From Paragordius varius (Eukaryota > Animalia > Nematomorpha): a stretch of DNA of 15,693 nucleotides. Both the position numbers and the translations under genes were made by a program. Below are positions 1 to 15,693 of this stretch, piece by piece (positions within the stretch are counted from its first letter, which is position 1; every line of letters begins with the position of its first letter). The notes under the pieces were generated by a model. That model saw only the letters and a list, made by a program, of their open reading frames with translations, had not been told where the DNA came from and did not search any database. Where the stretch lies: contig OZ176061.1 in the NCBI GenBank assembly GCA_964247055.1, positions 1 through 15,693 of the forward strand, read 5' to 3'.

Positions 1-68
1 GGTTGTGTTAGCTTAAATTTAAAGCTTTACTCTGAAGATGTAAATATGATGTACCTTATCACCAACCA
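1..68 (+). tRNA. trnF: tRNA-Phe (GAA)
   Basis: Anticodon loop CTGAAGA, D-arm GCTT/AAGC, acceptor GGTTG/CAACC. It follows the nad5 stop across the circular junction. Confidence 0.85.
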
Positions 69-76
69 AATTCTTA

Positions 77-145
77 TAAGATTTACAATTTCTCATCATA
101 ATTCAGATTTTGAAGACCTGTAGTTTAACTTTAACTTAAAATCCT
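77..145 (-). tRNA. trnW: tRNA-Trp (TCA)
   Basis: Minus strand: acceptor AGGATTT/AAATCTT, anticodon arm CAGGT-CTTCAAA-ATCTG. Confidence 0.85.
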
Positions 146-182
146 AGAAGGGTGGGAAGTATATCTACTTGAGACACTTTCA
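138..182. repeat. 45-bp exact copy of nad5 3' sequence (equals 15512-15556)
   Basis: AAAATCCTAGAAGGGTGGGAAGTATATCTACTTGAGACACTTTCA is identical at both sites. Confidence 0.95.
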
Positions 183-183
183 T

Positions 184-1062
184 CTAAATTAATTTCCTGT
201 ACAACATGGTTATTATGATTAACTTATAATAGTAGAAGTAAGCAATTCTAGCTGCAAAGACAAACCCCATAGCAAATACTAATTTTCTGTAGTTTAATAT
301 CTTAATTAACATAAATACTTTTATAAAAAACATTAATCTTATAGGAAAACCCATCATATTAATTATTAAAAATACAAATAATGTAAATACAAAGCTTTTT
401 ATTAATATGAATTTTATTACTCCTCTGATTTTTAAGCATAAAAAAATAAAAGTTAAAATCAACATAAAATAAAATAAACTAAATATAATATAAAATCCTT
501 TTCTCACAAAAACAGAAAATCTTATTCAAGAAGAAAAATACACAGAAGTCATAATTATTATACCAAAAACGGAATCCGAAAAAAAAGCCCCTAAAACTCC
601 AATAAAATTACTGGATTGGCACCCACACATAACTGGTATGTCTCATCAACAAAAAGAAGAGACTGGTGATTCTTTGCACCACAAAATATAAAGCAGGATT
701 GGCACCCATTTCTGAAAAGAAGAGACTGGTGCAAAGAATCACCAGTCTCTTCTTTTTGTTGATGAGACATACCAGTTATGTGTGGGTGCCAATCCTGCTT
801 TCACTATGAAAACTAGTGAAAGCAGGATTGGCACCCACACATAACTGGTATGTCTCATCAACAAAAAGAAGAGACTGGTGATTCTTTGCACCACAAAATA
901 TAAAACAACAGAAAATCAAGAATTCTTTTTGTTGATGAGACATAAAAAAGTAAATACTAACAAATTTAATACTAATCCTTGCCATAAAAATAAAAATCTT
1001 GAGCATCTCATTATTCATAAAAAAGTAACAAAATAAATTATAAATCTAAATAACATAAGAAT
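184..1062 (-). CDS. nad2: NADH dehydrogenase subunit 2 (292 aa; start ATT 1062 or ATG 1056)
   Basis: Table 5 translation is open through the repeat region and ends at TAG 184. Motifs include LWQGLVLNL, YFVVQSITS, KAGLAPTHNW and FQKWVP. Confidence 0.9.
613..944. repeat. nad2 compound inverted/direct repeat network
   Basis: Inverted repeat 727-806/814-893 (80-bp arms). Direct copy 613-692 = 825-904. Short copies at 690-708, 715-731 and 923-944. Confidence 0.93.
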
Positions 1063-1133
1063 TAATAAAGAGACAATTTAGAGTCTATTTATGAGGTATG
1101 AACCCATTAGCTTAACATTTAGCTTACTTTATA
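1063..1133 (-). tRNA. trnM: tRNA-Met (CAT)
   Basis: Typical TAAAGTAAGCTAA...AAGCTAATGGGTTCATACCTCAT core on the minus strand. Confidence 0.9.
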
Positions 1134-1134
1134 C

Positions 1135-1188
1135 ATTAATTTTTTTTAGAAATTTGAATTCTATAAAAGCAGAATCTGCTAATTAATA
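1135..1188 (+). tRNA. trnQ: tRNA-Gln (TTG), D-armless
   Basis: Acceptor ATTAATT/AATTAAT, anticodon arm TAGAA-ATTTGAA-TTCTA, T-arm AGCAG/CTGCT, and a T5 loop in place of the D-arm. Confidence 0.75.
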
Positions 1189-1211
1189 TCTTCCATCATA
1201 CAGTTAAACAG

Positions 1212-1271
1212 AGTTAGCAATAACAAAAACTGTAAATTTTTACATTCTGATATCAATAATCAGTCTAACTA
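1212..1271 (+). tRNA. trnY: tRNA-Tyr (GTA), D-armless
   Basis: Acceptor AGTTAG/CTAACT, anticodon arm AAAAA-CTGTAAA-TTTTT, T-arm CTGAT/ATCAG. Confidence 0.75.
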
Positions 1272-1288
1272 CGTAGCCACCTATTTGT

Positions 1289-1351
1289 GACAGCTTATTA
1301 TTAAAAATATTTTGAATTTGTAATTCAAAGAAAGCATTTAGCTATCTGTCT
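1289..1351 (+). tRNA. trnT: tRNA-Thr (TGT)
   Basis: Anticodon arm TTGAA-TTTGTAA-TTCAA, acceptor GACAG/CTGTC. It sits in the usual T-P-nad6-cob block. Confidence 0.8.
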
Positions 1352-1357
1352 CTTCTT

Positions 1358-1425
1358 TTCAGAAATCTTTTTTTTTAAGTATTATTAACCCCCAAAGTTA
1401 GTGTTTTAAGTTAAACTATATCTGA
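1358..1425 (-). tRNA. trnP: tRNA-Pro (TGG)
   Basis: Minus strand CAGATATAGTTT...AAAACACTAAC-TTTGGGG-GTTAA. Confidence 0.85.
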
Positions 1426-1429
1426 TTAT

Positions 1430-2071
1430 ATGATTAAGTTATACCCAGAAAAAAAGAAAGTAGTGTATTCTCTGAATAGCAGTTTACTAATAAACTTAAA
1501 AATAGACTTAACACCACCAATAACACTCCTATATTTATCACTTTTTGTGTTCTTGTTATTTTTATTAATAAAAATAACAAGAACACAAAAAGTGATAAAT
1601 ATAGGAGTGTTATTGGTGGTGTTAAGTCTATTTTTAAGTTTATTAGTAAACTGCTATTCAGAGAATACACTACTTTCTTTTTTTCTGGGTATAACTTACT
1701 CAGGAGGAGTCTTAATTTTGATTATCTATATAATTGTTGTTGCACCAACTCCAATAATAAAGGAACATAAGCAAAACCAGACATCAGAAAAGAGTACATG
1801 ATTGATACTCAGAGGAGTGATATCACTCCTCTGAGTATCAATCATGTACTCTTTTCTGATACCCTTTCCTTCTTCTCTAATTGAGAGAAGAAGGAAAGGG
1901 TATCAGAAAAGAGTACATGATTGATACTCAGAGGAGTGATATCACTCCTCTGAGTATCAATCATGTACTCTTTTCTGATGTCTGGTTTTGCTTATGTTCC
2001 TTTATTATTGGAGTTGGTGCATAATTGTTGTTGCACCAACTCCAATATGATTAAAAATTAAAAAACTTTAA
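1430..2071 (+). CDS. nad6: NADH dehydrogenase subunit 6 (open from ATG 1430, 213 aa; homologous start probably ATA 1520, 183 aa)
   Basis: Table 5 frame is open to TAA 2069-2071. It carries the motif LGMTYSGGVLILIIYM and lies between trnP and cob. Confidence 0.8.
1435..1698. repeat. Perfect 264-bp palindrome (132-bp arms, no loop) at the nad6 5' end
   Basis: Centre between 1566 and 1567. Confidence 0.95.
1730..2047. repeat. nad6 nested inverted repeat
   Basis: Arms 1741-1878/1884-2021 (138 bp), each containing a 78-bp palindrome (1783-1860 and 1902-1979). A 27-bp direct repeat has 1730-1756 = 2021-2047. Confidence 0.95.
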
Positions 2072-3183
2072 TGATAAGTAATTTTGGTCCTTTTCGAAAA
2101 TCCTCAGAAGAAGTTAAATTTATTAATAATTTTATTGTTGACTTACCTACTCCTTCAAATTTAAACTATTTCTGAAACATAGGGTCTTTAACAGGTATTT
2201 TTTTATTAAATCAAATCATTTCAGGATTATTTTTATCTTTTCACTATTTTCCCTCGCCAGAACAGGCTTTCTCACTTGTAATATCTATTGAAGAATCTGT
2301 TTGAGAAGGATTTTTTATACGAACAATTCACTCATCAGGTGCTTCTTTTATATTTATATTTATGTATCTTCATATTTTTCGAGGAATATTTTATTCTTCG
2401 TATAAATTGAATCCTCTAACTTGAATATCAGGTGTAACTCTATATTTATTAACTATAGGATCAGCCTTTTTAGGTTATGTTCTTCCATGAGGACAAATAT
2501 CATACTGAGCAGCTACTGTAATTACAAATTTAATCTCAGCTTTACCTGTTGTAGGACATCCTGTAGTAATTTGGCTGTGGGGAGGGTTTAATGTGGGTTT
2601 ACCTACATTAAATCGGTTTTTTTCTTTTCACTTCCTTCTACCTTTAATTATTGCAGCTTTAGCGTTTTTTCATCTCTTACTATTACATAAAAACGGTAGA
2701 AACAACCCCTTAGGGCTACCTTCCAACACTTTTAAAATTTCTTTTCACTCGAAATTCTCGTGAAAAGACACTTTAGGTTTACTATTTCCTTTTTTTGCTT
2801 TAATATTACTAGTTATACTAACCCCTGACATTTTTACAGATGTAGTAAATTTTATTGAGGCTAATCCTTTATCAACACCTGCTCATATTGTGCCTGAATG
2901 GTATTTTTTATTCGCTTACGGGATTCTTCGAAGAATCCCCAATAAGTTAGGAGGAGTAATAGGATTAGTCTTAAGAGTTGTTATTCTCTATTTCCTACCC
3001 CTGCTAAAACAAAATAAAATTCCTTTATATTTCTCAAAATTAATAGTCTCTATTTTTTGTAGCGTGTTTATTATTTTAAGATATATAGGGTCACAACTTG
3101 TGGAACAACCATATATTATTATTAGACAAATTTGTAGAGTCATATATTTTTTAGTTTTATTTATTTTAATTTTATTTAATTAA
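2071..3183 (+). CDS. cob: Cytochrome b (370 aa)
   Basis: Motifs [35 protein letters not shown] and [24 protein letters not shown] to TAA. Confidence 0.97.
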
Positions 3184-3193
3184 ACCCGTCGTT

Positions 3194-3255
3194 AAGAGTA
3201 AATTTATCGCTACCTTGAAAGTAGAATCTGAAATCATTTTATTTCTTTACTCTTT
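3194..3255 (+). tRNA. trnS2: tRNA-Ser2 (TGA), D-armless
   Basis: Acceptor AAGAGTA/TACTCTT, anticodon arm CTAC-CTTGAAA-GTAG, T-arm GAAAT/ATTTC. It follows cob. Confidence 0.8.
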
Positions 3256-3268
3256 TTATTATACATAT

Positions 3269-3341
3269 ATCTAATTAGTATAACAATATGATTACATAGG
3301 AGTTTCAATCCTAAAATTTCCATTTTTAAAGAAATTAGATT
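3269..3341 (+). tRNA. trnE: tRNA-Glu (TTC)
   Basis: Acceptor ATCTAAT/ATTAGAT, anticodon arm TAGGA-GTTTCAA-TCCTA. Confidence 0.85.
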
Positions 3342-3343
3342 TA

Positions 3344-3413
3344 TTCATAATTAGAGATATAAAAACTCTGTATTTAAATTCTAAATTTAACGCATTAATA
3401 TGCTAAACTATGA
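3344..3413 (-). tRNA. trnL1: tRNA-Leu1 (TAG)
   Basis: Minus strand: acceptor TCATAGT/ATTATGA, anticodon arm TTAAA-TTTAGAA-TTTAA. Confidence 0.85.
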
Positions 3414-4500
3414 AAATAAAAGGGGCCCTTTCGTACTACCTTTTAAAATATAGATAAAAGATAGGAACCGATCTGGCTTTCACCGATCTGAACTCAAATC
3501 ATGGATTATTTTAAAAGTCGAACAGACTTTCTTACTTTTTTACTGCAAAAAGTAGATCTAATAATTCAACATCGAGGTCGCAATCACTGTAAAGTATGTG
3601 GCCTACTGTTACTGTATTACGCTGTTACCCCTGGGGTAACTTTTTCTTATTCTCACACAACTCAACTATGTGGATCAAATTGAAATTTAATTTTTTGCAT
3701 TGATTGCCCCAATCAACCTCACAAACTTACAAGGAGAGCTCCCAGGGTCTTGCCTTCTTTTTATATACACGTGTATTTTCACACGTATTACAATTTCAAT
3801 TTTTATAAATATTTTTCCATTAGTAGTTTTACCTTTCATCCTAATTTTTCAATCAAAAAATAAATGATTATGCTACCTTCGCACAGTCAAATTACCGCGG
3901 CTACTTATATTCAAATAACGTAGAGCAGGTTAAATAATTAAAATTCCTAATTAATAAGTTTTTGATAAACATTCTACAAATTGAAAAGAATAATATTTAC
4001 ATCTGTAATAATTATAACAAATATAAGTACATAATTATATTTCTACTAATTTTCACAAAATAGCTTTAATTCTATTTATTTTAACTTTGTTATAATTATT
4101 ACAGATGTAAATATTATTCTTTTCAATTTGTAGAATGTTTATCAACATTAATTTATAAAAAACTATTATTTTAAGAAATTTTATCCTTACTATACTTTTA
4201 AGTCTCTTAAACCTCATCTATAAATAAAATAAAGCTCACCCTTATTTTAAGCCTAAATAAATTTAAGCACCTCCCAAGGGAGATAATTTTTACAAAGCCA
4301 GTTATTTGTAACCGTAAAATTATCTTTTCTAAAAATTTTATTCAAAGTATTTTCAACTACATATCTTTTAAATTTTTATCTCTTTCACATTTTCTGGTTG
4401 TCAAATTTATTACTTACACTTATAAAATCGTGTTGCAACAGGAATATAATTATTTTCAGCATTTTCATAACTAGATTTCTCAAACTATCGATTTTAATTT
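3414..4500 (-). rRNA. rrnL: Large subunit (16S) rRNA; ends approximate
   Basis: Reverse complements of conserved 16S motifs: CCGATCTGAACTCAAATCATG (~3482), TTCAACATCGAGGTCGCAA (~3565) and TATGCTACCTTCGCACAGTCAAATTACCGCGGC (~3869). Confidence 0.9.
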
Positions 4501-4504
4501 CTAT

Positions 4505-5250
4505 GCTAGAAGTCCTTTTTCAAAAAGACTAACTTTGTTACGACTTATCCTTCTAAGGAGTGACGGGCGATATGTGTATAGTGAAGAGTAATTTTCAAAA
4601 ATTTTTTCTTAATATATTTTTAATTTACTTTCAAATCCTAAATTGTTTGTAAGTATTTAACTACAAACTAAATTATAAAATCAGTCCTATTGTGCCCCAC
4701 CAAACTATTATAACACTGTATATTGATTTGAATTGATTTAATAAAATAAATTAAATAATTTCTTTATTTTTTAACAACTATATACAAGAGTTTACATAAT
4801 ATAAGGTTTATAGCGTACTATCTATTTAATTTGGCTAAACCCTTTGATTTAATTCACTACTGCCAATTTTTTAAGTTTCCTTTTTATACTACTATAGTTA
4901 TATGTAAATTCAATAGTAGGGTATCTAATCCTAGTTTTTAATTAACTTTTTCTAAATCAAGGATTTAATATTTTTATTTATAATCAATTTTACCTTTATT
5001 ATAATAAGAAATCCTTTTTAATTTTTACTTAACAAGTATTTTCCCTTTTTGTATAACCGCTAATGCTGGCACAATTATTCTTAAGAGTATTTTACCTACA
5101 AACAGATACCCTCGTTTACGTTATGATGTCTTACTTCACACATGTTGAAAAACAGCTTTACCTGTTAGTATATTTACCTACTTGTGAGTGCTTATAAGAA
5201 TTTAGTAAAATATACTTCATAAATCAAAACTAAATTTCTCTTTATGATGA
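4505..5250 (-). rRNA. rrnS: Small subunit (12S) rRNA; 5' end inferred from the adjacent trnC
   Basis: Minus strand carries GTGCCAGC...GCGGTTATAC (~5052-5073), CATATCGCCCGTCACTCC (~4557-4574) and GATAAGTCGTAACAAAG plus the terminal helix (~4510-4548). The 5' boundary is uncertain. Confidence 0.85.
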
Positions 5251-5283
5251 AAAGGGTATGCCTGTGAAAACAGGCTAGTTTTG
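5226..5283 (+). tRNA. trnI: tRNA-Ile (GAT), mirror copy in the left arm
   Basis: Exact inverted copy of 5340-5397. Confidence 0.55.
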
Positions 5284-5309
5284 AGCTTGCAACTCTTCAC
5301 TATACCCTT
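5251..5309 (-). tRNA. trnC: tRNA-Cys (GCA), D-armless; copy in the left arm of the palindrome
   Basis: AGGGTAT-AGTG-AAGAG-TTGCAAG-CTCAA-AACTA-GCCTG-TTTTCA-CAGGC-ATACCCT. The anticodon stem has only 3 Watson-Crick pairs. Confidence 0.55.
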
Positions 5310-5313
5310 AATT

Positions 5314-5372
5314 AAGGGTATAGTGAAGAGTTGCAAGCTCAAAACTAGCCTGTTTTCACAGGCATACCCTTT
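5314..5372 (+). tRNA. trnC: tRNA-Cys (GCA), mirror copy in the right arm
   Basis: Exact inverted copy of 5251-5309. Confidence 0.45.
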
Positions 5373-5397
5373 TCATCATAAAGAGAAATTTAGTTTT
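5340..5397 (-). tRNA. trnI: tRNA-Ile (GAT), D-armless
   Basis: AAAACTA-AATTTC-TCTTT-ATGATGA-AAAGG-GTAT-GCCTG-TGAAAA-CAGGC-TAGTTTT. It lies downstream of the nad1 stop on the same strand. Confidence 0.75.
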
Positions 5398-5417
5398 GAT
5401 TTATGAAGTATATTTTA

Positions 5418-6341
5418 CTAAATTCTTATAAGCACTCACAAGTAGGTAAATATACTAACAGGTAAAGCTGTTTTTCAACATGTGTGAAGTAAGACATCAT
5501 AACGTAAACGAGGGTATCTACCACGAGCTCACAAAAAATACAAGCAGGGGAGTATGAAATATCATGATATTTCATACTCCCCTGCTTGTATTTTTTGTGA
5601 GCTCGTGGTAGATACCACGAGCTCACAAAAAATACAAGCAAAAAATATAATAGCTATGTATTCAGCTATGAATACAACTGCAAATACTCCTGAATATATT
5701 TCTACATTAAATCCGGATACTAACTCTGATTCTCCTTCTATTAAGTCATAAGGGGTTCGATTTGTCTCTGCTAAAGCACACATTAACAGTAAAGCTATTA
5801 GGGGTACTAGTACCCCTAATAGCTTTACTGTTAATGTGTGCTTTAGCAGAGACAAATCGAACCCCTTATGACTTAATAGAAGGAGAATCAGAGTGAATAT
5901 TAAAACTAACTCATAAGATACAGCCTGAGTTAAAGCTCGATATCCACCTAGCAAAGAATATTTAGAATTTGATAATCACCCAATAAACAAAATTATGTAA
6001 ACACCTAACCCTAACATCACCATTACAAATAATATCGTAAAATCCATTATTAGAGCGAAAGATGCTTGGGTTAATACAACTTCGAAAAGGACCAAATAAA
6101 GTCCTAGTGATAGGACTGGTGCAGCCATTCATAGACGCAGTAAAACTATTCTCAAAAAGAAGCTTCTTTTTGAGAATAGTTTTACTGCGTCTATGAATGG
6201 CTGCACCAGTCCTATCACTAGGACTTTATTTGGTCCTTTTCGAAGTTGTATTAACCCAAGCATCTTTCGCTCTAATAATGTAAAAAAGGATATACCCACC
6301 AAAAGAGATGCTTGGGTTAATACAACTTCGAAAAGAACCAA
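5418..6341 (-). CDS. nad1: NADH dehydrogenase subunit 1 (307 aa; start TTG 6341 abutting trnL2, or ATT 6344)
   Basis: Motifs [44 protein letters not shown] and WARGSYPRLRYD. TAG at 5418-5420 and the frame is continuous in table 5. Confidence 0.93.
5513..5640. repeat. nad1 palindrome 5513-5616 (104 bp) plus an overlapping hairpin 5583-5610/5613-5640
   Basis: Centre TCATGA at 5564/5565. Direct repeat 5519-5546 = 5613-5640. Confidence 0.93.
5723..5894. repeat. Perfect 172-bp palindrome in nad1
   Basis: Centre ACTAGT at 5808/5809. Confidence 0.95.
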
Positions 6342-6342
6342 A
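6045..6342. repeat. Perfect 236-bp palindrome in nad1 (6045-6280) plus a third partial copy at 6306-6342
   Basis: Centre AAGCTT at 6162/6163. 6060-6089 = 6306-6335. Confidence 0.95.
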
Positions 6343-6406
6343 ATTACATGATCAGTATACGATCTTATTAGAATCTTAACTTCTAAGCATAATCTGCCAA
6401 TGTAAT
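6342..6406 (-). tRNA. trnL2: tRNA-Leu2 (TAA)
   Basis: ATTACAT-TG-GCAGATTATGC-T-TAGAA-GTTAAGA-TTCTA...GATC/GATC-ATGTAAT. Confidence 0.88.
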
Positions 6407-6666
6407 TTTTATAGTGGGTCACTGTTAATACCCGCCCCCCACCCCATCCTTACGTCCTTCTCTCCCCTCGTCTTCCTCTCTCCTTTCGTCACACTCGTCC
6501 GTTCACTCGTAAGATATCTTTCTATTATATACTCTTTCCTTATTCTTGTTATCTAGTATGCTCAATATCCAGTATGTACAGAGGTGGTCCTCGTCAGGCC
6601 CGAAAAAATTTAGGTGATGGTATACTATGAATATGGTTCCCCAAAATTCATGCACCCTTATCAATA
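6407..6666. promoter_or_regulatory. Non-coding region (candidate control region part) with a C-run and a polypyrimidine tract
   Basis: No gene found between trnL2 and trnV. It has CCCGCCCCCCACCCC at 6431-6445 and a pyrimidine tract at about 6446-6500. Regulatory function is inferred. Confidence 0.55.
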
Positions 6667-6724
6667 ATTATGGTGTTCTATTTTCTTTATGTAACAAAGA
6701 TGTTTTTAATTAAACTAACCATAA
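6667..6724 (-). tRNA. trnV: tRNA-Val (TAC), T-armless
   Basis: TTATGGT-TA-GTTT-AATTAA-AAAC-A-TCTTT-GTTACAT-AAAGA-AAATAGAAC-ACCATAA. Confidence 0.85.
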
Positions 6725-7448
6725 ATAAATACAGATTTTTTTTATTCTATATTATTTATGTTAAAATCTTGTCCGTCGGACAAGATTTTAACATAAATAA
6801 ATACAGATTTTTTTTATTCTATATTATTTATGTTAAAATCTTGTCCGACGGACAAGATTTTAACATAAATAAATACAGATTTTTTTTATTCTATATTATT
6901 TATGTTAAAATCTTGTCCGTCGGACAAGATTTTAACATAAATAAATACAGATTTTTTTTATTCTATATTATTTATGTTAAAATCTTGTCCGACGGACAAG
7001 ATTTTAACATAAATAAATACAGATTTTTTTTATTCTATATTATTTATGTTAAAATCTTGTCCGTCGGACAAGATTTTAACATAAATAAATACAGATTTTT
7101 TTTATTCTATATTATTTATGTTAAAATCTTGTCCGTCGGACAAGATTTTAACATAAATAAATACAGATTTTTTTTATTCTATATTATTTATGTTAAAATC
7201 TTGTCCGTCGGACAAGATTTTAACATAAATAAATACAGATTTTTTTTATTCTATATTATTTATGTTAAAATCTTGTCCGTCGGACAAGATTTTAACATAA
7301 ATAAATACAGATTTTTTTTATTCTATATTATTTATGTTAAAATCTTGTCCGTCGGACAAGATTTTAACATAAATAAATACAGATTTTTTTTATTCTATAT
7401 TATTTATGTTAAAATCTTGTCCGACGGACAAGATTTTAACATAAATAA
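6720..7448. repeat. Tandem array of 10 x 72-bp units (plus a partial unit), each with a 24-bp-arm hairpin
   Basis: The unit repeats exactly every 72 bp from 6721 to 7440. The only variable base is the hairpin centre (T,A,T,A,T,T,T,T,T,A). Confidence 0.97.
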
Positions 7449-7449
7449 T

Positions 7450-8982
<1,533 letters not shown>

Positions 8983-9006
8983 AACATTAACATCTTTTCC
9001 TAAAGA

Positions 9007-9693
9007 ATTAACCCATGACGTTCAATCTTTCTTCAAGATATATTATCTTCTAGCTCAGAGTATTTGTATCTGCTTCATGAATTCGCTATAGTTTTTATCT
9101 CCGGTATTACTGTAATAGTGTTTTTTATATTTGGGTTTATTTTAATATCTAAATTCTTTTCTTTAAAATCAGCGCATATCAACATAGTAGAATTTTTATG
9201 AACATCTCTTCCTGTACTAGTTCTTCTAGTAATGGCTCTTCCTACCGTGAAAATTTTATATTCTAATGAAGACTCTCATTGACCAGATCTAACTGTTAAA
9301 GTCATAGGTGCTCAATGATACTGAAACTACGAATACTCTGATTTTCTTGACCTAAATTTTGATTCATATATGAGTCAAAATTTAGGTCAAGAAAATCAGA
9401 GTATTCGACTCATGGATACAGATAACCATCTAATCTTACCCTTTAAGGTAATAACTCGTTTACTAATCTCATCAAATGACGTTATTCATTCTTTTGCTTT
9501 ACCTCAATTTTCAATCAAATCTGATGCTATCCCAGGTCGTATTAATCAATGCTTTTTACTTCCTAAAAAACCACTTACAACTTATGGTCAATGCTCAGAA
9601 ATCTGCGGAGTTAACCACTCTTTTATACCAATTACTTTAGATTGTATCTCAACCAATAATTTTATCTCTTGAATTAATAGAAAAATTAATTAA
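9007..9693 (+). CDS. cox2: Cytochrome c oxidase subunit 2 (228 aa, ATT start)
   Basis: FLQD, GAQWYWNYEYSD, DVIHSF, DAIPGR and the CuA motif GQCSEICGVNHSF. Confidence 0.96.
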
Positions 9694-9696
9694 ATA

Positions 9697-9758
9697 TTTC
9701 TTAGTAGCTTAAACTAAAGCCTTAACCTCTTAAGTTAAAGATCTAATAGCTAAGAAAC
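9697..9758 (+). tRNA. trnK: tRNA-Lys (CTT)
   Basis: Acceptor TTTCTTA/TAAGAAA, anticodon arm TTAAC-CTCTTAA-GTTAA. The T-arm is reduced. Confidence 0.88.
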
Positions 9759-9775
9759 ATAAAAAGACACCACAT

Positions 9776-9833
9776 CACAAAATAATTTACAGTATGTCAA
9801 ACTGTGAAAACAAATTATAATTTGTTTTTGTGT
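9776..9833 (+). tRNA. trnD: tRNA-Asp (GTC), D-armless
   Basis: Acceptor CACAAAA/TTTTGTG, anticodon arm ACAGT-ATGTCAA-ACTGT, T-arm ACAAAT/ATTTGT. Confidence 0.8.
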
Positions 9834-9950
9834 ATACCCCACTTTTACCCTTCTCTCCCCTCGTCTTCCTTGCTAATTATTTTTTTCTTGTTAATAATAG
9901 CATTTTCTTTATATTTATCTTTCTTACCTGTTAACAACCACACAAATTAA
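9834..9950 (+). CDS. atp8: ATP synthase subunit 8 (38 aa)
   Basis: MPHFYP start resembling MPQ, a hydrophobic core, and position between trnD and atp6. ATA to TAA. Confidence 0.75.
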   Translation: MPHFYPSLPSSSLLIIFFLLIIAFSLYLSFLPVNNHTN

Positions 9951-9953
9951 CAT

Positions 9954-10634
9954 ATGATAATAAACCTCTTTTCTAGTTTTGATAGTTACAGTTTCAATAG
10001 CTATATGTATTTTTTCTTGTATTTTGTGATATCTTCATGGTGAATCATTATATCACAAAATACAAGAAAAAATACATATAGCTATTGAAACTGTAACTCA
10101 ACCTACTTTAAAGCTTTTTACAGAGTTGCTGGCCCATCTAGATGGGCCAGCAACTCTGTAAAAAGCTTTAAAGTAGGTTGAGTTACAGTTTCAATAGCTA
10201 TATGTATTTTTTCTTGTATTTTGTGATATAATGTTTTAGGGTTGTTTCCCTATATTTTTCCTGTTACAGCCATATTTTCTATTATTTTTCCTATGAGTTT
10301 AATATTATTTTTTATTAGATTTTTCTTTATTATTAAAAACTTCTCACTATACAAACTTATCCCCTCAGGTAGACCTGTTATGTTAAGACCTTTTCTTTTC
10401 ATAATTGAACTAGTGTCTTTAATAATCCGCCCGCTAACTCTGTCATTACGATTGTCAGCCAACATCACCAGCGGTCACATCCTCATTCATCTTGTGTCTT
10501 CTTCTATAGTAGGGGGATTTTTAATGTCTTTTACACCTTTTTTTATATTAAATATCCTCGAAATGAGAGTAGCTCTTATCCAATCTTATGTGTTTATGTC
10601 ATTAATTTCGCTGTACATTAGAGACTCATCTTAG
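9954..10634 (+). CDS. atp6: ATP synthase subunit 6 (226 aa)
   Basis: MMMNLFSSFD, NVLGLFPYIF, IRPLTLSLRLSANITSGH, ALIQSYVF. The frame is open through the repeats. Confidence 0.95.
9984..10233. repeat. atp6 compound repeat: 188-bp palindrome 10046-10233 plus inverted repeat 9984-10032/10050-10098
   Basis: Centre TCTAGA at 10139/10140. Direct repeat 9984-10032 = 10181-10229. Confidence 0.95.
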
Positions 10635-10635
10635 T

Positions 10636-11421
10636 ATGATAACTAACCCTTTTTATCTGGTTTCACCGTCCTCTTGGCCTTTATTTGTAGCAATAAGAGT
10701 TGCAGCTTTAGCTGCAACTCTTATTGCTACCATGTGAAAAACCTCTTGGCCTTTATTTGTAGCAATAAGAGTTGCAGCTTTAGCTGCAACTCTTATTTGC
10801 TGGGCAGTAGATCTTTCACGAGAAAACAATTCTACAGGTCTAATATCTTTAAATTTAAAATCTTGTATAAAATTTAGTTTTATGTTGTTTATTTTATCAG
10901 AAATTATATTCTTTATATCTTTTTTTTGAAGTTACTTTCATTTTAGATTAAGCCCCGATCCTGAAATTGGATCTTCTTGACCTCCTATAGGAGTAATCCC
11001 TATTCCATTTTTTGAAGTACCTCTTTTGAATACTCTGATTTTATTATCTAGAGGTGCTTTGATTACTTGGGCTCATCATTCAATATTCTCCAGAAAAAAT
11101 GCTATTTCTATCTCTCTTTTAACTTTATTTACTGTAATTTTAGGAGTATACTTTGCTTTATTGCAAATGGAAGAATATACCTCTTCTTTATTCAGTGTAA
11201 ACGATAGTTGTTTCGGTAGAGTATTTTTCACCACTACTGGTTTTCATGGTACTCATATTATCATTGGGTCATTAATACTTCTTGTTTCTCTGCCCTCATT
11301 TTTAATTTCAGGTGATTCTACTATCTCTATTACTTTTTTTGAGCTATCTGCCTGATACTGACATTTTGTCGATGTAGTATGACTATTTTTATTCTTAATT
11401 TTCTACTGATGGGGTGGGTAA
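10636..11421 (+). CDS. cox3: Cytochrome c oxidase subunit 3 (261 aa)
   Basis: SWPL, DLSRE, LSEIMFFMSFFWSYFH, WPPMG, LNTLILLSSG, TTGFHGTH, WYWHFVDVVW. Confidence 0.95.
10670..10797. repeat. cox3 56-bp direct repeat at a 72-bp offset, each copy carrying a hairpin
   Basis: 10670-10725 = 10742-10797. Hairpins at 10687-10730 and 10764-10797. Confidence 0.95.
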
Positions 11422-11446
11422 TTGATTGATTGTTTTAATATCTGCG

Positions 11447-11506
11447 GCTATTTTAGTATAAAAAGTACATTTAATTTCCAATTAAAAAGTAGAAATAAAA
11501 ATAGCA
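11447..11506 (+). tRNA. trnG: tRNA-Gly (TCC), no evident T-arm
   Basis: Acceptor GCTATTT/AAATAGC, anticodon arm TTTAA-TTTCCAA-TTAAA. Confidence 0.85.
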
Positions 11507-11851
11507 ATACTTACATGTCTTATTGCTATTTTTATTTCTACTTTTTTAAGAGCCACTATTGCTTTAGCCTATCAAATATTTAAGAGAAAAGGGAGAGCGT
11601 GAAAGACCTACTCTGTCAATTCCGCATTCGAATGCGGAATTGACAGAGTAGGTCTTTCACGCTCTCCCTTTTCTCTTAAATATTTGATAGTAACTATTAT
11701 ATTTATTATCTTTGATTTAGAGGTTAGTCTTTTTGTTATATCGCCTGTAATCTCATCTTCAAAAGAAAGTATTTTTATTTTCATTATCATCAACATCATT
11801 ACTCTAGGGTTTATGTATGAACTATATTATAATAAGTTTACATGAGTATAG
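11507..11851 (+). CDS. nad3: NADH dehydrogenase subunit 3 (114 aa)
   Basis: AFECGID, SPFSLKYL, FIIFDLEV. ATA to TAG. Confidence 0.93.
11569..11690. repeat. Perfect 122-bp palindrome in nad3
   Basis: Centre TTC|GAA at 11629/11630. Confidence 0.96.
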
Positions 11852-11866
11852 TTAGTCTTTTTCATC

Positions 11867-11930
11867 ATTTAGGGTTTATTATATAAAAATTTGCAATTTT
11901 TATTGGTAGAATATTAATATTTGCTAAATC
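11867..11930 (+). tRNA. trnA: tRNA-Ala (TGC), probably D-armless
   Basis: Anticodon arm AAAAA-TTTGCAA-TTTTT, acceptor ATTTAG/CTAAAT. First gene of the A-R-N-S1 cluster. Confidence 0.75.
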
Positions 11931-11935
11931 CATAT

Positions 11936-11993
11936 TTTACAACATTAACCTGATTTCGACTCAGGTGTCATCTTTAACCTTAGATTTGTAAAT
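11936..11993 (+). tRNA. trnR: tRNA-Arg (TCG), D-armless
   Basis: Acceptor TTTACAA/TTGTAAA, anticodon arm CCTGA-TTTCGAC-TCAGG. Confidence 0.82.
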
Positions 11994-11995
11994 AT

Positions 11996-12059
11996 TTTAA
12001 GTAATTTATATTAGAATACTTAACTGTTACTTAAGAAGAGAGTATTATCCTCCTTAAAA
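11996..12059 (+). tRNA. trnN: tRNA-Asn (GTT)
   Basis: Anticodon arm CTTAA-CTGTTAC-TTAAG, acceptor TTTAAG/CTTAAA. Confidence 0.8.
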
Positions 12060-12073
12060 GGTTGTTTTAAGAC

Positions 12074-12132
12074 AGAGCAGTGTATTTGCTTACTGCTAAT
12101 TAGCTTCAAAGATTTACAATCTTGCTGCTCTA
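12074..12132 (+). tRNA. trnS1: tRNA-Ser1 (GCT), D-armless
   Basis: Acceptor AGAGCAG/CTGCTCT, loop CTGCTAA, T-arm AAGAT/ATCTT. Confidence 0.82.
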
Positions 12133-12268
12133 TAAGTCTTTTCGTCTTAACCACTCAACTAGCTAGTTGAGTGGTTAAGACGAAAAGACTTATTATCTGC
12201 TCTATAAGTCTTTTCGTCTTAACCACTCAACTAGCTAGTTGAGTGGTTAAGACGAAAAGACTTATTAT
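12125..12268. repeat. 72-bp tandem duplication at the trnS1/nad4L junction, each copy with a 62-bp palindrome
   Basis: 12125-12196 = 12197-12268. Palindromes at 12132-12193 and 12204-12265. Confidence 0.95.
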
Positions 12269-12461
12269 TATTATTATTCAAATAGAAATCATATCTTTGC
12301 TTAGTTTGATTATCTTATCTGATTTTTATTTCTCACAAGAAGCATCTATTATTCTCTTAACTTTTTCTCTTTTGGTTCTTGTTATTGAATCGAGTACTGC
12401 TATTACTTATATATACATATCTTTTCGATTAAATAGTCTTACAAATATAAAATTATTTTAA
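12132..12461 (+). CDS. nad4L: NADH dehydrogenase subunit 4L (109 aa from ATA 12132, or 85 aa from ATA 12204)
   Basis: Hydrophobic ORF with IQMEIMSL and VLVIESSTAI, upstream of nad4. The 5' end is tandemly duplicated. Confidence 0.8.
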
Positions 12462-12470
12462 TTTATCACT

Positions 12471-13820
12471 ATGATAACTATTATAAAGAATGCCGCTGCT
12501 GTTATTTTTATTAAGCCTGAACCTCAAGCTCAAATTATCATCATATGTCTTAGATGAATAGTTTTAATATACCCTTTTTCAAGAAAATGGTTATTTTTTG
12601 ATAGCTCATCTATTGAGATTTCTAATCTTTTCAATAGAAATATTATATCCATTACTATAGTATTACTATTTTTATGAGTATCTCTAATAGTGACGCTATT
12701 AATCATAACCAGTATTAGTGAGACATTTAAACCTCTAATTAGAGGTTTAAATGTCTCACTAATACTGGTTATGATTAATAGCGTCACTATTAGAGATACT
12801 TTGGGGTTTTTTATTATGTTTGAGTTTTCTCTGTTACCCATCATGATGATAATTTGAGCTTGAGGTTCAGGCTTAATAAAAATAACAGCAGCGGCATTCT
12901 TGCTAATCTATACTAGATTAGCAAGAATGCCGCTGCTGTTATTTTTATTAAGCCTGAACCTCAAGCTCAAATTATCATCATGATGAGGAGTATCCATCAT
13001 GATGATAATTTGAGCTTGAGGTTCAGGCTTAATAAAAATAACAGCAGCGGCATTCTTTATTAAGCTGCCTATTTATATCTTTCACTCATGGTTACCTAAA
13101 GCACATGTAGAAGCTTCTACATGTGGGTCTATGCTGCTAGCAGGTAGACTATTAAAGCTAGGGTCATTTGGCCTCTTTAAGAGTCTACCTGCTAGCAGCA
13201 TAGACCCACATGTAGAAGCTTCTACATGTGGGTCTATGCTGCTAGCAGGTAGACTAATTTCTTCTTTTATCATAGTCTTACTAAGTGATGGAAAAATAAT
13301 AATTGCTTTTTCAAGAGTAACACACATAACATTAATAGCGTTAGCTTTTTTTGGGGTTTCTACCTCCGGGTTTTACTCCTTATTGTACGTTAGTTTATCT
13401 CACGGATTTACAAGTTCTTGTATATTTTTTATATTTTTTTTAATCTACAACAAATTGTTAACGCGTAACCTTATATTAATTAAATCATCTAATAAGTATA
13501 TAACCTCGTTATTATTTTATTATGTGTACTTTATCATTTTAATATTTAACGCAGGGTGCCCGCCTTCTTTAAATGTAGCAGGTGAAATTATAACTTTTTG
13601 AGCTGTGATAAATGTTTCAAACTATTGAAGTTGATTTTTAATTGTTGGATCTATATGCTCATTATTAATAGGTTTACTTTTATTCATTAACACTATAAAT
13701 ATTACAAATCACTCCTTAGGTTCTCAGAATTTCTCACAAACTTTCATATCAACAAACTTTATTCTATTTGTTTTTTTTATAGCCCATTTACTCCCTTGAT
13801 TGTTTCTAAACTGAATTTAA
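12471..13820 (+). CDS. nad4: NADH dehydrogenase subunit 4 (449 aa)
   Basis: FFIMFEFSLLP, HSWLPKAHVEA, SLSHGFTSS, NAGCPPSLN. Continuous in table 5, ATG to TAA. Confidence 0.95.
12677..12800. repeat. Perfect 124-bp palindrome in nad4
   Basis: Centre TAA|TTA at 12738/12739. Confidence 0.95.
12839..13057. repeat. nad4 double inverted repeat (12839-12910/12914-12985 and 12923-12985/12995-13057) with a further copy at 12486-12544
   Basis: Direct repeat 12839-12901 = 12995-13057. 12486-12544 = 12923-12981. Confidence 0.94.
13102..13256. repeat. nad4 compound repeat (inverted repeat 13102-13150/13182-13230; palindrome 13182-13255)
   Basis: Direct repeat 13102-13151 = 13207-13256. Confidence 0.95.
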
Positions 13821-13838
13821 CCCGATTTATCCTACTAA

Positions 13839-13897
13839 GTGAAGTGAGCGTAAATTGTGATTTTACTAAATCTGATTATTATATTCAGAACTTCACA
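13839..13897 (+). tRNA. trnH: tRNA-His (GTG), D-armless
   Basis: Acceptor GTGAAGT/ACTTCAC, anticodon arm GTAAA-TTGTGAT-TTTAC, T-arm TCTGA/TCAGA. It lies between nad4 and nad5. Confidence 0.85.
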
Positions 13898-14041
13898 ATC
13901 CTAATTTGAATAAAGTCGGATAACTGATATATGATGGGTATAAATATCAAACATATTACTGTGAGTGTTGCACTCACAGTAATATGTTTGATATTTATAC
14001 CCATCATATATCAGTTATCCGACTTTATTCAAATTAGGATT
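13897..14041. repeat. 71-bp-arm hairpin at the nad5 5' end
   Basis: Arms 13897-13967/13971-14041 with a 3-nt loop. Confidence 0.95.
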
Positions 14042-15691
14042 TTCTCCTTTATAATAACTAACTTAAAGTTTGTTGATATATACATTAACTATGACCCTTT
14101 AAGATTTTCTTTTATATTAAATTTAATAGTAGTTTTTTTAATAATTATTCTTTACAGATTTTTTTACATAGAAAAATCTGACTTTAAACTAGGGTTTATG
14201 GGTGTAACTAGTGTTTTCTTAATTTCTATAGTAATTATAGTTCTGTCTTCTTCCCTACCAGTTATTTTACTCGCTTGAGACTCACTGGGCCTTTCCTCTT
14301 TTTTATTAGTTTTGTTTTACAATAATTACTATAGAGAAAATAAAAGACTGGTCACATTAGTTATAAACCGTTTAGGTGACGCTTGCCTTATCATCTCTTT
14401 TCCTTTAATTTTTTCAAAATATGACGCTAATATAAGTTTAATAAATTCATTAATATGTAATTTTACATCTGTGGACTCCTTAATTCTAGTATTACTAATC
14501 ACAGCTTCTTTTATAAAAGCAGCTCAACTACCATGAAGTGCATGGCTGCTAGCAGCCATGGCTGCTCCAACACCTATTTCTTCACTTGTTCACTCTAGCA
14601 CTTTGGTGTGTGCAGGAGTCATTCTTTTCACCAAAGTGCTAGAGTGAACAAGTGAAGAAATAGGTGTTGGAGCAGCCATGGCTGCTTTAGTTTACATTAG
14701 TTTTATAATATCATCTATCTCGTCTACAAAAAATTTTGATCTAAAAAAAATCATTGCTCTAAGTACCATAAACCAAATATCTTTCTTATTAATTATCACA
14801 ATAAGTGTAAACCAGTATTTTATAGTATTTCATATGATTAGCCATGCTGTTTTTAAAAGAAATACTTTTATAATAGCCGGTTGCTTATTTCATAACTCAA
14901 AAAGATCACAAGAATACCGTTTTAATTCATCTAATAGAATTAGTAATTATTCAGTATTCCTACAGAGAGCTTTTATATCTCTATACTCTCTATCAAGACT
15001 GCCGTGATCGATAGGTTTTTACTCAAAGGAGCAAACTTTGTCTTCATCTTTATGAAAGGAGACTGCTCCTTTCATCTCATTGATGCTATTCTTTTTCATT
15101 TTTTACTCTTTTTTCTACTCATATCTTATTATAGCATCAATGAGATGAAAGGAGCAGTCTCCTTTCATAAAGATGAAGACAAAGTTTGCTCCTTTGAGTA
15201 AAAACCTATCGATCACGGCAGTCTTGATAGGGGTTTTTAGAATTTCAGGAGCAAACTTTGTCTTCATCTTAATAAGTCCTTCTCTCCCCTCGTCTTCCTC
15301 TCTCCTTTCACTGTCTCTAATTTTAAGACCTTTTATCACCGGGAAGTATATCTACTTGAGACACTTTCAACCGTTTTCAAGGATAGTAAATACAAATTAC
15401 TATCCTTGAAAACGGTTGAAAGTGTCTCAAGTAGATATACTTCCCACCCTTCTAGGATTTTCATTATTATCTCTACTCTGTCTCAGAAAAAAGAGAGTAG
15501 AGATAATAATGAAAATCCTAGAAGGGTGGGAAGTATATCTACTTGAGACACTTTCAACCGTTTTCAAGGATAGTAATTTGTATTTACTATCCTTGAAAAC
15601 GGTTGAAAGTGTCTCAAGTAGATATACTTCCCACCCTTCTAGGATTTTCATTATTATCTCTACTCTCTTTTTTCTGAGACAATTATTTTAA
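13931..15691 (+). CDS. nad5: NADH dehydrogenase subunit 5 (586 aa from ATG 13931; in-frame ATC at 13898 also possible)
   Basis: [63 protein letters not shown]. Continuous to TAA 15691. Confidence 0.95.
14541..14686. repeat. nad5 inverted repeat 14551-14608/14629-14686 plus a 20-bp palindrome 14541-14560
   Basis: 58-bp arms with a 20-nt loop. Confidence 0.93.
14990..15270. repeat. nad5 inverted repeat 14990-15089/15131-15230 plus a 24-bp third copy at 15247-15270
   Basis: 100-bp arms with a 41-nt loop. 15027-15050 = 15247-15270. Confidence 0.93.
15341..15681. repeat. nad5 3' triple overlapping inverted repeats
   Basis: Arms 15341-15389/15397-15445 (49 bp), 15341-15479/15494-15632 (139 bp) and 15479-15576/15584-15681 (98 bp). 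Confidence 0.94.
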
Positions 15692-15693
15692 GA

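Follow-up and report, generated by a model that had tools for sequence, protein, structure and literature searches.

Perfect coding palindromes in the mitochondrial genome of a gordioid hairworm

Coding palindromes in nematomorph mitogenomes were described by Mikhailov et al. 2019 (PMC6649704) and Nikolaeva et al. 2023 (PMC10380579). Repeats longer than 65 bp were confined to phases 1 and 2, and phase-3 repeats of this size were absent (PMC6649704). The preliminary description of the DNA analysed here had recognised the phenomenon as already published, in agreement with both papers, and had called the mechanism that builds and maintains the repeats unsettled, which is correct by the literature. 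Its rating of the novelty was too high.

The window, i.e. the whole stretch of 15,693 bp that was analysed, is a complete circular mitochondrial genome with the gordioid hairworm gene order. We consider it probable (roughly 0.8 for the explanation as a whole, with the origin of the repeats set out below) that it belongs to a gordioid horsehair worm without an earlier published mitogenome and bears the coding palindromes already described for the phylum. The phenomenon, known since 2019, is present here in an extreme form in a species outside the published mitogenomes. Beyond the published limits are a 416-bp palindrome across nad1, trnI, trnC and rrnS, a 98-nt phase-3 repeat in nad5, palindromes in nad3 and cox2, and a control region formed by a palindromic array of 72 bp x 10.

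Host, gene content and repeat inventory

The gene order is identical to that of Parachordodes (P. pustulosus), Gordionus and Gordius. In protein searches the best five matches of atp6 were all from Nematomorpha (5/5), and the top two matches of nad5 were Gordionus alpestris and Gordius sp. Together with the gene order, these matches bear out the assignment to Nematomorpha that had been inferred before. The atp6 and nad5 pieces share merely 47-59% identity with the nearest published proteins, and for this reason the host is taken to be absent from the six published mitogenomes.

All 13 protein genes are open under the invertebrate mitochondrial code, with lengths of 226 (atp6), 261 (cox3), 449 (nad4) and, depending on the start codon chosen, 586-597 amino acids (nad5); nad1 comprises 306 codons plus stop. 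The normal gene lengths claimed earlier hold in so far as the quoted values agree and are normal for hairworms, but nad4l, nad6 and nad4 exceed their annotated counterparts in Parachordodes pustulosus by 23-56 codons, the 23 additional codons of nad4l being about one repeat unit.

Repeats were defined as perfect inverted repeats of the hairpin type with arms of at least 15 nt and loops of at most 60 nt. The whole window holds 57 of them, with arms of 15-208 nt (34 with at least 30 nt, 17 with at least 60 nt, 6 with at least 100 nt). Merging yielded exactly 20 regions from 613 to 15681 with a total of 4,761 nt, of which 4,284 nt belong to arms; this agrees with the about 20 complexes, about 4 kb and arms of 20-208 bp given in the preliminary description. 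Outside the control region there are 38 repeats with a mean arm of 62 nt, 13 of them without a spacer. Thirty dinucleotide-preserving shuffles gave not a single arm of 15 nt or more (longest 14 nt), and the same search detected no long perfect coding palindromes in an ordinary control mitogenome (L001). The repeats are real and far above chance. The features are as follows.

138-182, no strand assigned: extra 45-nt copy of the nad5 3' unit, located beyond the circular junction in the interval from trnW to the nad2 stop codon
613-944, minus strand: nad2 complex with 613-681/727-795 (69 nt, phase 2), 727-806/814-893 (80 nt, phase 1) and two short repeats
613-692 and 825-904, minus strand: 80-nt direct repeat within the nad2 complex
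1435-1698, plus strand: nad6 palindrome 1, 132-nt arms, no spacer, phase 1
1741-2047, plus strand: nad6 palindrome 2, 138-nt arms, 5-nt loop, a 39-nt palindrome nested in each arm
1730-1756 and 2021-2047, plus strand: 27-nt direct repeats flanking nad6 palindrome 2
5104-5519, minus strand: largest palindrome, perfect, 416 bp, 208-nt arms, no spacer; left arm with the rrnS transcript's first 80 nt, 67 nt of spacer and trnC; right arm with trnI, a spacer and the end of nad1 (codons 274-306 and stop codon)
5513-5640, minus strand: nad1 palindromes 5513-5564/5565-5616 (52 nt, phase 2) and 5583-5610/5613-5640 (28 nt, phase 3)
5723-5894, minus strand: nad1 palindrome, 86-nt arms, no spacer, phase 1
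6045-6335, minus strand: nad1 N-terminal palindrome, 118-nt arms, no spacer, phase 1, residues 20-98 (the same region as in Figure 1 of PMC6649704), with an overlapping 30-nt repeat 6236-6265/6306-6335
6752-7451, no strand assigned: control-region array, 10 units of 72 bp, each with a 24+1+24 palindrome
9330-9407, plus strand: cox2 hairpin, 33-nt arms, 12-nt loop, phase 1
9984-10233, plus strand: atp6 complex, 49-nt arms (phase 1) overlapping a 94-nt-arm palindrome (phase 2) centred between codons 62 and 63
10687-10797, plus strand: cox3 chain of three short phase-3 repeats (21, 21, 16 nt), giving a duplicated 18-residue peptide near the N-terminus
11484-11690, plus strand: trnG/nad3 hairpin (26 nt) and nad3 palindrome 11569-11629/11630-11690 (61 nt, phase 2)
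12132-12265, plus strand: nad4l 5' complex, 62-nt arms, each a 31+31 palindrome, forming a direct repeat of 72 bp x 2 whose first copy may precede the true start codon
12677-13255, plus strand: nad4 palindromes of 62 nt (phase 3), 72 and 63 nt (phase 1), 49 and 37 nt (phase 3), with an additional copy at 12480-12547
13897-14041, plus strand: nad5 5' palindrome, 71-nt arms, phase 3
14551-14686, plus strand: nad5 core palindrome, 58-nt arms, 20-nt loop, phase 3
14990-15270, plus strand: nad5 palindrome, 100-nt arms, 41-nt loop, phase 1, and a 24-nt repeat
15341-15681, plus strand: nad5 3' complex, 139-nt (phase 1), 98-nt (phase 3) and 49-nt arms (phase 2)

Perfect arms take up 3,412 of 11,184 coding nucleotides (30.5%), with shares of 85% in nad6, 72% in nad1 and about 10% in cox2 and cox3, while cox1, cytb and atp8 have no base in an arm. 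Most complexes lie inside reading frames, as had been stated, with the exception of the control-region array and of 5104-5519, which extends across rrnS, trnC, trnI and nad1. Both arms are translated in frame, and the alignments of atp6 and nad5 as well as the nad1 motifs show conserved residues inside arms. The nad1 arms encode e.g. YPRLRYD..WK..LP and LLERK..RKGPN, the latter in one arm of the N-terminal palindrome; one arm of the palindrome at 5723-5894 encodes the conserved AETNR..D..EGESEL segment. In the nad5 core palindrome one arm encodes a universal motif (18 protein letters) and the other a hairworm-specific peptide. Phase 1 is the commonest among arms of at least 60 nt (8/16). Arms of 62-98 nt are found in four repeats of phase 3. 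The longest of these (98 nt) is inside the nad5 reading frame, and two others are at the 5' ends of genes, where translation may not include the outer arm.

Outside the arms complementarity falls to chance within the first bases, so that the edges are sharp. The absence of mismatches claimed earlier applies to the perfect cores, whereas three repeats have short imperfect extensions with a few mismatches distal to the core (e.g. 6032-6293 with 95% and 5717-5900 with 98%). The analysis of arm-edge complementarity revealed no decaying repeats; identity is binary.

It is unlikely that the repeats are functional RNA structures, i.e. mRNA hairpins selected because they adjust the speed of translation, the lifetime of the mRNA or the balance among respiratory complexes. 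The uneven load, with heavily affected complex I genes and a free cox1, would fit such a role, and the authors of the 2019 study left this possibility open (PMC6649704). However, perfect repeats also occur in the control region, in tRNA genes and at the rrnS/nad1 boundary, where a role in mRNA makes no sense. Sites have been gained and lost among species, and a published RNA-seq comparison found no stage-dependent difference in expression (PMC6649704). Stems of functional RNAs allow G-U pairs and mismatches, whereas the repeats described here are perfect at the DNA level and end sharply.

Comparison of the window with itself revealed no dispersed family of palindromes at unrelated loci; every repeat is local. 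The sole dispersed element is a polypyrimidine of 22-37 nt at 6451-6487, 9849-9870 and 15273-15309. A mobile palindromic element inserting into genes, like the Rickettsia palindromic elements, the GC clusters of yeast mitochondria or bypass elements, could explain why some genes exceed those of P. pustulosus by about one repeat unit, as does nad4l, and a short dispersed element does exist in the form of the polypyrimidine. This explanation is nevertheless very improbable: similar palindromes at unrelated loci are lacking, the arms are the host gene's own conserved coding sequence, and they show no decay.

Public sequencing runs

Public runs were examined as contigs of a de Bruijn graph (k=31), not as reads. 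Because such contigs cannot bridge a palindrome, no single molecule spanning both arms was seen. Contigs of runs X1, X3 and X4 stop at 5132/5133, 29 nt inside the arm starting at 5104, which is where a k=31 graph must end at a true repeat edge. Run X2 is RNA-like, with poly-A at 4511 and an rRNA depth far above that of mRNA. Its contig 4511-5183 crosses 5104 into the arm of the 416-bp palindrome, and contigs of this run inside arms, e.g. 1435-1547 in nad6 palindrome 1, show 0 differences. The X2 contigs contain no joint skipping a hairpin in the coding palindromes and no listed sequence difference in protein genes. Coverage falls over the hairpins in this run, with zero-depth bins over those of nad1. 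The mRNA hairpins may burden the mitoribosome, as had been suggested; what the RNA-like run shows is limited to the presence of arm sequence, the lack of such joints and differences, and the fall in coverage. In runs X3 and X4, position 1729 is joined to 2021 (1729->2021), which takes out nad6 palindrome 2 in frame; a form lacking this palindrome therefore exists, be it a nuclear copy, a library artefact or a mitochondrial variant.

A spacer-less perfect palindrome has the typical shape of an assembly or library artefact (fold-back chimeras, inversions from whole-genome amplification, collapsed repeats), and no contig of the public runs bridges a whole palindrome. Such an origin is extremely improbable all the same. 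No reading frame is interrupted over the about 3.4 kb of arms. Independent evidence anchors each junction of the 416-bp palindrome, namely the RNA-like contig over 5104 and a conserved nad1 motif over 5519/5520, and trnI and trnC are both in syntenic order only if both arms exist. Furthermore, the contig ends in three runs fit genuine repeat edges, homologous sites are found in independently assembled species, and the repeats of other hairworms were validated by nuclease enrichment and restriction experiments (PMC6649704).

Shared sites and origin of the repeats

The comparison of repeat positions with other nematomorphs, proposed in the preliminary description, was carried out with a palindrome-compatibility test that uses proteins only and recovers the actual arms of the window exactly. 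The atp6 site is common to four published hairworms, with compatible runs of 77-95 nt versus control maxima of 15-27 nt. Two nad5 sites, the core palindrome and the 139-nt-arm palindrome, are shared with G. alpestris and Gordius sp., both of which exhibit runs there, and no runs were detected at the nad5 sites in nine other animals. The nad5 5' palindrome and the palindrome with 100-nt arms have no counterpart in the nad5 proteins of these two hairworms.

Species differ from one another at 12-15 of 28 residues in the arms. A difference at one codon tends to be accompanied by one at its mirror codon (summed table [[31,13],[13,27]]), with p about 0.01 in two of three species pairs, the pairs being non-independent; a shift of the pairing by 1-3 codons abolishes this association. 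These data support a concerted evolution of the two arms, as far as can be judged from protein comparisons in three non-independent species pairs. The combination of arm homogenisation and purifying selection invoked earlier is a published hypothesis and is supported by the sharp edges, the shared but diverged sites and the co-varying mirror codons.

Alternatively, the arms might be perfect without ongoing homogenisation because each palindrome stems from a very recent single inverted duplication. In line with this, several palindromes lack a counterpart in the two published nad5 proteins or are in places marked as repeat-free in P. pustulosus, flipped loops show one-step inverted copying, and the joined form without nad6 palindrome 2 was found in two runs. 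We regard this as quite unlikely, because the palindromes of atp6 and two of those in nad5 are located at the same codons in species in which about half of the arm residues differ, and the arms are perfect here. The co-variation of mirror codons and a paired substitution documented within one species (PMC6649704) likewise contradict it. The lineage-specific palindromes (416 bp, nad5 5', 100-nt arms) may just be of recent origin, which leaves the shared sites as the only ones for which conversion is demonstrated.

According to the preferred explanation, the repeats would arise at the DNA level through inverted copying, the new strand folding back or switching template so that neighbouring sequence is copied as its reverse complement. 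Mismatches between the arms would be wiped out again and again, either by this process or by repair of the hairpin stem, and selection at the protein level would decide which palindromes persist. Usually one arm would hold a conserved motif and the other would lie in a tolerant loop, a terminus or an insertion. Several features of the DNA point to inverted copying: the spacer-less repeats, the sharp edges, the nad5 3' complex, which consists of two copies of a 187-nt unit differing solely by reverse-complemented loops, and the control-region units, which are identical apart from the base in the middle of the hairpin (in order T,A,T,A,T,T,T,T,T,A). Translation is not required, given that trnI, trnC, rrnS and the control region bear repeats as well. 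The evidence would fit template switching, hairpin-stem repair and recombination alike and does not pin down an enzyme or pathway. Given inverted copying and selection, the palindromes may best be regarded as self-perpetuating by-products of an unusual system for maintaining mtDNA and not as functional devices.

Comparison with known systems

The window resembles the published hairworms in phylum and gene order, in perfect hairpin repeats within intact genes, in conserved residues in both arms, and in an arm identity that is perfect or nothing. Overlapping A-A'-A complexes giving rise to direct repeats, common sites in atp6 and nad5, and the use of the same N-terminal region of nad1 are shared, too, as are, to judge from contigs, RNA coverage drop-outs over hairpins. 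In contrast to these species, the largest arm comprises 208 nt (published maximum 142 nt), and trnC and trnI, which are repeat-free in P. pustulosus, lie inside the largest palindrome. Repeats in nad3 and cox2 are likewise unlike the published ones, nad3 being repeat-free in P. pustulosus. The 98-nt repeat is of phase 3, as opposed to phases 1 and 2 only above 65 bp (PMC6649704), and the control region is a tandem array, whereas other species have no tandem repeats there (PMC10380579).

Perfect inverted repeats in nad1, nad2, nad5, nad6 and cox2 are also known from the gastrotrich Lepidodermella squamata and a few other invertebrates. These are far fewer and reach at most about 60 bp, and according to the authors they originated independently (PMC6649704). 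In nuclear inverted arms near-identity is kept by intramolecular conversion as well, but such arms extend over kilobases to megabases, comprise whole genes, have a spacer and depend on recombination-based repair, whereas the arms here measure 15-208 nt, often lack a spacer and lie within single mtDNA reading frames. The Rickettsia palindromic elements and, in the mitochondria of Magnusiomyces capitatus, the bypass elements also place palindromic sequence in protein-coding genes; they are dispersed inserted families, decaying or skipped in translation (PMC6649704).

Genome identity and gene content

The 15,693 bases represent a complete circular animal mitochondrial genome with an A+T content of 70%. 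As described before from the sequence alone, the reading frames stay open, and this applies to 13 of 13 protein genes under the invertebrate mitochondrial code. The tRNAs were placed by ARAGORN in mitochondrial mode; its default settings returned zero tRNAs for the window, and mitochondrial mode gave spurious extra calls within palindromes and control-region units, the latter being labeled tRNA-Val or tRNA-Asp, probably spuriously. No convincing ARAGORN call was obtained for trnV (expected between rrnL and rrnS, 4450-4511) and trnR (expected after trnA, 11925-11995), which are probably strongly reduced tRNAs. Since Rfam provided no rRNA match and only sub-threshold miRNA-like matches on the hairpins, the rRNA ends were placed from RNA-like contigs.

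Gene order of the window; (-) denotes the reverse strand
trnF, trnW(-), nad2(-), trnM(-), trnQ, trnY, trnT, trnP(-), nad6, cytb
trnS2, trnE, trnL1(-), rrnL(-), rrnS(-), trnC(-), trnI(-), nad1(-), trnL2(-), control region
cox1, cox2, trnK, trnD, atp8, atp6, cox3, trnG, nad3
trnA, trnN, trnS1, nad4l, nad4, trnH, nad5

This is the published gene order of Parachordodes pustulosus, Gordionus and Gordius. Protein searches were performed with TGA-free gene pieces, and work in the mitochondrial code was scripted. The top five matches of the atp6 piece were all from Nematomorpha, at an identity of just 53-59%, and an exhaustive search with the nad5 core piece had Gordionus alpestris (49%) and Gordius sp. 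(47%) as its top two matches. Because of the gene order and these low-identity best matches found only in Nematomorpha, sequence comparison points to a gordioid hairworm outside the set of published mitogenomes. The affiliation to Nematomorpha, previously derived from the palindromes, was thus correct.

The third-closest nad5 protein, P0123, is encoded by a metagenome-derived mitogenome (L001, 1-14959; ENA ERZ27264707). It was considered as a possible early-branching relative, but the genes of this mitogenome are arranged very differently and contain no coding palindromes, and it was retained solely as a negative control. The sole dispersed repeat of the window's genome is a short polypyrimidine element, a direct repeat common to the control-region flank (6451-6487), atp8 (9849-9870) and nad5 (15273-15309).

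Perfect palindromes in genes and non-coding DNA

Perfect hairpin-type inverted repeats with arms of at least 15 nt and loops of at most 60 nt were counted. The window contains 57 of them, with arms of at least 30 nt in 34, at least 60 nt in 17 and at least 100 nt in 6 cases. Once merged, they form exactly 20 regions within 613-15681; these span 4,761 nt, of which 4,284 nt are arms. The preliminary description had announced about 20 complexes, about 4 kb in total and arms of up to 208 bp; the census agrees with all three values, the 208-nt arms being located at 5104-5519. Thirty dinucleotide-preserving shuffles yielded zero arms of 15 nt (maximum 14), and long perfect coding palindromes were absent from L001 when subjected to the same repeat finder. 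Perfect arms hold 3,412 of the 11,184 coding bases (30.5%), and palindromes are present in nad3 and cox2, too, which extends what has been published for hairworms.

Arm share of the protein genes
nad6: 85%
nad1: 72%
nad5: 46%
nad3: 44%
nad4l: 37%
atp6: 35%
nad4: 34%
nad2: 30%
cox2: 10%
cox3: 10%
cox1, cytb, atp8: nil

Outside the control region, the spacer is absent in 13 of 38 repeats, and complementarity is no higher than expected by chance directly beyond the arm ends. In four published hairworms arm identity is likewise either perfect or absent, with a paired substitution within one species (Mikhailov et al. 2019, PMC6649704).

The largest palindrome (5104-5519, 416 bp) has no spacer. The right arm takes in trnI, a spacer and the end of nad1 (codons 274-306 and the stop codon). 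The left arm takes in trnC and, beyond 67 nt of spacer, the initial 80 nt of rrnS, whose transcript is abundant. As nad1 and rrnS stand in opposite arms, the 5' end of rrnS is antisense to a conserved motif of nad1. Over their 3'-terminal 34 nt, trnI and trnC are exactly reverse complementary and share one T-arm hairpin, and both tRNAs fold with the correct anticodons (GAU and GCA). Mirror-image DNA here encodes the 3' halves of two tRNAs, one end of an rRNA and a conserved protein motif, whereas trnC and trnI of P. pustulosus are repeat-free and adjoin rrnS and nad1.

Further features of the palindrome system
6720-7451: control-region array, 72 bp x 10 units, each with a 24+1+24 palindrome
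10636-10800: overlapping palindromes in cox3, exact duplicated peptide of 18 residues
12133-12265: overlapping palindromes in nad4l, exact duplicated peptide of 24 residues
12839-13255: overlapping palindromes in nad4, two pairs of exact duplicated peptides
138-182: additional copy (45 nt) of the palindrome unit from the nad5 3' end, across the origin, in the interval from trnW to the nad2 stop codon

The control-region units are identical save for the central base (T,A,T,A,T,T,T,T,T,A), a pattern suggestive of flipped hairpins. Control-region tandem repeats are reported to be absent in other hairworms (Nikolaeva et al. 2023, PMC10380579), in contrast to the 10-unit array of the window. Of the two 187-nt copies in the nad5 3' complex, the second departs from the first solely in having both loops reverse-complemented, a change that slippage cannot generate. 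With the copy at 138-182, inverted copies thus flank the nad5 end, trnF and trnW over the circular junction. The cox3 duplicate takes the place of the next helix at the same overall length, and nad4l is about one unit longer than in P. pustulosus.

Both arms of coding palindromes encode conserved residues in the four published hairworms (PMC6649704). The nad1 arms of the window encode LLERK..RKGPN, AETNR..EGESEL and YPRLRYD..WK..LP. One arm of the 58-nt repeat in nad5 encodes a universal motif of 18 residues; the peptide of its partner arm is common only to the two hairworm nad5 proteins and corresponds to an unrelated segment in other animals.

Repeat sites in atp6, nad1 and two in nad5 are known to be common between species (PMC6649704). 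We searched proteins by dynamic programming for the maximal length over which two segments could be reverse complementary under at least one choice of codons. Applied to the window's own proteins, this recovered the true arms of atp6 (94 and 49 nt) and nad5 (140, 102, 99, 70 and 58 nt). In atp6, four published hairworm proteins exhibited compatible runs of 77-95 nt with the same centre codon, twelve non-hairworm controls runs of just 15-27 nt. The nad5 proteins of G. alpestris and Gordius sp. have compatible runs at the core site and the C-terminal site, and nine other animals showed zero runs of at least 28 nt in nad5. The proposed comparison of repeat positions within the phylum revealed an atp6 site shared with four published species and two nad5 sites shared with two. 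Because this protein-only test found no counterparts in G. alpestris and Gordius sp. for the nad5 5' palindrome, the palindrome with 100-nt arms and the 98-nt C-terminal palindrome, these three appear to be lineage-specific gains.

The shared sites have diverged. Once aligned by codon, the atp6 palindromes of different species disagree at 12-15 of the 28 residues in each arm, and differences co-occur at mirror codons, i.e. codons opposite each other in the two arms (summed table [[31,13],[13,27]]; p about 0.01 in two of three species pairs). The association was gone once the pairing was shifted by 1-3 codons. The sharp arm edges, the common yet diverged sites and this co-variation support arm-to-arm homogenisation together with purifying selection, as suggested in the preliminary description.

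With regard to repeat phase, phase 1 is foremost among the long repeats, and the labels used here also assign phase 1 to the long C-terminal palindrome that G. alpestris shares in nad5. Phase 3 was never found above 65 bp in PMC6649704, whereas phase-3 repeats of the window have arms of 62, 62, 71 and 98 nt, the last one within the nad5 frame. At the nad4l and nad5 5' ends, the outer arm of the phase-3 repeats may lie upstream of the true start codon.

Sequencing runs and diverged contigs

Public sequencing runs (X1-X4) were available as de Bruijn contigs (k=31), not as reads, and no contig crosses any whole palindrome. X1 agrees with the window without listed differences, its contigs sitting between the palindromes. 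Contigs of X1, X3 and X4 stop 29 nt inside the arm at 5104, matching the behavior of a k=31 graph on reaching the edge of a true repeat. These contig ends in three runs contradict an assembly artefact, as do the open frames, the conserved motifs over the junctions and the homologous sites in other species. Published hairworm repeats were validated via nuclease enrichment and restriction (PMC6649704).

X2 behaves as RNA-derived: it retains adapter remnants, shows a poly-A tail ending the contig at 4511, and covers rrnL 25 to 135 times as deeply as cytb. Its contig 4511-5183 (673 nt, compared to 662 nt for rrnS in P. pustulosus) runs into the left arm of the 416-bp palindrome. X2 contigs inside the nad6 and nad1 arms show 0 differences, and the run has no joints within coding palindromes. 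Empty bins over the nad1 hairpins are consistent with the drop-out pattern of hairworm RNA-seq in PMC6649704, where editing was absent. An rrnL inverted repeat (3962-4145, 65-nt arms, 97%) is bypassed by two X2 joints, 3967->4144 and 3973->4163 (at a contig depth of about 11,700, next to one of about 90,000), which could reflect a reverse-transcriptase jump or genuine processing. Mirror-image junctions at 5169 and 5454 occur in X4 and X2; they have only the inner 143 of 208 nt of the arm in common and then diverge into other sequence with a translation unlike nad1.

X3 and X4 also hold sequence that differs from the window by about 4%. Its listed differences are mostly at third codon positions of cytb, but it also carries 1-nt deletions in cytb and rearrangement joints. 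At the joint 1729->2021, seen at the depth of the diverged sequence, 291 nt are skipped in frame and the second nad6 palindrome is lost. This could be a nuclear copy, a variant mtDNA or a library jump; the joint falls between 27-nt direct repeats (1730-1756 and 2021-2047), across which a jump would produce it, and such a jump was seen by PCR in G. alpestris nad6 (PMC6649704).

Contigs of X1 reach 1881, 5567, 5609 and 6297, points that coincide with palindrome centres or arm ends or lie close to them, and extend by 255 nt or more in sequence absent from the window. These may be junctions of nuclear mtDNA copies broken at hairpin tips, and nuclear copies would explain the diverged contigs, the joints and the loose ends. 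The most far-reaching reading, tentative at a probability of roughly 0.3, is that palindrome-making has gone furthest here of any described hairworm and is blind to gene type, having merged the nad1 3' end, both tRNA genes and the rrnS 5' end in a single 416-bp palindrome, and that the 4% diverged contigs, among them the form lacking one nad6 palindrome and the junctions at hairpin tips, look like nuclear mtDNA copies. If they are nuclear fossils, palindrome births and losses would become datable and hairpin tips would be revealed as sites of breakage.

Origin and comparison with known hairworms

The repeats are real and coding, they have sharp edges and co-varying arms, and they are common between species although their sequences have diverged; tRNA, rRNA and non-coding DNA contain them as well. 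Since these sequences are equally affected, the process seems to be purely DNA-level. An RNA-level function of the hairpins is not needed and fits poorly with repeats in non-coding, tRNA and rRNA sequence. A mobile-element origin is contradicted, no dispersed palindrome family being found.

The palindromes would originate by inverted copying of DNA, as indicated by the 13 of 38 spacerless repeats, the flipped loops of the nad5 3' copy and the control-region units differing at the hairpin centre. The same fold-back/template-switch process, or repair within the hairpin stem, would then remove new mismatches, and protein-level selection would set edges and survival; in the typical pair a conserved arm acts as donor and its partner lies where change is tolerated. 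Deletion would be no way out inside an essential gene, making the repeats self-perpetuating as argued in PMC6649704. There, the authors proposed template switching, or else conversion through repair, ascribed a parasitic character to the repeats and left the mechanism unsolved, in agreement with the preliminary description; the observations of the latter are confirmed, and its interpretation, essentially that of PMC6649704, is supported.

Few known compromises between the structure of DNA and the function of proteins are as strange as coding palindromes. The window brings no new principle; its chief value is that the mechanism can be studied here with ample resources. For this species, RNA data, a nuclear assembly and apparent nuclear mtDNA copies are available, making the DNA-level nature and the rate of palindrome birth and loss testable in one species, as well as nuclear-encoded replication, repair and RNA-helicase genes differing from other ecdysozoans.

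The phenomenon itself is already in print, and our literature searches on hairworm coding palindromes yielded nothing beyond PMC6649704 and PMC10380579. Four hairworms contain 110 perfect repeats of at least 15 bp (mean 43 bp, longest arm 142 bp; PMC6649704), and P. pustulosus has 55 hairpins across 29 regions (PMC10380579). The window stretches some published limits and, with about 30% of its coding bases in arms and a largest arm of 208 nt, is the most heavily loaded hairworm example so far.

Follow-up and report, generated by a model that had tools for sequence, protein, structure and literature searches.

The window, the whole 15,693-nt stretch of DNA that we analysed, comes from an animal assembly of 110.5 Mb in 44 contigs, in which it is the mitochondrial contig, C44. 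It is A+T-rich, with a GC content of 29.9%. Genes were called with aragorn in mitochondrial mode and as open reading frames (ORFs) under the invertebrate mitochondrial code (table 5); a bacterial-mode tRNA scan of the window found no tRNA. The gene order was trnF; trnW-nad2-trnM (−), followed by trnQ, trnY, trnT, trnP (−); nad6, cob, trnS2 and trnE; trnL1, the rRNAs, nad1 and trnL2 (−), then a non-coding region; cox1, cox2, trnK, trnD, atp8, atp6, cox3, trnG, nad3 and trnA; and trnN, trnS1, nad4L, nad4, trnH and nad5. For every gene found, this order agreed with that of Parachordodes, Gordionus and Gordius (PMC10380579). Gene trnR, expected between trnA and trnN, was not called by aragorn. An Rfam search of positions 3300–5600 returned only sub-threshold microRNA-like matches to hairpins and one tRNA; Rfam offers no model that could be used to find mitochondrial small rRNA. 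From its gene order, we regard the window as a complete mitochondrial genome, that of a gordioid horsehair worm (Nematomorpha, Gordioida).

Gene nad2 is flanked by trnW (76–146, −) and trnM (1063–1133, −), as in the published Gordioida order (PMC10380579). Its open frame occupies 187–1077 of the minus strand (297 codons, table 5) and runs as a single ORF through all of the repeat copies described below. The gene is 879–916 nt long, compared with 972 nt in published hairworm nad2. The ND2 frame carries six TGA codons; database searches used TGA-free pieces, and the full translation was compared locally. Five TGA-free pieces had no match in Pfam, and a 58-residue piece had none among PDB sequences. 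Likewise, nad2 pieces had no match in a word-indexed protein search (5.8 billion), and a 113-residue C-terminal piece had none in a full HMMER search of 1.84 billion representatives. A PF00361 profile search of the whole genome recovered nad4, nad5 and one nuclear copy, and did not find nad2.

Because the database tools gave nothing for the nad2 pieces, we relied on a local outgroup comparison. Two unrelated invertebrate mitogenomes, L016 (NCBI assembly) and L018 (ENA metagenome), served as outgroups and negative controls, and the ND2 translation was run with phmmer against every table-5 ORF in them. Both were rejected as hairworm relatives, given their different gene order and lack of palindromes; a search with a nad4 piece for other hairworm mitogenomes returned only distant ND4s (identity ≤42%). 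The best matches of the ND2 translation were the ND2 genes of the outgroups, with E-values of 3e-10 (L016) and 0.038, against a small ORF set. The alignment was colinear with both outgroups across residues 13–289, through all copies, and the conserved C-terminal part of ND2 continued in the same frame beyond them. That is, because database matches were absent, the identity of ND2 rests on position, the ORF and one local alignment with two outgroups.

Repeat anatomy and readings of the nad2 core

A sequence-only reading of this DNA had described the nad2 core as a mosaic in which one segment of about 80 nt is translated in three ways. Our results agreed with this description, in that nad2 is a single intact ORF with a colinear ND2 alignment. 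Copies of parts of one 94-nt unit (814–907) made up 304 of the 332 bases in 613–944, and such copies, in both orientations, account for a third of nad2; the features are listed in Table 1.

Table 1. Coordinates of nad2 and of the repeat elements in its core.
Feature	Positions	Strand	Reading and remarks
nad2 coding region	184–1062	−	stop codon 184–186; start somewhere below trnM
Direct copy 1 of unit	613–695	−	shifted frame, reads YILWCKESPV...; variable ND2 stretch
Fragment of unit start, 19 nt	690–708	−	reads WVPILL, same frame as copy 2; QK-x-x-P motif
Fragment of unit, 17 nt	715–731	−	reads PVSSF, same frame as copy 1; hairpin with 740–756
Perfect inverted copy of unit	727–806	−	reads KAGLAPTHNW...; K-G-x-P-x-H-x-W motif of ND2
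Loop of 80-bp hairpin, 7 nt	807–813		
Master unit (copy 2 plus 11-nt left extension)	814–907	−	reads LYFVVQSITS...YVWVPILL; KYFxxQS motif region
Inverted fragment of unit core, 22 nt	923–944	−	fourth frame, reads LCLINKKN

The direct copies 613–695 and 825–907 differed by one mismatch over 83 nt; the direct copy reported from sequence alone (613–692 = 825–904, offset 212) was exact over its 80 nt. The inverted copy that the same reading had noticed corresponds to an inverted repeat of 80 nt, 727–806/814–893, with 100% identity, a 7-nt loop and phase 1, in which 814–893 is the right arm. A second inverted repeat, 613–681/727–795, extends over 69 nt with 100% identity and is in phase 2, and the two repeats have 727–806 as their common middle arm. 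Because they differ in phase, their outer arms, which make up a direct repeat with an offset of 212 nt (2 mod 3), are read in different frames. The shorter recurrences claimed earlier were also recovered. Positions 690–708 equal 819–837 (19 nt) at a spacing of 129 nt, and WVPILL therefore occurs twice in frame, at residues 81 and 124. The 17-bp hairpin 715–731/740–756 was present, as was the 22-bp copy at 923–944 (identical to 750–771), which we found in addition to be an inverted fragment read in a fourth frame. The predicted fold of the nad2 mRNA segment had an energy of −203 kcal/mol (z = −22) and contained an 80-bp stem; a predicted 22-bp stem, 923–944/637–658, enclosed the whole region, including the 80-bp stem.

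The 80-nt unit is translated in three frames inside nad2, twice in the sense direction (two frames) and once antisense, and four of its six frames are stop-free. All three of the translations originally quoted occur in the 297-codon ORF under the invertebrate mitochondrial code. Because 923–944 is read in the fourth frame, a 22-nt core is decoded in four ways (FFLLMSHT, YVSSTKSS, SSFCWWDM and LCLINKKN). The peptide PVSSF occurs twice in the ND2 protein.

Placed on outgroup ND2, copy 2 aligned on the KYFxxQSxxS motif and the inverted copy on the K-x-G-x-x-P-x-H-x-W motif, so that the conserved-motif assignments made for these two readings held in the two-outgroup alignment. The 19-nt fragment aligned on the QK-x-x-P motif, exactly 30 residues past the K. 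Copy 1, whose peptide is odd and Cys/Trp-rich, aligned on a poorly conserved stretch, where both outgroups were ~10 residues shorter. As judged from this alignment, copy 2 and the inverted copy appear to encode the two best-conserved motifs of ND2. Because the ND2 alignment is colinear, removal of any copy would shift the frame or lose a conserved motif.

We gauged the chance of such open frames with a control set of 994 windows of 80 nt, all in frame, drawn from three repeat-free genes of this mitogenome (cox1, cob and cox2). The shifted sense frame was open in 6.9% of the control windows, the relevant antisense frame in 11.9%, and the two together in 0.3%. The earlier reading had remarked that the segment is constrained in three frames at once without a stop codon, a state shared by only 0.3% of these ordinary coding windows. 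Genome-wide, the mirror arms of 22 long repeats were all open; the estimated probabilities that ordinary coding sequence has an open mirror image, in the frame that each repeat dictates, give a product of ~1e-17, and we therefore concluded that the arrangements seen are a selected subset.

Palindromes elsewhere in the mitogenome and their nuclear copies

A census of perfect inverted repeats with arms of at least 15 nt and loops of at most 100 nt found 72 across the mitogenome. The control region contained 31 and the remainder of the genome 41, of which 39 fell within protein-gene spans. The share of the gene lying in arms was 87% for nad6, 62% for nad1, 46% for nad5 and 31% for nad2; cox2 had one perfect inverted repeat (33 nt), and cox1, cob and atp8 had none within these thresholds. 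No perfect inverted repeat of at least 20 nt was found in the L016 and L018 outgroup mitogenomes. Each palindrome was made from local sequence, and the arms of different genes were unrelated. The PF00361 profile matched nad4 (profile 3–289) and nad5 (1–286) straight through their palindromes. The seven longest repeats genome-wide were in phase 1 or 2. Phase-3 perfect repeats of 71 and 98 nt (13897–14041, 15479–15681) were located at the ends of nad5, where coding limits are uncertain, and part of their arms may be outside the true coding sequence.

Several other repeat structures were observed in the window. A perfect 416-bp palindrome at 5104–5519 has 208-nt arms and no spacer; one arm holds the last 33 nad1 codons (with the conserved PRxRYD...WK motif) and trnI, and the other, by position, holds trnC and the start of the small rRNA. 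Within 5225–5398, genes trnC (5251–5309, −) and trnI (5339–5398, −) flank the palindrome centre, and because they are on opposite sides of it they are partly mutual reverse complements; aragorn calls both genes on both strands. In the control region (6720–7451), some ten tandem units of 72 bp, each holding a hairpin with 24-nt arms, form an array that stops ~10 nt before the cox1 start (~7462). A 45-nt element at 138–182, at the trnW 5' end and the nad2 tail, recurs at 15512–15556 and 15325–15369 in the nad5 3' end and, inverted, at 15410–15454 and 15597–15641; it spans the circle junction. Exact tandem duplications of 72 nt, each a palindrome, were found at 12132–12265 (trnS1/nad4L boundary) and 10670–10797 (cox3).

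The nuclear contigs contained copies of some of these sequences. A 2.4-kb copy of nad4-nad5 (C2:8694432–8696799) was ~95% identical to the mitochondrial sequence and retained the nad5 palindromes; three palindromes persist there in a decayed state, with self-complementarities of 97%, 88% and 84%. Because these palindromes are present but decayed in the nuclear copy, they existed in the transferred DNA and were not made by contig assembly. Comparison of this copy with the mitochondrial arms, over ~240 arm pairs, gave 5 paired complementary differences and 3 single ones; at 4.3% divergence, ~0.15 paired complementary differences are expected by chance. We read 5 paired against 3 single differences as the mark of joint change of the arms within the mitochondrial lineage.

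The search of the nuclear genome turned up nad2 only as short pieces; those derived from the nad2 unit lie on C4, C5, C3 (two) and C7. At the site where the three mitochondrial copies now have C (633, 845; G at 775), four of these five fragments have T; the remaining one, 100% identical and presumably the youngest, has C. The simplest reading is that a T-to-C change spread to all three nad2 copies, and the four T-bearing fragments are possibly not independent insertions. Of the three readings, the change replaces Asn with Ser in one and Ile with Val in a second, and leaves the amino acid of the third unaltered. Such nuclear fossil copies are an internal record of joint arm change and could be used to time and dissect the conversion mechanism.

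Some nuclear loci were themselves composite. Those at C4:978556–978648, C5:8805287–8805344 and C3:7967724–7967859 are short mosaics of different mitochondrial hairpins; one mosaic joins a control-region repeat to the nad2 unit, and another joins a nad3 hairpin, a nad4 unit and the nad2 unit. In two independent nuclear loci the nad2 piece begins at 813/814, where the loop of the 80-bp hairpin meets its right arm, and fragment ends at the loop edge hint at breakage at hairpin tips. An older locus (C3:10669561–10669646, ~90% identical) joins the reverse complement of ~673–704 directly to ~628–685. The present nad2 has no such fold-back junction; the locus may represent a former mosaic state or a rearrangement that arose in the nucleus.

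Origin of the mosaic and alternative explanations

We consider it highly probable (about 0.88) that 613–944 is a real part of an intact nad2, overwritten without lengthening by copies of a local 94-nt unit. Beyond the observed repeat anatomy, the open frame through all copies and the colinear homology of the readings to ND2, we infer a process in three parts. Copies of the local 94-nt unit would overwrite nad2 sequence and leave gene length unchanged; selection would retain an arrangement only if all of its readings are tolerable and free of stops; and intramolecular conversion, by template switching or repair on an extruded hairpin, would keep the copies identical. Intramolecular conversion of hairworm repeats has already been proposed (PMC6649704), and conversion is supported here by nuclear fossils whose differences affect both arms, or all three copies, in the same manner. 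Filtering of overwrites by selection would account for the strictest motifs being in the phase-1 pair and the third reading in the expandable loop.

Under an artefact of assembly or amplification, the repeats would be fold-back or template-switch chimeras and the real nad2 would contain the unit only once. The 100% identity of the arms and the zero spacer of many palindromes do resemble fold-back chimeras formed in vitro. However, collapsing the 212-nt repeat shifts the frame and deletes a conserved ND2 motif, and the assembled frame is continuous into the conserved C-terminal part. Chimeras would also have to leave long mirror arms open in all genes (joint P ~1e-17), keep gene lengths normal and the PF00361 matches colinear through palindromes, and spare cox1, cob and atp8; moreover, an independent nuclear locus bears the same palindromes in decayed form, and the phenomenon has been validated experimentally in other hairworms. 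The decayed palindromes of the nuclear copies, together with the paired changes, make an assembly artefact very unlikely and indicate that the arms evolve in concert.

We also judged it quite unlikely that the hairpins are real but untranslated, being cut from the mRNA or skipped by ribosomes like the bypass elements of Magnusiomyces. The predicted 80-bp perfect stem in the mRNA would be a severe obstacle to ribosomes, and published RNA-seq coverage falls at hairpins, but both 80-nt arms encode the two most conserved ND2 motifs, spaced as in the outgroups, and dropping one arm or the whole hairpin loses a motif. Nor is nad2 longer than published hairworm nad2 (879–916 versus 972 nt). Decay of nad2 as a pseudogene, with repeats accumulating in the absence of selection, would fit the lack of an ND2 family match for the pieces in database tools and the odd, Cys/Trp-rich peptide of copy 1. 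Yet a 297-codon frame is open in 70% A+T DNA with two extra unit frames open (P = 0.003), the ND2 alignment is colinear over residues 13–289 with conserved motifs included, only short nad2 fragments were found in the nuclear genome, and complex I is active in other hairworms, so that we regard a pseudogene as extremely unlikely. Both a unique sequence at 613–692 and a non-functional ND2 are spoken against by three things: the argument from reading frames, the alignment with ND2 and the nuclear copies.

The hairpins themselves are most likely a self-perpetuating by-product of mitochondrial DNA maintenance, merely tolerated by selection on the protein; the authors of the published hairworm work favour the view of a parasitic by-product (PMC6649704). 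Two further ideas would take the nad2 mosaic beyond what has been described, but are more doubtful: that the three full copies and three fragments, in both orientations and four reading frames, are homogenised together, and that hairpin tips are cut in vivo. If true, conversion would act on more than simple two-arm hairpins, and hairpin-tip cutting could both drive conversion and let fragments reach the nucleus. One 94-nt unit, in sense, frame-shifted and antisense form, specifies approximately 100 ND2 codons, the two best-conserved motifs among them, and the nad2 mosaic shows how far a membrane protein gene can share sequence with itself. Because the principle has already been published for hairworms, its value is that of a well-assembled further, extreme example.

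Comparison with known systems

Mikhailov et al. 2019 (PMC6649704) described 110 perfect inverted repeats in conserved regions of the mitochondrial protein genes of four hairworms, with both arms encoding conserved residues and with cytochrome oxidase genes lacking long repeats. They reported that overlapping repeats create direct repeats, that overlaps of different phases occur, and that a nad2 hairpin carries paired substitutions between two individuals (PMC6649704). Direct repeats from overlapping repeats are known in nad1 and nad6 of Gordionus alpestris (PMC6649704, PMC10380579). A nad6 system in which three overlapping repeats yield two direct repeats has also been described (PMC6649704 supplement). 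The palindromes were validated by nuclease enrichment, RNA-seq, an ND1 western blot and rotenone-sensitive respiration; cDNA and genome showed no systematic differences by RNA-seq, and there was no wide-scale editing (PMC6649704). Transcription and translation proceed without hairpin removal in Gordionus alpestris and Parachordodes pustulosus, and RNA-seq coverage drops at hairworm hairpins (PMC6649704, PMC10380579). Nikolaeva et al. 2023 (PMC10380579) added a fifth hairworm species, with repeats in nad2.

We concluded that the nad2 mosaic is an instance of these published hairworm coding palindromes. As in the described species, perfect arms are located in intact genes, both arms carry conserved residues and the gene is not lengthened; the gene order is the same, nad genes are repeat-rich and cox1 is repeat-free. 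Arms show paired changes, seen here via nuclear fossil copies. According to the published rule, hairworm repeats longer than 65 nt are in phase 1 or 2 (PMC6649704, PMC10380579). Of the two long repeats in nad2, that of 80 nt is in phase 1 and that of 69 nt in phase 2, but phase-3 repeats of 71 and 98 nt, at the ends of nad5 where coding limits are uncertain, depart from the rule. Our mitogenome also differs from those of described hairworms in its GC content (29.9%) and in the 72-bp tandem array of its control region, known hairworm control regions having no tandem repeats (PMC10380579), and it probably belongs to a different hairworm. Its largest palindrome (5104–5519) measures 416 bp, compared with a published maximum of 284 bp. 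Decoding of a unit in three or four frames follows from the overlap of repeats of different phase. In the hairworm palindrome literature that we consulted, we found no explicit mention of a single unit being decoded in as many as three or four frames.

Palindromic sequence inside protein genes has counterparts in other systems. The byps of Magnusiomyces capitatus mitochondria are insertions that break the protein alignment; they are kept in mRNA and skipped in translation. They resemble the nad2 repeats as palindrome-like sequence within mitochondrial protein genes, whereas the nad2 repeats replace sequence one-for-one and carry conserved motifs. We rejected a bypass element as a candidate because the 80-nt hairpin had no insertion in the ND2 alignment. 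The palindromic elements of Rickettsia are a dispersed mobile family that adds peptide segments in frame and decays over time. There too, palindromic DNA is translated within a protein, but the hairworm palindromes are local in origin, still perfect and encode homologous positions. A dispersed mobile palindromic family, like that of Rickettsia or the hairpin elements of sponges and fungi, was rejected because the arms were local and unrelated between genes. Lastly, viruses and organelles have overlapping genes and antisense coding, in which, as in the nad2 mosaic, one segment is constrained by several frames, including the opposite strand; unlike overlapping genes, however, the nad2 readings come from separate identical copies, all within one polypeptide.

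Follow-up and report, generated by a model that had tools for sequence, protein, structure and literature searches.

The mitochondrial genome analyzed here carries a 416-bp perfect palindrome in which one arm contains the end of nad1 together with trnI, and the other contains trnC and, most likely, the first 80 nt of the 12S rRNA. The two arms (5104-5311 and 5312-5519) are 208 nt each, are 100% complementary (208/208) and meet without a loop (0 nt). A perfect palindrome of this size with no loop had been described in the first-pass annotation, and the repeat finder returned the very same arms. Taken as a whole, the element is probably a giant, lineage-specific gordiid palindrome with nad1 as its donor, in which the 12S starts at around 5183, begins with 80 nt of antisense nad1 and is separated from trnC by 67 nt of filler.

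Structure and gene content of the palindrome

The window, by which we mean the whole stretch of DNA that was analyzed (15,693 bp), is a complete-looking invertebrate mitochondrial genome of 70% A+T that contains the usual 13 protein genes (code 5). Regarding the identity of the host, the gene set and gene order match the gordiid order (PMC10380579), and 82 inverted repeats are present within the 15.7 kb. In the repeat finder output for the 15,693-bp window the palindrome ranks first by length among the 82 inverted-repeat pairs. The earlier description of the element as the longest repeat present holds for inverted repeats and not overall, as a tandem array of ten 72-bp units (6720-7448) is longer in total. 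Extension of the arms stops at positions 5103 and 5520 (c versus a), and because these bases are unpaired the borders of the palindrome are exact. A perfect inverted repeat of 208 nt cannot have arisen by chance in 15.7 kb.

Among the 25 longest inverted-repeat pairs, the palindrome at 5104-5519 is the only one with arms in different genes. The remaining pairs of the 25 are located within nad1, nad2, nad3, nad4, nad4l, nad5, nad6, atp6, rrnL or the non-coding array. Directly next to the element and inside nad1 lies a perfect 104-bp palindrome (5513-5616, with arms at 5513-5564 and 5565-5616) that shares 7 nt with the right arm, and after it comes a third palindrome (5583-5640).

All genes of the block are read from the minus strand, in the order nad1 end, trnI, centre, trnC and 12S, which is the same as in other gordiids. 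The centre (5312|5311) is situated between the two tRNA genes, 2 nt upstream of trnC. Read on the minus strand, the right arm (5312-5519) opens with the last 33 codons of nad1 (SYPRLRYD...LMSI) and the TAG stop (5519->5418, 102 nt; ORF 6449->5421, code 5), continues with a 19-nt spacer (5417->5399) and trnI(gat) (5398->5339, 60 nt), and closes with 27 nt of filler up to the centre (5338->5312) that mirror the 5' part of trnC. The left arm (5104-5311) holds 2 nt of filler (5311->5310), trnC(gca) (5309->5251, 59 nt), a spacer of 67 nt (5250->5184) and 80 nt of the 12S 5' end (5183->5104), the RNA-defined 12S (rrnS) as a whole extending over 673 nt (5183->4511). Both tRNAs lack a D-arm and have an 8-bp acceptor stem. 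The 33 codons, stop and trnI had been assigned to the right arm from the outset, in agreement with the ORF and with trnI at c5339-5398; likewise, the end of trnC had been placed at about 5251 on the minus strand and trnC(gca) was found in the left arm at c5251-5309. The conserved 530-loop motif of the 12S (GTGCCAGC, 5072->5065) is located as originally stated, although its distance beyond trnC was off by one, being 178 nt and not about 177. This motif falls 31 nt outside the arm, and a possible helix 18, its pairing read by eye, would start approximately 16 nt from the arm border.

The mirror symmetry places a copy of each tRNA gene on the opposite strand of the other arm. The trnI mirror copy (5225-5284, plus strand) is in the left arm in antisense overlap with trnC, and the trnC mirror copy (5314-5372, plus strand) is in the right arm in antisense overlap with trnI. 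The overlap amounts to 34 nt per arm; the 34 nt at the 3' end of trnI and those at the 3' end of trnC are reverse complements of each other, and each of the two genes is predicted with a plausible cloverleaf and anticodon. A single 5-bp T-stem (GCCTG/CAGGC) serves both tRNAs, one from each strand. With offsets counted from the centre, 28-61 are occupied by trnI in one arm and by trnC in the other, and 129-208 by nad1 in one arm and by 12S in the other; 114 of the 208 arm positions would therefore do duty for two genes (trnI versus trnC, nad1 versus 12S). The remaining arm positions are the mirror of functional sequence and have no evident function themselves. Within the left arm, the 67-nt spacer (5184-5250) is the mirror image of nad1 (last 22 nt), the 19-nt spacer and trnI (first 26 nt), and no tRNA was predicted on its minus strand even at a relaxed ARAGORN threshold.

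Presence in the DNA and extent of the 12S RNA

Four sequencing runs (X1, X3, X4 and X5) were compared in the form of Logan contigs, which are strandless and carry no local depth. Run X1 comes from the same sample as the likely source of the assembly and was taken as DNA from its depth ratios. In this run the unique part of 12S (4859-5132) has a depth of 4838 and the unique part of nad1 (5587-5752) a depth of 4871, while the arm piece 5131-5211 reaches 9941, or 2.05x its flanks. An arm of a different palindrome in nad1 (5814-5894) has a similarly raised depth of 9490. A second individual (X4), approximately 2% divergent in 12S, yielded a contig covering 4794-5133; because the repeat border is at 5104, the end at 5133 is a forced path break at k=31. 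Run X5, which has a different organism label, belongs to a different study and has a depth of 3, contains a 151-nt piece (5035-5185) that extends over the junction and has 2 mismatches. Three samples, belonging to two studies, consequently show the 530-loop region joined to antisense nad1, and the arm dosage is 2 per genome, both as judged from contigs. No reads spanning the whole palindrome were seen in the Logan contig data. Some low-depth, diverged contigs have unmatched ends without a match in the mitochondrial window, and we read these as nuclear copies and not as alternative mitochondrial arrangements.

The palindrome is thus physically present in the mitochondrial DNA and is not an assembly fold-back, a possibility that had been named for its left arm. 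An artefact of assembly or sequencing would have supplied a spurious left arm that hides the true 5' region of 12S. Long reads with a missed adapter do yield perfect palindromes with zero loop, and the best DNA run is probably the sample behind the assembly. However, the k-mer depth of the arm is double that of the flanks, and the junction of 12S with the arm occurs in X1 and also in the second individual, in the second study and in the RNA-like run X3. Without both arms, trnI and trnC could not lie together on the minus strand, which is their arrangement in all gordiids, and the 82 such repeats within the window are the known hairworm pattern. A fold-back artefact is for these reasons scarcely credible.

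Run X3 derives from the same sample as X1 and was taken as RNA on account of its depth ratios and a poly(A) tail. Its depth is 18,245 at the end of 16S, 6387 on 12S and approximately 100-500 on nad1, so that 12S is about 10-60x deeper than nad1. One contig of 698 nt (depth 6387) matches 4511-5183 with 0 mismatches and runs across the arm border. On the plus strand it has 25 T before position 4511, equivalent to an A25 tail on the minus-strand RNA, and the tail is non-templated since the genome is not A-rich there. Position 4511 comes directly after the helix-45 hairpin of 12S. At the neighboring gene, X3 contigs end at 4440 with a short fold-back sequence, which we read as self-primed cDNA at the 5' end of an RNA (16S), and 4441-4510 is uncovered; this stop and gap indicate that the contigs of X3 track mature RNA ends. 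No X3 depth was found on 5184-5311 or its mirror, save for one piece with 3 mismatches and unrelated flanks. The left border of the palindrome is accordingly transcribed without editing (RNA contig, 0 mismatches), and the inner arms are without RNA coverage.

From these data, position 5183 or its vicinity is the most likely start of the mature, polyadenylated 12S. With this start, the first 80 nt of 12S are most likely the exact antisense of nad1 SYPRLRYD...MFTY, corresponding to 26 codons and 2 bases of the next. The segment 5184-5250, which is antisense to the end of nad1, to the spacer and to trnI, looks like an excised spacer and not like rRNA, because no RNA contig covers 5184-5311. In the strict sense the X3 contig proves 12S-sense RNA to at least 5133, as the k-mers of 5134-5183 are common to the nad1 mRNA. 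If nad1 mRNA were the source of these k-mers the path should extend to approximately 5205, but the contig ends at 5183; its end there could also be a break in the graph instead of an RNA end. About 147 nt of rRNA had been proposed as antisense to nad1 and trnI. The relation to nad1 is borne out by the RNA contig, over approximately 80 nt (5104-5183), whereas the length of 147 nt and the trnI part are not, given the lack of an RNA contig on 5184-5311. As a practical warning, annotation by tRNA punctuation over-extends 12S at this locus.

In SSU rRNA the 5' strand of helix 3 pairs with a segment just 3' of helix 18, helices 1 and 2 form the central pseudoknot, and within 12S helix 18 is the first element to be conserved universally. 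Rfam found no SSU match in the window or in a separate scan of 4480-5260, the only hits being microRNA-model noise on palindromes. A search for the canonical 5' helices found none of helices 1-3 in convincing form in the arm sequence. When 5250-5104 was searched for duplexes with the segment after the 530 loop, the best had -17.0 kcal/mol (p ~0.04) and would require 12S to begin at 5241 or higher. A pairing of 8 bp between UGUUUUUC and GGAAAAUA, at the canonical positions 30-37 and read by eye, fits a start at 5183 and is not significant in AT-rich sequence.

Two other placements of the 12S 5' end have to be weighed against a start near 5183. If tRNA punctuation applied, 12S would begin right after trnC at 5250, all 147 nt (5104-5250) would be rRNA and the gene would measure 740 nt. 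Such an arrangement agrees with P. pustulosus (Parachordodes pustulosus), in which rrnS adjoins trnC, and would permit a helix-3-like pairing of 5216->5205 with the stretch immediately 3' to the apparent helix 18, roughly at the canonical distance from the 5' end; this is the duplex of -17.0 kcal/mol, which compares with a shuffle mean of -11.6 +/- 2.5. The score is marginal in AT-rich sequence, however, and the RNA-like run has no contig on 5184-5250 or its mirror despite a 12S depth of approximately 6400. A 12S of 740 nt would also exceed the 662-nt rrnS of P. pustulosus (PMC10380579) by 78 nt, while the RNA-defined 673 nt exceeds it by 11 nt. We therefore hold a start at 5250 to be unlikely.

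It is also improbable, to a somewhat greater degree, that the palindrome is real while its arm falls outside the functional 12S, either because the rRNA starts at or below 5103 or because the 80 nt are an unprocessed leader without function, the true 5' domain then being lost or encoded elsewhere. The protein-gene origin and nad1-like GC of the arm sequence would be in keeping with this, as would the lack of convincing helices 1-3 in the arm. In addition, the motif GTAGGTAAA(A/T)ATACT is present at the RNA 5' end (5181->5167) and again just past the arm (5099->5086), which makes a second, shorter 12S 5' end conceivable. Against this, the RNA contig passes 5104 unbroken at high depth, the RNA-defined length fits the rrnS of the relative, and a 12S of approximately 593 nt or less would be without every element upstream of helix 18. 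The start at or near 5183 remains the preferred reading. A working SSU rRNA in which the first ~80 nt (helices 1-3 and the central pseudoknot region) were overwritten by nad1 antisense and are kept identical by arm-to-arm conversion is a tentative proposal, about which we are more doubtful than confident.

Origin and relation to known mitochondrial palindromes

The nad1 C-terminus that the right arm encodes and five other invertebrate nad1 proteins can be aligned position by position across FLWARG..PR.RYD.L...WK..LP. The GC content of the part of 12S within the arm is 33.8%, close to that of nad1 (35.2%), as compared with 23.4% in the rest of 12S. Given this conservation and the nad1-like GC of 12S within the arm, nad1 was likely the donor, and approximately 80 nt of the 12S 5' region would have been overwritten. 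In P. pustulosus trnC abuts rrnS, the spacers are short and both tRNAs are without inverted repeat; the palindrome would therefore be derived in the host lineage, with about 100 nt of extra spacer created as mirror filler. One published gene table and composition are the basis on which we judge the direction of donation, how old the palindrome is and what the 12S 5' region was like ancestrally.

Database queries were also made with the encoded proteins. The longest stop-free piece of nad1 (137 aa) gave matches that all had 53% identity or less. The contigs carrying these matches (L001-L006) were considered as hairworm orthologues and rejected, as they have other gene orders and no downstream trnI-trnC-12S. 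Exact-protein look-ups with ORFs across the centre and across the junction of 12S with the arm found nothing on record.

The closest known systems are the coding palindromes of nematomorph mitochondria (Mikhailov et al. 2019, PMC6649704). Like the element described here, they have perfect arms that lie close together with little or no loop (mean arm distance of 37 bp, as against 0 nt here), are found in gordiid mtDNA with many per genome, and are transcribed. They also encode conserved amino acids, in both arms there and in one arm here, and neighboring palindromes that overlap, such as those at the end of nad1, are of a kind reported there. The same authors proposed active maintenance of perfect arms and put forward the idea of template switching. 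The element differs in other respects. In the published cases both arms are within one protein gene and the maximum is 284 bp (142-nt arms, nad6 of Gordius sp.; PMC6649704), a figure that the first-pass annotation had given as approximately 284 bp and that the literature confirms; at 416 bp the present palindrome exceeds it. Here the arms are in different genes of three classes, with nad1 and trnI facing trnC and 12S. Coding sequence is confined to 102 nt of the right arm, the left arm consisting of trnC, spacer and 12S, and approximately 45% of each arm is non-functional filler. The element is hence a longer, cross-gene variant of the known hairworm palindromes.

The hairpin-enriched mtDNA of P. 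pustulosus (Nikolaeva et al. 2023, PMC10380579) has the same block, rrnS-trnC-trnI-nad1. In that species inverted repeats are likewise recorded in rRNA genes and in certain tRNA genes, poly(A) tails are carried by rRNAs as well as mRNAs, and cleavage takes place in part at sites other than tRNAs. However, its trnC and trnI are without inverted repeat, unlike those of the host, and no repeat between nad1 and rrnS is described. The spacers of the block measure 0 nt (rrnS-trnC), 11 nt (trnC-trnI) and 1 nt (trnI-nad1) in P. pustulosus, compared with 67, 29 and 19 nt in the present genome. The literature searched, which lay outside subscription journals, contains no description of a repeat that links nad1 with rrnS or of one of such length.

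Palindromic gene units are known as well from the mtDNA of Polytomella magna, which, to the extent described where cited in PMC6649704, resembles the present case in having mitochondrial palindromes with genes. There, according to the same citation, the two arms each carry a complete copy of one and the same gene, while here the mirror of the end of one gene serves as part of another. The correction of quasi-palindromes by template switching, as outlined where cited in PMC6649704, perfects and extends imperfect repeats from a short hairpin seed, for instance a T-arm. It is the mechanism proposed here, and it leaves unexplained why such long repeats accumulate in hairworms alone.

For the palindrome at 5104-5519 the seed may have been the T-arm hairpin that trnI and trnC have in common in antisense. 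Outward growth from this tRNA core could then have proceeded via template switching or arm-to-arm conversion with every mismatch removed, a process that would be the one proposed for all hairworm palindromes (PMC6649704). Growth of the left arm would have halted approximately 16 nt short of the apparent start of helix 18, and that of the right arm at the next palindrome of nad1. The positions of the arm ends look like growth up to the limit tolerated by selection. With 12S starting at or near 5183, the 67 nt that separate it from trnC would be filler that is discarded and whose sole role is the completion of the mirror image.

Consequences for RNA folding, processing and evolution

The anatomy of the arms couples protein, tRNA and rRNA constraints. 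We infer that the palindrome is what forces this coupling: changes in nad1 SYPRLRYD...MFTY would have to recur in 12S and vice versa, and a like dependence would bind the 3' half of trnI to that of trnC. On the minus-strand precursor, to judge from calculated energies, a duplex of 208 bp would compete with the folding of the tRNAs and the rRNA. The whole hairpin has -359 kcal/mol, whereas the two tRNA cloverleaves have -18.3 and -21.2 kcal/mol, which suggests that processing is co-transcriptional or aided by a helicase. Even once processed, 12S may still be able to pair through its 5' end with the nad1 mRNA in a perfect duplex of 80 bp (-137.6 kcal/mol). The 5' end at 5183 is not beside a tRNA, and it could be generated by cleavage at a site other than a tRNA, as inferred for P. 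pustulosus, or by trimming of a 67-nt leader.

The palindromes of hairworms are known as a compromise within single protein genes, and the present element indicates that the same process can cross gene borders. A single palindrome here ties together one protein, two tRNAs and one rRNA. A precursor with 208 bp of dsRNA and an rRNA with 80 bp of complementarity to an mRNA, both in an animal mitochondrion, raise questions as to RNA processing and helicases. Similar structures in other hairworms may have escaped short-read assembly. If the tentative proposal of a working but overwritten SSU rRNA is true, the abundant 12S would be a built-in perfect antisense to the 3' end of the nad1 mRNA and could tether or throttle this mRNA, and part of an rRNA would evolve under amino-acid selection on nad1. 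If the 80-nt segment does work in the ribosome, it would amount to a natural experiment on how large a part of the SSU rRNA 5' region unrelated sequence can replace.

A short motif around the main palindrome

Six copies of the motif AGTAT(A)TTT(T)ACCTA were found around the main palindrome (arms 5104-5311 and 5312-5519), four of them direct (5035-5046, 5086-5097, 5167-5180 and 5407-5420) and two inverted (5203-5216 and 5443-5456). One copy is located at the RNA-defined 5' end of 12S, and another lies just beyond the arm border. The copies at 5167-5180 and 5203-5216 make a 14-bp local hairpin, the mirror image of which is found at the nad1 stop codon.

The 16S-12S gap, trnV and the tandem array

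The RNA-defined 5' end of 16S (4440) and 3' end of 12S (4511) leave a 70-nt gap at 4441-4510; in other gordiids, trnV is positioned between these two genes. No tRNA-Val was found in 4441-4510 with ARAGORN, and the TAC anticodon is absent from this sequence. A trnV(tac) is predicted on the complementary strand at 6667-6724, adjoining the non-coding array. The tandem array at 6720-7448 consists of 10.1 copies of a 72-bp unit with 99% identity, and each unit contains a hairpin that is mis-called as trnV or trnD by ARAGORN. Runs under five other organism labels contain 7-15% of the words from 4000-7000 and no word from 4505-5311, so their content may be mainly this array.

Within the RNA-like run, a contig with a depth of about 18,000 stops at 4440 and then turns back into the reverse complement of 4421-4430, with the 10-nt palindrome TGTTGCAACA at the fold (positions 4421-4440), which looks like self-primed cDNA marking the 16S 5' end. 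The second individual (X4) yielded two contigs, with depths of 80 and 193, over the same stretch (4419-4531). Since these differ in their variants, X4 represents either two mitochondrial haplotypes or a pooled sample.

Diverged and over-deep contigs at the palindromes

In some contigs, about 8% diverged, the match begins exactly at the centre of the main palindrome and runs outward over 5312-5385, or its mirror 5238-5311. Their depth is low, at 86 in the DNA-like run and 2.4 in the RNA-like run, and the 160-169 nt that they carry ahead of this point have no match in the mitochondrial genome. These contigs are probably a nuclear copy, with its border at the centre or at the 5' end of trnC.

Summed contig depth over 5522-5616 reached 25,290 in the DNA-like run (X1) and 4796 in X4, far more than twice the mitochondrial level, and many short contigs with unrelated flanks match only about 5567-5609. 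These short contigs may be dispersed nuclear look-alikes of this nad1 hairpin; alternatively, with the cut-off at 85%, they may be matches of low complexity. Additionally, a diverged, low-depth contig of 1236 nt (positions 5375-5759) connects 5537 with 5674 through 43 different letters, in place of the 136 nt containing the second and third nad1 palindromes (5513-5616 and 5583-5640). Possibly this contig is a fossil nuclear copy of nad1, one that either predates these two palindromes or has lost them.

Follow-up and report, generated by a model that had tools for sequence, protein, structure and literature searches.

The window analysed here is the whole stretch of 15,693 bases from Paragordius varius, and it is a complete hairworm mitogenome with perfect coding palindromes, the system described by Mikhailov et al. 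in 2019 (PMC6649704). About 70% of the bases are A+T, and the 13 usual protein genes are present under the invertebrate mitochondrial code. The + strand carries cox1, cox2, trnK, trnD, atp8, atp6, cox3, trnG, nad3, several tRNAs, nad4l, nad4, trnH, nad5 and trnF, in that order, and the opposite strand carries trnW, nad2, trnM, trnP, trnL1, the rRNAs, nad1 and trnL2. The tRNAs were called by ARAGORN in mitochondrial mode, its bacterial mode returning none. This gene and tRNA order is the one published for gordiid hairworms (PMC10380579).

Nematomorph mitochondrial genes are known for perfect coding palindromes, which are seemingly kept identical by active conversion of repeats (PMC6649704). Gene conversion or template switching during replication has been proposed for both the origin and the upkeep of these structures, and overlapping hairpins (an A-A′-A pattern) yield direct repeats, as in nad1 and nad6 of other hairworms (PMC6649704). 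In the window, 80 inverted-repeat pairs were found, many of them with perfect arms of 50–208 nt located within genes. The feature described here lies in cox3, the gene for subunit III of cytochrome oxidase, and comprises the following elements.

10636–11421, + strand: cox3 coding sequence, 261 codons plus TAA (stop 11419–11421), table-5 translation, Pfam PF00510
10670–10725, + strand: repeat copy 1, the native helix-1 segment S13–I30, putative donor, aligned with the conserved S/P-W-P-L motif of helix 1
10670–10686, + strand: repeat head, 17 nt encoding S-W-P-L-F, directly repeated at 10742–10758, without an inverted partner
10726–10741, + strand: unique 16-nt spacer, encoding together with the adjacent codons the hairworm-conserved A-T-M-W-K-T
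10742–10797, + strand: repeat copy 2, S37–I54, covering the loop end and helix 2 over its N-terminal two thirds, putative acceptor
11419–11446, + strand: cox3 3′ end, with a probable polyadenylation site at 11446, directly before trnG (11447–11506, ARAGORN)

A 56-nt direct repeat in cox3

A repeat search of the window returned two 56-nt copies that are 100% identical and in frame, 72 nt apart from start to start. They correspond to the repeat at a 24-codon offset described in the first-pass annotation, and both encode the same peptide, SWPLFVAMSVAALAATLI, which occupies residues 13–30 and again 37–54 of COX3. An exact repeat of 56 nt is far longer than chance would give within 15.7 kb. Within the repeat, the 18 complete third codon positions are all identical between the copies, so the event is either recent or the copies have been kept identical. 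The identity ends abruptly at 10797, and the 16 nt on the 3′ side of each copy are mutually dissimilar. In the 188 full-length COX3-like proteins that were fetched, exact internal repeats reach at most 5 aa, compared with 18 aa here.

A length-neutral change in helix 2

The nearest matches of P. varius COX3 in the public protein collection are the COX3 proteins of five hairworms (Gordionus wolterstorffii, Parachordodes, Chordodes, Gordionus alpestris and Gordius sp.), to which it is 51–57% identical. A word-based protein search with a stop-free piece of 124 aa yielded nothing but fragments, none above 57% identity; an exhaustive protein search led to the 261-aa COX3 of G. wolterstorffii, with the query piece at identical residue numbers. 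These five hairworm proteins were aligned with MAFFT together with P. varius COX3 and those of seven other animals (an insect, a mammal, a mollusc, an annelid, a nemertean, a myriapod and a crustacean).

The earlier reading of the locus held that the second copy overwrote existing sequence instead of adding to it, and the alignments bear this out. The protein has 261 aa, as had been stated, and falls within the hairworm range of 259–264 aa. W14 and R62 are 48 residues apart, within the 46–51 of the hairworms, and this distance is 47 in all seven non-hairworm animals, so that both figures originally given (48 here, 47 in insects) hold in the alignment. Each of the three stop-free pieces of cox3 matches PF00510, at model positions 2–30, 39–95 and 114–216 with E-values of 0.023 (by itself below the curated cut-off), 8.6e-08 and 6.4e-32. 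Residues 5–33 correspond to model 2–30 and residues 41–97 to model 39–95, a collinearity that excludes room for 24 extra residues. The match to G. wolterstorffii COX3 is free of gaps, with the ATMWK spacer identical and with W56 and R62-E63 aligned; copy 2 stands opposite GEGGFFVVALIMFSFMFM in that species and opposite equally unrelated segments in the others. Alignment to solved structures places copy 2 and the residues downstream on helix 2 and helix 3 of the yeast and mammalian subunit III. No 24-aa insertion, which the first-pass annotation had named as one observation that would contradict it, was found in the alignment of P. varius with the 12 other COX3 proteins. Between helix 1 and helix 2 there are no more than 5 ungapped matches in those 12 taxa, against 18 here.

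The proposal that helix 2 as such had been replaced stands for part of the helix. The replaced residues, 37–54, comprise the loop end and about two thirds of the helix from its start, and the helix end with C55, W56, D59, R62 and E63 is native. A hydropathy scan still shows seven hydrophobic segments.

Several features of the protein bear on how it may tolerate such a change. According to the alignment, the copied segment lies in the least conserved stretch of COX3: mean conservation of the overwritten columns is 0.37 against 0.65 overall, and 0.39 against 0.71 among hairworms. The new segment has a hydropathy of 1.84, within the 1.21–2.26 of the native segments. Translation and alignment show that the motifs W-P-L, R-E, F-I-x-S-E, W-A-H-H and W-Y-W-H-F-V-D-V-V-W are kept, and the tract is bounded exactly by conserved features, with the ATMWK spacer to its left and W56 to its right. 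Subunit III is V-shaped in the bovine and bacterial structures, with helices 1 and 2 as a separate arm that varies more than any other part of it.

Hairpins formed by the two copies

Each copy contains a hairpin, and the two copies together form a third.

10687–10730, unstranded: hairpin A, perfect 21-nt arms (10687–10707/10710–10730) with a 2-nt loop
10764–10797, unstranded: hairpin B, perfect 16-nt arms (10764–10779/10782–10797) with a 2-nt loop, within copy 2
10689–10800, unstranded: composite hairpin, inverted repeat 10692–10730/10759–10797 with 39-nt arms, 95% complementary, 28-nt loop

Because the repeat unit is self-complementary, the two copies are direct and also inverted repeats of each other. 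In the composite structure the arms pair crosswise between the hairpins (A 5′ with B 3′, and A 3′ with B 5′), giving a stem of about 40 bp, and the 17-nt head sits in its loop. In hairpins A and B, third codon positions pair mutually. The minimum-energy fold of 10660–10810 is the single composite hairpin, at −74.6 kcal/mol as RNA against −36.9 ± 3.4 in shuffles (z −11.1), and at −45.1 kcal/mol as DNA (z −10.9). By this modelling, two folds are open to the cox3 copies, a pair of small hairpins or a single stem of about 40 bp.

The palindrome encodes a peptide of near mirror symmetry, VAMSVAALAATLIAT reading backwards as TAILTAALAAVSMAV. One may speculate that such a near-symmetric peptide could help a single sequence serve as two antiparallel helices.

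The presence of a hairpin in each copy makes the repeat part of the coding-palindrome system of hairworms and not the isolated oddity for which it was first taken. Nor is it the sole large repeat in a complex IV gene of this genome, as had been claimed, since cox2 contains a palindrome at 9330–9407, 78 nt long, with 39-nt arms that are 97% complementary and without a loop. Cytochrome oxidase genes have been said to be free of long palindromes in published hairworms, a remark that takes in cox2 and concerns four species, and this sparing was taken as pointing to differential regulation (PMC6649704). In Parachordodes pustulosus, cox2 and nad3 were reported without inverted repeats (PMC10380579). 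The nad3 gene of the window holds a perfect palindrome at 11569–11690 with 61-nt arms.

Origin of the repeat

Nearly all direct repeats in the window are wholly covered by a nearby inverted copy, and the cox3 repeat differs from them in this respect. For its 17-nt head no inverted copy was found in the whole window, the single match (at 6094, with 4 mismatches) being distant and attributable to chance. With no such partner for the head, at least the part encoding W-P-L-F calls for a true direct copy. We consider it likely that a 56-nt block of helix 1 was copied 72 nt downstream in this hairworm mitogenome, overwriting the loop end and the greater part of helix 2.

The copied block would have consisted of the S-W-P-L-F head and part of the 44-nt palindrome, and it would have replaced an equal length of sequence. 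Ectopic gene conversion could have produced such non-reciprocal copying of helix 1 onto helix 2, as could a double template switch at replication. Pre-existing identity at the left edge may have served as a seed, K-T-S being found also in Gordionus alpestris; judged from the protein sequences, the first five bases of the repeat (the end of a T/S codon and an S codon) may be older, shared sequence. Selection on the ATMWK spacer and on W56 would then have limited the extension of the tract. In a two-stage variant, the helix-2 region would first have become complementary to palindrome A, and hence equal to it, through the inverted-repeat process, and conversion between the identical tracts would then have spread leftward over the head until selection halted it. 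The direction of the copy event, its age and its single-step nature are what we infer.

A simpler account would dispense with direct copying altogether and treat the direct repeat as a pure by-product of overlapping inverted repeats, the helix-2 region having been converted to pair with palindrome A. It has merit for 39 of the 56 nt, which are palindromic and fully accounted for by the inverted-repeat process alone; direct repeats from overlapping hairpins are published (PMC6649704), and most of the others in the window are of that type. We nevertheless think this account improbable for the unit as a whole, given a 17-nt head that is directly repeated, has no inverted copy in the window and is located in the loop of the composite structure.

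We judge it just as improbable that a 72-nt tandem duplication, adding 24 aa and an extra helix, was followed by a loss of about 72 nt that compensated for it by taking out the duplicated spacer together with the original start of helix 2. The offset of exactly 72 nt, in frame, would fit such a history, and the genome has other 72-nt tandem repeats (12125–12268 and the array at 6576–7595). However, the eight-helix intermediate would invert the topology of the remaining COX3, so that strong counter-selection is to be expected; the sharp end of identity at 10797, with 16 dissimilar nt after the copies, also speaks against it, and the longer form is not among the contigs of two sequencing runs (X1 and X2, described below).

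The period of 72 nt is shared by the cox3 offset (10670–10797), a perfect 72 + 72 tandem at 12125–12268 on the trnS1/nad4l border and the array at 6576–7595. The latter is non-coding, lies in the trnL2/cox1 interval and consists of about 1 kb of 72-nt units with one hairpin per unit, which ARAGORN miscalls as trnV/trnD. Known hairworm control regions are said to be without tandem repeats (PMC10380579). No sequence similarity was found among the three 72-nt-period units, local alignment scores being no higher than those of shuffled controls.

Other in-frame exact direct repeats are present in nad6, nad1, nad4l and nad4 (twice). Those in nad6 (1730–2047), nad1 (6060–6335) and nad4 (12838–13057 and 13102–13256) have offsets of 291, 246, 156 and 105 nt, respectively, and, from the reading frames, should yield repeated peptides. 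The repeat units of nad1 and both of those in nad4 are 98–100% covered by a nearby inverted copy; the 27-nt pair in nad6 (1730–1756/2021–2047) is only 59% covered, with an uncovered run of 11 nt. A polypyrimidine element common to the non-coding region at 6454–6487, atp8 at 9849–9870 and nad5 at 15276–15309 is, unlike other repeats in the window, without a nearby inverted copy.

The repeat in sequencing runs and probable RNA

The repeat was traced in Logan contigs (k=31) of four runs from one study, here X1 to X4, which are probably the source data of the assembly itself. In X1, mitochondrial depth is about 4,900, and all listed contigs of the cox3 region are without differences from the window. 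They cover 10300–10654 (depth 4839), 10625–10678 (4871), 10650–10699 (4895), 10696–10771 (4900) and 10768–11500 (4901). The 76-nt contig at 10696–10771 spans the junctions of copy 1 with the spacer and of the spacer with copy 2 and reaches about 30 nt beyond them in both directions. With this bridging contig at the same depth as the single-copy flanks, the contigs are most simply joined as left flank, repeat, spacer, repeat and right flank, once per molecule; this copy number is taken from equal depth of k=31 contigs rather than from spanning reads. In X2, a contig covering 10696–10797 has 0 differences from the window.

Could the repeat be an assembly artefact or a minority heteroplasmic variant, the functional cox3 having a normal, non-repeated helix 2? 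Palindromes do cause coverage drops and assembly trouble in hairworm mitogenomes (PMC6649704), the runs and the assembly are not independent, and contigs with other joints at the repeat occur in X3 and X4. Against this, both junctions are carried at full depth in X1, where the spacer-bridging contig stands at 4900 between flanks of 4839–4901; no alternative helix 2 at comparable depth was found in X1 or X2, and the X2 contig across the spacer and copy 2 is exact. Moreover, the joints in X3 and X4 remove 76 nt, which is not a multiple of 3, or give in-frame stops, so that they could not encode a working COX3. We therefore regard an artefact or minority variant as highly improbable, and in annotation the cox3 repeat is not to be “fixed” as an assembly error.

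Another X2 contig, 11123–11446, ends just before trnG and continues with 27 A. The X2 contig of atp6 ceases to match at 10636, the atp6/cox3 boundary. The ends at 10636 and 11446 suggest separate polyadenylated mRNAs for atp6 and cox3, and monocistronic polyadenylated mRNAs have been reported for hairworms (PMC10380579). Judged by its poly-A ends alone, X2 is probably an RNA run, its record being silent on the type of library. Its depth dips over 10628–10750, and a drop in coverage at hairpins is a known sequencing bias in hairworm mitogenomes (PMC6649704, PMC10380579). No joints skipping over the cox3 repeat are present among the X2 contigs, and the repeat is probably present, unedited, in the mRNA.

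That copy 2 is an untranslated inserted element, bypassed by the ribosome or removed from the RNA in the manner of the yeast mitochondrial byp elements, is barely credible: identical copies would offer matching take-off and landing sequences and the X2 depth dip would fit, but translation of both copies gives a protein collinear with its relatives and with the family model, a 24-codon skip would delete a helix, X2 has no skipping joint, and such dips are the known hairpin bias (PMC6649704, PMC10380579).

Divergent and nuclear-like sequences

X3 and X4 contain a second sequence type, about 6–8% divergent from the window at a depth of about 170–490, beside a window-identical type at about 70–160. 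Over 10300–11500 of the window, the divergent type shows gaps of 3 and 6 nt and single-base gaps at 10920 and 11282. It is not among the contigs of X1 or X2. Joints that remove hairpins occur in X3 and X4 at 10687/10823, 10704/10793 and 10704/10802. Contigs of these runs that cross the repeat lead from the 5′ arm of hairpin A to the second head and on to the native end of helix 2, and lack 36 nt (10705–10740) and about 40 nt in the palindromic part of copy 2; the latter gap is bounded by a 7-nt direct repeat, TTATTTG, at 10753 and 10793. In another contig a head is joined straight to a diverged helix-2 end. The net changes in the X3 and X4 contigs lead to frameshifts or stops. The divergent type is either a nuclear copy of mitochondrial DNA, a second mitotype or an artefact of a polymerase skipping hairpins, as has been demonstrated in PCR (PMC6649704). 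The X3 and X4 contigs hold two heads, which suggests that the duplication predates this divergence.

A further contig of 778 nt (X1 and X4, depth 62) matches the window only at 10651–10704, over 54 nt with 5 differences, and has unrelated flanks. This contig probably represents a small nuclear piece of the helix-1 region of cox3.

Relation to known systems and implications

The cox3 repeat is real in the reads, length-neutral, located in the least conserved part of COX3 and absent from the five other hairworms compared. Its closest likeness is to the coding palindromes of nematomorphs, which are perfect inverted repeats in conserved coding sequences with both arms translated and length unchanged, and which show competing hairpins and direct repeats with perfect identity suggestive of active conversion (PMC6649704). 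It departs from that system in two ways. The 17-nt head is not derivable from inverted repeats, although the remaining 39 nt fit, and the structure is found in cox3 (another is in cox2), where the sequence of one helix is used twice in a protein of seven helices. An inverted repeat reported in cox3 of Parachordodes pustulosus shares with it a transcribed hairpin region and a coverage drop at the repeat (PMC10380579). The COX3 protein of that species has no repeated peptide, its helices 1 and 2 sharing at most 4 matches. Coordinates of cox3 hairpins in other hairworms are absent from the supplements of PMC6649704 and PMC10380579.

Palindromic DNA within protein-coding genes is also known from the palindromic elements of Rickettsia and the byp elements of yeast. 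Those elements add length to the gene by insertion, and they are either translated into additional residues or bypassed, whereas P. varius cox3 has no added length. The non-reciprocal copying that keeps copies identical resembles conversion between palindrome arms of the human and ape Y chromosomes (cited in PMC6649704), which is nuclear and involves far larger repeats in inverted arms; in cox3 a direct mitochondrial repeat of 56 nt is involved, and the process is a proposed one. Coding palindromes, competing hairpins, the direct repeats that result from them and the suspicion of conversion are thus already known. What is new is a head beyond the inverted-repeat explanation and one helix sequence overwriting the neighbouring helix.

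Hairworm coding palindromes now extend to the complex IV genes cox2 and cox3, and these structures weaken the suggestion that cox genes are spared through differential regulation (PMC6649704). For COX3 itself, the locus is a natural experiment in which about two thirds of a membrane helix in an essential respiratory subunit has been swapped for the sequence of its antiparallel neighbour with the gene left intact, and it bears on how little sequence information the arm of helices 1 and 2 requires.

For the hairworms, the 17-nt head, for which inverted-repeat logic is insufficient, points to a more general process of copying or conversion in their mitochondria. Tentatively, and with more doubt than confidence, we propose a homogenising activity on short direct as well as inverted repeats in hairworm mitochondria, able to overwrite a membrane helix with one of opposite orientation. 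If this is true, the repeat system is more than something that the protein tolerates, and it shapes the protein sequence.

Follow-up and report, generated by a model that had tools for sequence, protein, structure and literature searches.

Palindromes that lie within protein-coding genes are a known feature of the mitochondrial DNA of hairworms. Mikhailov et al. (2019, NAR, PMC6649704) counted 110 perfect inverted repeats across the mitogenomes of four hairworms, in which both arms code for conserved protein and the length of the gene is unchanged. Overlapping inverted repeats were found to yield direct repeats, as was shown for nad1, and phase 3, in which third codon positions pair with third positions, was the most constraining arrangement and was not seen above 65 bp. 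The palindromes were confirmed by nuclease enrichment, complex I activity was also confirmed, and template switching was proposed as a possible origin. Inverted repeats are likewise abundant (55-60 per genome) in the mtDNA of Parachordodes pustulosus and Gordionus alpestris, where nad4 is one of the genes whose hairpin regions occupy positions common to the species (PMC10380579).

Two more distant systems, both as cited in PMC6649704, share part of these features. Quasi-palindrome template-switch mutagenesis of the Ripley type gives length-neutral perfecting of palindromes, several simultaneous base changes and paired changes, and the locus described here would resemble it in these respects, although in our case the mechanism is one that we infer and the three arms, of 37-56 nt, are longer than the classic short tracts. 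The palindromic bypass elements of Magnusiomyces capitatus also place palindromic DNA within mitochondrial protein genes. These elements are insertions that are skipped in translation, whereas the arms in nad4 replace protein in frame without adding length, and ND4 requires them for its full number of helices.

The stretch of DNA analysed here (the window) is a complete contig of 15,693 bp that carries the usual mitochondrial genes and is part of a 110.6-Mb animal assembly. Its five best ATP6 matches all belong to Nematomorpha (Gordionus, Parachordodes, Chordodes and Gordius; 53-59% identity, E 1e-29 to 1e-34), and the next taxon follows at 44% (E 1e-21). Moreover, the arrangement and strands of the protein-coding genes equal the Gordioida arrangement of PMC10380579, shared by P. 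pustulosus and G. alpestris. By its ATP6 and gene arrangement the host is identified as a nematomorph mitochondrial genome, that of a gordiid horsehair worm. A tRNA search with ARAGORN in bacterial mode gave none and Rfam gave only one. The word search with a 193-aa piece of nad4 returned 26 partial ND4s, none of them named as a hairworm, within a length window of 0.55-1.75 times the query that excludes full-length ND4; the matches did not exceed 45% identity over the greater part of the query, apart from P0025 with 77% over 20%.

The window holds 115 inverted-repeat pairs with arms of up to 208 nt, many of them 100% identical with zero spacer. The perfect inverted repeats of the genome number 72, the nad4 site being one of these, and similar compound repeats occur in many genes of the window at no common position. 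The first-pass annotation had compared the locus with insect ND4 and had considered the duplication unusual; the host is a horsehair worm, and in a lineage for which overlapping repeats have been published (PMC6649704), and in a genome with this number of perfect inverted repeats, the duplication is not an unusual one.

The nad4 site is very probably a compound coding palindrome in a gordiid mitochondrial genome, and as such an instance of the published Nematomorpha phenomenon. It adds an example to what is known of hairworms and is no new kind of system. With the palindromes of PMC6649704 it has in common the in-frame arms, the unchanged gene length, the competing hairpins, the direct repeat and phase-3 arms of less than 65 nt. 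It differs in the species, which shares no more than 53-59% ATP6 identity with the five hairworms returned by the search and is therefore none of these, and in that the repeat has a palindrome at its core, from which a second dyad is seeded. The nuclear copies available here go beyond the earlier work in that they inform on age and covariation. In the available text of PMC6649704 the site from TMH7b through TMH9 of ND4 is not described, and in its supplement nad4 is present in expression tables only, without repeat coordinates. The genomes of PMC10380579 are smaller (14,013 bp in P. pustulosus) and their shared nad4 hairpin is given without coordinates by which it could be equated with 13102-13256. 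The three-armed form is known from one assembly together with the indirect evidence of its nuclear copies.

Geometry of the nad4 repeat and codon coupling

Two overlapping inverted repeats with the middle arm in common lie within the nad4 reading frame (Table 1), closely spaced and with long perfect runs, as in the coding palindromes of other Nematomorpha. One has arms of 56 nt (13102-13157 and 13175-13230; 98%, one mismatch) around a 17-nt loop, and the other is a palindrome of zero spacer with 37-nt arms that are 100% identical (13182-13218 and 13219-13255). The corresponding dyad centres lie near 13166 and at 13218/13219. Because arms 1 and 3 are each the reverse complement of arm 2, a direct repeat of 50 nt results (13102-13151 and 13207-13256, 100% identical) at an offset of 105 nt or 35 codons, and a peptide of 16 amino acids, HVEASTCGSMLLAGSL, is encoded twice in the nad4 frame under the invertebrate mitochondrial code. 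Each copy of the direct repeat opens with the 24-nt palindrome X (13102-13125 and again 13207-13230). The longest perfect inverted runs at the site are of 49 nt (31-nt gap; this run includes 13182-13230) and 37 nt (0 gap).

A direct repeat of this length is far beyond chance: in 200 shuffles of nad4, by base or by codon, exact direct repeats reached 15-16 nt at most. As single-stranded DNA the repeat stretch folds with -73.7 kcal/mol (z = -20.5), and the fold of 13095-13262 is dominated by the hairpin of arms 1 and 2. The two hairpins compete for arm 2, the one of arms 1+2 folding with -67.9 kcal/mol and the one of arms 2+3 with -43.1 kcal/mol, while palindrome X alone gives -8 kcal/mol (z -6).

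All three dyads belong to phase 3 as Mikhailov et al. define it, that is, codon position 3 pairs with position 3 and position 1 with position 2, and a codon that begins with n1n2 stands opposite one that begins with comp(n2)comp(n1). The residues that are partners across the dyads are His-Cys, Val-Thr, Glu-Ser, Ala-Ala, Gly-Pro, Ser(TCN)-Asp, Met-Met and Leu(CTN)-Ser(AGN). By this rule GSMLLAGSL is mirrored as SLPASSMDP. Palindrome X reads H-V-E-A-S-T-C, in which H pairs with C, V with T, E with S and A with itself. The near-invariant Pro of AHVEAP, found in 16/16 other aligned sequences and in the mammalian chains, is Ser in this worm, and the change from HVEAP to HVEAS can be explained by the fact that Glu and Pro cannot be partners; X forces a Ser opposite the Glu.

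A compound repeat of the same build lies upstream in nad4, at 12839-13057. A fourth copy (97%) of its element of ~65 nt was seen at 12480-12544, oriented as the middle arm (12917-12981) and in a different reading frame; this copy is probably located in the nad4l-nad4 spacer or at the very start of nad4.

Table 1. Coordinates of the nad4 repeat, its neighbour and the short nuclear fragments that match one arm
Feature	Position	Strand	Content
nad4 open reading frame	12462..13817	+	invertebrate mitochondrial code; ND4 chains matched by phmmer, E about 1e-23; homologues carry PF00361; true start probably downstream of 12462
Neighbouring nad4 compound repeat, same build	12839..13057	+	arms 12839-12910, 12914-12985 and 12995-13057; direct repeat offset 156 nt
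Palindrome X copy 1, 12+12 nt	13102..13125	+	(A)HVEASTC, end of TMH7b; His equivalent to mouse H220
Arm 1, X+Y forward	13102..13157	+	HVEASTCGSMLLAGSL(LK), genuine TMH7b and start of TMH8; model helices 24-31 and 35-54
Single-copy spacer and hairpin loop	13152..13181	+	LKLGSFGLFK; Lys aligned to mouse TMH8-K237
Arm 2, Y'+X, reverse complement of arm 1	13175..13230	+	(K)SLPASSMDP + HVEASTC, end of TMH8 and TMH8-9 loop; residues 55-62 mostly non-helical
Direct repeat copy 2, X+Y	13207..13256	+	HVEASTCGSMLLAGSL, N-terminal half of TMH9; aligned to ~253-270 of mouse; single helix 63-86
Arm 3 of zero-spacer palindrome	13219-13255		within copy 2; dyad centre 13218/13219
ND4 peptide predicted to cover arms 2 and 3			SLPASSMDPHVEA
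Nuclear fragments matching one arm	C5:1804400-1804560, C4:506369-506466, C2:6769755-6769859, C6:3314767-3314829, C11:398394-398473
Nuclear fragments matching one arm, further	C3:8829920-8829964, C3:2272086-2272128, C9:1916218-1916260, C5:12620705-12620738, C3:7967789-7967822

Placement of the arms in ND4

The stop-free piece used as nad4 query (13020-13598, 193 aa) was translated with table 11, in which TGA, a Trp codon in the worm, is a stop, and AGA was read as R and ATA as I, which in the worm are S and M. Against the ND4 of solved complex I, mammalian and Drosophila, residues 10-191 of the query matched residues 201-380 of the chain with only two offsetting gaps of 2 residues (phmmer), and no large gap was required in an alignment of 17 ND4 sequences. 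The residue matches to mouse are K15 with K206 (TMH7), H29 with H220 (TMH7b), K46 with K237 (TMH8), K92 with K283 (TMH10) and E189 with E378 (TMH12), the functional roles of ND4 residues being taken from PMC10396290. The Lys residues of TMH7, TMH8 and TMH10, the Glu of TMH12 and the His of TMH7b expected in ND4/NuoM (PF00361) were all found, and the Glu of TMH5 was recognized by eye in the upstream translation. H29 is the His of the first HVEA, K46 belongs to the spacer motif LLKLG and is invariant among the 17 sequences, and K92 lies in DGK. All invariant ND4 columns of this alignment are kept in the worm sequence.

Exactly beneath arm 2 and the start of arm 3 the same alignment has 20 consecutive columns that are free of consensus, and the LLAG of copy 2 falls at the 'L.GG' motif of TMH9 in other animals. 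By the alignment, arms 2 and 3 fill the loop between TMH8 and TMH9 together with the first half of TMH9, where conservation in this part of ND4 is lowest, and copy 2 stands in place of the N-terminal half of the poorly conserved TMH9. An AlphaFold model of the fragment (mean pLDDT 71) has helices at 24-31, 35-54, 63-86 and 91-111. In this model copy 1 forms a helix-break-helix (TMH7b/TMH8) and copy 2 one continuous helix (TMH9). Foldseek placed ND4 chains at the top of its matches to the model with TM 0.41-0.49 and rmsd 8-11 A, and because of this mediocre fold match the model was used for helix boundaries alone and its 3D packing was left aside.

The canonical proton-pumping lysines lie outside the duplication, K206 of TMH7 upstream of it and K237 of TMH8 in the single-copy spacer. 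The copied residues of note are the TMH7b His (H220) and the neighbouring Glu, whose second copies stand at the beginning of TMH9, where the alignment varies most. The open frame, the kept invariant columns and a divergence biased to third positions (see below) are indirect support for a gene that is expressed as a working ND4 protein.

What the first-pass annotation had claimed for the protein is supported in part by these results. The anatomy it had given, X-Y-spacer-Y'-X-Y with X as a 24-bp palindrome and a 50-bp repeat at 105 bp, was confirmed. Its duplication in frame and without change of length is borne out by the open frame, the 35-codon offset and the two offsetting 2-residue gaps, and an alignment needing a large gap, which it had named as an observation that would speak against the claim, was not obtained among the 17 sequences. 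The second HVEA copy does serve as the next helix, as had been proposed, the model helix 63-86 being TMH9. The description of the copied peptide as a catalytic motif is not supported; the canonical lysines are not copied, only the TMH7b His and its neighbouring Glu.

Nuclear copies of the repeat

The site is included in two nuclear copies that differ in age. The young one (C2:8694432-8696795) corresponds to window positions 12736-15391 with about 94% identity, and the old one (C3:5980859-5981349) to 12481-13354 with about 71-77% identity. Both have a single X-Y that joins the upstream flank of arm 1 to the downstream flank of arm 3, and the spacer segment 13152-13181 is absent from both. Both also collapse the 156-nt compound repeat to one unit, and the losses in each amount to exactly one 105-nt period and one 156-nt period. 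Slippage between direct repeats that already existed on either side of a hairpin would be expected to remove exactly one period. The collapsed form cannot be the working or the ancestral gene because the invariant Lys of TMH8 is missing from it. No alternative, unique TMH9 sequence was found in the nuclear copies of the assembly, and other palindromes of the same mitochondrial contig are retained in the nuclear copy. Although both copies are collapsed and neither is three-armed, they support the reality of the repeat and suggest that it predates the old copy.

The nuclear copies also inform on how the arms change. Palindrome X is perfect in the young copy, and 11/12 of its pairs are kept in the old one. 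Among the mitochondrial, young and old versions, 3/12 pairs of X differ on both sides, with one unpaired cell in the comparison, and all three are synonymous third positions. Two simple palindromes retained in the young copy (13897-14041 and 14990-15230) differ from their mitochondrial versions by 5 paired substitutions and 2 paired deletions, each of which leaves the arms complementary, against 5 changes confined to one arm (2 and 3, respectively); over the simple palindromes of the young copy the one-arm changes number 6. By this comparison the arms of both palindromes are judged to evolve in concert. It is possible that the paired changes took place in the nuclear copies and not in the mitochondrial lineage. 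One of the pairs, A-T/G-C, is the same in the old copy as in the mitochondrion, and the change at it is accordingly assigned to the branch that leads to the young copy. Downstream in nad4 the differences between the mitochondrion and the young copy are distributed 21:9:2 over codon positions 3:1:2, and from this third-position bias it follows that much of the divergence accrued under purifying selection on nad4. The paired changes fit conversion from arm to arm and selection on the stem equally.

Both ends of the young copy were observed at hairpin centres. Its start corresponds to 12736-12741, the centre of the 12677-12800 palindrome, and its end to 15391, in the 7-nt loop of the hairpin 15341-15389/15397-15445. 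These positions suggest that the mitochondrial DNA broke at the tips of hairpins, either before it was inserted into the nuclear genome or in the course of the insertion. In addition, many short nuclear fragments of 33-160 nt (83-100% identity) each match one arm of the palindromes at 12677-12800 or 12839-13057 (Table 1), and three of them end at 12904-12910, beside the loop 12911-13. They may be mitochondrial insertions of the length of an arm, or else a single dispersed repeat in many copies.

Origin of the arms and other repeats of the genome

A fold-back artefact of assembly or amplification was the explanation favoured at first. Chimeric reads, or a graph mis-traversal at the 24-nt palindrome, would have overwritten the true TMH9 with arms 2 and 3; the many inverted pairs of zero spacer in the window superficially resemble fold-back products, and sequencing coverage and PCR are both known to suffer from the palindromes of hairworms (PMC6649704). 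It was dropped on the frame and length checks, the nuclear copies and the literature, and is now regarded as very improbable. The frame is open through all arms and the protein length agrees with the homologues, an artefact could not have produced the conserved LLKLG motif that the spacer encodes, and the young and the old nuclear copy are both collapsed precisely at the limits of the repeat, without an alternative unique TMH9. Moreover, further palindromes of the contig are found in the nuclear copy, and in other hairworms such palindromes were confirmed by nuclease enrichment (PMC6649704). The same nuclear copies could be taken in another way, with the collapsed form as the functional or ancestral state and the extra 105 nt skipped at the RNA or translation level, in the manner of the Magnusiomyces bypass elements, or carried in a defective gene. 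That both copies are without exactly one 105-nt and one 156-nt period would agree with this, and palindromic inserts are indeed bypassed in translation in yeast mitochondria, as cited in PMC6649704. Yet the deletion of 13152-13256 removes the invariant TMH8 Lys and about one and a half helices, and ND4 would be 35 residues shorter than every homologue. RNA-seq of another hairworm gave no systematic difference between cDNA and DNA (PMC6649704), the third-position-biased divergence is that of a nad4 under purifying selection, and direct repeats that flank a hairpin are classic substrates of slippage deletion, PCR jumping across such hairpins having also been reported (PMC6649704). We find it barely credible that the collapsed form is the functional or ancestral one.

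A selected role of the repeat would be a third possibility, in which the mutually exclusive hairpins of arms 1+2 and arms 2+3 act as an attenuator-like switch for replication pausing, transcript processing or the translation of nad4. The two alternative folds are both strong (-67.9 and -43.1 kcal/mol) and palindrome X is preserved by compensatory changes. Such changes are however predicted equally by hairpin-templated conversion without any function, similar compound repeats are found in many genes of the window at no common position, and the hairpin of arms 1+2 is dominant in the fold of 13095-13262. In the published comparison life stages were without a difference in expression (PMC6649704). 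A switch of this kind is considered very unlikely, and a compound coding palindrome is the reading that is retained.

The arms of this compound palindrome may have arisen by length-neutral fold-back template switching that perfects quasi-palindromes. In a first step the dyad centred near 13166 would have been perfected, with arm 1 copied across, and since arm 1 opens with the palindrome X, arm 2 closes with another X. The added X would then have provided a new dyad centre at 13218/13219, from which a rightward extension replaced the start of TMH9 by Y and came to an end at 13255/13256. The same template-switch process may afterwards keep the arms identical, as concerted evolution, and selection on the protein would decide where the arms can spread, that is, over the variable TMH8-9 loop and TMH9, with the lysines left outside.

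It is possible, if somewhat doubtful, that the coding palindromes of hairworms spread in general by such a self-seeding and length-neutral conversion cascade, in which the new copy of a palindromic core acts as the centre of a further dyad, and this dyad is written over the adjoining part of the gene. In nad4, half of TMH9 would have been replaced by TMH7b/TMH8 sequence. The repeat would be ancient, older than the nuclear copy of ~71-77% identity, and would have been kept perfect through covarying synonymous third positions, while in the nucleus three-armed units would quickly collapse to one copy. The site shows how far a membrane protein can tolerate being written by the symmetry of its DNA. 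The loop and the start of TMH9 in a proton-pumping subunit are dictated by the reverse complement of a neighbouring conserved motif, at the cost of one near-invariant Pro. The nuclear copies can serve as dated fossils that point to an old repeat, to paired synonymous changes in the stem and to a collapse by one period outside the mitochondrion.

Three other repeats of the genome were observed. Between nad1 and cox1, at 6576-7595, there is a tandem array of ~10 near-identical copies of a 72-nt unit that decays at both ends and in which adjacent units carry complementary arms of 49-52 nt; it is a likely control region. The repeat at 15479-15681 has arms of 98 nt and is scored as phase 3 by the assigned frame, and it would surpass the reported phase-3 ceiling of 65 bp unless the coding sequence of nad5 truly ends upstream. 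The largest perfect palindrome of the genome is at 5104-5519, near the end of nad1 and the rRNA region, with arms of 208 nt and zero spacer, and it exceeds the maximum of 284 bp reported in 2019.
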